This document shows positions 1-64,000 of a DNA stretch of 64,000 nucleotides, piece after piece. The DNA is from an uncultured Thermoplasmatales archaeon (lineage in GTDB: Archaea > Thermoplasmatota > E2 > UBA202 > DSCA01). The notes under the pieces are model-generated. The model did no database searches. It was given only the letters and a program-made list of their open reading frames with translations, and was not told where the DNA came from. The position numbers and the translations under genes were made by a program. The stretch is taken from positions 96,059-160,058 of the forward strand of contig CAZESS010000002.1 in the NCBI GenBank assembly GCA_964514975.1, in the 5' to 3' direction. Each line of letters starts with the position of its first letter. Position 1 is the stretch's first letter.

Positions 1-611
1 AAAGCGAGCCCGGCAGGTTGAGCAGCGGCGTGGGCTGCAGCTCGAAAACGGCGACGCCGAACACGCCGGCTATGAGGTACAGCACGAGAGCGGCAGTAAC
101 ATGCCGGATGTCTTTTTTCCGTTCCGATGAGCACGATGGACACGGCCAGCAGCACCCATGGCATCACGTCCGAGAGCAGCTCATAGAGCGCGACGGGCGA
201 GCCGAGCAATAGCCTGAAGGGCACAATGCAGGCCAGGCCACCGATGACTGCTCCGGCGCTCCCGGCCGCTGACAGCGCAACGGCGCGGTATCCATGTCCG
301 TGGCGCAGCAGCTCGTGTGCGGGCAGCATTACCAGGGCGGTGTCCTGCTCGGGTGCCCCGAGAAACGTCGAGGGTATGATGTTGACGAAGGTATGTGAGA
401 TGGCGGTGGCGGCGATGACAACGGCCAGGAGCAGCGGCACCATGCCGGCCTGGATGCCCGTGATGCCGGCGAGAAACGAGGAGGCAACGCCGGCCATGGA
501 GAGCAGGAGCAGCGCCACCGTGTTGACGTGCAGGCCTGGGACCAGCCCTGTCATCCATCCGATGATGGTGCCAAAGGCTGCGCAGGCCAGAACGGGTAGC
601 AGCCCCGTCAT
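1..611 (-). CDS. Tripartite tricarboxylate transporter TctA/DUF112-family permease, runs off the window; +1 frameshift at the T6 run 113-118
   Basis: Manual translation from ATG 611: MTGLLPVLACAAFGTIIGWMTGLVPGLHVNTV...HTFVNIIPSTFLGAP...VMLPAHELL, motifs typical of archaeal TctA; the hydrophobic frame resumes after a 1-nt shift (HVTAALVLYLIAGVFG). Confidence 0.8.
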   Translation of the reverse strand, partial: MTGLLPVLACAAFGTIIGWMTGLVPGLHVNTVALLLLSMAGVASSFLAGITGIQAGMVPLLLAVVIAATAISHTFVNIIPSTFLGAPEQDTALVMLPAHELLRHGHGYRAVALSAAGSAGAVIGGLACIVPFRLLLGSPVALYELLSDVMPWVLLAVSIVLIGTEKRHPACYCRSRAVPHSRRVRRRRFRAAAHAAAQPAGLA

Positions 612-612
612 G

Positions 613-1236
613 TCATCCCAGCCGCGTTACCTGGTGGCTGCTGCGCTCGGTCGACAGGTAGAAGCTCAGAGTGTCATGGTCGTAGCGGAGCATCGCTGTG
701 ACGGTCACCTCGTCTCCTCTGGTTATGTTGTACGTTCGCCCGGGATGCCGGACCATGATGCTGCATGTGCCATCGGCGAGGCGGAAGCCATGCATGGTCG
801 CGTTGGCGGCGGTGCCGTTCACGGTGACCGTGGTGTCGCGATATCTGCTGTGCAGGGAGGCGAGCACGGGCAACGGGATGCTGTCGTTTGTGTATGCGAG
901 CACGGTGACGCCGTCGGCCATGATTTCCAGCCTGCCTTCGTATCGCTGAATGGTGCCGGTGACCCGTATGCGGTCGCCCCGCCGCACGGTGACTTCATCG
1001 GGTACGTACACCCTTGCCGATGTGGAGCCATCGCGGAGCAGCAGGCTCGCCGAGCTATCATATCGCTCGACCTGGACGACGAGGCCGGTGACCCGTACCG
1101 TTTTGCCCTCATGCTCTGCCAGGTCGGCCAGCGGGATGGACGTCGGCTCGGATGCCGTGGCGAGCAGGTGCAGCCCGGCGATGCAGACCAGGGCTGCTCC
1201 GAGCAGCAGATACTGCCTCGAGCTTCCAGGGTTCAC
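613..1236 (-). CDS. Membrane-anchored OB-fold protein, probably two OB domains
   Basis: N-terminal TM helix; GKTVRVTGLV...LLLRDGS...GDRIRVTGTIQRYEGRLEI, then a second similar unit. Confidence 0.7.
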   Translation of the reverse strand: MNPGSSRQYLLLGAALVCIAGLHLLATASEPTSIPLADLAEHEGKTVRVTGLVVQVERYDSSASLLLRDGSTSARVYVPDEVTVRRGDRIRVTGTIQRYEGRLEIMADGVTVLAYTNDSIPLPVLASLHSRYRDTTVTVNGTAANATMHGFRLADGTCSIMVRHPGRTYNITRGDEVTVTAMLRYDHDTLSFYLSTERSSHQVTRLG

Positions 1237-1259
1237 GTCCAGACTAATGAATAATAGGT

Positions 1260-1823
1260 TTAAAAACGTTGAGCAGATGATGGGTTGCCGGCTGCTTCCC
1301 TAATATATCGGGTGGGGTCGACGAGGATGCCGGGCCGGCTATCGCCGAACCAGTTGCCGCCCAGATATGCCTCATGTTGTGGCGGCTTCGCCCGATAGAG
1401 CTCGAAATGGAGCATCGATAGGTCGTCATGGTCGCCCAGCTCCCGGATATATGGTGGCGCCCCTGCGGTGATGGCGTCGCGGTTGAGGACGGTGCCGACA
1501 TGGCCGACGAGGTCGCCGCCCCGGACGGTATCCCCGGGGATGACGGCGATGTCGCGGAGCTCCCCGTATCTGGCGACCAGCGCTCCATGGCGTATGAGCA
1601 CGTAATGGGTGGTGTTCCAGTATGGCAGGATGTCCGGCGACGTCATAACATCGGTTTCGATGACCGTTCCATGTTCGACGGCGTAAACCGGGCTGCCCGC
1701 AGGCGCATACAGGTCGACGCCGCAGTGACGCCGGTCGCCACGGTCTTCCCAGAAGGAGCCCGGGCTCCCCCGTGATGGAATCCTGCCACGGCCGTCCGGC
1801 ACGGGCCACCATTTCTCCGTCAT
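1260..1823 (-). CDS. M23 family metallopeptidase
   Basis: HCGVDLYAPAGSPVYAVEHGTV (HxxxD), GDTVRGGDLVGHVG, MLHFEL, VDP. Confidence 0.85.
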   Translation of the reverse strand: MTEKWWPVPDGRGRIPSRGSPGSFWEDRGDRRHCGVDLYAPAGSPVYAVEHGTVIETDVMTSPDILPYWNTTHYVLIRHGALVARYGELRDIAVIPGDTVRGGDLVGHVGTVLNRDAITAGAPPYIRELGDHDDLSMLHFELYRAKPPQHEAYLGGNWFGDSRPGILVDPTRYIREAAGNPSSAQRF

Positions 1824-2503
1824 TCGAGCCCTGCCTGTGTTATCCGGAACGTAGCCCGTCCGCCGCTGGGCCTGGCGCGATGTTTGAGCAGCTCCGCCAT
1901 CCGTGTTTCCGTGCCATCGTCGCTCTGGCCGTCGACCTTGTGCAGGCAGAGCGCTGTTTTCACCATGTGGTCGATGGTCCGCCCGCCGAAGGGTCGCATT
2001 TCTCCGTCCATGGCGTAGACCTGCGAGGTCACCATCACCGGGATGCTGCGTTTCCGGGCGGCCACCTGGAGGGTGACCAGCTGCCGGCTGAGCGAGCGGG
2101 TGGCAGCGCTTTCGTCGCCCTCCATCGACAGCCGGTAGTAGAGGTTGACGCTGTCGACGACGATGAGCCCGCCGTCTATTTTAACGGCTTTTTCCACCAT
2201 CTGCTCCTGTTCGTCCATCGAATAGGGCTGGAAAAAAAGGATGTGCCTGGTGAGCTCCTGGCTGCCGTTGCATATCTGCCCCAGCCGTTCCTCCGACACG
2301 CCCTCGGTGTCCACATAGGCCACCTTGTCCCCCCTGGCGGCGCAGTTCCGGGCTGCCTGCAGGCAGATGTTGGTTTTGCCGCTGCCGCCCTCGCCGTGTA
2401 TCTCGGTGACGATGCCGCATTCAAGGCCGCCGCCAAGCAGGCGGTCGAGCGACGGGCAGTCCAGTGGAAGGACGCATGCATCCACGGGTAGCAAGCTCCA
2501 CAA
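1820..2503 (-). CDS. radB: DNA repair protein RadB
   Basis: LDRLLGGGLE, Walker A GEGGSGKT, YVDTEG, LIVVDS, C-terminal KHR motif. Confidence 0.9.
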   Translation of the reverse strand: MWSLLPVDACVLPLDCPSLDRLLGGGLECGIVTEIHGEGGSGKTNICLQAARNCAARGDKVAYVDTEGVSEERLGQICNGSQELTRHILFFQPYSMDEQEQMVEKAVKIDGGLIVVDSVNLYYRLSMEGDESAATRSLSRQLVTLQVAARKRSIPVMVTSQVYAMDGEMRPFGGRTIDHMVKTALCLHKVDGQSDDGTETRMAELLKHRARPSGGRATFRITQAGLE

Positions 2504-2521
2504 TGCCTAAAAGGTTTTCGT

Positions 2522-3940
2522 TTACACGGCGCCGAGGATACTGCCGGCCTGGCGTATCTCCATCAGGTTGGTGATGCCGGTGACCGAGTTGGGAACACCG
2601 GCGGTGATGACCAGCATGTCGTCGTCGGTGACCTCACCCTGGTTCTTCAAAAAAGACGTGGTGTCGTAGATGAGATCGTCGAAGTATTCCTTGAACGCGA
2701 TATGATAGGGACGGACCCCCCAGACGAGGCGGAGCTGCCGCTGCACCTCCCGCGAGTTTGTGAACGCGATGATGTCGGTCATCGGCCGGTATCTGGAGAT
2801 GTTCCGAGCCGTCGAACCCGACGAGGTATGCGCGACGATGTAGTCGACGTCGATTTCGTTGCAGGCCCGCCAGACGTTCTTGGAGATGATGTCCGCCACG
2901 CTGTTGCTCCCGCCCTCGACGGTCCGATGGACATGGTCACGGAAAAACATTTCCACCTTTTCCAGCACCTCGGCCATGAACATGAACGCCTCCACGGGAT
3001 AGGAGCCGATGGCTGTCTCCTCGGACAGCATGACCGCATCGGTGCCGTCCAGCACCGCATTTGCCACATCCGATGCCTCAGCCCGTGATGCCCGCGGATG
3101 CTCGGTCATCGACTCCAGCATCTGCGTCGCCGTGATAACCGGGGTGCCCCGCGCATTGCACTTCCGGATGATGTTTTTCTGCGTCAACGGGACATCGGAG
3201 GCGGGTATCTCGACGCCCAGGTCGCCACGGGCAACCATGACGCCGTCGGCAGCAGCGATGATAGCGTCGATGTTTTCAAGCGCCTGCATGCTTTCGATTT
3301 TCGAGATGACGCCGGCACGGGAGCCCTGGCTGCGCAGCAGCTCCCGTATCTCCCGGACCTCCCCGGCGGTCTCCACGAACGAGGCCGCAACGAAGTCCAC
3401 GTTTTTTTCCACGCCATACCGGATGTCCCGGCGGTCTTTGTCGGTGGGCGCCTGTAGGTCCAGGTGTCGCCCGGGGACGTTGACGGACTGCTGGCTGCCC
3501 ACCATGCCGCCGTGGCGGACGCGGCAGACGGCGGCGTCATCGACATGTTCGACGACGAGGGCGACGTTGCCGTCATCCAGCAGTATTTCGTCCCCGGGAT
3601 GAATGTGCGCCAGGAGCCCGGGATGGGCGACGGGCAGCATTTCTGCGCTCGATGCATCGCCGATGGTAAGCGAGACAGTGTCGTCCGTGCTGAGCTCACG
3701 GGGCTGCTCCATGACGCCGAGGCGTATCTCCGGTCCCTGTGTGTCAAGCATGATGGCCACCTCGTCGCTTATTTCGCGGATGGCGTCGATGTTCCGGCCG
3801 TGCTGCTCATGGGTGCCATGCGAAAAGTTGAGGCGGGCGACGTCCAGTCCACTGTCGATGAGCTGACGGAGGACCTCCGGTTTTTCCGATGCAGGGCCGA
3901 TGGTCGCCACGATCTTTGTTTTTCTCATGGTCATGTCCAT
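2522..3940 (-). CDS. pyk: Pyruvate kinase
   Basis: RKTKIVATIGPAS, ARLNFSHG, MVARGDLGVE, ITATQMLESM, DGTDAVMLS. Confidence 0.97.
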   Translation of the reverse strand: MDMTMRKTKIVATIGPASEKPEVLRQLIDSGLDVARLNFSHGTHEQHGRNIDAIREISDEVAIMLDTQGPEIRLGVMEQPRELSTDDTVSLTIGDASSAEMLPVAHPGLLAHIHPGDEILLDDGNVALVVEHVDDAAVCRVRHGGMVGSQQSVNVPGRHLDLQAPTDKDRRDIRYGVEKNVDFVAASFVETAGEVREIRELLRSQGSRAGVISKIESMQALENIDAIIAAADGVMVARGDLGVEIPASDVPLTQKNIIRKCNARGTPVITATQMLESMTEHPRASRAEASDVANAVLDGTDAVMLSEETAIGSYPVEAFMFMAEVLEKVEMFFRDHVHRTVEGGSNSVADIISKNVWRACNEIDVDYIVAHTSSGSTARNISRYRPMTDIIAFTNSREVQRQLRLVWGVRPYHIAFKEYFDDLIYDTTSFLKNQGEVTDDDMLVITAGVPNSVTGITNLMEIRQAGSILGAV

Positions 3941-4052
3941 CGGTAAACAGCAGGGCTTTATTTGGTTTTATGCCACCAGGGAATATGCGGCCGGCGGATG
4001 CGGTCACAAAAAAAAATAGATATGTTGATATATCCTCGGGGTATTTTTTCGT

Positions 4053-5393
4053 ATGGTACATCAGGAAACAGACTCCGGAGGAAAGGGAAACGTGTCGTTC
4101 TGGTCGGTGGTCGCCATCGGCATCGGCGGCATGGTCGGCGGCGGCATCTTCGCCGTGCTCGGATTCGCAGTGCAACTCGGCAGGGGGGCAACGCCGGTTT
4201 CGTTTCTGGTGGCAGGCATCGTGGCGGTGCTGACCGCGTATTCATATGCCCGGATGAGCGTCCGGTATCCCAGCGAGGGCGGCACCGTCGAGTTTCTCAA
4301 CAAAGGGTTTGGCCCGGGGTTTTTCACCGGCGGGCTGAACGTCCTCCTCTGGATCAGCTACATCGTCATGCTGTCCCTCTACGCGTACGCATTCGGCCAT
4401 TACGGCGCCAGCTTTTTCAACAGCAACCAGACGCTGTGGACACATCTGCTCATCAGCGTTGGCATCCTGCTCTTTGCAGGACTGAACGCCCTGGGGTCGA
4501 CATTGGTCGGCCGGGCTGAGAAGGCCGTGGTGGCCATCAAGCTGTCAATCCTTTTTCTGTTCATCGCTGTCGGCATATGGAGCATCGACGGCGGCCGCCT
4601 GTCCCCGTCCGCATGGGGCGACCCGGTACACATCGTCGCCGGAGGCATGGTCATTTTTCTCGCCTACGAGGGGTTCGAGCTCATCGCGAACACCGCAAAC
4701 GACGTGGTGCAACCGAAGAAGACGCTTCCCCGGGCGTTTTTCACCGCAGTGGTATTCGTCATCGGGCTCTATGTGGTCATATCGATGGTCACCGTGGGAA
4801 ACCTCGCCATCGCGGACATCGTCTCTGCAAAGGACTACGCGCTGGCCGAGGCAGCCCGCCCGTTTCTCGGCAACGCCGGCTTCGTGCTCATCGCCATCGC
4901 CGCGCTGCTCTCAACCGGCTCCGCCATCAACGCCACATTGTATGGCACCGCCCGGGTGAGCTACATCATCGCGAAGGACGGCGAACTGCCCAGGCAGCTG
5001 GACAAAAAGGTCTGGCATCGACATATCGAGGGATTGCTCATCACCGCCGCGCTGGCGCTCGTCGTTGCCAACCTGTTCGACGTGTCATCCATCTCGATGA
5101 TGGGCAGCGCCGGCTTCCTCATCATCTTTGCGATGGTGAACGTGGCGAACGCGCGTCGCTGCAAGGAGACGGACAGCAACCGGTGGATAGCATTGCTTGG
5201 CGCATCCGTTTGCCTGGGCTCGCTGGTCGCGCTTATCTACAACAGGGCGGTGCATGCGCCGAAGGACCTGGCTGTCCTGGTGGTGATGCTGGCCGCCGCC
5301 TTTGGCATCGAATGGCTGTACCGCCGGATGACGGGGCGGGAGCTGAAGGAAACCATTGCGCCGGGAACGAGGCATGAGGCACGGCAGGATTAG
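4053..5393 (+). CDS. APC-family amino acid permease
   Basis: IGIGGMVGGGIF, YPSEGG, FLAYEGFELIAN, about 12 hydrophobic segments. Confidence 0.9.
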   Translation: MVHQETDSGGKGNVSFWSVVAIGIGGMVGGGIFAVLGFAVQLGRGATPVSFLVAGIVAVLTAYSYARMSVRYPSEGGTVEFLNKGFGPGFFTGGLNVLLWISYIVMLSLYAYAFGHYGASFFNSNQTLWTHLLISVGILLFAGLNALGSTLVGRAEKAVVAIKLSILFLFIAVGIWSIDGGRLSPSAWGDPVHIVAGGMVIFLAYEGFELIANTANDVVQPKKTLPRAFFTAVVFVIGLYVVISMVTVGNLAIADIVSAKDYALAEAARPFLGNAGFVLIAIAALLSTGSAINATLYGTARVSYIIAKDGELPRQLDKKVWHRHIEGLLITAALALVVANLFDVSSISMMGSAGFLIIFAMVNVANARRCKETDSNRWIALLGASVCLGSLVALIYNRAVHAPKDLAVLVVMLAAAFGIEWLYRRMTGRELKETIAPGTRHEARQD

Positions 5394-7234
5394 CTTGCTG
5401 TACCGCCGAGCTGCAGCGACGGGTCGCCGAGGAGCACCCAGGCGGAGACGGTCTTGCAGTCCCAGATGTCCAGGTAGGCGTTGTTCCATTCAACCGGCGA
5501 CGTGTTAAGATATTCGGTGACGGCCGCATTGCACATTTCGCCAGCAACTGCGATGTTCTTCTGGCCGTACTGCTTGAACACCAGGGTGTCGAGGTAACCG
5601 CTTGCATATTCGATGATGTCCGGTTTGCCGTTGCCGTTGACGTCGTCGTCTGCGCCCCATGACAGGCTGGTATAGCCCGTGGTGGCGATGGCACCCTTCC
5701 CCGGGGCGCGGACGAGCTGCCAGGCGAAGCATTGATAGGTGTGGCTCATGTCGGCGATGTGGCAGCCGCCGAGCACGACGAAGGGCAACATGCCCCTGTT
5801 GCCCAAGTCGGGGATGTCCTGTACCTGTATCCCGATCCATGTGTTGTAGTCGTGCGGGGGATGGGTCGCCCAGGAGAGATAGTTGCCGTGTCCCTCCAGG
5901 TTTACGAAGCCGGCGCCCTGGCTCCACTCGTCTTTGATGTTCTCTGTGGTCAGCCCGCCGTTGGAGCCGAGGAGCTTCACCGGCGTGAAGCCGTCCATGT
6001 AGCCAACTGAGGCGTTCACCGTGATCTCTCCCTCGTAGTAGTCTGTTCCCCACTGTGGCATGTCGTTGAACGAGTCCCCGCCGGCCACGACGAAGCGCTT
6101 GTACCAGTCGCCGGCCGCGGTGCTCTCATACGTGATGATCTTGTCGACTGTCAGCCATGCCTCGATAAGGCTGCGGCACGCAAGCCGGCCGACGTGCACA
6201 TCCGGGTACAGGTCCATTTGGTCTATGTTGCCCGAATGGTTGTATTCGCCATAGTAGCCGTTGTCGTTGCTGTCCCATGAGACAAAGCCGCCGCTGCCGT
6301 CGTAGATGTCCGCGTAGTACAGGTCGCTGGTGAACGTCTCCGAGCTGTCGGCTGAAGGCTGCGTATACACGGCCCGCATCGGCACGCGGCCCGGGCCGCC
6401 CATGACGAGCACGTACCGGGTGCCCCACTGCTCGACGGCGTTTTTGATGAAATATTTTATCTGCTCCGCCGCATCGCTGCCCTCGGCCGGGAAAAATCTG
6501 CCGTGGGATATCTGCCATGGCATCGCCCACCGGCATGTGATGCCCAGCGATTCCTTGTGCTCGATGAGGCGGGTGACGGCCGGGTAGAACGTCAGCGGGC
6601 TGATGACCACCATGTCGGCACCGTCGCCGGTCTCGAGCCCTGCACCCGGCTTGTAGGAGACCGATATGTCGACGCTGCGGATGTACTCGATGGCGTCATC
6701 GGCGGGATGATACCGCACGGGATACACGTTCAGCGTGAAAAAGGTGACATGCTCGCCGTTTTGCAGGCCGCCGCTGGTCCGCCATCGTATCCAGTCGGAT
6801 GGAAACGGCTCGCTGCCCCGATATACTGACCCCTCGTGTACCTCGCTGGACAGGTCGCCGTCGCGGGAGATAAGGCGTGGGGCGGGCATCGGCGTGCCCT
6901 GCAGTTCCATCGTGGCGACGTCACCTGTGCTGACCTGCACATCGGATATGCGGGTGCCCAGCGGAAACGAGAGCGTCCTGGTCGCATAGGGCAAAATGGG
7001 TCGTCCGGCGCTCCGCGTGAGACGGCATCCGTCCACGTTGACGTTCAGGTATCCCTGTTTTTCAATCAGGCTGGGTGCCGCGAATTCCATGGAGATATGC
7101 CGCGATGGCCCGCTGTCATCTGTCGCATGCTGCCGCCCTGCTGGTTCATCGATACCGGGGATGCCAACGCTGACCGCGCTCGCCACGAAAAGCCCCGCCA
7201 TCAAAATACCGAGAATCTGTGCTCTCAACCTCAT
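5390..7234 (-). CDS. Secreted C25 (gingipain-like) cysteine peptidase with propeptide
   Basis: Signal peptide; GRPILPYATRTLSFP propeptide; SDLYYAD, PDVHVGRL, GHG, GGCH, LLGDPSL. Confidence 0.88.
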   Translation of the reverse strand: MRLRAQILGILMAGLFVASAVSVGIPGIDEPAGRQHATDDSGPSRHISMEFAAPSLIEKQGYLNVNVDGCRLTRSAGRPILPYATRTLSFPLGTRISDVQVSTGDVATMELQGTPMPAPRLISRDGDLSSEVHEGSVYRGSEPFPSDWIRWRTSGGLQNGEHVTFFTLNVYPVRYHPADDAIEYIRSVDISVSYKPGAGLETGDGADMVVISPLTFYPAVTRLIEHKESLGITCRWAMPWQISHGRFFPAEGSDAAEQIKYFIKNAVEQWGTRYVLVMGGPGRVPMRAVYTQPSADSSETFTSDLYYADIYDGSGGFVSWDSNDNGYYGEYNHSGNIDQMDLYPDVHVGRLACRSLIEAWLTVDKIITYESTAAGDWYKRFVVAGGDSFNDMPQWGTDYYEGEITVNASVGYMDGFTPVKLLGSNGGLTTENIKDEWSQGAGFVNLEGHGNYLSWATHPPHDYNTWIGIQVQDIPDLGNRGMLPFVVLGGCHIADMSHTYQCFAWQLVRAPGKGAIATTGYTSLSWGADDDVNGNGKPDIIEYASGYLDTLVFKQYGQKNIAVAGEMCNAAVTEYLNTSPVEWNNAYLDIWDCKTVSAWVLLGDPSLQLGGTAS

Positions 7235-7301
7235 GGGTATTGCATCGACCGGCTGTTTTTAAGGATTGCCCGGAGATGCGTGGTCGCTCCGTGTGGAGAT
7301 G

Positions 7302-7772
7302 TTACCTGCTGGCGGGCAGGATGCAGTCGTAGAAGACCTGGGTCTCGGCGCTGCCGCTGTTGCCGCTGGTGTCCTCAGCGGTGACGGTGAGGGTGTAGAC
7401 GCCGAAGCCGGGGCCGAGGGAGCCCGTCCATTCGAAGGTGTTGTTGCAGGGGACGAAGTAGGCGTCGATGCCGGGCTTGTCGTCGAGTGATACGGTGACG
7501 GTGAGCTCGCTTGGATGGTCGACGTTGTCGACGGCGACGGCGACGCCTGGCCTGAACAAAAATGCGCCCATGGTCATGGTCAGGCCGAATGGATTGCGGA
7601 ACAGCTGGATGCCGGCAAAATGTATGTATCCCTCCTCGGGGCTGAGGATGGTGACGTCCGGCGGCGTGGTGTCGTCGTCCATGGATGCCGCCGTCCCGGC
7701 TGCATGGCCGCCGGCGATGCCGGCTGCGATGAAAAGGATTGCTAGTGCCAGAGCCAATATCCTGTTGTTCAT
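7302..7772 (-). CDS. Secreted hypothetical protein with Ig-like segment
   Basis: Signal peptide; DTTPPDVTILSP...YTLTVTAEDTSGN. Confidence 0.65.
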   Translation of the reverse strand: MNNRILALALAILFIAAGIAGGHAAGTAASMDDDTTPPDVTILSPEEGYIHFAGIQLFRNPFGLTMTMGAFLFRPGVAVAVDNVDHPSELTVTVSLDDKPGIDAYFVPCNNTFEWTGSLGPGFGVYTLTVTAEDTSGNSGSAETQVFYDCILPASR

Positions 7773-7957
7773 GTTGTGCCTCCTGTCCGTTCATCTGCCA
7801 CATGGTTTTTATACCTTCCGATGTCGCCATGCGCGACGCCCATTCATGGACTACATCGCCGGGCAGCGTGACTACACCCCGCGACGGTATGACACCATTG
7901 ACCGATGGGGCTACACGCCAGAGGGACGAAAAAAGACGGTGGGGTGCACAGCCATCC

Positions 7958-8389
7958 CTACAGCCGCGGGAGAGTGTCCAGCTCGCCGGCGTGGAGGACG
8001 TCGAGCAGCCGTTCGCCTGCCTGCATGACTTCACTGCTCATTTGGTCGAACCATCGGGGCTGGACGCCGATGAGCATGATGTCTGCATCCGCTGTGTCTG
8101 CGAGGTAGTCGATGAACACGCTGAGCGGCATCGCATGGGTGGAAAACGACGCCGTTCCCATCCTGTCCCGGGGTATCCGCCGGATGGCTCCAGGGGAGAG
8201 CCCCATGTCGGCCGCGTCTACGATGACCACGCGCCGGGGCTTCAGCCGCCGTATCTCCCCGGTGTAATTTTCCGGGACGGTGAAACAGTCGACGGCGTGC
8301 CATCCCTCCATGCTCACACGGCGGGCTATCCATGGGCCGATGCCGTCGTCGCCGTTGCCGTCGTTCCCCACGCCGAGGAGCACGTCCAT
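7958..8389 (-). CDS. hycI: Hydrogenase maturation protease (HycI type)
   Basis: LLGVGN..GDDGIG, TVPEN, VIVDAAD, STHAMPL, IGVQP. Confidence 0.88.
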   Translation of the reverse strand: MDVLLGVGNDGNGDDGIGPWIARRVSMEGWHAVDCFTVPENYTGEIRRLKPRRVVIVDAADMGLSPGAIRRIPRDRMGTASFSTHAMPLSVFIDYLADTADADIMLIGVQPRWFDQMSSEVMQAGERLLDVLHAGELDTLPRL

Positions 8390-8440
8390 GCATGGTAAAG
8401 CGCCGGGTATTTTAAAAACGTCGCGGCGGCAAATGTTTAT

Positions 8441-8788
8441 ATGAGCGGGCGTTTTTTTGTGTCAGTGGCACAGGTCAGCAGCGACATCACGGCAGCCCTC
8501 GAAAAACAGGGCAACAACACGCTCGTCAGGGTCCGGGTAGCCACGGGGAGCGACACCGCCCGGTTTCCCGCCGGCTACGACCAATGGCGCCACTGTATCG
8601 AGGCAGCGGTAACGGCGCCGCCGGAGCGCGGCAGGGCGAACAGGGAGCTACTCGAGCTGGCATCTGCTTTTTTTGACCTGGCATCCGATGAAATCGCGCT
8701 GGCATATGGCCATACCGGCCGGGAGAAGGGCGTGCTCATAGGGCGACCGATCGACCACGTGGAACAGCGGCTCAGCCATGGACTATAG
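8441..8788 (+). CDS. DUF167/YggU family protein
   Basis: VTAPPERGRANRELLE...GHTGREK. Confidence 0.85.
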   Translation: MSGRFFVSVAQVSSDITAALEKQGNNTLVRVRVATGSDTARFPAGYDQWRHCIEAAVTAPPERGRANRELLELASAFFDLASDEIALAYGHTGREKGVLIGRPIDHVEQRLSHGL

Positions 8789-9188
8789 AGAGGGACTGGA
8801 GGAGGTCAGGGACATCATCGCGGAGATACGCAGCCGCAACGAGACCGTTCCCATCCTGGTTGAGGGCGAAAAAGACGTGGCGGCGCTCCGCCGTCTCGGT
8901 GTCACCGGGACCATTTTGACCGTCCATGCAGGGGTCTCCCTGGTCGACGTCTGCGATCACATCGCCATGTTGTACAGCGAGATCATCCTGCTGACCGACT
9001 GGGACCGGAAGGGCGGCCGGCTGGCCCGGGCCATCGAAAAAAACCTGTCGGGGCGCACCCGCTGCATCACCGAGTTCCGGGGCCGGCTGGCCGGGCACAC
9101 CATGGTGAAGGACATCGAGGGGCTTCCCTCCTACCTGGACAGCATGCAGCGGAAAATCGAAAACGGGCGGGAACGGCAGCCATCGTAA
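8778..9188 (+). CDS. Small Toprim-domain protein
   Basis: ILVEGEKDVAALRRLG, IILLTDWDRKG. Confidence 0.88.
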   Translation: MDYREGLEEVRDIIAEIRSRNETVPILVEGEKDVAALRRLGVTGTILTVHAGVSLVDVCDHIAMLYSEIILLTDWDRKGGRLARAIEKNLSGRTRCITEFRGRLAGHTMVKDIEGLPSYLDSMQRKIENGRERQPS

Positions 9189-9218
9189 GCTATATGACGC
9201 CTGGGACGATGCAGCAAT

Positions 9219-9797
9219 ATGCGCACCTTTTTGGTCGTCGGAAGCCAGGCCGCCACGGCGCCGTTCAACCTCAACGGGCTGCCCAACGCGGGGCGGATGG
9301 ACGTGCTCTGTCGATGTGTCGGCCAGGCGCTGTGTATCTCCCATGGCGTGCGGCGGGACACCATGCTGTATCTGCTTTTGCTGGGGCCGCCCAATCCGCC
9401 GAAGGCGCTTCATATCCGGGGTGACAGGGTTCGCTACCTGGGGCCCGATGAGCGGAACATCGCCGGTCTCATCCGGAGGGCGCTCGACGTCGATGCAGAT
9501 GATAGCTGGCGGGAGAGCACCCCGGGCGTGTTTGTTGCCCGGCGCGACCTTGCAGGGCTGCTCGACGAGCTGTCACATCCCGTGGTGTATCTGCACGAAG
9601 CGGGCGTGGATATCTGCGAGGCAGAGGTTCCCGGGGGCTGCCTCTGGGTGTTGGGCGACCATGGCGGTCTGCCGCCCATCTGCCGGGACGTCGTGGAAAG
9701 CCGTGCTGACAGGACGGTTGCCCTGTCCCCGCTGTCGCTGCAGGCCGACCAGTGTATCACCCTGGTGCACAACGAGCTCGACCGATGGGAACAGTAG
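9219..9797 (+). CDS. trmY: tRNA (pseudouridine54-N1)-methyltransferase
   Basis: AGRMDVLCRC, SHGVRRD, PDERNIAGLI, VLGDHGG, HNELD (SPOUT fold). Confidence 0.9.
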   Translation: MRTFLVVGSQAATAPFNLNGLPNAGRMDVLCRCVGQALCISHGVRRDTMLYLLLLGPPNPPKALHIRGDRVRYLGPDERNIAGLIRRALDVDADDSWRESTPGVFVARRDLAGLLDELSHPVVYLHEAGVDICEAEVPGGCLWVLGDHGGLPPICRDVVESRADRTVALSPLSLQADQCITLVHNELDRWEQ

Positions 9798-10030
9798 CTA
9801 CGCATGCCCCGGGGTATCCGTGGGTGCAGGTAATCCATGTTATCTTCCGCGGCCTGGTGGTCAGCATTTTTTTTTTCGATGTCGATGCCCATGACCACCG
9901 AGTAGCTGCCGCTGTCCTTCTCTTGCATAATTTCGATGACGACCAGGTCGTGCAGCGTCCGCATTTTGAGGCGGTCGCGGATGCCGATTTTTGGCCTCCA
10001 TGGGTCTGCAACCGCTGCCGTTTTACGGCG

Positions 10031-11470
10031 TTATCGCTTCCGCTGGAGGTCCTGCCATGTCAGGATGGGGTTCCGGGCTGCTTTGACCTCGTCGATGCGC
10101 TTCACCGGCGTCCGCTGCGGCGCCTGCCGGAGCACCTCTGATGGCTCCCGGGCGATGGCGTTGAGCGCCTCCGCATATGCATCGAGCGACTGGCTGCGTT
10201 CGCTCTCGGTGGGCTCTATCATCAGCGCCTCGGAAACGTTGAGCGGAAAATACATCGTGGGAGGATGCAGCCCGTGGTCGAGCAGGCGCTTGGCGACATC
10301 GAGCGCTCTGACGCCCCGCTGCTTGAGCGGCTCCGCGCTGACGACGAACTCGTGCATCCGCCGCCCGGGATAGGGCAGCCTGTAGGCATTGCTGTCGAGC
10401 TGCTCGAGCAGGTAGTTGGCGTTGAGCACGGCTCGTTCCGAGACATGGCGCAGCCCGTTGCCCATCCGGAGCAGATATGCATAGGTTTTCAGGAGCACGG
10501 GCACGTTGCCATAAAAATGTGAGACATGGCCGACCGATTGCGGGTAATCATAGCTCCAGCTGTAGCCGTCGTCGGTGCTGGCGACGCGGGGGACCGGCAG
10601 AAAGCGCTCCAGCTCCGCGGACACACCGACCGGACCGGCTCCGGGTCCGCCCCCGCCGTGCGGCGTCGCAAACGTCTTGTGGGGGTTGAGATGGACGATG
10701 TCGAAGCCCATGTCACCTGGCCGGGCTCTACCCATGATGGCGTTGAGGTTGGCGCCGTCATAGTAGAGCAATGCGCCGGCATCTCTGACCATGGCCGCTA
10801 TCTCCAGGATGTCTCGCTCGAAGATGCCGAGCGTGTTGGGGTTGGTGAGCATGAACGCGGCCGTGTCATCGGACAGCGCCGCCTCCAGTGCGTCCAGGTC
10901 GACGCGTCCCTCCCTTGACGGTATCTCGACGACGTCGTAGCCGGCCATCTTCGCCGACGCGGGATTGGTGCCGTGGGCGCTGTCGGGCAGGATGACCTCG
11001 CTCCGCCGGTCGCCGCGCTGTTCGTGGTAGGCACGGGTGATGAGCATGCCAGTGAACTCGCCGTGGGCACCGGCAGCTGGCTGCAGCGAAAACGCGTGCA
11101 TGCCCGTAATCGTGCAGAGCATGTCCTTGAGATGATACAGGATTTCGAGGATGCCCTGCACCGTGGATGGATCCTGCCAGGGATGCAGCCCTGTCATCCG
11201 ATGTCGCGATGCAAGGCGCTCGCCAAGCCGGGGGTTGTATTTCATGGTGCAGGAGCCCAGCGGATAGGGGCCGGTGTCAACGCCGTAGTTCATCTGGCTG
11301 AGATGGACATAGTGGCGGAGAAGGCTGCTTTCATCCAGCCCCGGAACATTGAGGCTGCCACGCTGCAGATACCTGGGAAGCAACGGCATGTTTCCATCCT
11401 CCCGTTCGTCTCCATCATTCCGGGAGAGCTCGCCGAGCAACGGCTCGTCGTAGGAGGCCATCCTATACAT
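10031..11470 (-). CDS. gcvPB: Glycine dehydrogenase subunit 2
   Basis: YPLGSCTMKYNP, QPAAGAHGE, SAHGTNPASA, HKTFATPHGGGGPG. Confidence 0.96.
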   Translation of the reverse strand: MYRMASYDEPLLGELSRNDGDEREDGNMPLLPRYLQRGSLNVPGLDESSLLRHYVHLSQMNYGVDTGPYPLGSCTMKYNPRLGERLASRHRMTGLHPWQDPSTVQGILEILYHLKDMLCTITGMHAFSLQPAAGAHGEFTGMLITRAYHEQRGDRRSEVILPDSAHGTNPASAKMAGYDVVEIPSREGRVDLDALEAALSDDTAAFMLTNPNTLGIFERDILEIAAMVRDAGALLYYDGANLNAIMGRARPGDMGFDIVHLNPHKTFATPHGGGGPGAGPVGVSAELERFLPVPRVASTDDGYSWSYDYPQSVGHVSHFYGNVPVLLKTYAYLLRMGNGLRHVSERAVLNANYLLEQLDSNAYRLPYPGRRMHEFVVSAEPLKQRGVRALDVAKRLLDHGLHPPTMYFPLNVSEALMIEPTESERSQSLDAYAEALNAIAREPSEVLRQAPQRTPVKRIDEVKAARNPILTWQDLQRKR

Positions 11471-12770
11471 CGTCGCCTCCTATTATGGCGGCGGATGCCT
11501 CGACCAGGTCATCTATCATCTCCCGGGTGTGCATCTCGGTGACGCCGTAAAGCAGCGCGTTGTCCGGGCCATTGCCGAGCGGCAGGCCACCATGGATGCC
11601 CCGCTGTAGCAGCCGCTCGTTGAGCCTCCGTGCATCGATGGGCGGTACGGCCACGAACTCGTTGAACACCATGTCATCATAGGGAAACATGAATCCGATG
11701 TCCGCGAGCTGCTCCATGGCATAGCGTGCACTGTGCATGTTGACCGCTGCCAGCCGTTGCAGCCCCGTTGTCCCATGCAGCGCCGCATAGGTGGCAAACG
11801 CAACGGCCGCCAGGGCCTGGTTGGTGCAGATGTTGCTCGTCGCGCGCTCCCGGCGGATGTGCTGCTCCCGGGTTTGCAGAGTCATGCAGAAGGCGCGTTT
11901 GCCGTCGCTGTCATGGGTAGCGCCGATGACCCGGCCGGGCATCTGCCGGACATTGTCCCGGGTGCAGGCAAACATCCCCAGGCGGACACCGCCATAGTTC
12001 AGCGGGCAGCCAAACCAGCCGTCGCCGATCACGATGTCGGAGCCATATGATGACGGGGGATGCATCACGGCCATCAGGAGCGGGTCGACACCCATGACCA
12101 GCATGAGGTCGCTTTCATCTCTGAGCGTGCGGATGGCATCATACCGGGGCTCTATCAGGCCGTAGTAGTTCGGGTTTTCAAGATACAGGCCGGCCGCCCG
12201 GTCCGCCAGTGGGGCGACGATGTCCAGGTCGATCCGGCCATCATTGAGCGGTATCTCTCTCACCTCGAGGTCGGTGCTCCACAGGTAGTTCTGGAGCACG
12301 GATTTTTTCGCCGGGGCCAGGTTTTCCGGGATGAGAAAAAGGCCGCCGCCGGTGCTCCGGGCGACCATGCCGGCTGCCTCTCCAAGGGCGGTGGCTGCAT
12401 CATACATGGACACGTTGGCGACGTCCATGCCGGTGAGCTCGCAGACGATGGACTGATATTCGAACATTGCATGGAGGATGCCCTGGGAAAACTCGGGCTG
12501 ATAGGGGGTATATGCGGTTAAAAACTCGCTCCGGGCCACGATGTGCTCGACAGCCGATGGAACGTAATGCGGCTGGATGCCGCCACCCAGAAAGATGGGC
12601 ATGTCGCGACAGGAGCGGTTCCTGTTGAGCAATCCGTCGACATGTCGCTCGGCCTCCTGCTCGGTCATGCCCGCCGGCAGGTCAAGCCCGTCGATGCGGA
12701 TGTCCTCCGGGATGTCCATGAAGAGCTCGTCGACGTCGCTGATGCCGAGCGCGCCGAGCATGTCGTCCAT
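11463..12770 (-). CDS. gcvPA: Glycine dehydrogenase subunit 1
   Basis: EFLTAYTPYQPE, LQTREQHIRRERATSNICTNQ. Confidence 0.95.
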   Translation of the reverse strand: MDDMLGALGISDVDELFMDIPEDIRIDGLDLPAGMTEQEAERHVDGLLNRNRSCRDMPIFLGGGIQPHYVPSAVEHIVARSEFLTAYTPYQPEFSQGILHAMFEYQSIVCELTGMDVANVSMYDAATALGEAAGMVARSTGGGLFLIPENLAPAKKSVLQNYLWSTDLEVREIPLNDGRIDLDIVAPLADRAAGLYLENPNYYGLIEPRYDAIRTLRDESDLMLVMGVDPLLMAVMHPPSSYGSDIVIGDGWFGCPLNYGGVRLGMFACTRDNVRQMPGRVIGATHDSDGKRAFCMTLQTREQHIRRERATSNICTNQALAAVAFATYAALHGTTGLQRLAAVNMHSARYAMEQLADIGFMFPYDDMVFNEFVAVPPIDARRLNERLLQRGIHGGLPLGNGPDNALLYGVTEMHTREMIDDLVEASAAIIGGDDV

Positions 12771-12771
12771 G

Positions 12772-12918
12772 TTACTTGAATTCGGTGTACCCGCACTGAC
12801 CGCAGCTCAGCCGGTCGTTGTGCTCGGCGAGGAACACGCCGTCGCCGCACTTGGGACAGGTCTTCCTGGTGCGCACCAGCTTGCCGTCCTCTATCTTGTA
12901 CAGGTCTTTTTTGCTCAT
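12772..12918 (-). CDS. rps27ae: 30S ribosomal protein S27ae
   Basis: [48 protein letters not shown]. Confidence 0.95.
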
Positions 12919-12919
12919 G

Positions 12920-13297
12920 TTATTCCTCCATGTCGGGTTCTGCTTCCGCTTTCTCCGGTTCAGCCTCGGGTTCAGCGGGCGCCTTCTTTTCCGCTTTTGG
13001 CTCCGCCGTGGATGGCTCCCCACCGCCGGCGAGGTTGTTCCGCTCGAGGATGTGCTGCTGCTCGACGGCTCTCGCCTGCTTCGCCGAGGTATACCCCCGG
13101 GCGTAGCCGGTCGCCTGGCTGGCGCCGTAGGTCGGCCTGATGTACTCTATCACGATGACGTTTCGCCCGACGGCGTCGCTCAGCTTCTGCTGCACCTGCT
13201 TCCGGGAGGGCGTTTTTCCCTCGAAATGCAGCGTGAAGGCCACTTCCTCTCGCTCCAGGATCTTGTTTTCCTTTCTTGACGATATCTCGATTTCCAT
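12920..13297 (-). CDS. rps24e: 30S ribosomal protein S24e
   Basis: [31 protein letters not shown]; conserved operon position. Confidence 0.92.
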
Positions 13298-13298
13298 T

Positions 13299-13796
13299 TT
13301 ATTCCTCCATGTCCCGCAGGACACGTTTGACTTTTTCTTTTGACTCAGATGTAACCATGACACGGGCGATGCCCTCTCCCGGGAGCCCGTAGACAACCGT
13401 CGCATCCACGGGGGCAAGCGCGATGGCCGCAAGCGCCGCCAGGTCCTCCTCGCCGTCCACCTCTATCCGCGTCGGCGTATCAGTGGCAAACGTCTGCTCG
13501 ATGGCCCACCAGAGCTCGTCGGTGATCATGCCGGCCGGGTTGCTGACCCGTCGCACCGTTATCCCGGTCTGCCTGACATCCCGCTCGACGGCGGGGCTGC
13601 ACGGCGACCTCTCAACCTGGAAGTCGACCACCGACAGGTCGGGCTCGATGCCATGTCGCTGCATGGTCGCGGTCACCATGTCACCCACCGTGACAAGGGG
13701 ACGTGACAGCGACCCATCAAGATCGTTTTCCTGGATGACCGCGCCGATCGGGTGCCGCAGCATGCTCCGCCTGTCGTCGGGCAGCACATAGGTCAT
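13299..13796 (-). CDS. GTP-dependent dephospho-CoA kinase (DUF359)
   Basis: VTVGDMVT, VSNPAGMIT, VDGEEDLAAL, VVYGLPGEG. Confidence 0.9.
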   Translation of the reverse strand: MTYVLPDDRRSMLRHPIGAVIQENDLDGSLSRPLVTVGDMVTATMQRHGIEPDLSVVDFQVERSPCSPAVERDVRQTGITVRRVSNPAGMITDELWWAIEQTFATDTPTRIEVDGEEDLAALAAIALAPVDATVVYGLPGEGIARVMVTSESKEKVKRVLRDMEE

Positions 13797-13969
13797 CGTA
13801 CCTTCAGGGCATACTTGCCGGGCATCTTGATACCCATTTTTTCCGCGATGCGGGAGCGCGCCGGGTCGATGATGACCATGTATCCCTGCCAGTGTTCCGA
13901 CGTCGGCGCATTACAGTATGGGCAGACATCGTCCTCGGTAAGCATGTGACATTTTTTGCAGGCCTTCAT
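13793..13969 (-). CDS. spt4: Transcription elongation factor Spt4 (RpoE2)
   Basis: MKACKKCH..CPYC..WQGYMVIIDPARSRIAEKMGIKMPGKYALKVR. Confidence 0.93.
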   Translation of the reverse strand: MKACKKCHMLTEDDVCPYCNAPTSEHWQGYMVIIDPARSRIAEKMGIKMPGKYALKVR

Positions 13970-14511
13970 TTGTTCTCCTCCCTGCGCCATTCTTTTTTGC
14001 CCATGCCCGGCTGCCGCATGGTCAGCCCGATCTTGCTCTCCCGGGGGTTCATCTCGTTGAGCGAAATGGTGACGATGCGGGCGCGGACCACGTCGCCGAC
14101 CTTCAGCGAATGCTTGGTCTCCCGGCCCTCCATCCGCTTGTTCTCGGCGTCGATGACGATGTGGTCGTCCATGATCTGGCTCTTATGAATCAGCGCGTCG
14201 AGCGGCCCGATGTGGCAGAAGGCGCCGAACTCGACGACGTCGCAGATGATGCCGTCGATGACCTCATGCTGCTCGGGCCTGAACGTCAGCGCGTCGAAGG
14301 AGACATCCTGGTAGATGGCACCATCGCCATGGATGATCTTGCCCTCGCCCAGGCGCTCCACGTTCTCGGTGACCAGGATGAGACCGTGCTGCCGGTCCAT
14401 GGTGCCCTCGAAGGTTTCCTGGACAATTTTGGTGCTGACCTCTTCCAGGTCTTCTCCGATGTGGTCGGGTTGGATGCGGATGGTATCGTCCTTTTTAACC
14501 ATATAATACAT
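13966..14511 (-). CDS. rpo7: RNA polymerase subunit Rpo7 (RpoE1)
   Basis: GKIIHGDGAIY, VVEFGAF..IGPLDALIHKSQIMDD, KIGLTMRQPGMGK. Confidence 0.95.
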   Translation of the reverse strand: MYYMVKKDDTIRIQPDHIGEDLEEVSTKIVQETFEGTMDRQHGLILVTENVERLGEGKIIHGDGAIYQDVSFDALTFRPEQHEVIDGIICDVVEFGAFCHIGPLDALIHKSQIMDDHIVIDAENKRMEGRETKHSLKVGDVVRARIVTISLNEMNPRESKIGLTMRQPGMGKKEWRREENK

Positions 14512-14565
14512 GAAATCTCCTACCTGAAATAGACCCATTGCTTATAAATATAATGGTGGCCTCGT

Positions 14566-15714
14566 TCAGCCCACGACGGACTGCTCCCGCTCGAAGTCTG
14601 CTTTGCTGAAGCGATCGTAGCGCAGCCCGGAGATGTCCACATCGGGCTGCTCACCGGCGATGTGCTGCGCGAGCACCCGGGCGACGATGGGCGCCAGCAT
14701 GAACCCATGGCCGGAGAAGCCGTTGCACTGGAGGAAGCCCCGGAGGCTGTCGACCTCGCCCAGGATGGGGCGTGCATCGGGCGTGACGTCGTAGTAGCCG
14801 GTCCACTGCCGCAGCACCCTGACGTGCCGGAGCACCGGCGCATACCGGATGAGCGTGCTGGACATGTGCTCCAGGAAGCCCAGGGTGGCGGTGTCGTCGT
14901 AGCCCGTTACTTTTTCAGGCGGCGGGATGCCGCCGAGCACCTGGCCCTCCTCCTGCTGGCTGAAATAGATGCCGTCTTTGAACGATATCACCATGGCGTC
15001 GAACACCCGGGCCATCCGCTCCGTCACCAGTATTTCTTTTTTGATCGGAACGTTTGGCAACTTCACGTCGGCCATCCCGGCTATCTGCTTTGACCAGGCG
15101 CCAGCCGCGTTGACCACATATTCGGCAGCAATGTCCCCTTTGTCGGTTCGCACGCCGGTGACCTCGCCGTGGTCGGTGAGCACGTCCTCGACCTCGGTAA
15201 ACCGGAAAAACCGGGCGCCCGCTCGTTCCGCCGCCCTGGCATAGGCATAGGTGGTCTTGAACGGGTCCGCGTGGCCGTCGCTGGGGCAAAACGTGGCGCC
15301 GATGGCGTCCATGCCGTCGACGTCCAGGATGGGCACCACATCGGGTATCTCCCCGGGAGCGAGCAGCTCGACGTCGAGGCCGAGGGAACGCTGTAGCTCA
15401 ACGTTGCGCTCCGCCTGCACCATGCCCTCCTCGTCATGCACGACGACGAGGTAGCCGCCCTGCCGGAGGCCGATGTCCGCCTGCAATTCCTCGGACAGCT
15501 CCTCGAAGATTGAGACGCTTTTCATGGCCAGGCCGATGTTTTCCCTGGTTGACCACTGCTGGCGCATGCCCGCGCCACACCGCCCGGTGGCGCCACCCGC
15601 CAGGATGCTGCGCTCTATCACCGCCACGTTGATGTCGCGCTTCGCGAGCTCGTAGGCCAGCGCGCAGCCGTTGATGCCGCCGCCGACGATGACCACCGTG
15701 GCATGGTCAATCAT
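14566..15714 (-). CDS. FAD-dependent oxidoreductase, dye-linked L-proline dehydrogenase/sarcosine oxidase beta-like subunit
   Basis: VIVGGGING, GATGRCGAGMRQQW, YDVTPDARPILG, GFSGHGFMLAP. Confidence 0.88.
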   Translation of the reverse strand: MIDHATVVIVGGGINGCALAYELAKRDINVAVIERSILAGGATGRCGAGMRQQWSTRENIGLAMKSVSIFEELSEELQADIGLRQGGYLVVVHDEEGMVQAERNVELQRSLGLDVELLAPGEIPDVVPILDVDGMDAIGATFCPSDGHADPFKTTYAYARAAERAGARFFRFTEVEDVLTDHGEVTGVRTDKGDIAAEYVVNAAGAWSKQIAGMADVKLPNVPIKKEILVTERMARVFDAMVISFKDGIYFSQQEEGQVLGGIPPPEKVTGYDDTATLGFLEHMSSTLIRYAPVLRHVRVLRQWTGYYDVTPDARPILGEVDSLRGFLQCNGFSGHGFMLAPIVARVLAQHIAGEQPDVDISGLRYDRFSKADFEREQSVVG

Positions 15715-15973
15715 CGCATTCGCCTCCCAGGGTTCCCAGCGACACGGGGACGATGAGCGGCCGGGTGGTCTGCCATTGCAGCTCGTCGATTGACTGCCCT
15801 GTTTCCCGGGCGAGGATGCGCGCCGCCAGCATCAGGCAGGTGCGACCCTGGCAGGGGCCCATGCCCAGCCGGAGGTGATGTTTGAGCTCGTCGAGCGTCC
15901 GGCAGCCGTTCTCTATCTCGCTGATGATGTCCTGCCGGGTGACGTCCTCGCATCTGCATATTATCGTGGTCAT
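15707..15973 (-). CDS. BFD-like [2Fe-2S] small subunit
   Basis: IICRCEDVT...LRLGMGPCQGRTC. Confidence 0.88.
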   Translation of the reverse strand: MTTIICRCEDVTRQDIISEIENGCRTLDELKHHLRLGMGPCQGRTCLMLAARILARETGQSIDELQWQTTRPLIVPVSLGTLGGECDD

Positions 15974-16434
15974 GGTTCCACCTCGACGGCGCGGACCTGC
16001 ATCGCCAGCTCCGGCGCGACCTCGACGGTTATGGCCGGGGTGTCATCTTTTTTGACGCTGTGGACGATGGCCTCGCCGATTTTTTCGCCCCGGCGGTTCA
16101 ACGCGGCGACGGTGTCGCTCTCCCCTGGAAGCGGGAGCATCTCGTAGGGAAGGGTCACCAGCGCGTGGTCATCCTCGAGTTTGATGACGAAGCAGGCCAG
16201 GCCGGGGCAGATTGCCACGCATTTGCCGCAGCCGATGCATGCCTCGAAATCAACGCGGGGTGGCGCGTTGATGTTTTCCATGGAGATGGCGTCGGTCGGG
16301 CAGATGTCGACGCAGGGATTGCATGGAATTTTTTGTATGCATTCGATGACGGCTACGCCCTTGTGGAGCTGTTTTTCCGACGGCAGGTCGAGGTCGTCCT
16401 CCGTCAGCACGCCCGTTCGGTCATATTCCTGCAT
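15970..16434 (-). CDS. 4Fe-4S ferredoxin-like subunit
   Basis: CIQKIPCNPCVDICP and CIGCGKCVAICPG. Confidence 0.88.
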   Translation of the reverse strand: MQEYDRTGVLTEDDLDLPSEKQLHKGVAVIECIQKIPCNPCVDICPTDAISMENINAPPRVDFEACIGCGKCVAICPGLACFVIKLEDDHALVTLPYEMLPLPGESDTVAALNRRGEKIGEAIVHSVKKDDTPAITVEVAPELAMQVRAVEVEP

Positions 16435-17869
16435 CGTCTGCCTCCCTGTGGATGATGGTTTTTGCCTCCCGGGGTTTTTCGCCGAACGGCCCGGCTCGCA
16501 TGTCTTTGAGGCGAGCGTGGCAGTCCTCCAGCAATGTTTCGATGTCATCCACGCCGTGGACCGTGTCTGCGGCGGCGAGACCTGCGACGGTGCCCTCGAC
16601 CATGGCCGTCGATGCCTCCTCGATGCCCGATGCATCCCCGGCGGTGTAGAGACCTGCAACGGAGGTTTCCATCCGTTGGTTGTGCAATGCCACATGGCCG
16701 CCCGCCGCGGGGATATATCGCTGCTCTGCGCCGGCCTGGAGCAGGAGCCGGGCGGACGGGGTCAACCCGACGGCGAGGCAGACCGTGTCACATGGAACGT
16801 CTTCCTCGCTTCCCTCGATTTCGTTCCAGTCGTCGTCGAGCTCCACCACCACCGCGCCTTCTACCACGTCGCCGCCGTATACCTCTTTCACCGAATGCCT
16901 CGTTTGAATGGGAACGCCGTGGCGGCGGAGCTTCGCCGCATGGACATGGTAGCCGCCGATAGATGGCATGGCCTCGACGACACGTTCGACCTGTACGCCG
17001 GCCTGCAGCAGCTGATATGAGACGATGAGGCCGACGTTGCCCGCGCCGACCATGATAACCCGTTCGCCCGGCCTGACGCCCTGGACGTTCATCAGGGTCT
17101 GGACGCCGCCCGCCCCGTAGACGCCGGGAAGGTCGTTGCCGGGAAATGCCAGCATGTTTTCCATGGCGCCGGTGGCGATGACGACCTGCCGGGCATTGAT
17201 TCGATAAAGCTGGTTTTCCATCCGGTTGGCGGCGGCGATGACATGCGCCTCGCTGCTGCGGCCATAGTAGCCGATGGCAGCGGTCTGTAGCAGCATGTCG
17301 ACCCGGCCGTCGTCGGCAAGCGAGATGATCTGTTCCTCGAGCTCCCTGGCGATGGCGACGCCGCGGGTGCCCGCCTGTTCCTCCCGGGAGCCGAAAAATT
17401 TGTGGGTCTGCTTGACGAGCTGGCCCCCCATCCGGGGGTTTTCATCCAGGATGAGCACCTGGCTGCCGTGTTCCGCCGCGGATAACGCCGCCATCATGCC
17501 CGCGGGCCCGGCGCCGATGACGAGCACCTCGACGTCGAAGTCGACCGGTGGATGCGACTCAAAGGACACCTCGGGAAGCCGCCCCCGGCCGGGCTCGACC
17601 TGCATGTCCCGCTCGGCGGGCACGATACAGGTCCGGACGGACGGGATGCCGTTGACACGCATGAGACAGGAAGAGCATTTGCCGATGCCGCAGAAAAACC
17701 CCCGCGGCCGGTCATGGGTGACGCTCCGGGAGAGCACCCGGACGCCGGCTGCATGGAGCGCCGCAGCGATGCTCTCGCCCCGGTAGGCGGGTATCTTCCA
17801 TCCGTCATATAAAAAAGTAAACGAGTCGGTGCGATCAAAGCTGAGGACGGGATGACGCTCTATCCGCAC
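16421..17869 (-). CDS. Proline dehydrogenase/sarcosine oxidase alpha-like subunit (2Fe-2S + FAD/NAD)
   Basis: RPRGFFCGIGKCSSCLM, VIGAGPAG, GGQLVKQTHKFFG, FPGNDLPGV. Confidence 0.9.
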   Translation of the reverse strand: MRIERHPVLSFDRTDSFTFLYDGWKIPAYRGESIAAALHAAGVRVLSRSVTHDRPRGFFCGIGKCSSCLMRVNGIPSVRTCIVPAERDMQVEPGRGRLPEVSFESHPPVDFDVEVLVIGAGPAGMMAALSAAEHGSQVLILDENPRMGGQLVKQTHKFFGSREEQAGTRGVAIARELEEQIISLADDGRVDMLLQTAAIGYYGRSSEAHVIAAANRMENQLYRINARQVVIATGAMENMLAFPGNDLPGVYGAGGVQTLMNVQGVRPGERVIMVGAGNVGLIVSYQLLQAGVQVERVVEAMPSIGGYHVHAAKLRRHGVPIQTRHSVKEVYGGDVVEGAVVVELDDDWNEIEGSEEDVPCDTVCLAVGLTPSARLLLQAGAEQRYIPAAGGHVALHNQRMETSVAGLYTAGDASGIEEASTAMVEGTVAGLAAADTVHGVDDIETLLEDCHARLKDMRAGPFGEKPREAKTIIHREADDAGI

Positions 17870-18336
17870 GCGTTCACCTCACGTTGTTTTTTCAGAAACA
17901 CCGTTGTCTGCCGCCTGAACACGGCGAGGTTGGGCGGCTCCTTCTCCCCGTCATATTTTGCCTCGAGTGAGCTGATCATCTCGATGTATTCCCGGTAAAG
18001 CTCCTCGTGCTGCATGAGCTCCCATGGAGACATGATGTCCCGGGCGGTATCCGTAAAATATAAATCTATCCATGTCCGGTCGCCGAGCGAGGGATGCGTC
18101 GCGTTGTATTCCATGTTGTGCGCCGCGGCGACGATGGCGCTGTCCACCATCTTGGTGCCCGCGGCCACCGACTTAAACAGGCGGATGATTTCCTCCTCGG
18201 GGACATGCGGGCATTCATCCATGAGCTCCTTGAACAGCTCGCGGGACGTCGAACTGCGCTCGATGATCCGGCGTCCTTCCTTGCGCTGTTCTTCCAGAAT
18301 CTCGTCGACGGTTGCCATCCTAAACGGTATGGCCAC
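17860..18336 (-). CDS. Hypothetical protein
   Basis: Protein-like 158-aa ORF overlapping the downstream start, inside the operon. Confidence 0.7.
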   Translation of the reverse strand: MAIPFRMATVDEILEEQRKEGRRIIERSSTSRELFKELMDECPHVPEEEIIRLFKSVAAGTKMVDSAIVAAAHNMEYNATHPSLGDRTWIDLYFTDTARDIMSPWELMQHEELYREYIEMISSLEAKYDGEKEPPNLAVFRRQTTVFLKKQREVNACG

Positions 18337-18363
18337 AGGCCATATATGCTTTATCCTGCCGGG

Positions 18364-19854
18364 CTAACATGACAGGTCGTTGAGCGCGTGGTCGAGCTGC
18401 TGCAGGAAGAACGCTGTTTCGCCCTGGCTGATAATCGTGGGAGGCAAAAAGCGGATGTATGGGCCGGTCGACAGCGTGGATTTGACGTGGTGCTGTCTGA
18501 GATGCCGCTGCAGCTCTTCGACGTTTTCCTCGCTGCCGAGGGAGACGGCGAGCATGAGGCCTCTGCCATGTATGTCCTCCATGACGGGATGTTTGTGCTG
18601 GAGCCTGGCAAAGCCGTCGCGCATCTGCGCTGCTCGTTCGATGACGTTTTGGGTGATGTTGCGGCGGCGCATCTGCCGGGTGGCGATGAGCGCGGCGGTC
18701 ATGGCCATGGGGTTGCCGCCGAAGGTTGATCCATCCCAGCCGGGCTGCATCGCATCGGATATCTCGCTGGTGGTGACCACCGCCGTGACGGGGTAGCCGC
18801 CGCCGAAGGATTTGCCGATGGCCATGATGTCCGGCGTCACGTTGTAGCTCTGGCAGGCGAACCAGTCGCCCTGGCTGACCGCGGTGCGGCCAAAACCTGC
18901 CTGGACCTCGTCGTCGATGATGACCGCGTCGCGCTCATCGGCGAGCTCCCAGAGCTGGTCGATGAAGCCCTGCTCCGCCGGGGTATTGCCTGCCTCCTCG
19001 CCCTGCACCATTTCCATGATGATGGTCCGGGCGCCGCTGTCGTCCATTGCCCGCCTCACTGAATCGATGTCGTTGAACTCGGCGAAGTGCACCCAGCTCT
19101 CGTCGTGTAAATGAAACGGCCGGCGGTAGTCCTCGTTCCAGGTGACCGCAACGGCGCCATGGGTACGGCCGTGGAAGCCGTTTTTGAAGGCGACGACATC
19201 CTTGCAGCCGGTGTAGGCCTTGGCGAACTTGATGCATTTGTCGACCGCCTCGCCGCCAGAGTTCTGCCAGTAAAAGTGCTCCAGCCCGGGGGGCATCATC
19301 TGCCCGATTTCCTTGAGGAAACGGGTGCGGGCTATCTGGACGCGGTCTTCCTTCATTGAGACCAGCAGCCTGGCCTGGTTGGAGAGGCCGCGCGCGAGTT
19401 CCTTGTTCGCCATGCCCAGGTTGGTGGCGCTGTAGTTGCTGTCCATGTCGAGATACCACCGGCCGTGGGTGTCGCGTATCCAGCAGCCATCGCCCCGGAC
19501 GGGCACGATGTCCTCCTCCAATGCGGAGACGGGTATCTTGTGCCTGTGGTGTATATCTCTTGCCTCTGCGGTTGCTATCTCTGATTCCTGGAGCCGCCCG
19601 ACGATGTCCCTGATGACAGGGTGCGGCAGCGCTGCCGTGTCGATTATGGCGGCTATGGCGGACGCCTGCTCCCGGTTCAGCGGCGCCCGGGGGTCGACGT
19701 CGAGCTGCTCGTTGAGGTGCTGTATGTGTGCTGCTGCGTCGTCGCCGAGGACGTCGGTGAGGACCTCGGTGATCCGTTCGAGCGTTGCGTGGCTCCGCTC
19801 GGGATGGTCTGCTCTCTCTGGTACCAAAATACGTTCAAAATGGGTTCTGTCCAT
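18364..19854 (-). CDS. Class III PLP aminotransferase (ArgD/ornithine aminotransferase-like) with ~95-aa N-terminal extension
   Basis: NSGGEAVD, GFHGRTHG, DDEVQAGFGRT, GKSFGGG, STFGGNP. Confidence 0.88.
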   Translation of the reverse strand: MDRTHFERILVPERADHPERSHATLERITEVLTDVLGDDAAAHIQHLNEQLDVDPRAPLNREQASAIAAIIDTAALPHPVIRDIVGRLQESEIATAEARDIHHRHKIPVSALEEDIVPVRGDGCWIRDTHGRWYLDMDSNYSATNLGMANKELARGLSNQARLLVSMKEDRVQIARTRFLKEIGQMMPPGLEHFYWQNSGGEAVDKCIKFAKAYTGCKDVVAFKNGFHGRTHGAVAVTWNEDYRRPFHLHDESWVHFAEFNDIDSVRRAMDDSGARTIIMEMVQGEEAGNTPAEQGFIDQLWELADERDAVIIDDEVQAGFGRTAVSQGDWFACQSYNVTPDIMAIGKSFGGGYPVTAVVTTSEISDAMQPGWDGSTFGGNPMAMTAALIATRQMRRRNITQNVIERAAQMRDGFARLQHKHPVMEDIHGRGLMLAVSLGSEENVEELQRHLRQHHVKSTLSTGPYIRFLPPTIISQGETAFFLQQLDHALNDLSC

Positions 19855-19947
19855 CGTTACTCATGTTTTTAACCATCTCGCCCATAAATATCTTTGGGAC
19901 TGCCGGTGGCTGGCAGATATGTTAAAATTTTTTAATCCGCTATTTTT

Positions 19948-20367
19948 TTGGAATACATGTACTGCCCGGAATGTGGACGCAAAATCGAGGAGGACATGCA
20001 ATTTTGCCCCGGATGCGGTACGGCCATCGGCGAGCCATCATCGGAGGAACATCCGGTAACAGCGCCCACGGCAGATGTCGACCTGTCACGTTTTTTCTCC
20101 CGAAAAATGATCGGTCTCGCCGTCGCCGTCGGCGTCCTTGTCGCCTTTGTCGGCGCGGTTGCCTGCACCGTTGCGGATGGCAGCGACGGTCGCAAGGCGG
20201 GCCTTGTCATCTACAACCTCGGCGGGTTCGTGCTCGGCGGAGCGCTGCTCCTCGGCCCGCTTGTCAACGACGGGTGTGACCGTCTCCTGCGGGCCGGCAT
20301 GCTGGTCGCCGGCGCCCTGGTTGTCGGTCTGGTGCTTTCACCCGCGGCTGTCGGCATACCCTGGTAA
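19948..20367 (+). CDS. Zinc-ribbon membrane protein
   Basis: YCPECG...FCPGCG followed by three TM helices. Confidence 0.75.
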   Translation: MEYMYCPECGRKIEEDMQFCPGCGTAIGEPSSEEHPVTAPTADVDLSRFFSRKMIGLAVAVGVLVAFVGAVACTVADGSDGRKAGLVIYNLGGFVLGGALLLGPLVNDGCDRLLRAGMLVAGALVVGLVLSPAAVGIPW

Positions 20368-20372
20368 CCTGG

Positions 20373-21332
20373 CTACTGCTTTCGTATCTCCCGTAGGCGT
20401 TCCTGCATCTCCTCTTGGAGATGCCCTGCAATGTTTCTCCCGGTGAAGGCATCTGCACGGGCTGCGATGGCGATTTTGCCGGCGAGGCTCCTGGCTATCT
20501 TGCCCCGCTTTTTTTTCGGTGCCGTGTTGACCCATTCATGCTGGAAGATGATGCCATGTTTTGGGGGCGGCGTTCCCTTGCGAAGGTGCTGGAACAGGGC
20601 TTTTTCGGCGCCGAGCACCTGGATTGTCCCTGCGGGCAGCTCGGCGAGCCGCCGCAATGACCCGGCGGCGGCGATGAGACGGGCGGCGATGGCTTCGCCG
20701 ATGAGCGCGCTGACGTTGGGCGCCATCTGCTGCATTGCATCTGCGATGTATGCCTCAAGGGTGTTCCGTGTCTCCTGCATGTCGATGGTGAGCCGGGCGA
20801 GCTGTTTGAGGGATGTCTCCTCCTGACGGTCGAGCGGCTCGCTTCCCGGGATGCTCCATCTGCTGACGATGTCATAGGGGAGGGTGTCGCCGTCGACGGC
20901 GTGGCCGGCAAAGTAGCCATACCAGTCCTCGAGGTGTTCCATGAGGATGTTGCGGGTTTTGAGAAGGTCGTCGAGCGCGTGGACGGCACCGGCGATGCGG
21001 CTGCTTCTTTTGCTGCGCTCCTGCTCCATCTGCCGCTCGGCGAGCATGATCGATGCCTCGCGGAGCAGGCCGTGGTCGTAGCCGTGTTCCTCCGGGGAGG
21101 TGTCGAGGTCGGGGATGGTGCCGATGGACGCCAGCGGGCTGAGGCGCTGCTCCCCGGCGACGGCGTCGTGCTGCTCCCATGCTTGCTCTTCTTCCAGGAT
21201 GTTGCCGGCGCGTATCTGCTGGAGCCGGTCGGCGATTGCTTCGGCGTTTTTGGGGAACAGCCGCGCGTCGATGACGTCGCTGTCATTGTAGAGAAACGTT
21301 CCGTACCAGGTGGTCTTCACATATTTCGGCAT
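20373..21332 (-). CDS. nop5: C/D box sRNP protein Nop5 (Nop56/58)
   Basis: APNVSALIG, LPAGTIQVLGAEKALF, PPKHGIIFQ, RGKIARSLAGK. Confidence 0.92.
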   Translation of the reverse strand: MPKYVKTTWYGTFLYNDSDVIDARLFPKNAEAIADRLQQIRAGNILEEEQAWEQHDAVAGEQRLSPLASIGTIPDLDTSPEEHGYDHGLLREASIMLAERQMEQERSKRSSRIAGAVHALDDLLKTRNILMEHLEDWYGYFAGHAVDGDTLPYDIVSRWSIPGSEPLDRQEETSLKQLARLTIDMQETRNTLEAYIADAMQQMAPNVSALIGEAIAARLIAAAGSLRRLAELPAGTIQVLGAEKALFQHLRKGTPPPKHGIIFQHEWVNTAPKKKRGKIARSLAGKIAIAARADAFTGRNIAGHLQEEMQERLREIRKQ

Positions 21333-21363
21333 TGTTTTAAATACAGCACTGCATTTAAAAACT

Positions 21364-22248
21364 ATGTGTCTGGCAACCTCGGTCGGTATGCTGCACCTGG
21401 ACAACCCGTTGATACTTGCCTCGGGCATCGCCGACATGACCGCGGGGAGCATGGAGCGCTGCCGCGCCGCCGGAGCCGTGGTGACCAAGTCCGTCGGATT
21501 GGAGGAACGCCCCGGCTATGGCAACCCCTCGGTGGTTGAGCTCGAGCATGGCATCCTCAACGCGATGGGGCTGCCCAATCCCGGCGTCGATGGCTATCTG
21601 GCGGAGCTCGACTTGGCCGACGTCGACGTCCTGGTTGGCAGCGTTTTCGGTCGCACTGCCGACGAGTTCGTCGCGGTCGCGGAAAAAATGGCGCCACGGG
21701 TGGCGGCGCTCGAGCTCAACATGAGCTGTCCCCATGCCGGCGACTATGGCGCCGGGGTGCCCACGGGCAGCATCGAGGGGCTGGTCGAATCTGTCAAGCA
21801 GGCTGTCAGCGTGCCCGTCTGGGTGAAGCTGGGCGCCGAAAACGTGCTGGAGCGCGGCAGCGCGGCGGTGGCGGGCGGCGCCGATGCCGTTGTTGCCATC
21901 AACACGTTGAAGGCCATGGCCATCGACGTCGAGGTGGCGATGCCCGTGCTGGCCAACCGGACCGGCGGGATGTCCGGCCCGGCTATCAGGCCGGTCGGCA
22001 TACGATGCGTCTATGAGCTCTCGTCGTCGCTCGATGTTCCCGTGGTGGGCGTCGGTGGTGTCAGGTCGGCGCGTGACGTCGTGGAGTACATGATGGCCGG
22101 CGCCGCGGCGGTGCAGATTGGCTCCGGGCTGCATTATGCTGGCGTCGCTGTCTTTGAGGACATCTGCCGTGACCTGCGACGCTGGCTGCAGGAGCACGGC
22201 TACGACCATGTTGACGACGTTGTCGGCCTGGCGCATACCGGCATGTAA
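21364..22248 (+). CDS. pyrD: Dihydroorotate dehydrogenase, class 1
   Basis: NPLILASG, NAMGLPNPG, ELNMSCPH, AINT, GGMSGPAIRP. Confidence 0.95.
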   Translation: MCLATSVGMLHLDNPLILASGIADMTAGSMERCRAAGAVVTKSVGLEERPGYGNPSVVELEHGILNAMGLPNPGVDGYLAELDLADVDVLVGSVFGRTADEFVAVAEKMAPRVAALELNMSCPHAGDYGAGVPTGSIEGLVESVKQAVSVPVWVKLGAENVLERGSAAVAGGADAVVAINTLKAMAIDVEVAMPVLANRTGGMSGPAIRPVGIRCVYELSSSLDVPVVGVGGVRSARDVVEYMMAGAAAVQIGSGLHYAGVAVFEDICRDLRRWLQEHGYDHVDDVVGLAHTGM

Positions 22249-22263
22249 CGGCCGGACTGCAGG

Positions 22264-22944
22264 CTAGAGCTCCCCGGTGATTTTTTCCGTCGTGGACATC
22301 CATATGTCGCCGAACACGTCCTCCCGCATCATCCGGTTGAGAAAATGTTGCGGGGGAACACATGCCTCCGGAGCCTGGACGCCCGGCGAGCTGATGTCGC
22401 CATCGGCTATCATCATGGCGCCCAGCGCCGCCGGGGTCGCGGTGCCCTCCCGCATGTGCGAGGTGCCGGCATAGCGGAAGTTTTTTGGCTCGCCATCCCG
22501 GGTGCCGGCGACCTCGACCATGACCGCGCCGCCCGACGGGACATCCTGGTGCTTTCTGAGCATGGCGCCGCCGAGCGAGGAAACATAGGCGGCCATGAAG
22601 TCCAGCGGGGCGATGTCGTGGCCCTTAACGTTTATGGGTGTCTCGGACAGCAATCCCAGGGATTCCGCCCGGAGGAGCGCCTCGCGGAACGTGGCGGGGA
22701 AAAACGTTCCCTTGCAGCAGGCGTTCCGGACGCCGGGAATGTAGCGGGGGATGGTCACCGTCTCGGGGTGCCCGAAGTAGTAGACGGGCGCCTGGCCGAA
22801 GGGCTCGGGGAAGGAAACGTATTGTTCGCCGTCGACGAGCCCTCGCTTCACGCTGCGCTGCCCGTTGCGGTAGACGGGTACCTCGCCGAGCCAGCAGTGG
22901 AGCATGTGGTAGGGAATGGCCGCCCCGGCCTGCTCGGCGATGCC
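22264..22944 (-). pseudogene. C-terminal part of a saccharopine dehydrogenase-family oxidoreductase, N-terminus missing
   Basis: FPEPFG, YFGHPETVTIPRYIPGV, TATPAALGAMMI..G..APE; no Rossmann N-terminus, and the upstream frame is antisense to the sulfotransferase. Confidence 0.7.
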
Positions 22945-23951
22945 GCGGGTGCTGTATTCGCTGCTGATGAGCCTCGTTTTGAGCCCGCTGAACCTGCTTG
23001 AGCGGCTGCGATATGGCAGAGCCATCGAGACCATGCGGGTGGAAAAACCGCCTCTGTTCATCCTGGGGCACTGGCGGAGCGGCACCACGTTTCTGCACAA
23101 CATCCTCGCGCAGGACAGCCAGTTCGGTTATCCCTCGACGTTTCAGACTGTTACCCCCCGGCCTGTTTTTGTGGTTTGAGGGCCTGGTGAAGCCGCTGGT
23201 GTCGTCCTCGCTGCCGGAGAAGCGGCCGGAGGACGATGTGGCGCTCGGCGCGGATCTGCCGCAGGAGGACGAGTATGCGATGGGGAACCTGTGCCCGTTT
23301 TCGTTTTACAATGGATGGTGTTTTCCCCGGAACATGGCCCGGTATCACCGCTATGTGTGCATGGATGACGTCCCCCGGCACATGGTGCAGGAATGGAAGC
23401 GTCGCTACCGATTGTTTCTGCGGAAGGTCACGCTGGCCTGCGACGGACGGCGGCTTGTGGTAAAGAACCCGGCGAACACGGCGCGGATACGGCTGCTGCT
23501 GGACATGTACCCGGATGCGAAGTTTGTGCACATCCGGCGGAACCCCTACCACGTGTTTTTTTCCATGAAGCGGAACATCATGACCGAGATGACGCTCTAC
23601 TGTGTGCAGCAGCCGCCGGACTGGTCATCGCTGGAGCGGCAGATGACCGCGCTGTACCGGCGTATGTATGAAAAATTTTTTGCGGAACGGCGGCTCATCC
23701 CCGACGGCAACCTCGTCGAGGTACGGTTCGAGGACCTGGTCGACCGACCGCTTGCCGTGGTGGGGGACATCTATGACGGGCTCGGGCTTTCCGGGTATGC
23801 AGAGGCCAGGGACGCCTTTGCAGGGTATCTCGCCTCCCAGTCGAACCTGTCGCATCCCTACAGGGCCACCGAGGAGGTCAAACAGCACATCTATGCCGAG
23901 CTGCATGAGACCGTCGACCGGTGGGGCTACGACCTGCAGGTGGGGCAATAA
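22940..23951 (+). CDS. Sulfotransferase (Stf3-like); frameshift at C6 23154-23159; N-terminus probably truncated
   Basis: PLFILGHWRSGTTFLHN (PAPS loop), PQEDE, KNPANTARI, AKFVHIRRNPY..S, VRFEDL. Confidence 0.82.
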
Positions 23952-23979
23952 TTAAATAACGGGAGTCTATTGCCTGCCT

Positions 23980-24135
23980 ATGGCGAAGAAAAAGGGAAGC
24001 GGCTTTCAGTCCGCAGCCGGCCTGGTCCGCTATTTCGAGGAAGAAAAAACCGGGGTGAAGATCGACCCCCGGCTGGTCATTGCCATGGGCATCGGCACCG
24101 CCATCGTCATCACCGCGCTGCACATCTACGGCTAA
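23980..24135 (+). CDS. secG: Preprotein translocase subunit Sec61beta (not in the ORF track)
   Basis: MAKKKGSGFQSAAGLVRYFEEEKTGVKIDPRLVIAMGIGTAIVITALHIYG. Confidence 0.9.
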   Translation: MAKKKGSGFQSAAGLVRYFEEEKTGVKIDPRLVIAMGIGTAIVITALHIYG

Positions 24136-24175
24136 GCCGGGCAAACGTTTTTTACCATCTGCCGCTTTTTGAGCT

Positions 24176-24991
24176 ATGCACATCATCGACGGGAGAGCTA
24201 TCGCCGCCAAGATAGAGGCCGAGGTTCGCGAGCAGGCCGAGGGAGAGGACATCTATGTCGCCACGGTGTTGATGGAGGGCAGCGAGGAGTCAGCGCTGTA
24301 CGCACGGCTGAAGGAGCAGGCCTGCGGCCGGGTGGACATCGCCGCGGAGACGGTATCGTTTCCCCGCAGCGCCTCTATGGAGGATCTCGTGGCCGCCGTC
24401 GAGGAGCTCAACGACGACGACATGGTGGACGGGGTGATGGTGCAGCTGCCATTGCCGGGCATCGACCATCGTGCGCTTGTGGACCATATCGACCCCGGAA
24501 AAGACGTTGAGGGGGTGCATCCCTGCAATCTCGGTGCAACGCAGCTCGGCGACGAACGGCTGGCGCCCTGCACGCCCCGGGCCGTGTTCCGCATCCTCGA
24601 GCATGAAAATATTGTGTTGCAGGGAAAAAACGTGGTGGTGGTCAACCATAGCGACATCGTGGGGAAGCCGCTGGCGGACATGCTGCTGAACCGCAACGCG
24701 ACGGTGTCGGTCTGCCATGTGTACACCGACAGCCTTGCTACCTATACCCGCCGGGCTGACATTGTTGTCACCGGCGCCGGCGTCCGCAGGCTGATATCCG
24801 GGGGCATGGTCATGGAGGGCGCCGTCCTGGTCGACGTGGCCATCATCAGCGACGACGGGGACGTCCACGGCGACGTGAACCTTGCCTCCGTGAAGGACAT
24901 GGGGGGCATGGTGACCCCGGTGCCCGGCGGCGTGGGCCCGGTGACCATCGCCTGCATGCTCGAAAACGCGGTGCGGGCGAGCAAACATTGA
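24176..24991 (+). CDS. folD: Methylene-THF dehydrogenase/cyclohydrolase
   Basis: IIDGRAIA, VQLPLP, KDVEG, PCTP, TPVPGGVGPVT. Confidence 0.95.
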   Translation: MHIIDGRAIAAKIEAEVREQAEGEDIYVATVLMEGSEESALYARLKEQACGRVDIAAETVSFPRSASMEDLVAAVEELNDDDMVDGVMVQLPLPGIDHRALVDHIDPGKDVEGVHPCNLGATQLGDERLAPCTPRAVFRILEHENIVLQGKNVVVVNHSDIVGKPLADMLLNRNATVSVCHVYTDSLATYTRRADIVVTGAGVRRLISGGMVMEGAVLVDVAIISDDGDVHGDVNLASVKDMGGMVTPVPGGVGPVTIACMLENAVRASKH

Positions 24992-25009
24992 TAAACGGGG
25001 GGCTTTTGC

Positions 25010-25694
25010 ATGCCCATGGACAACCGGCGGGTCTACTATTCATTTCATGACATTCCATCGGGCGGACCGTCGATGCAGCGGCAGCGTCGCGGCATCAGCT
25101 TTAGCCGGACGGAGCTGCTGCACATCGGCATCGCGATGGCCGTGCTGACCGTCGCATTCGCGTTCGCATTTGTCCCGGCATCGCCGCCCCTTTCGGAGCC
25201 GATGGCGGCGCTGGAAAACCTCCCCCTGTCGTTCCTGGCGATCGCGACGGCGTTTTTTTTGCCATGAGCTCGCGCACAAGTATATGGGGCAGCGCTATGG
25301 ATACTGGTCCGAGTTCCGGATGTATCCCCAGGGCTTGCTGTTCGCGCTTTTGCTGGGCGTCGCCGTCGGCCTGGTGTTCGCTGCGCCCGGCGCCGTGCAG
25401 ATTTTTGGTCGCCCAAGCCGGGAGGAAAGCGGGCGTATCTCGGCGGCCGGCCCGGCAACCAACGTGGCAATAGGGCTGGCGTTCCTGCTGCTCTGGACGG
25501 TGACGGGCGGCCTGGTCGGAGCGGCGGCGCTGTTCATCGCTGCCATCAACGCCTTCCTGGCGTTTTTCAACCTGCTCCCGTTCGGGCCGATGGACGGCCG
25601 GAAAATCTTCCGGTGGCGGAAGGATGTCTGGGGCGGCCTGCTCGCGGGGAGCATCGCGCTGTTCGGGGTGTCCTGGTTCGGCATACCGTTTTAG
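25010..25694 (+). CDS. Site-2 (M50) protease; +1 frameshift at T8 25253-25260
   Basis: HELAHK, FAAPGAV, ISAAGPATN, FNLLPFGPMDG. Confidence 0.88.
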
Positions 25695-26388
25695 GGATGC
25701 CGCCGGTCGAACACCCGGATTTTGCGCCTGACCCACTGGATGGCGAACAGGGAGAACAGCAGGGCGAAGACCACGCCGACCGCTATCCCGGCTATCTGGA
25801 ACGAGGCCATGAAGTTGTATGCCCCGTGCACGACGATCGCCAGGCCGAAATAGGGGAGCACGCTGCCGTCCTGGTGGAGCAGCGAGCGCCCGTACCCGTA
25901 GCCGGTGAGCGCGGTCGCCGAGGCATGGAGCAGACAGGCGCCGACGGTGCGGAGGACGACCAGCGTGACAAATATGGCCAGGCCCTCGTCCATGAAGCTG
26001 ATCTCGTAGAACAGGTTCTCGGTCGCCGAGAAGCCCAGGCCCGCCGCAGCTCCATAAATCAGGCCGTCCTCGATTTCGTCGAGCTCCCGGCGAACGGTGC
26101 CGATGTTGAGGGCGAGCGGCTTGGTGAACTCCTCGACCACGGGCGCCACGATCACGGCCATCGCAAATGTATACAGCGAGGCGCTGCCCAGCGATGCCAG
26201 GGACACGCCGACGATATTTTCAAGGAACAATGACGCGACGACGGCGATGGTCGCCCCCCAGATGAAGCACACCATGACGGGAAGCCAGGGCTCCCGATGG
26301 TAGCGCTCGGTGTTCCGTATCCATATGGTATACGCCAGTGGGGGGAGAAACGCGAGGAGGACGAGGATGAGCCACTGCAGCGCCATGA
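25691..26388 (-). CDS. PrsW-family intramembrane metalloprotease
   Basis: APVVEEFTK, DGLIYGAAAGLGFSATEN, LLHAS, HGAYN. Confidence 0.9.
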
Positions 26389-26489
26389 TAGGGTATGGCG
26401 CTGGCATTATATATGTCATATGCCATGTGGCGTTCACTGCCAGGTGAACGTTTTCGAAATGGCGTTAAATACATGTCGCTTTCGGGGCA

Positions 26490-27008
26490 ATGAGCCGAAA
26501 AATATTGACGGTTGTTGTCGCCGTCATTGGCCTGGTCGCGGTCGGCGCCGTTACGCTGGTCGCAATGGATTTCGACAACACGGACGACACGGTGGACCTG
26601 ACCGGTAATGCAAATGGAACGTTTTACATCAACGACTGCGGACGCCCCAAGGGCGGCTTCGAATATGCGGGCACCTACTACGCCAACCTATCGCTCGAAG
26701 AGGGCACGGGAACGCTGGAGATAGCACTGAAGATCGGCCTGGGCGACCCGCTGGACCGGCATCTGTGGAACGTGACGCTGCTGGAGTATTCCAACGGGAC
26801 AATGCGGCTGTACATGGACGGCCACCGGCTGGAGATGAGGTGGGTGGACAACGACACCATCTGGAACGGACAGTATGACGGCAACTACACGGCGCTCTGG
26901 GGGCCCTGGATGGAGGAGTATGAGCCGGTCGGCCACATCAGGACGGACTGGTTCCCGGGTACCGTGTCGCACTACTATGTCGAGCTGCGGCTGCCGCGGC
27001 TCGCGTAG
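26490..27008 (+). CDS. Membrane-anchored hypothetical protein
   Basis: N-terminal TM helix; several NxT/S sequons. Confidence 0.7.
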   Translation: MSRKILTVVVAVIGLVAVGAVTLVAMDFDNTDDTVDLTGNANGTFYINDCGRPKGGFEYAGTYYANLSLEEGTGTLEIALKIGLGDPLDRHLWNVTLLEYSNGTMRLYMDGHRLEMRWVDNDTIWNGQYDGNYTALWGPWMEEYEPVGHIRTDWFPGTVSHYYVELRLPRLA

Positions 27009-27075
27009 CCCCTTTTTCCCTTTTTTTCTTTTTTTGTTCGAAACATTTAACTGTCCGTCCGGCCATGTACCGGGG

Positions 27076-27630
27076 ATGATATCGCGGGAGGCAGCATTGG
27101 AGATGCTCCGGAGTCATGTCGAGCCGGGAAACCTGCGGAAGCACATGTATGCGGTGGCGGCTATCATGGAGGCGCTCGCCGGCCGGCTGGACTGTGACCC
27201 CGATGTGTGGTGGCTGACCGGACTGCTGCACGACATCGATTACGGAGAGACCAGGGACAGGCCGGAGCTGCACGGAACGCGCTCGGCGGAGATGCTGGCG
27301 GATATGCTGCCCGGTCATGCGCTGCGGGCGATCAGGGCGCACAACTGGCGTCATACGGGCATCGAGCCTGCCTCGCCACTGGACTATGGGCTGATTGCAA
27401 GCGATGCGCTGTCGGGGCTGATCGTGGCGACGGCGCTGGTGATGCCGAACGGGACGCTGGGAGAGGTCCGGCCGGGGTCGGTGCTGAAAAAAATCGATGA
27501 CGGGTCGTTCGCCAGCAGTATCGACCGGGGGAGGATACGGCAGTGTACCATGCTGAACATGGGGGCGCGGGAGTTTGTTGATATAGCGCTGCCGGCGCTC
27601 CAGGATGTTCATGACAGGCTGGGATTATAA
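27076..27630 (+). CDS. HD (HDIG-type) phosphohydrolase
   Basis: LRKHMYAV, GLLHDIDY, HG, IRAHN, DALSGLIVATALV. Confidence 0.88.
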   Translation: MISREAALEMLRSHVEPGNLRKHMYAVAAIMEALAGRLDCDPDVWWLTGLLHDIDYGETRDRPELHGTRSAEMLADMLPGHALRAIRAHNWRHTGIEPASPLDYGLIASDALSGLIVATALVMPNGTLGEVRPGSVLKKIDDGSFASSIDRGRIRQCTMLNMGAREFVDIALPALQDVHDRLGL

Positions 27631-28046
27631 CCCGGGGTATAGCGGATGTAAACTACATTGGACAAAATAATTTATAAAACTGTTGGTGTTGCAGGATGTG
27701 GGGCCGGGTAGAGAGATTTTTGCCTTCCTCTCTATCCACGCCCTTTTATTTTGTTGTGCCGGACGCCCACGTCTATATGGTCACGGCGAACACGAAAGCG
27801 ACCACGAAGCCCCCTATCGTCCCGTTTACCACATCCCATGTCAAAAAACCGGGGGATGACTTTCACACCGGTCAGGAGGAGACCATAGGACAGCGTGACC
27901 TCCCGGATGCACGTATGCATAGACAAAGGCGAAAAGGATGCACTGGATAAGGATGCTGAAAAACAGACCATCCTGCCATTGCTGAACGGCTTACGGACAC
28001 CATGCTTATATACGCCGCGGTGGTTAAATGCTATAGGGAGGTACCT

Positions 28047-28451
28047 ATGCGTCCCGTGCAATATAACGAGAAACACAAGAACGTCCTCGACTCGTTTTTG
28101 CTGGAAAACCCACGGGTAACGCCGGGCACGATGTACGGCCATCCCGCATACTACGTCAACGGGAAGCTGTTTGCCTCGCTCCACAGGGACGGCGTCTGCA
28201 TCAAGGTGCCCACGGCGCTGAAAGAGGTACTGCTCAAACATGACGGGATCGTTCCCTTCGAGCCCATGGGCAGAACCATGCGGGAATGGGTGCTGATAAA
28301 CAGGGAGCGATCGAAGGACTACCGCGACGACATGGACATTTTCACCGCGTCGATCGAATACGTCGGATTGCTCGCGGACAAAAAAGGCTGGCCGGCAGCA
28401 GGATGGCTAAAAAATGTCGACCTGGTCGGGGAGCAGCCCCTTCCGGCTTAA
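28047..28451 (+). CDS. TfoX-N/MmcQ-YjbR-like protein
   Basis: MYGHPAYYVNGKLFA, PFEPMGRTMREWV. Confidence 0.65.
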   Translation: MRPVQYNEKHKNVLDSFLLENPRVTPGTMYGHPAYYVNGKLFASLHRDGVCIKVPTALKEVLLKHDGIVPFEPMGRTMREWVLINRERSKDYRDDMDIFTASIEYVGLLADKKGWPAAGWLKNVDLVGEQPLPA

Positions 28452-28733
28452 AAACCGGGCCTGGTTTTCCCAGTACCGCCAGATGATATCGGCTTTTTCC
28501 TCCGGCTGGATGTTCCAGGGAACGATGATGACGAGGTCGCCGCGGCGGATGCGCCCCATACCCCGGCGCTTGCTGCCCGGGATCCTGGCGATACGCACGG
28601 TGCCGTCCTCGCCGACGACCTTCATCCGGGAGCCCTTGTACACTGACTCGATGATAGCGTACATCTCGTTGTTGCTCCTGTCCGGACGCCGGACGCGTAT
28701 GTATTCATCCTCCTTGTCATTGTTCTTGCTCAT
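28407..28733 (-). CDS. eif1a: Translation initiation factor aIF-1A
   Basis: RIARIPG, IRRGDLVIIVPWNIQPEEKADIIWRY. Confidence 0.92.
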   Translation of the reverse strand: MSKNNDKEDEYIRVRRPDRSNNEMYAIIESVYKGSRMKVVGEDGTVRIARIPGSKRRGMGRIRRGDLVIIVPWNIQPEEKADIIWRYWENQARFLSRKGLLPDQVDIF

Positions 28734-28850
28734 GGTATCGACGGCGGATACCTAACGGAGCTCCAATTAAAAGGTTATTGGTCTCGCATAGGAAGGGAGG
28801 CTCAGGGAATGGCAGCACAATGGTTTTATATTACTACTACTATTACTACT

Positions 28851-29501
28851 ATGAATTGTCCGTATTGTGGCTACACATGGACACCTCGGACGGAGCAGCC
28901 GAAGGCATGTCCCCGGTGCAAGCGACGGCTGGACTACCCTGAAAGCAAGGGAAAAGAAGACCCATTGAAGCGGGCACGAGAGATGGAGCCAGGATTCCAG
29001 AGGATGCTCCACGTGATGTCGGTGCTGACCCCACAGCTTGAAGAACACGAGGTCATGCCAGTGGTCATCGGCGGGGCAGCCGTGGAGTTTTACACCCGTA
29101 ACTGGTATGCCACCGGCGACATCGACCTGGCGATCAACAAGGACAAACGAGATATATTTTACAGCGTGATGGAGAATGCAGGATTCAGCAAAACCGGCCG
29201 GATGTGGGTACGGGAGGACCTCGGGCTCTACATGGAAATACCGGGGGACCTGTATGACATCGACACGGAGAAGGTAACGCGTGTTGAAACCAATGCAGGC
29301 TACGCCTATGTCGTCGGTCTGGAAGACATCGTTTTCGACCGGATACAGGCAGCCAAGCACTGGCAGAGCAAGAGCGACCACGAACAGGCAGTACGAATAG
29401 CGTCGCTCTACTACGACGACATCGACTGGGCATATGTCAGAAAAAAATGCAGCGCTGAGAGCTCGGAGGACGTGCTCGACCAGGTTTTGCAGGAGGCATA
29501 G
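28851..29501 (+). CDS. Zn-finger + nucleotidyltransferase (DUF6036-like)
   Basis: CPYCGYTWTPR..PKACPRC, then PVVIGGAAVEFY...TGDIDL and LEDIVFDRI. Confidence 0.72.
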   Translation: MNCPYCGYTWTPRTEQPKACPRCKRRLDYPESKGKEDPLKRAREMEPGFQRMLHVMSVLTPQLEEHEVMPVVIGGAAVEFYTRNWYATGDIDLAINKDKRDIFYSVMENAGFSKTGRMWVREDLGLYMEIPGDLYDIDTEKVTRVETNAGYAYVVGLEDIVFDRIQAAKHWQSKSDHEQAVRIASLYYDDIDWAYVRKKCSAESSEDVLDQVLQEA

Positions 29502-29502
29502 C

Positions 29503-29709
29503 ATGAGGGAGATGCAACTCGATGAAACCCGGGGACGCATCCGTGGCCCTAAACATGAGCGGGCGGTTCGTCGGCGGCCGACGCCGCGATGGAAGATCCG
29601 TGACTCCATCCAGTATATCAGGATGCGTGACCGCTATCTCCAGGAGCAGGGCATCCTGGTGAAGGTCGGTCCGCGGCGGTATCATCTCAACCCGGAGATA
29701 AAACGGTGA
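29503..29709 (+). CDS. Small basic protein coupled to the nucleotidyltransferase
   Basis: Starts 1 nt after the upstream stop; wing-like end LQEQGILVKVGPRRYHLNP. Confidence 0.6.
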   Translation: MREMQLDETRGRIRGPKHERAVRRRPTPRWKIRDSIQYIRMRDRYLQEQGILVKVGPRRYHLNPEIKR

Positions 29710-29939
29710 CCGCCCACCCAGCGTTTCAGTCTATTGAAATAGTTTCACCGGACGATGAAACCAGGTCAGGCGTCTCGACGACGTTAAGGCATGTACATTG
29801 ACATTGCTGAACATGAGAGATTTATTTGAGTAACTACAATGAACGTCTCCCTGGTCTCCTGGCCTGGGCGGACGGAAGGCTTAAAAACAGGGCAGGTGCC
29901 CCCGGTATCCGTTTATACACCGTGAGCATGATGCATGGC

Positions 29940-30026
29940 ATGGTCTGCGACCGGTGCGGCTACACCTCGAGCAAGATAGCATGGCGCTGCCCCCGCTGCG
30001 GGCGATGCCTCCGGTGTACGGGATAG
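29940..30026 (+). CDS. CxxC zinc-finger microprotein
   Basis: MVCDRCGYTSSKIAWRCPRCGRCLRCTG. Confidence 0.5.
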   Translation: MVCDRCGYTSSKIAWRCPRCGRCLRCTG

Positions 30027-30075
30027 ATGGAAACACATGTAACCCGGGGATATCCTTTATATTGGACGTGTTTAT

Positions 30076-30864
30076 TTGGATATGCCATGGAGTGATAGGA
30101 TGACAGACTGGCCGCCGGGGAAAAAGATTTTGTTCGCGGTGCTGCTCGCCCTGTGCACGGCCGCGGTGCCGGTCATCATATGGTCCGGCGTCCCCCTGCT
30201 GTTGCTGCTCATCCTGGCCAGCGTAGCCGGCGGCCTTGTTGTCTGGTGGACCGCCGGAAAGCTCACCCCTTTTTTGATGACCATGTATCTCCGGCTGCAC
30301 GAGCGGATGGCCGGGGCAGCAGATGTTTCCCGGGAGATAGCACTGGTCGACAGCACCGACGGCAACGACGAACGCTGGAACGCGCTGTACCGTTCGCTCC
30401 GGCTGTCCCTGTTTCCCACGGGTATCGCGCTGTCCCTGATCGGCTACGTTTTGCGGGACATCGGCAGCCTGGGCAGCCGTGACGTGTTCCTCGTGCTCTA
30501 CCTCGCACCGGTCATCGTGGTGTTCATGGTGCCCCTGTGGATCGTCCGGGACAGCCCCCTGTTTTACCATTACCCCGGCACGCGGGAGGTCATCTCGATG
30601 GGACGGCAGCTCGGCATCCGGCTGAAATCGGTCGGCGGCGTCACCGCGCTGGGCCTGTTCCTGTTCACCCTGTACACGGTCACGGGAAGCCTCCAGGATG
30701 CGGCGGTCAAGTTTGTGGTGTTTTTTTCGCATATCTATCCCGCCCTGGTGCTGACCTCCTCTGTCTACCATGCCCGCTGGCACCAAGAGTTTGTAAAAAG
30801 GACAGCCCGGGCGGCAGTGGAGGAGGGAAAACGGGAGCATCGTGTCCGGCTGGAGGAACGGTGA
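30076..30864 (+). CDS. Multi-pass membrane hypothetical protein
   Basis: About six hydrophobic segments; host-like codon usage. Confidence 0.7.
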   Translation: MDMPWSDRMTDWPPGKKILFAVLLALCTAAVPVIIWSGVPLLLLLILASVAGGLVVWWTAGKLTPFLMTMYLRLHERMAGAADVSREIALVDSTDGNDERWNALYRSLRLSLFPTGIALSLIGYVLRDIGSLGSRDVFLVLYLAPVIVVFMVPLWIVRDSPLFYHYPGTREVISMGRQLGIRLKSVGGVTALGLFLFTLYTVTGSLQDAAVKFVVFFSHIYPALVLTSSVYHARWHQEFVKRTARAAVEEGKREHRVRLEER

Positions 30865-31068
30865 ACCCCGGCTGCGGTGCTACAACATATCAAAAAACAT
30901 GTCGTCAAACGCGGGCGACAGGACACCGGCAGCCGCTTTGTCCAAAAAGGCCGGGCAGTCCACCTCGACCATTGGATCTTCTATCTCCTCGCCATAGCTC
31001 ACCCCGGACGGCTCCGTACAGGCAACGCCGTCAAAATACAGGCAGAAGAAACAGGAGGGCATACAAAA

Positions 31069-32184
31069 TCAATCCTTGTCACGCCGATATGTGTTTTTTA
31101 CTTTCCGCACACCATCGACCATGTTCTCCATCTCTCCCGATTTCCAGTATTCCTCAAATTTTTTATAGTCTGGACTCCAATATTTCTTCTTCATATCGCT
31201 AAGCCGTACTCGACCATTTTTAGATTCGAAGTAAATATTGTTTGCCACACATCCAACACAATTTTGGAAATTCGAGAGCGAGTCCGTTCCACAACAATTA
31301 TGCGTGGTATTGAGTTCCGGATGGATAGGATCCCCATCAGAACATATACTAAAACTCATATCTTGCCGTTCAACAATATCTTTTGCACGTTTATAGAAAT
31401 TCAATTTATCCTTTCGGTTAAATCGATAATAATACCCTCTCTTGTACATTTTATCAAAGATATTTATTTGAAGTTTATTTTCAACCTCCTCGACCATACT
31501 TTTATTTCCCCTAAAGAATTCGATTAGCACATGCTCTGCACCATGCTTTCTCAACATACCTATCATTTCCTCTGTCTCGTATGTGGTAACATTTGGAATT
31601 ATCGGTGAAATACGACCAGCAACAAAGAACCCTCTTTCAGATAATTTTGTTATCGTCCGAAGTCTTCTCTCTGTTGGAGGTGCCCCCTTTTCGATTTTAC
31701 CTGTGGTATCTTTATCATTTGATACCACCGTAACCTGGATATAAGACAACTCTGGATCTAAAACATCAGTATATTCCTTTTGGGCAACTAAATCGCTTTT
31801 TGTTACAATCATATGGGGATATTGATGCTCAGACAAAATCTTCAGCACCTCTAATGTTACCTTTGCCGCTCTTTCCTTCGGCTGAAAACAATCTGTGAGT
31901 CCGCCTAGCCTTACAGGGACTCGACGGCGTAATGCGTCTCTAATTCTTCTATCTCCTATAGAATCTGGATTTTCAAAATATTTTCGTATCTGACCGGGGT
32001 CCGCAGGTCGGATAGTATCCCAATACCCCATTTTGGAAAGCAGATTTCTCGCATAACAATAAGTACAATTATGCGAACAACCGGAGTATGTATCTAAACG
32101 GAGAGGATAATGGCAGGTAACAATTTCGTGTCCTGTCTTTGGAATATTTAAGGGGCTTTGATAAATATTCGAGGTCATCGTCAA
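31069..32184 (-). CDS. Radical SAM protein, spore photoproduct lyase-like family
   Basis: LRLDTYSGCSHNCTYCYA (CxxxCxxC), RLGGLTDCFQP, IVTKS, IEKGAP, RISPIIP; AT-rich. Confidence 0.85.
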   Translation of the reverse strand: MTMTSNIYQSPLNIPKTGHEIVTCHYPLRLDTYSGCSHNCTYCYARNLLSKMGYWDTIRPADPGQIRKYFENPDSIGDRRIRDALRRRVPVRLGGLTDCFQPKERAAKVTLEVLKILSEHQYPHMIVTKSDLVAQKEYTDVLDPELSYIQVTVVSNDKDTTGKIEKGAPPTERRLRTITKLSERGFFVAGRISPIIPNVTTYETEEMIGMLRKHGAEHVLIEFFRGNKSMVEEVENKLQINIFDKMYKRGYYYRFNRKDKLNFYKRAKDIVERQDMSFSICSDGDPIHPELNTTHNCCGTDSLSNFQNCVGCVANNIYFESKNGRVRLSDMKKKYWSPDYKKFEEYWKSGEMENMVDGVRKVKNTYRRDKD

Positions 32185-33185
32185 GCGGACTCAACATTGT
32201 GACACTCTTTAGCTATGGATTTCTGCGGCTCTGGAAGTTCTTGTATCAGATTCTTTAAAACCCGCTTGCTGCCGTAATGAAATTTTTTATGACAAGTTGG
32301 GCATAAAACCAAGATATTTTCTATTCTTTCCTCCTGACATTCAGATAACGGAACGATATGATGTACCTCTGCATAATATCCGCCACTCTGAGTTTCAAAT
32401 CTATGACTTTCATCTACCTGGCATTTGTAATCATGGCGTTGCTTGATATATTCGTAGAGTCTGGGATTACGTTCAGTAGATTTGGTTTTATTTACTACTG
32501 TCCGTGGGGAACTTTCCTCCGCCAATTCTTTCGCTTTGTTCTCTAAATATCTTTTCCATTCCTGGTCAGATTTTTCCCCTCTTTCCCTTTCAACGTCTTT
32601 CTTAACTGACTTAATGATTTCATTTTCTATTTCGTCTTGGCTCTTCAAATCCTCCAAGTTTTCGGTCGTAATCGTTTCGATAAAATTTTCAATGGATCCA
32701 ATTCTTGCTCTGATTGAATCCTGCCTTCCTGAGGTAGGACAAAGGAATCCTTGTAAAGTGAAATTCTCTTTGTAACCAAGGTAATCATGGACAATGTCCT
32801 TTGGAACATCGATTTTTTGCCAATTATCAATGAAATAAATTAATTCCCAAACTTCGCCATCTTCATCTCTCCCCCATAGTTGTTCTGCCAAATTCTCATC
32901 AGTAACCTTGTGGTAAACCCTGCCTACTCTGATATATTGCTTTTGACGATAAAAAAGGCACCAATCCCCCTGCTCCATTTTCTCCCATGCCGAGAGATTT
33001 ACGTCTTTCTCCCCCCTTTTTGTACCCCATATCCGAATCGGTTCAGTCTTCTTTTCTAAAAGAGATTCGTCTGCATCATTCAGAAACGGCACAATATCTT
33101 CCCGATTATGGCCTCCGTCAAGGGTATCTTTTAGATGGTCAAAGGCAAGTTGGTTGCTGGTAGACACCAGAAAGAGCTTTGACAT
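32181..33185 (-). CDS. HNH endonuclease with putative PUA/EVE-like N-terminal domain
   Basis: C-terminal ERNPRL..YKCQV...YAEVHHIVPL...NILVLCPTCHKKFH; N-terminal WG....WEKMEQGDWCLFY....VGRV...LW...WELIYF. Confidence 0.8.
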   Translation of the reverse strand: MSKLFLVSTSNQLAFDHLKDTLDGGHNREDIVPFLNDADESLLEKKTEPIRIWGTKRGEKDVNLSAWEKMEQGDWCLFYRQKQYIRVGRVYHKVTDENLAEQLWGRDEDGEVWELIYFIDNWQKIDVPKDIVHDYLGYKENFTLQGFLCPTSGRQDSIRARIGSIENFIETITTENLEDLKSQDEIENEIIKSVKKDVERERGEKSDQEWKRYLENKAKELAEESSPRTVVNKTKSTERNPRLYEYIKQRHDYKCQVDESHRFETQSGGYYAEVHHIVPLSECQEERIENILVLCPTCHKKFHYGSKRVLKNLIQELPEPQKSIAKECHNVESA

Positions 33186-33315
33186 ATTGCATTACTTGAA
33201 AAAATAATTGATATAAGGCAAAATGCACGATAAAAACAACAAAATGTTGTATTTTTTGTGTCTAAAATTAAATAATACAATTCAGATAACTTTCTGTTGT
33301 TTGGATCGTGTCTAA

Positions 33316-33600
33316 ATGGTAGAAGATGAGATATGGAGCATTGTTGGATCCGTGATAGCAAGCAAATACAAAAGGAAAATTTTGTATTACCTGTCAAAAG
33401 GTGCGGCCACGCCGAAACAAATCTCAATCGGCACGGATATACGAATAAATCATGTAAGTAACTACCTAATCCGCCTGGGAGATAGCGAACTAGTGAAATG
33501 TCTTAACCCTGATGCAAAAATGGGCAGACTGTATGAGCTTACCAAAAAAGGGGAAGAAATATTTGGGATAATGAAAAAAATAGACAGAGATTTAGAATAA
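33316..33600 (+). CDS. ArsR-like winged-helix regulator
   Basis: SKYKRKIL, TPKQIS, NHVSNYL..L...LVKCLNP..KMGRLYELTKKG. Confidence 0.85.
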   Translation: MVEDEIWSIVGSVIASKYKRKILYYLSKGAATPKQISIGTDIRINHVSNYLIRLGDSELVKCLNPDAKMGRLYELTKKGEEIFGIMKKIDRDLE

Positions 33601-33605
33601 ATATA

Positions 33606-33959
33606 TCATTTCCTAAATTCAGATAGTCTCTCTTTTCGTTGGTAATCGTTGTCAAAAAGCAATTGTTTTGCCAATCTGAGGACTCCACCACTTTCGCCTA
33701 GCCGTTCCTTTGCGGAGTCAATATAGGCCTCAAATGCGGGCATTTCATTTGAAATAAATTTCTTTATGTTATCTTCACCAACAATTTTTACTCCACGAGC
33801 ATTTTCCTGTTTTTTGATTTCCTCTATCGTGGCATCATATTTTTCTGTCCAATTGTTTGGTGGCCGAGACCAAAATGAGAGAACTAGTCGGTTTGTCTTC
33901 CCTATTTTCAATGCACCATCTATGTATTCCTCATAGGTCTTAAATCCATTCTTAGCCAT
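33606..33959 (-). CDS. Hypothetical protein in the AT-rich island
   Basis: 117-aa ORF in AT-rich DNA; no motif recognised. Confidence 0.6.
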   Translation of the reverse strand: MAKNGFKTYEEYIDGALKIGKTNRLVLSFWSRPPNNWTEKYDATIEEIKKQENARGVKIVGEDNIKKFISNEMPAFEAYIDSAKERLGESGGVLRLAKQLLFDNDYQRKERLSEFRK

Positions 33960-34041
33960 TTCTATTCACGAGCATAATAACTGTTCATCATTTTAAAAAT
34001 TTGCGTAGATTGCCTCATATGAATTACTTATAGCTGACAGC

Positions 34042-34231
34042 AAAATGTAGCGCTACAATTTCTGCAATTTTACTTTTTTTCTGTAAATGTAGAACTAAAA
34101 ATATCGGAGTATGTTGCCCTGAAAAAGGGGCGCTGCTAGGGGAGAGTTGCTGTTTCTGGCTTTTTGCCGTTTCCACAATTTAACCCTACATTTTACCATT
34201 TATAGTAAAATATTTAAATTTGTAGCGTTAA
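34042..34231. repeat. Two CTACA-N30-TGTAG palindromic sites plus an abutting AAAATGTAGC half-site
   Basis: CTACA 34053 / TGTAG 34088; CTACATTTTACC 34186 / TGTAGCGTTAA 34221. Confidence 0.7.
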
Positions 34232-34238
34232 TAAGGGT

Positions 34239-35125
34239 ATGGCGTCCGTGCAGGAGAAGACCATCAACGGCAACACGTATTACTACCTGGGGCACAGCTA
34301 CCGTGAGGGCGGCACGGTCAAGAAAAAACCCGATATCTGGGCACCAAGGTGCCAGACGACATCGAGGAACAAAAACGAGAGGTGCTCCATGAGCTGTACA
34401 TGGAGCGATGGTATCCCTTGTTCGACAAGATACGGGAACGCTACAAGGAGGAACAGGCGTCGATGCCTCCCTCGCTCCAGGAAAAAAAGCGGGAGCAGTT
34501 CGCCATCGACTTCACCTACAACACCAACCGGATAGAGGGCTCCACGCTCACCCGCCGGGAAACCGCCGACCTGCTGGAAAAAGGCATCACGCCGTCCCGC
34601 CGCCCCGTCGAGGACGTCAAAGAAGCCATGGCGCACCGCGAGGTGTTCTACGACATGCTCGCATACGACGGCGACCTGTCCCTTCGGATGGCGCGGGACT
34701 GGCACCATCAGCTGTTCCAGCAGACCAAAAAAGACATCGCCGGGGACATACGGGAGTACCGCGTCGGCATATCGGGCAGCACGTATGAGCCGCCCGGCCC
34801 GGAAACATTCGATGGCCGTCTCTACGAGTTCTTCGCCTGGCACCGGGGACACAAAGAAACATTGCATCCCGTCCACCTGGCAGCACTCGTCCACCTCAGG
34901 TTCGTCACCATTCATCCCTTCGTCGACGGCAACGGCCGGATATCCCGGCTGCTTATGAACCACGTGCTCCACCGCCACGGCTGCCCCATGCTGGTCATCG
35001 ACTACCGGGAGCGGCGCAGCTACTATAACGCGCTGGAGCGAAGCCAGGTCAACGAAGAGGAGCACGTTTTCATGGAATGGTTCTTCCGGCGGTACCGCAA
35101 CGAACATGAGCGATACCTCGACTAG
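34239..35125 (+). CDS. Fic-domain protein; -1 frameshift at A6 34323-34328
   Basis: HPFVDGNGRISR active motif; TNRIEG autoinhibitory motif; restored N-terminus TYYYLGHSYREGGTVKKKTRYLG. Confidence 0.9.
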
Positions 35126-35130
35126 TTACT

Positions 35131-35178
35131 GCTACATTTTACCGGAAAACCCGGGAAAACGTGAAAATGTAGCGTTAA
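35131..35178. repeat. Third copy of the palindromic site, just after the Fic stop
   Basis: GCTACATTTTACC ... AAAATGTAGCGTTAA. Confidence 0.75.
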
Positions 35179-35337
35179 AGGTCTTCCAGCGGGATGAAAT
35201 CATCGCTGCTGAGGATGCGGTTCCAGCGCCTGTTGGCCTCGCCCTCATCAGGTGTCTTGGCTGGCATGAACATTGGGATAACATGCCAGTATAAAAAATC
35301 CCGCAAAGCACTTATAGCGCCCGGGAGATGAGCGGAT

Positions 35338-38300
35338 GTGCACCGACATGGCGCCTGTACCATGGCTGTCATCACGCTGTTCCTGGCGACAATGCTAACC
35401 GGCGGGGTGCCGCCGGTGGATGGGCAGCCCGACATGCTGCCATATCGGCAGACCATCATTCTGCCCGAGCTCAGCCCGGACATGGCGGGGCAGCCCATAG
35501 ACATCGCCGTAAAGTTCGAGCAGCCATGCTATGCGCTCAATGAAACAAGGCACGCGGTCAGGGTGCTCTATGACGACGGCTCCGGCGCGGTGGAGCTGCC
35601 CTGCCAGATCTATAGCCTGGAATGGAGCGACAGCTCGCATATAACTGGATGCCGGCTGGTGTTCCTGCTCCGGGGGCCCGGCGAATACATCCTTGCCTAC
35701 ACCGACGATGAGACAGCGGCGCCCGGCTACACCGACCACGTCACGGTGGACGAGGGCAGCTACTTCTATGAGCCCGTGCCCGGCTACAGCATAGACCTCG
35801 ATTACTACAGCATCAGCGACGACGGCGATGTTGTATATGGCGTCGGGCAGCAGGGCGACTTTTTCGGCATCGACATGTCCCAAAAAATCATCAAGCAGCT
35901 CCCCGGCCGACAAAGCTTCGAGGTCCAAAACTGGGGGCAGCTCGCCTCCTACGCCTTTTTCTGGTACGAAAACCGGGACAGGGGCACCGACGAACAGCTG
36001 CTCTCCAAAGAAATCATGGTCGACGGCCCCCTGATGGCCCGGGTGGGCATCCGGAGCACCAGCACCGACGGCAAGGCCGAAACCACGGCCACCTACTCCT
36101 ACTACCACAGTCCCGGAGGCGACAGCAGGTTGATGGCAGCGGTGGAGCACGAGGTCAAACAACAATGCGTGGTAGACGGGATCACCGACGAGGACGGCGT
36201 CTACGCCTACCTGCTGACGGTCAAAGCCCGCTCCTCCTCCATCGACAGGCTCAACCTGGGCGCCATCCCGCCCTATCTCCATGTCAACACCGAGGACGGC
36301 GTCGTCCACCAATACCAGCTCGATCAGGACCCCGAGAGCAGCGACTACACATGGCTGCTCGACACCCGGGATGACATCGACATCGGCAGCCCCGCCTGGG
36401 TGTCCATCGACAGCGGCACCACGGGCACCGCCTACGCATTGCTGTTCAACACCACCACGCCCGCACCATCGCTGCCGGGCATGCAGGTCCGGGCCGTCGG
36501 CCGGCAGGAGGTCAGCGTCCCCGGGCTCGAGGTCGACGGCGGCGGCATCTCGCTGGGCCGCAACGCCTACGAGCGCAAGGGCGAGCACGACCTCGTCATC
36601 CCGGCGGGGTTCACCGCCCGGTTCACCTCCGAGTTTTACACCACGCAAACCAATGGTGTCGGCGCCGTCAGGCGGGAGGTCGATGCATTTGAGCGGCTGA
36701 AGGACTGCCGGCTGTGCAGCGGCACCGACATCACGGGCGGCACCGGGGAGCGATACCGCCTCAGCGTGGCAGCGCATCTGGCGCCGTCGCTGCCGCTGGC
36801 GCCTGCGCTGTCGCTGCTCACCGGCCGGCGGCTGCCCGCGACATCGGTTGAGCTCTGGCGGAACGACAGCATGATATCCTCGGGTATCGCGAGCCGCATA
36901 CCGCTGGATGCCAGTGCGCCATTGGGGCTCGACCTGCGCAACGCAACGGCGTTCAAGACAGCCGTGTTTCCCCGTGTCCCCCCGGGCCGCTATGTCATCC
37001 GTGTCAGGGGCGGACTGGACGGCCAGCGGTACATCGGCACCCGGGTCATCACGGTTGACGGGAACATGTCAGCCCGGGTGTGGTGCCGGCTGGAGGGCAG
37101 TCTAGAGGTGGCATTGTATGACCAGCACGGCAATGGCATCCCCGATGTTACGGTGAGACTGCTCGACGATGATGATGCATCCATCGCCGGCAACACGACC
37201 GGTAGCGATGGCACGGTGATGCTGCATGCACCCATGCCCGCCTCCTACCTTGTGCAGGCATCCTACAAGGGCTTCGTTTTGCATGAGCGGGACATACAGC
37301 TGCCTCGGCTCTCGGGCATAGAGGTCACGGCGGAGCTCCACGACCTCGACGTCGTTGTGAGGGACAGGCTGGACATGCCGCCGGGGGTGCCCTTGCAGCC
37401 CGTGCTCACCAGCCCCGACATGGCATCACCGACGCTGCTCCAGGGAGAACACCGGGGAGACGGCAGCTATCGCTTCACCGGTCTGCCCGCCGGGGGATAC
37501 GTGCTCCGCATCCGCTACAAGTCCGTCCTCGTCGAGCAAAAGGTCACGGTGCCATCCGACAACGTTGCGGTAACGTTTCCCGCCGCATACCGCCTCCGGG
37601 TCAGCTGCTATGACGGCCGGGGCCTGCCACGGAGCTGCGGCATCGAGCTCATGCGCAACGGCCGCCGTGTCGATGCAGCGGAGCTCCCACCCGGCGAGTA
37701 CCATGTCACCGTGGTCGACGGCGGCGACAGGGTGGCAGAGCGGGACATAATGGTCACCGGCGACACCTCAATCGACATGGTCACCATGCAGCAGCCCCTG
37801 TATCCATTGCTGGTCACCATCGCCGTCATCGCCCTGGCGGGCCTGGCGCTGCTGCTGCAGCGGTCACGGCTGACATGGCGACGGGGCCTGCTCATCGCCG
37901 CTATCGCGCTGCTTCTCATCGCCCCGCTCCATGGCTGGTGGCAGCTCAACGGCGGCAATGGTGCCACCGAGGTGGAAACCAATGTCTACCTGCTTCCCGC
38001 GGAGATGATAACCACGGGCCACGCCCCAGGCTACGCGGGCGGCAGCATAGCAGAGCTCCCCGGGCTGTTTTACACCATGGGCATGACGGTTGCCGGCCTG
38101 CTTGTCGCCGCCGCCGGCCTGCTGCTGGTATACTGGTATCGCCGGCAAACGTGGCTTCCGCTGCTGGCCGTCTGCGCCAGCGTTGCAGCCGTCGTCCTGT
38201 TCACCCTGGGGATGTCGCTGGCGTCTGAGGTCATCGTCGGCGACCTGTGGGGCAGCGGCACCGTCGCCATCTCGCTGCCCGGGCTCGATGGCAGCTCGCG

Positions 38301-38433
38301 CCTGGACACACGCTGGATGCCCGCATCCGGATTCTGGCTCGCCGTTCTGGGCGTCATAGCGCTCATCGGGGCGCAGCACCGTCATGTCGTGGCGATGCTG
38401 CACCGGCTGTGGCGGCATATCCCAACATTTTAA
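35338..38433 (+). CDS. Large membrane-anchored extracellular protein with carboxypeptidase-regulatory-like beta-sandwich repeats
   Basis: Signal-like N-terminus; LYDQHGNGIPDVTVRL...TGSDG, YRFTGLPAGGY; several C-terminal TM helices. Confidence 0.75.
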   Translation: MHRHGACTMAVITLFLATMLTGGVPPVDGQPDMLPYRQTIILPELSPDMAGQPIDIAVKFEQPCYALNETRHAVRVLYDDGSGAVELPCQIYSLEWSDSSHITGCRLVFLLRGPGEYILAYTDDETAAPGYTDHVTVDEGSYFYEPVPGYSIDLDYYSISDDGDVVYGVGQQGDFFGIDMSQKIIKQLPGRQSFEVQNWGQLASYAFFWYENRDRGTDEQLLSKEIMVDGPLMARVGIRSTSTDGKAETTATYSYYHSPGGDSRLMAAVEHEVKQQCVVDGITDEDGVYAYLLTVKARSSSIDRLNLGAIPPYLHVNTEDGVVHQYQLDQDPESSDYTWLLDTRDDIDIGSPAWVSIDSGTTGTAYALLFNTTTPAPSLPGMQVRAVGRQEVSVPGLEVDGGGISLGRNAYERKGEHDLVIPAGFTARFTSEFYTTQTNGVGAVRREVDAFERLKDCRLCSGTDITGGTGERYRLSVAAHLAPSLPLAPALSLLTGRRLPATSVELWRNDSMISSGIASRIPLDASAPLGLDLRNATAFKTAVFPRVPPGRYVIRVRGGLDGQRYIGTRVITVDGNMSARVWCRLEGSLEVALYDQHGNGIPDVTVRLLDDDDASIAGNTTGSDGTVMLHAPMPASYLVQASYKGFVLHERDIQLPRLSGIEVTAELHDLDVVVRDRLDMPPGVPLQPVLTSPDMASPTLLQGEHRGDGSYRFTGLPAGGYVLRIRYKSVLVEQKVTVPSDNVAVTFPAAYRLRVSCYDGRGLPRSCGIELMRNGRRVDAAELPPGEYHVTVVDGGDRVAERDIMVTGDTSIDMVTMQQPLYPLLVTIAVIALAGLALLLQRSRLTWRRGLLIAAIALLLIAPLHGWWQLNGGNGATEVETNVYLLPAEMITTGHAPGYAGGSIAELPGLFYTMGMTVAGLLVAAAGLLLVYWYRRQTWLPLLAVCASVAAVVLFTLGMSLASEVIVGDLWGSGTVAISLPGLDGSSRLDTRWMPASGFWLAVLGVIALIGAQHRHVVAMLHRLWRHIPTF

Positions 38434-38434
38434 T

Positions 38435-39763
38435 ATGGCAGCCGATGTATCCGGCATGGATTTTGAGCAGGCTGCCGGGCATGCCGCTGACCTGGTGCAC
38501 TCGCTCGCCGAAGGGGCACGGGTCAGGGTTATCTCCCATAGCGATGCAGATGGCATCGCAGCCGCGGCTGTCATGGCTGTCACGCTCACCCGTCTCGGGC
38601 TCCGGCATCACGTGTCCATCCGGCATACCGGTGGTTCTGTCGCCGCCGGCATATCCGGGGAGCACGACCTCTCCGTTTTTTGTGACATCGGCAGCAGCAA
38701 TCTCGACGAGCTCAACAGTTTGCCCTGCCAGGCCATCCTGGTCGACCACCATGTCATCGACGGCGGCCTGGACAACGGCATCAACCTAAACGTCCGGAGC
38801 TACGGGATGGACGGCAGCCGGGAGGCATGCGGCGCCACCGCCACTATGGCGCTGTCGCTCGCCATCGACAGGGAAAACCTCGACCTGGTGGAGCTCGCCA
38901 TCGCGGGTGCCATCGGCGACCGGCAGCACGTCGGCGGCTACATTGGGCTCAACAAAACATTGCTTGACCGGGCCGTCGAGACGGACATCATCTGCATGGA
39001 GGAACAGCCCGTGTTTCCCGCCGATGTGCCGCTCATGGACGCCCTCGAGCAGTCCATCGACCCCTATTTCACGGGGTTTTCGGGCGGCGGTGCCATCCGG
39101 TTTCTCAAAGACCTCGGCCTCGACCCCATGCAGCCTTACACGGATCTGCCGGAAAAAATGCAAAAAAAGCTGCTGTCCGCCCTGGCGGTGAAACTCCTCG
39201 AGCAGCAGGCCGCCGAGATATCCCTGGTGCAGACGATACCGGTTGGTCGGCGCTGCGGCATCTTGGCCGATCTGACCTCCCGGATGAACGCCTGCGCCCG
39301 GAGCGGCAGCCCCGGCGTCGGCATCGCCATGTGCCTGGGCAGTGATACGGCGGCGGAGCGGGCGCGGGAGCTCCAGCAGGGCTACCGGGACAGCATCCGG
39401 GATCAGATACACAATCTGGAGAAAGAGGAGCCAGAGGTGCGCAGCCATCTCACCGCCTTCCATATAAGGGATGCATCGCTCAAGGGCGTCGCCGCCGGGC
39501 TGTCCATGGAATACCTGCCCCATTTTCCGTCCGATCGACCCGTCGTGGCGCTGTCCTCGCAGGACAGCCACATCGACATATCGGGGCGTGGGACGCGGCG
39601 GCTCGTCGACCGAGGCCTCGACCTCGCCACGGGCATGCACGAGGCGGCGGAGACGGTCGGCGGCTCGGGTGGGGGACATCCCGTCGCCGCCGGGGCCTCC
39701 ATCCCTCCCGACAGAGAGAATGATTTTGTTGAAAAACTCAACGAGGTGTTAGCACGACAATGA
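38435..39763 (+). CDS. RecJ-like DHH phosphoesterase
   Basis: ISHSDADG, DIGS, VDHH, AIGDRQ, GGSGGGHPVAAGA. Confidence 0.92.
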   Translation: MAADVSGMDFEQAAGHAADLVHSLAEGARVRVISHSDADGIAAAAVMAVTLTRLGLRHHVSIRHTGGSVAAGISGEHDLSVFCDIGSSNLDELNSLPCQAILVDHHVIDGGLDNGINLNVRSYGMDGSREACGATATMALSLAIDRENLDLVELAIAGAIGDRQHVGGYIGLNKTLLDRAVETDIICMEEQPVFPADVPLMDALEQSIDPYFTGFSGGGAIRFLKDLGLDPMQPYTDLPEKMQKKLLSALAVKLLEQQAAEISLVQTIPVGRRCGILADLTSRMNACARSGSPGVGIAMCLGSDTAAERARELQQGYRDSIRDQIHNLEKEEPEVRSHLTAFHIRDASLKGVAAGLSMEYLPHFPSDRPVVALSSQDSHIDISGRGTRRLVDRGLDLATGMHEAAETVGGSGGGHPVAAGASIPPDRENDFVEKLNEVLARQ

Positions 39764-41745
39764 ACACGCTTGTCATATGTGAGAAAAACATGGCCGCGAG
39801 CCGCATCGCCTACATCCTGTCCGACGGCGGGTCGAAACGAAGCAAGATCAGCGGGGTGCCCTGCTACACGTTCAACGACGGCGCCTGGACGGTCATCGGG
39901 CTGCGCGGGCACATCGTCTCCCTGGACTATCCCAAGCAGTACAACCGCTGGGACCAGGTCTCACCGCTGGACCTGGCCGACGTGGAACCCATCCGGAAGA
40001 CCAGCAACCGGCGTATCGCCACGGCGCTCAAAAAGCTCGCCGACGAAGCGGAGCGGGTCATCGTCGCCACCGACTACGACCGCGAGGGAGAGCTCATCGG
40101 CGCCGAGGGCGTTGACCTGCTCAACGGCAGCCACACCGTCATGCGGGCAAAGTTCAGCTCGCTGATGCCCTACGAGATACGGCAGGCGTTCGGCAGCACC
40201 GACAGCCTTGACCGCAACCTCGCCGCCTCCGCCGAAGCCAGGCGCATCATCGACCTGGCCTGGGGCGCCACGCTCACTCGGTTTATCTCGCTTGCATCCA
40301 ACCAGCTCGGCAGGGACTTCCTGTCCGTCGGCCGGGTGCAGTCCCCCACGCTGGCGCTCATCGTCAACCGGGAAAAAGAACGGGAGGCCTTCGAGCCGAC
40401 GGCCTACTGGCGGCTCATCGCCCACTGCACCGACCGGGCATCATTTGATGCGGAGCACCGGCAGGGCAAGTTCTGGGACGGCGACGAGGCAGCGCGGATA
40501 TACAAAAAGGTCCAGCGGGCGGAGCACGGCATGGTGGAGCGCTACGAGCGGGAGGAAAAAAGCGAGTATCCGCCATCGCCGTTCAACACCACCACGTTTC
40601 TCCGACAGGCATCCAGCCTGGGCTTTTCCGCCGGCGCCGCCATGAAAATCGCTGAGACGTTGTACATGCGCGGCTACATCTCCTACCCGAGGACGGACAA
40701 CACGGTCTACCCGCCCGGGCTTCCCATCACCGGCATCCTCGAAAAGCTCGAGGAGGTGTTCCCCGAGCTGGTGGAGCATACCCGGCAGCACCGGAGGGAC
40801 AAGCCAACCAGGGGCAAAAAGTTCAGCAAGGACCACCCGCCGATACATCCCGTTGGAAAGGCGTCGAAGGACAAGCTCAACAAGCAGGAATGGCGCATCT
40901 ACGAGCTCATCGTCCGCCGGTTCCTCGCCACGCTGACCATGGACGCACTGGCCGCCGTCTCAACGGCGGCGCTCGACATCGCCGGCGAGCCCTTTGAAGC
41001 AGAAGGATACGAGCTGCTCGAAGCCAACTGGCGGGCCATCTATCCCCATTACAACAAAAAAGAGCATCCATTGCATCTCACCACGGGCGAACAGGTCACC
41101 GTCGAAGGCATCGACAAAAACAGGCAGAAAACCAAGCCGCCCCGCCGCTACAGCCAGGGCACCCTGCTGGCCATGATGGAAAAAAACAACCTGGGCACCA
41201 AGTCAACCCGGCATGACATCATCGGGAAGCTCTACGCCCGCAACTACATCAAGGGCAAATACATCTCGCCGACCCATACCGGCCGGGCGGTCATCGAGGC
41301 GCTGGAGCGAAGCGCCGAGCGGATCACCATGCCCGACATGACCGCCGAGCTCGAACACGAAATGAACGAGATCGCCGAGGGACAAAAAACGCTGGACGAG
41401 GTCGTCGAAGACTCCCGCCGGCTGCTCAAAGAGGCACTGCGGCAGCTCCAGCAGCGAAAGGACGTCATCGGCGAGGTCATCCAGGAGGCGATGTTCAAGC
41501 AGCGTTTCATGGGAAAATGCACCGAATGCGATGGCAACCTCATGGTCATCCGCTCCCGCCGGGGCAAACGGTTCATCGGCTGCGACAACTACCCGGACTG
41601 CACCAACAGCTACCCGCTACCGCAAAAAGGCCGGGTGCTGTTCGAGGGCAACTACTGCAAGGAATGCGGCGCCCCCATGGTCACCACGATATACCGGGGA
41701 AAATGGACAAAATGCGTCAACCTGGAATGCCCGTCCAACGACTAG
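39760..41745 (+). CDS. topA: Type IA DNA topoisomerase
   Basis: [36 protein letters not shown]-terminal Zn ribbons. Confidence 0.96.
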
Positions 41746-41865
41746 GCGCCACGTGACTTGGGACGGAGATGGGGAGACTTGCAACGGCGGCAGCGCGTTG
41801 CCTTCGGCGGATTACGGGCGTTACATTTCATGCAGATGCGCTTGTTGAGAATCCGCGCCTCGGCC

Positions 41866-42564
41866 TCAGGGAATCGAGCCATGGAAGGGAAAGCAGGCCC
41901 CCTTTTTAACCTTTTGTATCGCCGCCATGTTGTCGGACAGACCGGCCAGATAGTCCTCGATGGACACCACCCGGCCAGATGGCCATATCGAGGGCTTCGC
42001 CAGCGGTGCCGTCATCCGGGGCTGGATGACCCCGGTCCTGCGGAGCATGTCGTAGCATCCATGGAGCGCCGTCATCCGTGCATCCGCCATCCGGAGCGCC
42101 CATACCTCCCCGGGATACATGGTTTCTATGTCGCCACCTGGAACGGCTGCGGGGCAGCGCTCCGAAACAGTGTAACGTGACAGCCCCGGGTGTTTTATCA
42201 CGGGAAACGAACGGCAGACCAGGGGCTTCACCCCGTCGGCGTGGCAGCCCGCATCGCTGAGAAAGGGACAATCCGATGCGCCAAACGTCCAGACGAGGAC
42301 AACACGCTGCTGGGAGCGCTCGTCATGTACATGGAGCAGGGGAACGGGACGAAACGCAATATCCTGCTGCACCGCGATGGCGTGGAGCCGTCGGATCTCG
42401 TCGGTGAACAATGCAACATTGTGCATGCCCTCCCCCGGCGTCCAGACCAGGCCATCCCGCGCGGCGAGCGCCGCCCGTGCCCGGCGGACATCATCGCCCA
42501 TATCATCGCCCGGGGTGGCCGTGCAGCACCGGGCGCATCGGCGGCACACGAAACCGGCGTCCAT
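41866..42564 (-). CDS. YkgJ/UPF0153 cysteine-cluster protein
   Basis: [14 protein letters not shown]....C....[11 protein letters not shown]. Confidence 0.8.
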
Positions 42565-42643
42565 CCCCCGGCAACACCACCCGGCTTTATATCCTTTTCC
42601 GGGCGTGCACATCTTTATTTAGCCCGTCGCTGTTTCCCACTGG

Positions 42644-44017
42644 ATGCACCGCCGCACCATCGTCATCGCAGGAGTCTGCATCGCTGCAGCGCTCGTCGCC
42701 GGGTTCATCCTCGTCCCGGACCTGCTCTACGACCGGTTCATCTGGAAATATTTTGTCGGGCCCGTGGTCGCCGATGCGGTCGGCGAGCCGGTCAGCCATC
42801 ATGGGGTCGAGGCAGCGGCGGGCTACACCCTGCTCTCCGAGCTGGTCTATGGCCTGCTGCTCCTCGTCGCCTTCTACGGCATGTACCGCGTGCTCCAGCG
42901 ACTGCGCATCGAGGTAGACGCACGGTTCATCGGCGCCGCCATGCCCTATATCGTGCTGGGTGCGACGCTCCGCACGCTCGAGGACAGCGGGCTGTTCCAG
43001 CGGCCGCTCACCTACCTCTTCATCTCGCCGGTCATCTACATCCAGATCGGCGTCTACCTCGCCCTGGGTCTGGCAATCGGCATCCTCGCCGGCCGAGCGT
43101 CGCGAGCTAGAGGGCGCCGTATCTTTGTTGCGGCGCTGTCCATTCTGACCGCGGGCTACACGCTGGCCTATCTGGCGCTGTCGGGATGGATGACCGCGGC
43201 GCTCTCGCCGTTCATCGTCGCCCTGGGAGCGATAGCCGCCTTTATCTGCTTCATGCTGCTGCCCCATGAAAGGATGAACGGGCTGTTCTCGTCCGGGCTG
43301 TTTTTTGTGCTGCCCTCGCTGTATCTCATCGGCAGATGGACGCTGGGCGGCCAGTGGAGCAGCTACAGCGAGGTGCACCTGATGGTCGTGCCGCTAGTCG
43401 CCGCGCTGGCGACGGGTATCACCGGGCTGGTCTACCTGGCATCGAGATGGCGGCGCTGGCAGCCGGGCATGGCAGCGGTCAACCTGTCGCTGGTGTTCGG
43501 CCACATGGTGGACGGCTGGGTGATTTTTGTGCTGCCCTCGCTGTATCTCATCGGCAGATGGACGCTGGGCGGCCAGTGGAGCAGCTACAGCGAGGTGCAC
43601 CTGATGGTCGTGCCGCTAGTCGCCGCGCTGGCGACGGGTATCACCGGGCTGGTCTACCTGGCATCGAGATGGCGGCGCTGGCAGCCGGGCATGGCAGCGG
43701 TCAACCTGTCGCTGGTGTTCGGCCACATGGTGGACGGCTGGGTGAGCTACCTGGCGGTGGTCGACCCGCTGGGCATGGGTATCAGCTACGGGGAAAAACA
43801 TCCCCTGCCGCTGCTGCTGATGGAACACGGCGGCGGCATCGCCTACCCGCTGGCGAAGCTCGGCATCGTGCTCGGCATCATCTACGCGCTTGACGTCTAC
43901 CTTCGCGACGAGCTGGCGGGCAGGAACACGCTGACGGGGCTGATAAAACTGTTCGTGCTCGTCCTCGGGCTGTCGCCGGGGCTGCGCGACCTGCTCCGCA
44001 TCCTGATGGGGATCTGA
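42644..44017 (+). CDS. DUF63-family membrane protein containing an exact 74-aa tandem duplication
   Basis: FIWKYFVGP, PYIVLGATLRTLED, FGHMVDG, YGEKHPL, VLGLSPGLRD. Confidence 0.85.
   Translation: MHRRTIVIAGVCIAAALVAGFILVPDLLYDRFIWKYFVGPVVADAVGEPVSHHGVEAAAGYTLLSELVYGLLLLVAFYGMYRVLQRLRIEVDARFIGAAMPYIVLGATLRTLEDSGLFQRPLTYLFISPVIYIQIGVYLALGLAIGILAGRASRARGRRIFVAALSILTAGYTLAYLALSGWMTAALSPFIVALGAIAAFICFMLLPHERMNGLFSSGLFFVLPSLYLIGRWTLGGQWSSYSEVHLMVVPLVAALATGITGLVYLASRWRRWQPGMAAVNLSLVFGHMVDGWVIFVLPSLYLIGRWTLGGQWSSYSEVHLMVVPLVAALATGITGLVYLASRWRRWQPGMAAVNLSLVFGHMVDGWVSYLAVVDPLGMGISYGEKHPLPLLLMEHGGGIAYPLAKLGIVLGIIYALDVYLRDELAGRNTLTGLIKLFVLVLGLSPGLRDLLRILMGI
43302..43745 (+). repeat. Exact 2 x 222-bp tandem duplication
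   Basis: Copy 1 43302-43523 and copy 2 43524-43745 read identical. Confidence 0.92.
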
Positions 44018-44436
44018 TGGGGGATCTGATGCCGTTGCACACCCGTCTGCATCTCAAAGACGAACATGTTGTCTGGCGGCAGCGCATGTCACCCCTGGCG
44101 CTGTGGCCGTTCTGGCTGCTCGGCCTGGCCACCCTCTGGCTCTACGGCCTTGGACTGCTCTTCTGGCTGTACGCGACGGTGAAATGGGTCAGGGTGCACT
44201 ACCTGGTCACCAGCCGGCGGGTCATCAAAGTGGAAGAGCATTATGCATTTTTGCTCCGGGTGGAAACATGCGATATGCTGCTCGGCGACATCACCGGGAT
44301 GAACATATCACGGGGATGGATGGGCGACCTGCTGGGCTACGCAGACGTTGCCATCCATGGAGACGGCAGGGCGGTTACATTGTCCGGCCTGGCCGATCTC
44401 GACGGGCTGCGCGAGACACTGCGGCCATATCTGTAA
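44017..44436 (+). CDS. Membrane-flanked bacterial PH-domain protein
   Basis: Two TM helices then YLVTSRRVI...LLGYADV. Confidence 0.7.
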   Translation: MGDLMPLHTRLHLKDEHVVWRQRMSPLALWPFWLLGLATLWLYGLGLLFWLYATVKWVRVHYLVTSRRVIKVEEHYAFLLRVETCDMLLGDITGMNISRGWMGDLLGYADVAIHGDGRAVTLSGLADLDGLRETLRPYL

Positions 44437-44466
44437 GATTTTTATATCCAGGGCTGCTTTACCTCC

Positions 44467-46284
44467 ATGAAGCTTTTGCTGCTCCACACCGATTACATCG
44501 AATACGAGGCAAAACAGAAGGCCATCGACAGCGCAGCAGACGCGGAAACACCGAAGGACAGGCTGGAGGAGGCGCTGGCCGTGTTCGTCGCCGTCGAGCA
44601 GCCCGACGTGCAGGACATTCCGGCGGTGGTCGACAACGCAGCCGGGGAGATATCCGACGTCGCCGCCAGGGTTGGCGTCGACCGGGTCATGCTGTATCCC
44701 TATGCGCATCTGTCGTCGAACCTGGCCGGCGTCGCTGCGGCACAGGAAACGCTGGCGCTGCTTCACGAGCGCCTCGGCGAAACGTTCACGGTCCGGCAGG
44801 CGCCCTTCGGCTGGTACAAGGCCTTCGCATTGCGCTGCAAGGGTCATCCCCTGGCGGAGCTCTCACGGACGATAACCCCGGAGACAGAAAAAAAGAAAAA
44901 AGGGGAGACGGCGGCGCCGTCCACGTTTTACGTGCTCACCCCTGACGGCGAGCTCATAGAGGCCGACAGCTTCGACTTTAACGGCCACGAGGAGCTCCAG
45001 AAGTTCTATGAATACGAGGCGCACGGCAGCCGCGCCGCCGCTGAGCAGCCGGCGCACATCCGTCTGATGCAGGACCTGGAACTGGTCGACTACGAGCCCG
45101 GCTCGGGCCCCGGCCACATGCGCTGGTATCCCAAGGGGCGGCTGGTCAAAAAATTGCTGGAGCGCACGGTGGAGCAGATGTGCCTCGACGCAGGGGCAAT
45201 GGAGGTCGAGACGCCGTTGATGTACGACACAGAGCACCCGGCCCTGAAAAAATATCTGTCAAAGTTTCCCGCACGGCAGTACCGGGTCAGCAGCGGCAAA
45301 AACGAGCTGTTCATGCGGTTCGCCGCCTGCTTCGGCCAGTACCTGATGGCCCATGACATGGTCATCTCATATCGGCAGCTGCCGCTCCGATTGTTCGAGC
45401 TCGCCCGCTCCTTCCGGCGTGAGCAGCACGGCGAGCTGTCCGGCATAAAGCGCCTCCGCTCCTTCACGATGCCCGACATGCACACGCTTTGTAGCGACAG
45501 GGAGCAGGCGCTCGAGGAGTTCCGGCGGCAGTTCATGCTCTCGCTCGAATGGATACGGCTCAACGAGCTCGAGGGCGAAATCGCCGTCAGGTTCGTCCGC
45601 TCGTTTTATGAGGACAACCGTGAGTTCGCCATCGACCTCGCCCGGGAATGGGGCCGGCCCATCCTGGTGGAGATGTGGGACGAGCGCTATTTTTACTTTG
45701 TCGCCAAGTACGAGTTCAACATGAACGACTCCGTCGGTAAATCGTTTGCGCTGTCGACGGTGCAGATAGACGTCGAAAACCCGGAGTCGTTTGACATCAC
45801 CTACGCCGACGAGCAGGGCGAACAACAGCATCCCCTGCTGCTGCATACCTCCATCTCGGGGGGGATCGACCGCTGTGTCTGCGCGCTGCTTGAAACCGAG
45901 GCGAAAAAAATGCGGCAGGGCGACAAGGGCATGCTGCCCTTCTGGCTGTCTCCGACGCAGGTACGGCTCATCCCGGTGCGCGACGCGTTCATCGACGACT
46001 GCCTGGAGCTCGCCGACAGCATCCCCGCACGGGTGGACGTCGACGACCGGGATGCGAGCGTGTCGAAGCGCATCCGGACCGCCGAAAAGGAATGGGTACC
46101 CGTCATCATCGTATATGGCGACCGCGAGCGGGACGGCGTGTTTCAGCCCCGCTGCCGGTTTGACTGCCCCGATGAGCTGTCGCTCGAGGAGCTCAACAAA
46201 CTGATATCAGAACAGATGACTGACCGGCCATTTGAGCGGCTTTCGCTGCCACGCCGGCTGAGCAGGCGGCCGCAGTTCCGGTAG
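44467..46284 (+). CDS. thrS: Threonine-tRNA ligase, archaeal type
   Basis: MKLLLLHTD editing domain, YPYAHLSS, GHPLAELSR, RFAACFG, FTMPDMH, SPTQVR. Confidence 0.96.
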   Translation: MKLLLLHTDYIEYEAKQKAIDSAADAETPKDRLEEALAVFVAVEQPDVQDIPAVVDNAAGEISDVAARVGVDRVMLYPYAHLSSNLAGVAAAQETLALLHERLGETFTVRQAPFGWYKAFALRCKGHPLAELSRTITPETEKKKKGETAAPSTFYVLTPDGELIEADSFDFNGHEELQKFYEYEAHGSRAAAEQPAHIRLMQDLELVDYEPGSGPGHMRWYPKGRLVKKLLERTVEQMCLDAGAMEVETPLMYDTEHPALKKYLSKFPARQYRVSSGKNELFMRFAACFGQYLMAHDMVISYRQLPLRLFELARSFRREQHGELSGIKRLRSFTMPDMHTLCSDREQALEEFRRQFMLSLEWIRLNELEGEIAVRFVRSFYEDNREFAIDLAREWGRPILVEMWDERYFYFVAKYEFNMNDSVGKSFALSTVQIDVENPESFDITYADEQGEQQHPLLLHTSISGGIDRCVCALLETEAKKMRQGDKGMLPFWLSPTQVRLIPVRDAFIDDCLELADSIPARVDVDDRDASVSKRIRTAEKEWVPVIIVYGDRERDGVFQPRCRFDCPDELSLEELNKLISEQMTDRPFERLSLPRRLSRRPQFR

Positions 46285-46285
46285 G

Positions 46286-48541
46286 TCATTCAGGTCGATT
46301 GACGTACCAGAGCACGACGAGCGCCACGCCGAAGATGACGAGCAGCACGGGCACGATGACCTGGAACAGCATCAGCAGGAAACCGGATGTCTGCGCGTCG
46401 TCGGCCATTTCTTCCACCGATGCCTGGCTCATCCAGTAATGGAAGTCAACGGCTTTGACCCTGCTTTCGTCGAGTTCCTGCACCTGCTGTTTTTGCTGGC
46501 GCGCCGCATCGATGCTTGCCTGCAAATCCCGGGTTGACAGGTCGACCTGGGTGACGGGCATCGTGGTGCCGGAAAGCTGCATCTGCGCTGCCGCGTCACG
46601 CCCGGATTTGACGTTTGCTGTGACGGTGGCATCGGAAAACGACAGGGTGAGCTCGTAGGCCTTCACCCAGAGCGGGCCGGGGATGCCGATGAGATAGTTG
46701 AACAGGTTGACCTTTTTCTCCGACTGCTTTTCCATGTCGACAACCGAGCCGCTGTTGGGCTCCACCCAGTACCGGGTCGTCGTGGTGTATCTGACCTCCT
46801 GCTCGATGCCCTCCGTCGGGTCGTAGACCTGGCGGGTTTCCTCCGTCTCATACAGGTAGGTGTGGATGCCCTCGTGGTCCTCCTCGCGGACATAGCGGAC
46901 GGGCGACGTCACGGATATCTCGGTGTTCCACATCTGGTAGGTCTGTTTTTCGACGCCGGGCGGAAACGTGAAGATGCCCTCGCGGTACATGTCGCCATAG
47001 TCGGGTGCCTCCTCTGCAGTGTCCGCGTAGACGCCATGGGTCTCGCTGCCCGATGCCATGTCGACCACGTTGCCCGTTTCGGTGTCGTAGACCGTGGTGT
47101 TGTCCTCCAGCAGCACGACCTTGCGTCCCTCATCATAATGGAAATCCGTTGCGGTGACCTCCCGGACCATCCGGATGTCGGTGGCGCCCTCCCCCCGAAT
47201 CCAGAGCTCGCCGTTCATCTCCAGATTGGAATGGATGTTCTCCGGGATGGTATGCAGGTCGGGAAACGATGCGTTGACCGTCCCCGTTTTTTCGACGTTG
47301 ACGATGCCCCCGGTCGTCGGCTCCACATAATAAACGGTGTCGCCGCTGTATGTGAGGTCGATGTGCCGGTCGCTCATGCCGGGTATCTCCATGACACCCC
47401 GCGGATGATCCTCCACGGACACAACATAGCGGTAGACGGGCAAGCCTCCCAGAGTGTCCCGACCCAGGTACCGGGCGGTCGACGGGGCACCGATGTCGCT
47501 GTTCCACAGCTCGTAGTCACGGGGCTCGATGCCGATGGGAAACGTCAGCCGCCCGCTCTTGTTGCTGAAATGCGGGTCGTAGCGCATCGTATCTGGGCCG
47601 ACGCCGTCTATGCTCTGGGCCTGGAAGTCGGCGGGCAGCAGATTTCCGCTGGCGTCACGCGCAGTGGTTTCGCTGCCGACCATGTACACGCTGTCGGATG
47701 GCGCGTCCTCCACCCAGATGTGCTGCTGCACCCGTGCGTTCCACCTGTCATAGGGGTCGTCGCTGGCCGCGTTGGACAGGTTGAACATGGCGATGGTGCC
47801 GCTCAGCCGGGCGGTGGTATCCAGGTTGGATGGCATCCGGTTGAGGTCGGGGAACTCCAGGTACTGGCGGATGTGCTTGTCATAGTCGACGATGGTACCC
47901 GTCTCGGGGTGCACCCAGGCGGACTGTTCGCCCTCGTAGAACATCTGCGTGCCTGGCGGGGTGCCCTCTATGCCCGGGCCAATGCAGATTTCCTCCTGGC
48001 TCCCGGAAAACCGGTAGCAGGTCACGCCCGCGACGGTTTCCTCCCCCTGGTAATGGGCGGTGCCCGTGGCCTCCTCGACGTCGACATATCCCTGGCGGTA
48101 CACGTCGTCCATGTCGCTGTTCCAGACCACGTATGCCTTTTTATCAACGCCGACCGGGAAAATGTACTGGCCGACCCGCTCCGTGTCCCCGTATCCGCGG
48201 ACGTTTTTGGAGGTAAACGGGTCGATACCCCATATGTTGGTGTCGGCCAGGTCCGGTATCGGCTGGCCGGACCGGGCACCCAGAACCGATATGTCCTCCC
48301 GGATGAGCAGCACGCCGTCCCGTTCCTCCATCGCGGTGAGCTCACGGTGTATCTCCACGTCGATGTAGTCCATCTGCATCGTGGACGTGTTGAAGATGCC
48401 GAGGTCGCCCTCGTAGACCACGGTTTTGTGCAGGTCGTCGGGAATCCGCTGCATCGACGGGGTGAGCACGAACGAGAACGACGGGGCAACAATGAAAAAA
48501 ACAAGACCGACCACAACCAGGATATGCCGCTTTCCTTTCAT
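46286..48541 (-). CDS. DUF3068 (PorA)-like protein with three repeated modules and N- and C-terminal TM helices
   Basis: Three FP.G.E..Y..WN motifs and three (W/Y)V(H/E)P.(T/S)G..V motifs. Confidence 0.72.
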   Translation of the reverse strand: MKGKRHILVVVGLVFFIVAPSFSFVLTPSMQRIPDDLHKTVVYEGDLGIFNTSTMQMDYIDVEIHRELTAMEERDGVLLIREDISVLGARSGQPIPDLADTNIWGIDPFTSKNVRGYGDTERVGQYIFPVGVDKKAYVVWNSDMDDVYRQGYVDVEEATGTAHYQGEETVAGVTCYRFSGSQEEICIGPGIEGTPPGTQMFYEGEQSAWVHPETGTIVDYDKHIRQYLEFPDLNRMPSNLDTTARLSGTIAMFNLSNAASDDPYDRWNARVQQHIWVEDAPSDSVYMVGSETTARDASGNLLPADFQAQSIDGVGPDTMRYDPHFSNKSGRLTFPIGIEPRDYELWNSDIGAPSTARYLGRDTLGGLPVYRYVVSVEDHPRGVMEIPGMSDRHIDLTYSGDTVYYVEPTTGGIVNVEKTGTVNASFPDLHTIPENIHSNLEMNGELWIRGEGATDIRMVREVTATDFHYDEGRKVVLLEDNTTVYDTETGNVVDMASGSETHGVYADTAEEAPDYGDMYREGIFTFPPGVEKQTYQMWNTEISVTSPVRYVREEDHEGIHTYLYETEETRQVYDPTEGIEQEVRYTTTTRYWVEPNSGSVVDMEKQSEKKVNLFNYLIGIPGPLWVKAYELTLSFSDATVTANVKSGRDAAAQMQLSGTTMPVTQVDLSTRDLQASIDAARQQKQQVQELDESRVKAVDFHYWMSQASVEEMADDAQTSGFLLMLFQVIVPVLLVIFGVALVVLWYVNRPE

Positions 48542-48606
48542 CTCGTCACCTGACAGGGAAAAATATCCCCGCTGTGTATAAGTATGTTTCGGGAAAAAAG
48601 AGGGAG

Positions 48607-48732
48607 CGCCCCGGCCGAGATTTTCATCCATGCCGCCGGATGCGACACGGCTTTGAACTCGGGTCGCGAGCTTGCTGCAAGCCCCGCGGGGCTCTCGACA
48701 GGCTCGCATGATAACCACTACACTACCGGGGC
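48607..48732 (-). tRNA. tRNA-Asp: tRNA-Asp(GTC) with two introns: 37/38 (48673-48695, 23 nt) and 59/60 (48621-48651, 31 nt)
   Basis: Removing both introns gives the 72-nt cloverleaf GCCCCGG..CGAGC CT GTC GA GCTCG CGAC CCGAG TTCAAAT CTCGG CCGGGGC G; both junctions form BHB motifs. Confidence 0.93.
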
Positions 48733-48777
48733 TCAGACTGGTATAGCATTCCCGTTAATAACATTTTCCGTTTCATG

Positions 48778-50262
48778 CTACAAAATAATCGGCGGCTCCG
48801 CGAAAAACGGTTTTTCGAAAAAAGCGGGGTCGACATGGCTCCAGTCGTCGAAGTCGCCCTCGCCGTGGCTGCCATCACTGTAGTCCACGAGTCCCCATGC
48901 ATAGCGATAGTTCATGCAACTCCGGTAGTTTTCGTAGATGCTCCAGCCGGACAGCCAGGGATAGATGTTGGTGGTGTTGTCGATACCATGGTAGGTATGC
49001 CAGAACAGCCCGAGCGTATGGCCAAGCTCGTGCATGAACAGGCTCGCCGTGGCGGTGTCACGGGCCATCGGCGTCCACCGGTAGTTCTTGATGGCGCGCC
49101 GGGCGACCACGAAACAGTTGAACTGGTCGTCACGGTCCGGCCAGTAGGAGTATCCAGCAACGTTGCGTCTGCCCTCCATGGTATAGTAGGCCATGACCGC
49201 GTAGCGGAACACGTCCTGCCGCCATGCCTCGCTGCCGCCATGCAAAAAATACTGGTCGTAGTAGGCGGCCAGCTTCTCCGGCGTGTAAAATTTTTCGAAG
49301 GGCAGTATCTCCCCGCCGCCGCCCATCAGCCCGTCGTCAACGTGGAGCATGATATCGTGCCGGGCGAACGCCGAAATGACCATTTGCTTTGAATACTCCG
49401 GCAGCGTTGTATGGCCAAAAAACTGGTTTTCCATGTAATCGACCTCCACGAAAATGTCCTGCCGGAAGGGGTCGGCGCCGTAGAAGGCCATGCGGTATTC
49501 CTCGATGTTCTGTATGCCGTCTTTGTCGGGGTCCAGGCTGCTATGGTTGTCAGCCCGCAGCGGGCTGTATCCCCATTGATCTTCCCATTCGATGGGCACG
49601 CCGTCGCCGTCCATGTCCTCGCCCGTATTGTCCACCGCCGGGTCAGTTCCATAGATGTAGGTTTCCTCGTACCAGGTCAGGCGGTCGTGGTCTGCGTCGG
49701 TCTGATAGATGGAAAACCAGAGCTCGCAGTCATGGTCGTCCAGGCTACCGTCCTCCGCACCGGAGACGTGCCCCATACCGTTCGGGTCATGCAATCGGTC
49801 GTCACCGGTCCACCGGCCCGTTTTCAACGAATACACAAGGTGCAGGGTCTGTCCCCGTCCGGCACCATGACCCGGGCTGATGTCCATGTCGGTTTGCTCG
49901 TCGCCGTCTATCGTGTACAGGCGGACCGTGATGGAAACATTTTCATCTGAGTCGTCGACGTCCTGCACGTGCCGCCACCGGGGATATGCGTCGATGCCGC
50001 CCCATGGACCGACGCCCTCGATGGTCTGCCCATCGATGGTGATATCCATCCCATACAGCGGCGAAGCACCTCGCTCAACGTTAAGCATGCGGATGCGGTC
50101 GATACGGAAAATAACCTCGAGGTCGACCATCGGGTCATAGTCACCGATGACCTCCCGGGCCTCGGCGCCATCGCCTCCATCTCCCTGTCCATACAGGTAC
50201 ACGGCGACAGCGATGACCAAAACGCCGAGCAGCGCGAGCATGACATACCTGCGGAGCTCCAT
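48778..50262 (-). CDS. Membrane-anchored zinc metalloprotease with Ca-binding DxDxDG repeats
   Basis: N-terminal TM helix; DMDGDG, DPDKDG; FMHELGHTLGL; SCMNY Met-turn. Confidence 0.82.
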   Translation of the reverse strand: MELRRYVMLALLGVLVIAVAVYLYGQGDGGDGAEAREVIGDYDPMVDLEVIFRIDRIRMLNVERGASPLYGMDITIDGQTIEGVGPWGGIDAYPRWRHVQDVDDSDENVSITVRLYTIDGDEQTDMDISPGHGAGRGQTLHLVYSLKTGRWTGDDRLHDPNGMGHVSGAEDGSLDDHDCELWFSIYQTDADHDRLTWYEETYIYGTDPAVDNTGEDMDGDGVPIEWEDQWGYSPLRADNHSSLDPDKDGIQNIEEYRMAFYGADPFRQDIFVEVDYMENQFFGHTTLPEYSKQMVISAFARHDIMLHVDDGLMGGGGEILPFEKFYTPEKLAAYYDQYFLHGGSEAWRQDVFRYAVMAYYTMEGRRNVAGYSYWPDRDDQFNCFVVARRAIKNYRWTPMARDTATASLFMHELGHTLGLFWHTYHGIDNTTNIYPWLSGWSIYENYRSCMNYRYAWGLVDYSDGSHGEGDFDDWSHVDPAFFEKPFFAEPPIIL

Positions 50263-50306
50263 GCCCCCACAACGAAACAGGGGTATTAATGATTTATTAT
50301 ACAATG

Positions 50307-52004
50307 CTAGCGCGAGAAGCGTTTTTCCAGCTCCGCCACGCTCAGGGTGTTGATGACGTCGCCGGGCTCGAGCCAGCCCCGACGGGCGACCGCCACGCCG
50401 AGCTCATAGTAGCGGAGATGGTCGGCCCGGTGGGCGTCGGTGCCGATGGACAGCATCACGCCGTACTCTCTGGCACGCCGGGCATGTGCGTCGTTGAGGT
50501 CCAGGCGCTCCGGGTATGCGTTTATTTCCATGGCGACCTCGCTGTCGGCGGCGGCCTGGAACACCGCGTCCAGGTCAACGCTGATGGGCTCCCGTTTCTG
50601 GAGCCGCCGGCATGTCGGATGCGGGATGATGTCCACCGCGGGATGCTTTATAGCTTTGACGAGCCGGTCGGTCATATATGGCTCGTCCATCCGGAACGCG
50701 GAATGGATGCCCGCCAGGACTACATCCACCTGGTCGAGGATGTCGGGGCCGACGTCGAGGCTGCCGTCTTTCATGATGTTGGCTTCGACGCCGTGGAACA
50801 CATGGATGCCGTTGACTGTGTCGCGGGCGTCCTGTATCTCCTCTGCCTGCCCCGCGACCTCGTCGGCGTCCATCCCGCCGGCGATGCGCAGCGAGCCGAC
50901 ATGGTCGGTGATGGCGATGTACTCGTGGCCGATATCCAGAGCCGCCTCGACCATCTCGGCTATGGAGTTGGAGCCGTCGCTCCAGGCGGTATGCATCTGC
51001 AGGTCCCCATGGATGTCGTCGAGGTCGACGAGGTCGGGCAGCGTGCCATCCGTGGCCGCCTCGACTTCTCCCCGGTTTTCCCGAAGCTCCGGCGGAATCC
51101 AGGCAAGGCCGAGCGCCCCGTAGACCTCTTCCTCGGTCCCGCCGGCCACCCGGCTGTCGCCTTTGAAGAGGCCGTATTCGTTGAGCTTGTAACCCTGCCG
51201 GATGGCGCGCTTCCGCACCGCGATGTTGTGGTCCCGGCTGCCCGTGAAATACTGCAGCGCGGAGCCAAAGCTTGAGGTGTCGACGATGCGAAGGTCGACC
51301 TGGAGGCCGCCCTCCAGACGGACGGACGTCTTGGTGTCTCCCTGCACCAGTATTTTTTCGACGCGGTCCATGCCGGTGAAAATGTTCATGATATCGTCGC
51401 TGTCCGCCACGGCCAGTATGTCCAGGTCTCCGATGGTTTCCTTCCGCCGGCGGAGCGACCCTGCCACGGCTATCCGGCTGACATGCGGCTCGAGCACCGC
51501 GACGATGCCGTCGGCCTCGGGGAGCGCGAAGCCCAGCAGGAAGCGGTCGTGGCTCTGCCGGGCGAAGGCGATGCCGTCAAGGATGTTCCGCTCGGTTTTC
51601 GCGCCGAATCCCTCGATGTCGCGAATCTTTCCTGCCTCTGCGGCCTCCCCGAGGTCGTCCAGCGTGGTAATGCCCAGCTTTTCATAGAGGGTTTCGATGC
51701 GCTTGGGCCCGAGCCCCTCGACCGCGGACAGCTCCTGGATGTCGACCGGGGTTTCCTCCCGCAGCCGCTCCAGGGTTTCCACGGAGCCGGTTTCCAGGTA
51801 TTCCGTGATTTTTTCGGCGATGCTCTTGCCGACGCCGGAGATGTCCTGCAGCTTGCCCTGCTCATACAGCTCCTCGATGTCGGTGCCGAGCGATTCGATG
51901 TTCTGCGCCGCCCAACGGTAGGCACGGGGCTTGAAGTCGACGTCTTTCATCTCCAGCAGCTCCGCTATCTCGTACAGTATCCCTGCCATCTCACGGTTTT
52001 TCAT
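50307..52004 (-). CDS. polX: DNA polymerase X with PHP domain
   Basis: AGSLRRRKETIGDLDIL, QYFTGSRDHN, GDLQMHT, ITDH, IGTDAH. Confidence 0.95.
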   Translation of the reverse strand: MKNREMAGILYEIAELLEMKDVDFKPRAYRWAAQNIESLGTDIEELYEQGKLQDISGVGKSIAEKITEYLETGSVETLERLREETPVDIQELSAVEGLGPKRIETLYEKLGITTLDDLGEAAEAGKIRDIEGFGAKTERNILDGIAFARQSHDRFLLGFALPEADGIVAVLEPHVSRIAVAGSLRRRKETIGDLDILAVADSDDIMNIFTGMDRVEKILVQGDTKTSVRLEGGLQVDLRIVDTSSFGSALQYFTGSRDHNIAVRKRAIRQGYKLNEYGLFKGDSRVAGGTEEEVYGALGLAWIPPELRENRGEVEAATDGTLPDLVDLDDIHGDLQMHTAWSDGSNSIAEMVEAALDIGHEYIAITDHVGSLRIAGGMDADEVAGQAEEIQDARDTVNGIHVFHGVEANIMKDGSLDVGPDILDQVDVVLAGIHSAFRMDEPYMTDRLVKAIKHPAVDIIPHPTCRRLQKREPISVDLDAVFQAAADSEVAMEINAYPERLDLNDAHARRAREYGVMLSIGTDAHRADHLRYYELGVAVARRGWLEPGDVINTLSVAELEKRFSR

Positions 52005-52053
52005 AGCGCCACATGGAAAAACGGGGAGGGATTAAAAAAACGTTGCCATCCCG

Positions 52054-54409
52054 TTATTCGTGTATCTCGCCTTTTTCGACGATGTTTTTGATGACGGCCT
52101 CGATGCGCATGATGGCCTCGCGTGCAGCCGCTATCGTTCCGGTGTCGCCGTCGAGGATTTCCATGTGGAGCTCCAGGTATCCCTTGCAGATGGCGATGGG
52201 GTTAAGGAAGAAATGCGCCGCGTCGGCCTTGAACCGTTTTTCGAGCTCCAGGGCGCGTTCCACCGCGGCCATGGCGCGCTCCCGTTCCTGCTCGGCTTTT
52301 CGGCGCTCGGTGACATTGCGGAGGATGCCCATGACGAGGATGTCCTCGGCTGCGATGTCGACGGTGACGGCCTCCACTGTTTTGACCATGCCGCCTTTTG
52401 CGAGGATGCGGAACTCGTAGCGGCCGGGAAGGGTTTCGCCCCGTGCGCGTGCCTCGCCCCGCTCTCGTATCATGGCGACGTCGTCGGGATGGATGATATC
52501 CCAGAAGCTAAATGTGTCGCTGTGTATCTCGTCGGCGCTGTACCCGGTGAGCTCCTCGAAGGCCGGGTTGACATACTGGAAGCCCTGCTCCGGGTGAATG
52601 AGATAGATGGCGTCATGCGCGTTTTCGACCACGCACCGGTACTGCTGCTCGGCTTTTTTCCGCGCGGTGACGTCGAGGAGGGAGGCCACGCTTTTCGTGG
52701 TGCCCTCGATGACGTCTATGGTGAGCAGGATGTCTTTCACCTGGCCGTTTCGGTCGACGAACCGGAACTCGTACTGGGTGGGCGCGCTGCCCCCGTTTTT
52801 CCGCCTGTTGTCATGGTAGCGCTTCATGCGCTCCAGGTCCTCGTCGACGACGAAATCCGTCCAGCTCATCTATCTCTCGATGTCCTCCCGCGGGAAGCCG
52901 CTGAGCTTTTCGAACTGTCTGTTGACCCGCGACAGCGTGGTGTCCTCCTCGATGATGCAGGTGGCCGCTCCGGTGTTCTCGAAGACGGTGCGGTAGTATT
53001 CCTCGGCCCGCTTGCGCCCGGTTATGTCCTGCATGAAGCCGTCGATTCGTGTGATGTCGCCGCTGTCGTCGAGCGAGGGCGTCGCGGTATCCCTGACCCA
53101 TCTGACGTCGCCGTCCCGTGTGATGATGCGGTATTCGACGTCGAGCTTGGTTTTGCTGCAGCGGTGTTCCCGCATGGTTTTCCATACAAATGCCCTGTCA
53201 TCGGGATGGATGACGGATGACCACAGCTCCGGGTTGTCCATGAAATCCTCCGCCGCATATCCGGTGAGGTCGCGTGCTCTGCCGGAGATAAAAAGGTTCG
53301 TTGAATGCTCGTCGGGCAGCGCCGAGTAGACGAGCACGGGGATGTTTTCGCTGGTGAGCCGGTATTTTTCCTCGCTCCGGCGGAGCTCCTCGACCGCCCG
53401 TTCATGCTGCTCAGCAAGCTCGAGGCTGTAGAGCGCAAACGAGACATCGGCGACGACCTCCCGGAGAAGGCCGAGTTCCTCAGGGTCCTCCGTCCTGTCC
53501 GCGGGCAGAGAGACCGAGAAGACGCCGTAGCATGTCTCCATGTGGGTGAGCGAGGTGACGAAGACGCCGTATCGTCCGTCATCCTCAACATAGGGGCAGC
53601 CCGTGCATTCCACAGCAGCCTCCCGGATAACCACCGGTTCCCTGCAGGTCAGCACGCGGCGGACACATGCAGGCGGGTTTCCCCGACGCCAGCCGTCGAC
53701 CAGCCGTGAAAACATGCCCTCCGGACCGGCGAAGGCAGTGTCGACGACGGTGCCATCCCCGTCGGTCAGCACGAGACGGGCGCTAGTATATCCCTGGTCG
53801 GCAATCAGTCGCTCGCAGACGCCCTGTATCAGTCGCTCCCGGTCGGTCTCCCGGACGATGAGATGGTTGACGTATCGGATGGCATGGAACACCTTGGTCA
53901 GATGCCGGGCTCGCTCCATCGCTTTTTTTCCGCGCGGAGATGTCAACAAGCGACAGCATCCCGCCGATGACGTTTCCGTTTTCTGACATGACGGGCGAGG
54001 CACATACCTCGACGGGCAGGAAAGCGCCATCGCGACGGCGGAGGACGCATTCCTTCATTCCCCGTTTTCCCCTGGCAAGGCCGTCCATCAGCTGTGCCAG
54101 CTCGTCACAGGCAAACAAAACGGCGGCCGGGCTGCCGACGAGGCTGCTCTCACGTCCATAGCCCAGCATGTCGCGGAGCGCCTCGTTGGCATTGATGACA
54201 CGTCCCTGCCGGTCGGTCAGCGCGACGCCGTTGACCGAGGATGAGAGCGCGGCATGAAAAAACCGGAGCTCGTCCATTTCGTTCCTGACGTGTTCGAGCT
54301 CCTTGACGCGCTGCCTGAGCTCCGCTATCTCAGCTTCGCTGTCCCCGCCGCCTGCTCTCTTGCGTATCATGGCAGCTGCTCGCGTGTTCCCGCCGTGGCA
54401 GGAGACCAT
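52054..54409 (-). pseudogene. PAS-GAF-PAS-PAS-PAS sensor ending in a HisKA-like helix pair without ATPase domain; frameshift at T7 53923-53929 and in-frame TAG at 52870-52872
   Basis: Repeated PAS/PAC motifs (IHPDD, DITGRKRAEE), GAF segment, C-terminal DAAHFFLNPIAICKGYL. Confidence 0.8.
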
Positions 54410-54465
54410 ACTATAGCGTTCACAGGTGTTTAATGGTTTCCGAGCCGCGTTTATATAATCATTGA

Positions 54466-56505
54466 TTACTGTTCGCTCAGGAGTTTCTCAAACGCATCCT
54501 CGTCGATGACCTCGACGTCGAGCTCCCTTGCTTTGTCGAGCTTCGATCCAGGGTCGGCGCCGACGACGACGTAGTCAACCCTGCTGCTCACGCCGGATGC
54601 GACGCGGCCCCCCTCCCGTTCGACAAGTTCCTTGGCCTCGCCCCGGGTATAGCTTTCAAGGGCGCCGGTGAACACGAACGTCAGCCCGTCGAGGGCGCCC
54701 GACGGCGCCTCGTATTCCACCGTGACACCATGCCTCCGGAGCCGCATGATTTCCTCAAGGTTGCGTTCCTCATCGAAGAAATCAACAACGCTCCGCGCTA
54801 TCTCGGGGCCGACCTCGCGGATGTCATGGAGCTGCTCCTCGTCGGCATCCATCAGCGCGTCCATGCTCCCAAAATGCTCCGCCAAAACATGCGCCATGTG
54901 CCGCCCGACATGCGGGATGCCCAGCCCATAGATGACACGGTCCAGCGGCTGCTCCGTGCTGCTCTGGATGGCCTCGACGAGGTTGTCGGCGGATGTTTCG
55001 GCGAACCGGGGCAGCCCGGTCAGGTCGTCCTTGCTGAGCCGATACAAATCGCTGACCCGTTCGACCAGGCCCTCGTCAACGAGCAATGCAACGGTCTGCT
55101 CGCCCAGCCCGTCGATGTCCAGCGCTCCCTTCGAGCCAAAATGCTCGATGCTTTTTTTGAGCTGCGCGGGACAGCTCAGCCCGCCCGAGCAGCGGTAGTA
55201 GGCCCCGTCCTCGACCACGGTGCTCCCGCACACCGGACACTCGTCGGGCATCACGAACTCCTCCTCGTCGCCGCTCCGCCGCTCCTCGACGGGCTCGAGC
55301 ACCTCGGGGATGACATCGCCCGCCCGGACGACCTTCACCCAGTCGCCGATGAGGATGTCGTTTTCCCGCACATAATCCAGGTTGTGGAGGCTCGCCCTTG
55401 AGACGGTGACACCCTGCACGTCAACCGGCCTGAGCAGCGCGAGCGGGGTGAGAATGCCCGTCCGGCCGACCTGGACGGTGATGTCCCGTATCCGGGTTTC
55501 CTCCCGCCGTGGCGGAAACTTGTAGGCGACGGCCCACCGGGGGCTCCGGGTCTTCGTGCCCATCTGCTCCTGAAAGTCAAAGCGGTTCAGTTTGATGACA
55601 ACGCCGTCTATCTCGTAGTCGAGCTGCTCCCGCTGTCCCTCCATTCCGTCATGATACTCGATGAGCCCCTCGATGCTGGAATGCTGCTCAACGAGGGGGT
55701 TGGTTTTCAGGCCGAGCCGTTCGAGGAGTTCAAGCGCCTCGCTCTGTGTGGCAACGTCCAACTCCTCGTAGTTCATGACCTCATAGAAAAAAATGTCCAG
55801 GGGGCGCTCCGCCGTCTTGTTCGAGTCGAGCAATCGCAGGGAGCCGGCGGCCGCATTGCGCGGATTGGCCATCGGGTCCTTTCCCTGCTGTATCAGCTCC
55901 TTGTTATATTGCTCGAAGGCGTCGATGTGCATGATGACCTCGCCGCGGACCGCCAGCATCTCCGGCATCTCCCCGTCATCGGTGCGCAGCCGGAGCGGGA
56001 CGGCACGGATGGTCTTGATGTTGTTGCTGACATCTTCGCCGTTGACACCGTCGCCGCGGGTTGCACCGCGCTCGTAGGAGCCGTTGCGATAGATGATCTC
56101 GACGCTGAGGCCGTCCAGCTTGGGCTCCACCGCGTACTCCACTGTGTCGATATCGAGCTCTCGCAGCACGCGGTTGTGGAACGCCCGGACCTCTTGCTCG
56201 TCGGCGGTGTCGAGCGAGAGCATCGGCTTCACATGTTCGACAGTCGGGAACTCGTCGGCGGGCGGAGCGCCGACCCGCTGTGTCGGCGAGTCCTGGGTAA
56301 CCATGTCCGGCCATTCGTTTTCGAGCAGCTCCAGCTTTTTGACCAGGCGGTCGTATTCTGCATCGGATATCTCTGGCTCGTTTTTGACGTAGTAGAGGTA
56401 GTTGTGGTGGCGTATCTCGTCGCGGAGCCCCTCGATTTTTTCTGCCGCCTCCTGCTCAGAGAGGCTGTGGAGCTGTTTTTTTTCGTCTTCCGACAGCTGG
56501 ACCAT
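54466..56505 (-). CDS. ligA: NAD-dependent DNA ligase
   Basis: HNYLYY, EPKLDG, TRGDG, NPRNAAAGSLR, PRWAVAYKF, QVGRTG, CPVC Zn finger, BRCT domain. Confidence 0.96.
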   Translation of the reverse strand: MVQLSEDEKKQLHSLSEQEAAEKIEGLRDEIRHHNYLYYVKNEPEISDAEYDRLVKKLELLENEWPDMVTQDSPTQRVGAPPADEFPTVEHVKPMLSLDTADEQEVRAFHNRVLRELDIDTVEYAVEPKLDGLSVEIIYRNGSYERGATRGDGVNGEDVSNNIKTIRAVPLRLRTDDGEMPEMLAVRGEVIMHIDAFEQYNKELIQQGKDPMANPRNAAAGSLRLLDSNKTAERPLDIFFYEVMNYEELDVATQSEALELLERLGLKTNPLVEQHSSIEGLIEYHDGMEGQREQLDYEIDGVVIKLNRFDFQEQMGTKTRSPRWAVAYKFPPRREETRIRDITVQVGRTGILTPLALLRPVDVQGVTVSRASLHNLDYVRENDILIGDWVKVVRAGDVIPEVLEPVEERRSGDEEEFVMPDECPVCGSTVVEDGAYYRCSGGLSCPAQLKKSIEHFGSKGALDIDGLGEQTVALLVDEGLVERVSDLYRLSKDDLTGLPRFAETSADNLVEAIQSSTEQPLDRVIYGLGIPHVGRHMAHVLAEHFGSMDALMDADEEQLHDIREVGPEIARSVVDFFDEERNLEEIMRLRRHGVTVEYEAPSGALDGLTFVFTGALESYTRGEAKELVEREGGRVASGVSSRVDYVVVGADPGSKLDKARELDVEVIDEDAFEKLLSEQ

Positions 56506-56571
56506 GGTGGCACACAAAACCGGAATTTGCATAAAAATGTTGGCGAAAAAAAGAAAGAGAGAAAAAGGTGG

Positions 56572-56763
56572 TTACATGTGGCTTCGGAGCAGTTTTTCGA
56601 GGTCCTCGATGTGCTGTTCCTTGTCCTTTTCCAGCTTGTCCCAGAACCGGCGGCATTCGTCGCAGTCGCAGGCGTCCTCCTTGTAGTGGTTTTTTATCTG
56701 CCAGAGGCTTTTGCTCTCCTCGACGAGCTGCTCCATCAGGTTGTAGACATCATTATCTAGCAC
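56572..56763 (-). CDS. Small ferritin-like helical protein
   Basis: YNLMEQLVEESKSLW...Y.ED...CRRFWDKL..DKEQH; GGAGGTG RBS upstream. Confidence 0.7.
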   Translation of the reverse strand: MLDNDVYNLMEQLVEESKSLWQIKNHYKEDACDCDECRRFWDKLEKDKEQHIEDLEKLLRSHM

Positions 56764-56852
56764 GGTTTTTCACCTCCTACACTACAATGAAGTTAACAAT
56801 TATAAACCTTTTGCTCGCAATAGGTTTAAATAAACTTCTGTATTCCCTTGTC

Positions 56853-58058
56853 ATGCCAGACACGAGCTCAGAAGTCATAGAAAATTTTGTGACAATGTAT
56901 CCACCCCCAACAGAAAAAGCATACAGGATACACGTATGGAATTTTTTTACAGCAATCGGTAAAGAACCAGAAACATATTTTGATGGAAACCCGGACGTCA
57001 AGCACGACCTTGCCACATTTTTGAAGCACCTGCAGGACGAGGGACGCCCCGGAACAAGCATCAGAACCACGTTGCACGCCGTTAAATCGTTTCTCGTGGA
57101 CTACGAGCATGAACCCTCACGAAAGACATGGAAACGCCTCATGCGGCGAATACAGGGCACACGGCCAGCCACCAAGACCGACGTACCGAAACCACACCAG
57201 CTCAAAGAAATACTCGAACACGGCGACCTCAAAGCACGCGCATTCTACCTCATGCTCAGCAGCTCCGGCATGCGCATCGGCGAAGCACTCCAATTACAAC
57301 TCGACGACATAGACCTCAAATCAGAGCCAACAAAAATAATGCTCCGCAGCGAATACACCAAGACCAGCAACCCACGCATAACATTCATATCAAACGAGGC
57401 AACAGAAGCACTCAAAGTATGGCTCAGACAACGAGACGACTACCTGAAACGAGCAGCCAAAAAAACCAACTTCAAACACAAAAAAGAACTCAACGACCCA
57501 CGCCTATTCCCATTCTCAGACGGCATGATACGAGTAGCATGGAACACAATGCTCAAAAAAGCAGGATACGACGACAAAGACCCCACAACCGGCAGACGCA
57601 AAATAACACCACACGCACTCCGAAAATACTTCCGCACCTACATGAGCACCGAGGTCAGCGAAGACATCGTCGAAACACTCATGGGCCACGAAAAACAACT
57701 CCGACGCATATACGCCAAACACGACGACAACTACCTCGCCCAAGAATACCGAAAAGGAGAACAAAAAATCATCGTCTTCCAAACACCACTCGACCCCAAC
57801 AAAATCAACAAAAAACTCAACAACGTCAAACTCGAAAACTACGAACTACGCAAAGACCTCAACCGAGTCCTCGACCTCCTCGAACAAGAAACCCAACCCA
57901 AACACGGCATACCACCATTCTTCAGACACCCAGACGGCACATGGGAACGAGCCACATTCAACCGAGAACTCGGCGGACTACAACTCACCGGAGACAAATA
58001 CACCGAAGAAGAATACAACCAACTCGTCACCGAAGCAATCAGCAGCCACCAACGCTAA
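56853..58058 (+). CDS. Tyrosine recombinase/integrase
   Basis: SGMRIGE, TKT, HALRKYF, LMGH, IY. Confidence 0.92.
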   Translation: MPDTSSEVIENFVTMYPPPTEKAYRIHVWNFFTAIGKEPETYFDGNPDVKHDLATFLKHLQDEGRPGTSIRTTLHAVKSFLVDYEHEPSRKTWKRLMRRIQGTRPATKTDVPKPHQLKEILEHGDLKARAFYLMLSSSGMRIGEALQLQLDDIDLKSEPTKIMLRSEYTKTSNPRITFISNEATEALKVWLRQRDDYLKRAAKKTNFKHKKELNDPRLFPFSDGMIRVAWNTMLKKAGYDDKDPTTGRRKITPHALRKYFRTYMSTEVSEDIVETLMGHEKQLRRIYAKHDDNYLAQEYRKGEQKIIVFQTPLDPNKINKKLNNVKLENYELRKDLNRVLDLLEQETQPKHGIPPFFRHPDGTWERATFNRELGGLQLTGDKYTEEEYNQLVTEAISSHQR

Positions 58059-58073
58059 ACCACAACCACCCCT

Positions 58074-58271
58074 CTACCTCTTTCTTTTAACAATCACCCT
58101 ACGCCGTAGCTCTTCCCGACGCCTCTTATCATCCAGCCGGGACTGAAATAAAAACGCATCCAATATCGCATTAATCGCCTCCGAGCGAGACATCTGCAAA
58201 TCCCAGCACTCCGCAACCAACGCATCCAACCGCTCAACAACATCCAAATCCAAGTCAACACCCGTCTTCAT
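58074..58271 (-). CDS. Ribbon-helix-helix DNA-binding protein
   Basis: MKTGVDLDLDVVERLDALV....MSRSEAINAIL. Confidence 0.7.
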   Translation of the reverse strand: MKTGVDLDLDVVERLDALVAECWDLQMSRSEAINAILDAFLFQSRLDDKRRREELRRRVIVKRKR

Positions 58272-58399
58272 TTTTCCAGCCATACTATCAACCTGTCGTT
58301 ACCCAGTAACGGAAACAGAGAAACACTACATAACAATTTCCATCACCCAAAAACCAACAAAAACGAGCAAAAAACGGGCCGAAAAAGCACCTTCAAAAC

Positions 58400-58805
58400 A
58401 CCCCTCTCGCCTCTATAAATCTGCAAAGTATCTTGAGAATATCTTGTAACGGCGAGAAGAAACACGCGCTCACGCGCGCGAGAGGGCAGCAAAGCCAAAT
58501 TTCGCTCGTGATCGAAATATGGCAATATGCCATACAAGCACGGACGGGACGCTTGTTAAGCGTCCGTCAAAACATTCCGTGAGCGGATACAGCACGCCGT
58601 TTGGCGTGCGATACCGCGTCGTCATGCCCACGCTGCGAGTATGCTTTACGGCCTTTGGTCTGGCAATTGCCCTGACCTACGGTCCGTAAATTTACCTCAC
58701 AGACGTGCCCAGCCACTCCATGACGGCACTCTGCAAGCTTCCGGGATAGGGGGGCGTCGGCACAGATTGCCCCAGCAATCGCTCGCCTAACGGCGAGGCC
58801 GACAG
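58400..58805. other. Highly structured non-coding segment (candidate ncRNA or single-strand origin)
   Basis: About ten consecutive stem-loops; no convincing ORF. Confidence 0.6.
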
Positions 58806-59031
58806 AAGTATCAATCGTTTATCTATTTTTACAATTTGTTGGTATTCAATTAAGCCAGTACTTCGGAATGTGGAGGAAAAGATGGTAAAAGCTGCGGTTA
58901 AGACACATTCAGCACGTTCTTCGCCTCCTATAGCGCCATCATATACCTCCAAAAAATAGCTAATAAATTATTACTTTCCGAACTACTGTTAAGCTATGTA
59001 ACGTTTAAATATCAGTAGATAATAATGAATC

Positions 59032-59517
59032 ATGCCCAGTAAGATACAAATAAAGGTCGGACACGTTGAAATACTTTTTGAAGGAGAAGAGGAATTTATC
59101 GAAAATAAACTTCTTGATTTTGTTGGTGATATAAAAGAAATTTTTGACATTGAAGAATTGAAACAACCGCCCACTTCAACAACTGAGCCAATGCAAGAAA
59201 CACCAACTATGAAACCGCCCAAATTAACTGTTAATTCAGTTGCTTCAAGATTAGGCGGAGTTGAAGAAGGTGGAGATATAGTTTTAGCGTCAGCAGTAAA
59301 GCTACAAATTATTGATGGGAAGGATAAATTTACTAGAAAAGAAATTCTTGAGGAGATGAAAAAGGCCACTAACTATTATAAACAGAGCTACGGTAGTAAC
59401 CTATCTCACTACCTGCAGCAATTGGTAAAGAATAATAAGCTTAATGAAATCGGAAAAGAGGTTTATGCATTAAGAGCGGGCGCAATTAAGGAATTGAGAA
59501 ATGCACTCACTAAGTAA
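59032..59517 (+). CDS. Hypothetical protein with putative C-terminal wHTH
   Basis: FTRKEILEEMK...NLSHYLQQLVKNNKLNEIGKEVYAL. Confidence 0.7.
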   Translation: MPSKIQIKVGHVEILFEGEEEFIENKLLDFVGDIKEIFDIEELKQPPTSTTEPMQETPTMKPPKLTVNSVASRLGGVEEGGDIVLASAVKLQIIDGKDKFTRKEILEEMKKATNYYKQSYGSNLSHYLQQLVKNNKLNEIGKEVYALRAGAIKELRNALTK

Positions 59518-60271
59518 AGGCGACTTAAAAAAACTTCTGCTCCAGCCCGGATTATCTAAAACTGATAGGATACTCTTAATTCTATCATACAACGATTGCC
59601 CAAAAACCGCCACTCAAGTCAGGAATATAGCTCGAGAAGCTTCTTGCTGGGAGATATCTGAGGACAAGAATGTGGGTGCACTTTTAAGTATGTCAAAAGC
59701 TACTATAAAAACACCAAAAGGATGGGCTCTCACCTCAACTGGGAAAGCTGATGTCTCAGATATGATAGAATCTGTGGGTGCAGATATATTACAACAAAAA
59801 CCAGATAGAATTTCGGAGGTCGAAGATAGCCTCCGGCAACATGCCAAAAAAATCAATGATGATAGAATTGCTGCCTTTGTTGAGGAAGCTATATCATGTT
59901 TCGAGCACTGTAATTATAGAGCAGCTGTCGTATTGTCTTGGGTAGGGACAATTGGACTCTTACACAAAATCGTTGCTGATAATCACCTCCAAGAATTTAA
60001 CTCAGAGGTCATTCGGATAAATTCAAAATGGAAAAAAGCAAAAAATCCAGATGATTTGAGCCGAATGAAAGAGAGTGATTTCTTAGATATATTGCCAAAA
60101 TTATCTATCATCGGTAAAAATGTGAAGAATGAGCTCAAAGGATGTCTCCGATTAAGAAATTCTTGTGGTCATCCTAATTCATTACAAATAAGAGAAAATC
60201 AAGCTGCTGCTCATTTGGAGAATTTGATACTAAATGTATTCGAGCCGATTAGTTCTGGAAAAATAAAATAA
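59501..60271 (+). CDS. wHTH + HEPN-like protein
   Basis: GWALTSTG wing; FVEEAISCF....YRAAVVLSW; LRNSCGHPN (RxxxxH). Confidence 0.7.
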   Translation: MHSLSKGDLKKLLLQPGLSKTDRILLILSYNDCPKTATQVRNIAREASCWEISEDKNVGALLSMSKATIKTPKGWALTSTGKADVSDMIESVGADILQQKPDRISEVEDSLRQHAKKINDDRIAAFVEEAISCFEHCNYRAAVVLSWVGTIGLLHKIVADNHLQEFNSEVIRINSKWKKAKNPDDLSRMKESDFLDILPKLSIIGKNVKNELKGCLRLRNSCGHPNSLQIRENQAAAHLENLILNVFEPISSGKIK

Positions 60272-60394
60272 TTTATTTCCTTGAAAAAGCAAGCCATTAG
60301 AAATATTTAAACAATTAAATACAGTCCACAGTCTATTAACGAGAATGCCCAAAGTTAATATTCAGTCAGCTGTTTCATTAAATGGGAGATAAAA

Positions 60395-60907
60395 ATGAAT
60401 TTTGGACCAGGAATCAGAGTTGGCGCCCAAAATCTGTTTAATCAAGTCGCTAGGCTTGTAGAACATTGGATTCCCACGAAAAAGTATGGCCATGAAACAA
60501 AGTTTTCTAAAGAATTACAGCAATATCTCGATGAAAAATTGAATGAAAGCAGGGGAGGTGGACTAATGTTAGGGCAGCAAGAAGAACATGTAGTCAGTAG
60601 AGAGCATGGCTCTAGCAAAGCGGATGTAGCCGTGGACGGAGTAATAGGGATAGAGTTAAAGAGGAATTTAACAAATAGCCAGAACAAAAAATTAAGAGGA
60701 CAGATAGAAGATTACTTCGACCATTATAACTATGTCATCGTGTGTGCCTGCGGAATAGATGACATGAGTGGCTGGCGGAAACTTAAAAAGAAATACTCCC
60801 AGCCTAGTTTTGGATTATCCCGACAGATTGTTTTTGTTCACAAGAAAAAGGAAAATTATGGCAAAGAACCCCAGCAGGGGAGAGGGTATGGTAGTGGATT
60901 TTTCTGA
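60395..60907 (+). CDS. PD-(D/E)xK nuclease-like protein
   Basis: E..F..EL..YL, KADVAVDGVIGIELK, GQIEDY. Confidence 0.7.
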   Translation: MNFGPGIRVGAQNLFNQVARLVEHWIPTKKYGHETKFSKELQQYLDEKLNESRGGGLMLGQQEEHVVSREHGSSKADVAVDGVIGIELKRNLTNSQNKKLRGQIEDYFDHYNYVIVCACGIDDMSGWRKLKKKYSQPSFGLSRQIVFVHKKKENYGKEPQQGRGYGSGFF

Positions 60908-61137
60908 GTTAACTAGCCTTAACGGCAGATATTTTTGATTTTGCTTAATAGCCGAAACAGCCAATGTTAACATTCAGTTGGCTGGTCGTTAACAAGAGTT
61001 ATATCAAACAATGTTTTTAACAAGAAATCCTTTATGTTAAACCGTTTGCTGGCAGGCCATTTACAATTATAAATTTTTTGCTTGGTGGTCTCCTTTTCCC
61101 TCCCCCCTCACCCACTTAACAATCGACAAAGGTATAT

Positions 61138-61497
61138 ATGCCCGATGTTGATATGTTAGCTAATACCATGGACTCGGACATCACCGCCGGGCTGGCCGGC
61201 AAACGCCTCCTAGTGCTAGCCATATGCGCGGCGCTGCTGTACTGGACCCTAGAGGCAACCTTCGACGCCTTTGTGTTTTCCTCCGATAGCTTTCTCAGGC
61301 AACTGCTCAATCCATCACTACATGAGCTGTGGATGCGGTCGATCGCTATGGCATTCATCGCGGGGCTGGGCATCATCGCACAGGTATACGTCGGGAAGAC
61401 CGGGCGGCTCAACCGGGTGCTCAACGCCCTGCGCGGCGTCAACCCCGGAAGGGACTGGACGGCAGGCTTGACGGCGCCCAGACCGCGGAGCGGATAA
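61138..61497 (+). pseudogene. Truncated membrane sensor N-terminus
   Basis: Two TM helices, then RLNRVLNALRGVN resembling the GAF lead-in HLTKVFHAIRYVN at ~53900; ends soon after. Confidence 0.45.
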
Positions 61498-61899
61498 TGG
61501 CGGTGCACTCCGACGCGGTCATCTGGGGATACACCGCCTGGTATGGCACCGAATGGTCCGAGGAAATGAGCAATGCGGGCATCCAGAAAATCGTGCCGCG
61601 AACAACGTCCTTTCAGGCATTCGCCGGGCAGGTCGAACGGTATCTCAAGCAGCCGCGCCAGCAACCTTCATGACGTTGCCGTCCGGCAAGGAAAAAAAGG
61701 TATCTGATGAAAAGGCGGGAATGGGGGGAGGTTGGGAGGCAAAAAAATGAAATGGTTTTCATTTTTTTTTTGAACCCCATTCCCAGCATCCGATGAATAG
61801 CCAGGAAGTTATAAAAACGTTCCGGTGTCCGCATCGCGTGCGAGGCATGGATAAACCGCAAAGTATTTGGATGAACATGCCATTTACAGGCTGCACAAC

Positions 61900-62019
61900 G
61901 CGGGTGTAGTGTAGTTTGGTATCACATAGCCTTGCCAGGTAACCCTTTCAAAAAGCGTTACATCGCAAAGAAAGGGGCGCAAACAGGCTATTACCCGGGT
62001 TCAAATCCCGGCGCCCGCA
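61900..62019 (+). tRNA. tRNA-Gly: tRNA-Gly(GCC) with a 47-nt intron at 37/38 (61938-61984)
   Basis: GCGGGTG/CGCCCGC acceptor stem; TAGCC TT GCC A|intron|A GGCTA; CCGGG TTCAAAT CCCGG; BHB helix TTGC/GCAA. Confidence 0.93.
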
Positions 62020-62064
62020 TCTTTTTACTAGTAAACCTTTTATTGTAGGTGCTGTTATGGGGCT

Positions 62065-62616
62065 ATGAGCAAGAAGCAACACGATGGACAGGGTGGACAG
62101 GGGAAGACGGAGACCATCAAGCAGCGGGCCATCTACGTCTATCTGCCATCGCTGGAGATGACCGAGGAATGGAAGCAGCGTGCCAACAAGGCCGGTGTCT
62201 CCATCTCCAAATTTGTCGTGGAACATGTCGAGAATTCGTTGCGGGAGGATGACAGCGACTATACGCCAAGGGGCGAGCTCGTCGAACGTGTCAGGGAGCT
62301 GGAGCAGCACAACAAGGAACTCCAAAAAGACTACGACATCCTCCAAAAAGCCTATGAGCGGCTGGAAGACGAATTGAAGGGCTATCGGCAGCAGCCCTTT
62401 CAGGAGGACGGATACAAGGGACTCCGTCGGTATGACAAGGACCTCATCGACCTGTTCAAGCGGAGACAGTCGGTGAAGAGCGACCATTTGCTCGACCATC
62501 TCGATGTCAGCCCGCAGGACACCGATACCGTCAAGGCCATCCACCGGCAGATCGCGCAGCTGGAAGATTATGGCCTGTTGGAGCCGACAGGGGAGGGATG
62601 GCGATGGAACGGCTAA
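62065..62616 (+). CDS. RHH + coiled-coil + wHTH-like protein coupled to the integrase
   Basis: RAIYVYLPS...WKQRANKAGVSISKFV; heptad region; LEDYGLLEPTGEGWRW. Confidence 0.75.
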   Translation: MSKKQHDGQGGQGKTETIKQRAIYVYLPSLEMTEEWKQRANKAGVSISKFVVEHVENSLREDDSDYTPRGELVERVRELEQHNKELQKDYDILQKAYERLEDELKGYRQQPFQEDGYKGLRRYDKDLIDLFKRRQSVKSDHLLDHLDVSPQDTDTVKAIHRQIAQLEDYGLLEPTGEGWRWNG

Positions 62617-63539
62617 GCCATCAGCAGCTCAGCAAGCACTACCACAAGGACCTGGAGGCCATGAATCTTACCCATGAGACCATCCGCAACTATCATGGCA
62701 TGGTCACCATTTATCTTGACTATCTCGAACGCAATGGCGGCGAGGTCCTGGAGCCCGACCGCGAAACGTTGCTGTCGTTTATCCGGTATCTCCGTGAGGA
62801 GCGGGACAACTGCACGAAACGCGTGAAATACTATTTCACGGCACTCAACAGCTTCTACGATTATCTCGTCTACACCGACAAGACGGACCAGAATCCCGTT
62901 CCGGCTATCCGCAAGCGATATCTCAAGCAATACAAGAGCGATGACGGTCGGCAGGCACAGCGGATGCTGATCAGCGTTCCTGAGATGGCGGGCTATGTCA
63001 CCTCAATTATGAATCCCCGTGACCGCGCGATCGCGGTATTGCTGGCGAAGACAGGGATCCGACGTGGCGAGATGCTCGCCCTCAACATGGACGACATCGA
63101 CTGGGATATTCGGCGTGTGAGGCTGCATCCGACACGGAAGCGGAGCAACCTCCTTGTCTATTTTGACGATGAATGCGCCAGGGTGCTGCAGCGGTGGCTG
63201 CACCTCAGGAGCAAGCTTGATGGTGGCAGCCAGGCGATCTTCCTCAACCAGTACGGCGGCCGCTTGCATCGCAACGGCGTCTACAGGAGCATCGTGAAAT
63301 GGGCGAAAAAATATGGCATCTATGACACAAACTCCGATCGATTAGAGGATCATTTCTCGCCGCATTGTTTCCGTCACTGGTTCACCACGCATTTGTTCCG
63401 CGCGGGGATGTCCCGGGAGTATGTGGCGGAGCTTCGCGGTGACTCGCCCAAGGGCGCCATCGACCTCTACAACCACATCGACCACGAGGACCTGCGGAAG
63501 CAGTACCTGGCGCATATCCCCCAGCTCGGCCTGGAATGA
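62598..63539 (+). CDS. XerA-like tyrosine recombinase/integrase
   Basis: KTGIRRGE, RKRS, SPHCFRHWFTT, LRGD, DLYNH. Confidence 0.92.
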   Translation: MAMERLSHQQLSKHYHKDLEAMNLTHETIRNYHGMVTIYLDYLERNGGEVLEPDRETLLSFIRYLREERDNCTKRVKYYFTALNSFYDYLVYTDKTDQNPVPAIRKRYLKQYKSDDGRQAQRMLISVPEMAGYVTSIMNPRDRAIAVLLAKTGIRRGEMLALNMDDIDWDIRRVRLHPTRKRSNLLVYFDDECARVLQRWLHLRSKLDGGSQAIFLNQYGGRLHRNGVYRSIVKWAKKYGIYDTNSDRLEDHFSPHCFRHWFTTHLFRAGMSREYVAELRGDSPKGAIDLYNHIDHEDLRKQYLAHIPQLGLE

Positions 63540-63703
63540 AAGCCGCGGCTTATTTCGTGGTCGGTGGAATGAGCCCGATTATCGTTTTTTACTTAATTTA
63601 AATTTTTCGTTTACTGTATATAGTATCGGCTGCTATCACAATATCTGTGATGCGTGAGTAAATTAATCTTCAGTAAACTTATAAAGGGGTTGCGGTTTTA
63701 GAC

Positions 63704-63955
63704 TTGCAGGAGGGGACATACGCAAATGAGGAGAATAAAATGTGCTCTATACAACTACACGTTTGGCAGGAAGCAGTTGGGCCCCTTACAGAGGTCTCTC
63801 TCCAGAACGGACAGATTCAGGCTACCCTAGCTGAAGTCGGCATCGTGGTGCTGCCGTACCAAGACGACCATTATCAGAAGCTACTTGGGCTGAAAGGAAA
63901 GCGAGTTGCCATTTTGCGAACCAATGATGGCTATGCCGTGGGGGTGGCAGTCTGA
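63704..63955 (+). CDS. Hypothetical protein
   Basis: Short ORF downstream of a TTATAAA box at ~63679. Confidence 0.5.
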   Translation: MQEGTYANEENKMCSIQLHVWQEAVGPLTEVSLQNGQIQATLAEVGIVVLPYQDDHYQKLLGLKGKRVAILRTNDGYAVGVAV

Positions 63956-64000
63956 TACGATGACCGATGCAAAGGCAAAAAAGAAGGTTTCAATCGGTGC

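Follow-up and report, generated by a model that had tools for sequence, protein, structure and literature searches.

A non-coding segment of about 400 nt (58400-58830) in the window, a 64,000-nt stretch of DNA from an uncultured Thermoplasmatales archaeon, folds far more strongly than shuffled sequence on both strands and is built of discrete sub-domains. It travels with the backbone of a small inserted element and not with its cargo, and the substitutions seen in it avoid the stems. With a probability of roughly 40%, we favour the explanation that transcription of this module yields a structured RNA, about 400 nt long, that would serve the element itself. Such an RNA would have two multibranch domains along with several simple hairpins and, at one end, a three-way junction, and it might, for example, control an integrase/RHH switch or take part in immunity rather than serve the cargo.

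The window lies on contig 2 of a 1.96-Mb genome with roughly 62% GC. It includes an insertion of 4.3 kb bracketed by 23-bp direct repeats that are identical at 20 of 23 bases, an attL-like left copy, TTAACAATTATAAACCTTTTGCT (56793-56815), and an attR-like right copy, TTTACAATTATAAATTTTTTGCT (61060-61082). In genomes G001, G002 and G003 homology to the window ends at 56813 and the repeat site is present in single copy; the genus-mate G004 shares the right repeat and right flank with the window. The element is ordered as a tyrosine integrase, a small ribbon-helix-helix (RHH)-like gene, the hairpin module, a 133-nt MITE-like repeat and an AT-rich, defence-like cargo, which bears out the position between the integrase/RHH genes and the cargo that a sequence-only reading of this DNA had assigned to the module.

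The integrase (56853-58058, + strand, 401 aa) matches Pfam PF00589 (E 5.2e-19), and all of its scores against the NCBIfam XerA, XerC and integron-integrase models are far under the cut-offs. Its homologues were found in 42 of the 197 genomes of the class, the best being 51% identical. A bridge or seek RNA of the IS110/IS1111 kind was discarded, as the recombinase is of the tyrosine type (PF00589) and not DEDD. The RHH-like gene (58074-58283, - strand, 69 aa) is convergent with the integrase gene, their 3' ends meeting, and points away from the module. Its product looks like an RHH repressor, with a match to the NikR N-terminus (E 0.0098) and an AF2 model that has an extended N-terminus and two helices (pLDDT 71). 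Foldseek gave nothing at E<=0.001, with NikR, CopG and Rv0298 among its weak rows, so that the RHH fold was confirmed neither by NCBIfam, where the NikR match is weak, nor by the AF2 model or Foldseek. Just upstream of the start codon lies a palindrome, CGTTAC-CCA-GTAACG (58297-58311), a possible operator.

To the right of the module, the MITE-like repeat (58856-58988) has terminal inverted repeats CAGTACTTCGGAA and TTCCGAACTACTG and folds with a z-score of -3.9. A second genomic copy, 78% identical, is located at G000:C1:164687-164818, and in sequencing runs X2, X4 and X5 the repeat occurs at high depth with differing flanks; brine metagenomes contain many copies of it. The three cargo genes (59032-59517, 59501-60271 and 60395-60907, all on the + strand, about 35% GC) gave weak PADLOC matches, AbiEi-like (E 1.3e-4) and PD-T7-3-like (E 1.6e-6), and a PHROGs match to phrog_27609 (E 6.6e-7).

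The description of the segment as non-coding and made almost wholly of stem-loops holds up against both the open reading frames and the folding of shuffled sequence. No open reading frame longer than 56 aa lies inside the structured block; mechanical frames of 64 aa (58343-58537) and 86 aa (58692-58952) reach over its edges, and a Pfam search with the latter had no match. Every stem-loop that had been listed is found in its place, among them TCTCGCC/GGCGAGA (58405-58411 and 58451-58457), CGCGC-TCAC-GCGCG (58465-58478), ATTTCG/CGAAAT (58499-58504 and 58513-58518) and the further hairpins 58518-58534, 58547-58565, 58583-58617 and 58645-58690, as are TATAAAT (58414-58420) and the T-run (TTTTT, 58826-58830). 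On the + strand, region 58400-58830 has a minimum free energy of -170.6 kcal/mol against -135.6 +/- 5.3 for dinucleotide shuffles (z -6.55), and on the - strand -184.1 kcal/mol against -148.3 +/- 6.1 (z -5.88). With 100 shuffles per strand, none reached the native energy on either strand. Using DNA parameters, the module folds to -90.6 on the + strand and -93.6 on the - strand.

Folding by sub-domain confines the structured block to about 58401-58806. On the + strand, structure is concentrated in 58401-58461 (z -2.8), 58513-58575 (z -5.0), 58576-58620 (z -3.1), 58619-58728 (z -4.8) and 58752-58806 (z -3.7), and is lacking from the flanks 58284-58400 (z -0.68) and 58806-58855 (z -0.76) and from two interior parts, 58462-58512 (z -1.3) and the linker 58729-58754 (z +0.4). 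Perfect hairpins (stem of at least 6, loop of 3-10) occupy 105 of 430 nt, compared with a genome-wide mean of 17.4 +/- 17.8 over 38,580 windows. This ties the region for fifth among distinct loci, of which the densest is a group I intron and others contain tRNAs; with the stem cut-off raised to at least 7, it falls outside the top 8. The segment had also been called GC-rich within AT-rich DNA. This holds in part: the segment has 53-54% GC, against 47-50% in the element core on its left, about 35% in the cargo on its right side and about 62% in the host.

The module begins with hairpin H1 (58405-58457), with arms of 7 bp and z-scores of -2.8 on the + and -3.7 on the - strand. Within the H1 loop lie a TATA-like box (58412-58420) and a directly repeated TATCTTG (58429-58435 and 58440-58446), and H1 is possibly the promoter/operator of the RHH-like gene. 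The multibranch domain 1 (58462-58617) is closed by CGCTCACG (58467-58474) pairing with CGTGAGCG (58578-58585); the closed part encloses hairpins 58518-58534 and 58547-58565, and hairpin 58583-58617 comes after it. Folding of 58462-58610 gives a z-score of -4.8 on the + and -5.6 on the - strand. In domain 2 (58618-58727, z -4.8 on both strands) a 9-bp closing helix, GTCGTCATG with CATGACGGC, surrounds hairpin 58645-58690, which includes the palindrome GGCAATTGCC, a stem core without a loop. It is these two long-range closing helices, of 8-9 bp, that create the multibranch domains, while the local stems are perfect Watson-Crick helices with loops of 3-4 nt. A variable, unpaired linker (58728-58755, z +0.4) leads to the three-way junction (58756-58803, z -3.7), GTCGGC-ACA-[GATTGC-CCCA-GCAATC]-G-[CTCGCC-TAAC-GGCGAG]-GCCGAC, where the conserved block ends.

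Where the 3' part of the module recurs, different DNA comes after it. In G004, identity of 95% extends over 169 nt (58639-58807); behind these stand an archaeal pilin-type gene (PF07790) and then the shared right repeat and flank. A salt-lake contig (X2) covers 58652-58803 and diverges afterwards, and a contig from an RNA library (X3) carries the junction with yet another sequence behind it. In these three comparisons the conserved block ends at 58803-58805, and domain 2 is conserved at about 95%, in G004 from 58639 and in X2 from 58652. These observations indicate that the module travels with the element backbone and is not tied to the cargo. The suggestion that it might act as an RNA antitoxin or cofactor for the HEPN-like and nuclease cargo is thereby contradicted, since the module is retained while the cargo is exchanged, a 95%-identical 3' part being followed by the pilin-type gene in G004 and by unrelated DNA in X2 and X3. 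A ToxI-like RNA of a type III toxin-antitoxin system was rejected on the same ground and because there are no direct tandem repeats in 58400-58830.

All eight substitutions relative to G004 fall at positions that are unpaired in the centroid fold. Unpaired positions make up 48% of the total, so that the chance of this outcome is 0.479^8, or about 0.003; the comparison is with the sole homologue of the module body, at 95% identity and with stems free of substitutions. The linker accounts for four of the eight differences; in X2 it is shorter by a 2-nt deletion, and in X3 its sequence is another one. In a contig of run X4, 58461 is joined directly to 58751 and the 289-nt interior is skipped. This single contig, with 38 nt on one side of the join, raises the option that the interior may be dispensable or replaceable.

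That the segment matches no known family, as the sequence-only reading had it, agrees with our searches. The 4,227 models of Rfam release 15 gave nothing for the module at gathering scores or at E<=10, by which known RNA families were excluded. The only gathering-level match in the window is a tRNA (61900-62019), and the best sub-threshold match near the region, SAM-II (E 0.81, 18.8 bits against a threshold of 44), lies inside the MITE-like repeat. Homologs beside related integrases, which the sequence-only reading had proposed to collect, were sought with blastn and nhmmer in 39 loci; only the G004 copy and the junction copies were recovered, and no similar sequence was present in 29 related integrase loci (32 after the addition of four larger stretches). 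When complete genomes were searched at the DNA level, 61 from relatives, 197 from the class and 401 from the phylum, no match outside the genus appeared. Nothing similar was detected in plasmid and phage collections, in viral contigs searched by integrase and by DNA pattern, or in metagenome contigs searched by DNA pattern; genome contigs searched by DNA pattern yielded only the G003 copy. Metagenome contigs searched by integrase gave 10 loci with 26-28% identity over about 80 residues, which were left unused. Overall, the module fits none of the described families.

In the 8 of 30 related integrase loci that were scanned, downstream folding minima were no lower than upstream ones, and a structured island as a trait of the integrase family was accordingly dropped. 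A look-alike perfect three-way junction follows the closest integrase (G009:C8, 51% identical), the only one in 32 distinct loci and 133 kb. It was rejected as a homologue, as our model R1 had no match over the 32 loci, L013 included, its asymmetry is mirrored relative to the integrase, and its region has a z-score of only -2.3.

The favoured structured RNA rests on the z-scores of -6.55 and -5.88, on sub-domains set apart by unstructured flanks and linker, on the two long-range helices, and on the 169 nt shared with G004, in which every difference is unpaired and the backbone is kept as the cargo is exchanged. Several observations speak against it. Besides the empty Rfam search and the lack of lower folding minima downstream of the 8 related integrases scanned, the equal folding of both strands, the perfect Watson-Crick stems with minimal loops, the near lack of G.U pairs on the + strand and the loop-less GGCAATTGCC fit dyad symmetry in DNA better than a typical RNA. 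The searches gave no diverged homologues of the module body, covariation among the five junction copies is not significant, and the single X4 contig that joins 58461 to 58751 hints that the interior may be dispensable or replaceable. On the + strand no promoter reaches 8 bits, and the promoter-like motif of the - strand falls beyond the conserved block and is missing in G004.

Large structured RNAs such as GOLLD, ROOL and HEARO/omega RNA are known from prophages and mobile elements; all are Rfam families and the functions of most are obscure. The module resembles them in being several hundred nt long, multi-domain and located on a mobile element. It differs from them in having no match among the Rfam models, in its unusually perfect stems and in being known only from one genus. 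A literature search over titles and abstract openings found no RNA-guided tyrosine recombinase and no account of this module, and no description of it occurs in the parts of PMC13107129 or the passages of 10.1101/2025.02.15.638363 that were available.

Two transcription units can be envisaged. One would run along the + strand from a divergent promoter/operator region at about 58400-58445 and end with the junction and the T5 run. The other would run along the - strand from the motif at 58843-58828, start at the junction and end in oligo-U tracts (58398-58349) ahead of the RHH-like gene. Folding energy does not choose between them, because the 13.5 kcal/mol advantage of the - strand is simply the gap between the shuffle means, and sub-domain z-scores are alike on both strands; strand choice by energy was therefore rejected.

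Promoters were scored with a weight matrix for which the DNA upstream of 35 tRNA genes of this genome (ARAGORN) was used. No site of at least 8 bits occurs on the + strand of 58250-58900. On the - strand, a BRE/TATA promoter-like motif, ACCAACAAATTGTAAA (58828-58843), is directed into the module and overlaps the T5 run of the + strand (58826-58830). It scores 13.2 bits, which ranks it near the 75th percentile of tRNA promoters, and starts 40 nt from the junction edge, where tRNA 5' ends typically lie at 36-46 nt; in the AT-rich cargo, roughly one position in 2,000 scores like this. The motif is not part of the conserved block, and nothing equivalent occurs in G004. TATAAAT lies in the H1 loop, where the - strand offers a better TATA box (TTTATAGA, towards the RHH-like gene) than the + strand does, and it is more likely the promoter/operator of the RHH-like gene.

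The + strand is favoured by the conserved block ending exactly at the junction with the T5 run behind it, and by the chromosomal junction copies, which lie 10-16 nt past the stop codons of two unrelated genes in the sense strand. One-sided changes in the junction give G.U pairs on the + strand in four cases against one A.C, in addition to GCTGAC in X3, and the closing stem of the G000:C3 copy carries a compensatory C-G to U-A change. The - strand is favoured by the tRNA-type promoter motif, whose spacing from the junction is suitable, by the larger number of G.U pairs in its centroid fold (8 of 114, compared with 3 of 114 on the + strand), by a GUGA loop on the second hairpin, and by five oligo-T tracts after the last hairpin (58349-58398), seen on the + strand as four A5-6 runs (58349-58386) and an A4 (58395-58398). 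These tracts form a possible multi-tract archaeal terminator of a - strand transcript; they directly follow the last hairpin in a stretch with 50% A on the + strand and are partly expected from its composition alone. The one RNA-library run (X3, oligo-dT, contigs) contains relatives of parts of the locus and is uninformative on transcription or strand, and the parts of the stretch that runs X2-X5 leave uncovered are equally uninformative on expression. With both strands folding equally well and the promoter and terminator signals in conflict, we favour neither strand.

A possible, though less probable, explanation is that the module acts in cis as folded DNA, as a single-strand origin and/or a packaging or transfer signal of an element that would have a single-stranded phase and rely on replication or packaging proteins supplied by a helper. 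The perfect stems with minimal loops, the equal folding of both strands and the layout as a string of separate hairpins agree with this, and so does the composition of the adjoining core. In region 57443-58442, within the integrase/RHH core, A+C reaches 71.5%, the strongest deviation among the 18,931 1-kb windows of the genome. The skew spans the integrase (+), the RHH-like gene (-) and the spacer and stops at the module; the other strongly skewed regions that were profiled have host-like GC (47-68%) or are runs of N. In a related element of G107, A+C amounts to 60-70% along 5 kb or more; its genes occupy both strands, 5 of 6 being on the G+T-rich one. Repeated single-strandedness is an established source of strand skew in vertebrate mitochondrial DNA and in ssDNA phages, and the pattern in the core is what would be expected if the G+T-rich - strand were repeatedly single-stranded. 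This DNA-level asymmetry fits an often single-stranded strand, but also heavy one-directional transcription, here of the - strand, and the cargo lacks it.

The intergenic region of Ff phages and the sso of rolling-circle plasmids are non-coding runs of consecutive hairpins, 150-500 nt long, on small mobile replicons with strong strand bias. The module is like them a run of consecutive non-coding hairpins with extensive intrastrand pairing on a small, strand-biased mobile element. Those replicons encode a known nicking initiator, or use one supplied from elsewhere, and have a nick site; in this element neither was found, it shares no sequence similarity with them, and it resides in an archaeon. 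Hairpin origins next to replication genes of archaeal elements are documented as well, the Rep-Arvir origin of SNJ2 (PMC13107129) and the stem-loop origin of pRN1 (PMC4234260), which in the available parts of these papers consist of one or two hairpins directly downstream of the initiator gene (DUF7845 and ORF904, respectively). The module is likewise hairpin-forming backbone DNA near a small repressor and an integrase, as those origins are near small repressor and integrase/replication genes, but compared with the descriptions in those parts it has about nine stems over 400 nt, no initiator gene and no PF25227 match.

The lack of an initiator weighs against folded DNA. Among the five element proteins, Pfam (including PF25227, Rep-Arvir) and NCBIfam revealed no replication initiator and none of the nicking families HUH, Rep_trans or Rep-Arvir. 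PHROGs likewise gave no Rep-type match for the four proteins searched, the RHH-like and the three cargo proteins. An initiator encoded in the element, of the Rep-Arvir or another type, was thus rejected; a helper may supply one. In addition, no iterons were found, and the phage and plasmid collections hold nothing similar.

The terminal junction calls for separate consideration, as the 48-nt structure recurs at two chromosomal gene ends. There are three copies per genome, and five copies in the 39 genomes of the order, among them those of the element, G000:C22, G003:C15 and G000:C3; perfect junctions of such form number five in the whole genome. The third genomic copy (G000:C3:87889-87949, E 8.6e-9) was detected by a covariance model and missed by BLAST. 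Its closing stem reads GTTGGC/GCCAAC where the element has GTCGGC/GCCGAC, so that both arms have changed. The five copies do not differ in their loop and junction bases; two pairs have changed on both sides, and a covariation score as high was reached by 93 of 500 shuffles. In the element, four different sequences follow the junction (in G000, G004, X2 and X3). At the copy behind a Zn-ribbon gene (G000:C22 and G003:C15), G003 has a 1.2-kb HepT+MNT pair directly after the junction, and in G001, which lacks the motif at this locus, homology resumes just past the motif's 3' end. The G000:C3 copy lies 16 nt past a radical-SAM-type gene and is followed by a 2.5-kb cassette of 45% GC with HTH and ABC-transporter genes; G001, G002 and G003 lack both this cassette and the motif. 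In all three places, acquired or variable DNA thus has the junction at its left edge.

REP/BIME elements are short extragenic palindromes of bacteria located just past stop codons. The junction resembles them as a short structured repeat past stop codons, in the sense strand and at several unrelated loci, and differs in being a three-way junction and not a single palindrome, in its three copies per genome and in its position at the edges of acquired DNA.

Its invariant bases and its place at such edges would suit a site for recombination or cassette capture, whether used by the integrase, by a host recombinase or through mere homology, with the upstream hairpins being accessory or weakly constrained. 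We consider this unlikely. It leaves 350 nt of upstream structure unexplained, and the motif has only five copies in the 39 genomes of the order. The att repeats of the element are a different, AT-rich sequence. No significant second copy was found at the right ends of the cassettes (p 0.75; 0.036 at another place; 0.47), and cassettes flanked by two junction copies were consequently rejected for the three right ends. Integron attC/attI sites and the folded attP of CTX phage are folded sites beside a tyrosine recombinase, and the junction is similar in lying near a tyrosine recombinase with exchangeable cassettes downstream. Unlike integrons, the element has no R/L box arrangement and no copy of the site at cassette 3' ends, and its integrase is far below the integron-integrase cut-offs and not of the IntI type (TIGR02249, 35.2 bits against a cut-off of 265; NF011946, 23.1 against 435). 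An integron with attI/attC and IntI was ruled out by these scores together with the lack of cassette-end sites at the three right ends.

A more speculative conjecture, to which we give little probability, would unite parts of these alternatives: the element would be an archaeal integrative satellite with an ssDNA phase, the hairpin array its origin or packaging region and counterpart of the filamentous-phage intergenic region, and the junction a folded recombination site for cassette capture, used in the element and at chromosomal gene ends. Least probable of all, a chance or decaying cluster of palindromes with RHH-like promoter/operator sites, conserved through recent divergence only, would account for H1 as a plausible promoter/operator, for a hairpin density that is merely tied fifth, and for homologues about 95% identical, at which conservation alone says little, but it has to contend with z-scores of about -6 that no shuffle reached on either strand, with substitutions that without exception lie outside stems, with long-range helices of 8-9 bp and with sharp block boundaries common to three sources.

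To our knowledge, hardly any mobile elements of uncultured Thermoplasmatota have been described. As an RNA, the reading that we favour, the module would add a new large structured RNA that is linked to an integrase module of archaea. As folded DNA, it would suggest that a minimal archaeal integrative element without a known initiator has a single-stranded phase and depends on a helper. Two observations are independent of this question, namely the junction at the left edge of three different acquired cassettes and, in the core, the strongest strand skew of the genome. Junction and skew offer testable handles on the exchange of defence and transport genes among these archaea.

Copies of the terminal 48 nt of the module, the three-way junction at 58756–58803, occur on the chromosomes of the window's own genome (G000) and of a related genome (G003). 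All three copies lie on the sense strand just 3′ of a stop codon: G000:C3:87889–87949 (positions 1503–1563 of the fetched locus L088), G000:C22:14307–14368 (L002 and L066, around 3318) and G003:C15:20745–20806 (L008 and L065, around 1756). Each copy sits at the left boundary of DNA that is acquired or variable, and two of the cassettes have the palindrome TGCCGGCAG, or a form of it with one mismatch, near their right edges. In G003:C15 this DNA is a 1.2-kb insertion relative to G000 (L065 1794–2992) that carries a toxin-antitoxin pair, encoding a HepT-like RNase (PF01934, E 1e-30) and an MNT nucleotidyltransferase (PF18765, E 8e-18).

A look-alike was found beside the closest relative of the integrase, in the related genome contig G009:C8. 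There, a perfect three-way junction containing two tetraloop hairpins (L061 4390–4438) lies together with a 15-bp hairpin in a 49%-GC island. The island is set in an AT-rich, non-coding stretch of about 700 nt, flanked by the integrase gene on one side and an ATPase gene on the other. This integrase is accompanied by an opposite-strand gene of 90 aa.

The MITE-like repeat next to the module (58856–58988) is 133 nt long with terminal inverted repeats of 13 nt each. A second copy, 78% identical, is located at G000:C1:164687–164818, and the repeat is present at high depth with differing flanks in the salt-lake and brine metagenome runs X2, X4 and X5. A weak SAM-II "match" in the Rfam search falls within it. 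The most hairpin-dense locus of the G000 genome is a group I intron (RF00028, 75 bits, E 2e-17) at G000:C34, ~7251–7472 (L051 2052–2273).

Nowhere in the genome is the A+C strand skew stronger than at 56900–58400 (71.5% A+C), where it extends over the spacer and genes of both strands. A related element in G107 (L105 1600–6631) is biased in the same way across 5 kb or more.

The G000-specific DNA has a less secure boundary on its right side than on its left, because the region from the right repeat to the tRNA (61083–61690) is shared with the genus-mate G004 and absent from G001–G003, where about 370 nt of different sequence separate the site from the tRNA. The 120-nt tRNA gene (61900–62019; Rfam, 52.6 bits) was not detected by ARAGORN and presumably contains an intron. 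It is followed 3′ by a gene of 183 aa and a second, XerC/D-like integrase (62598–63539), which together probably represent another integrated element.
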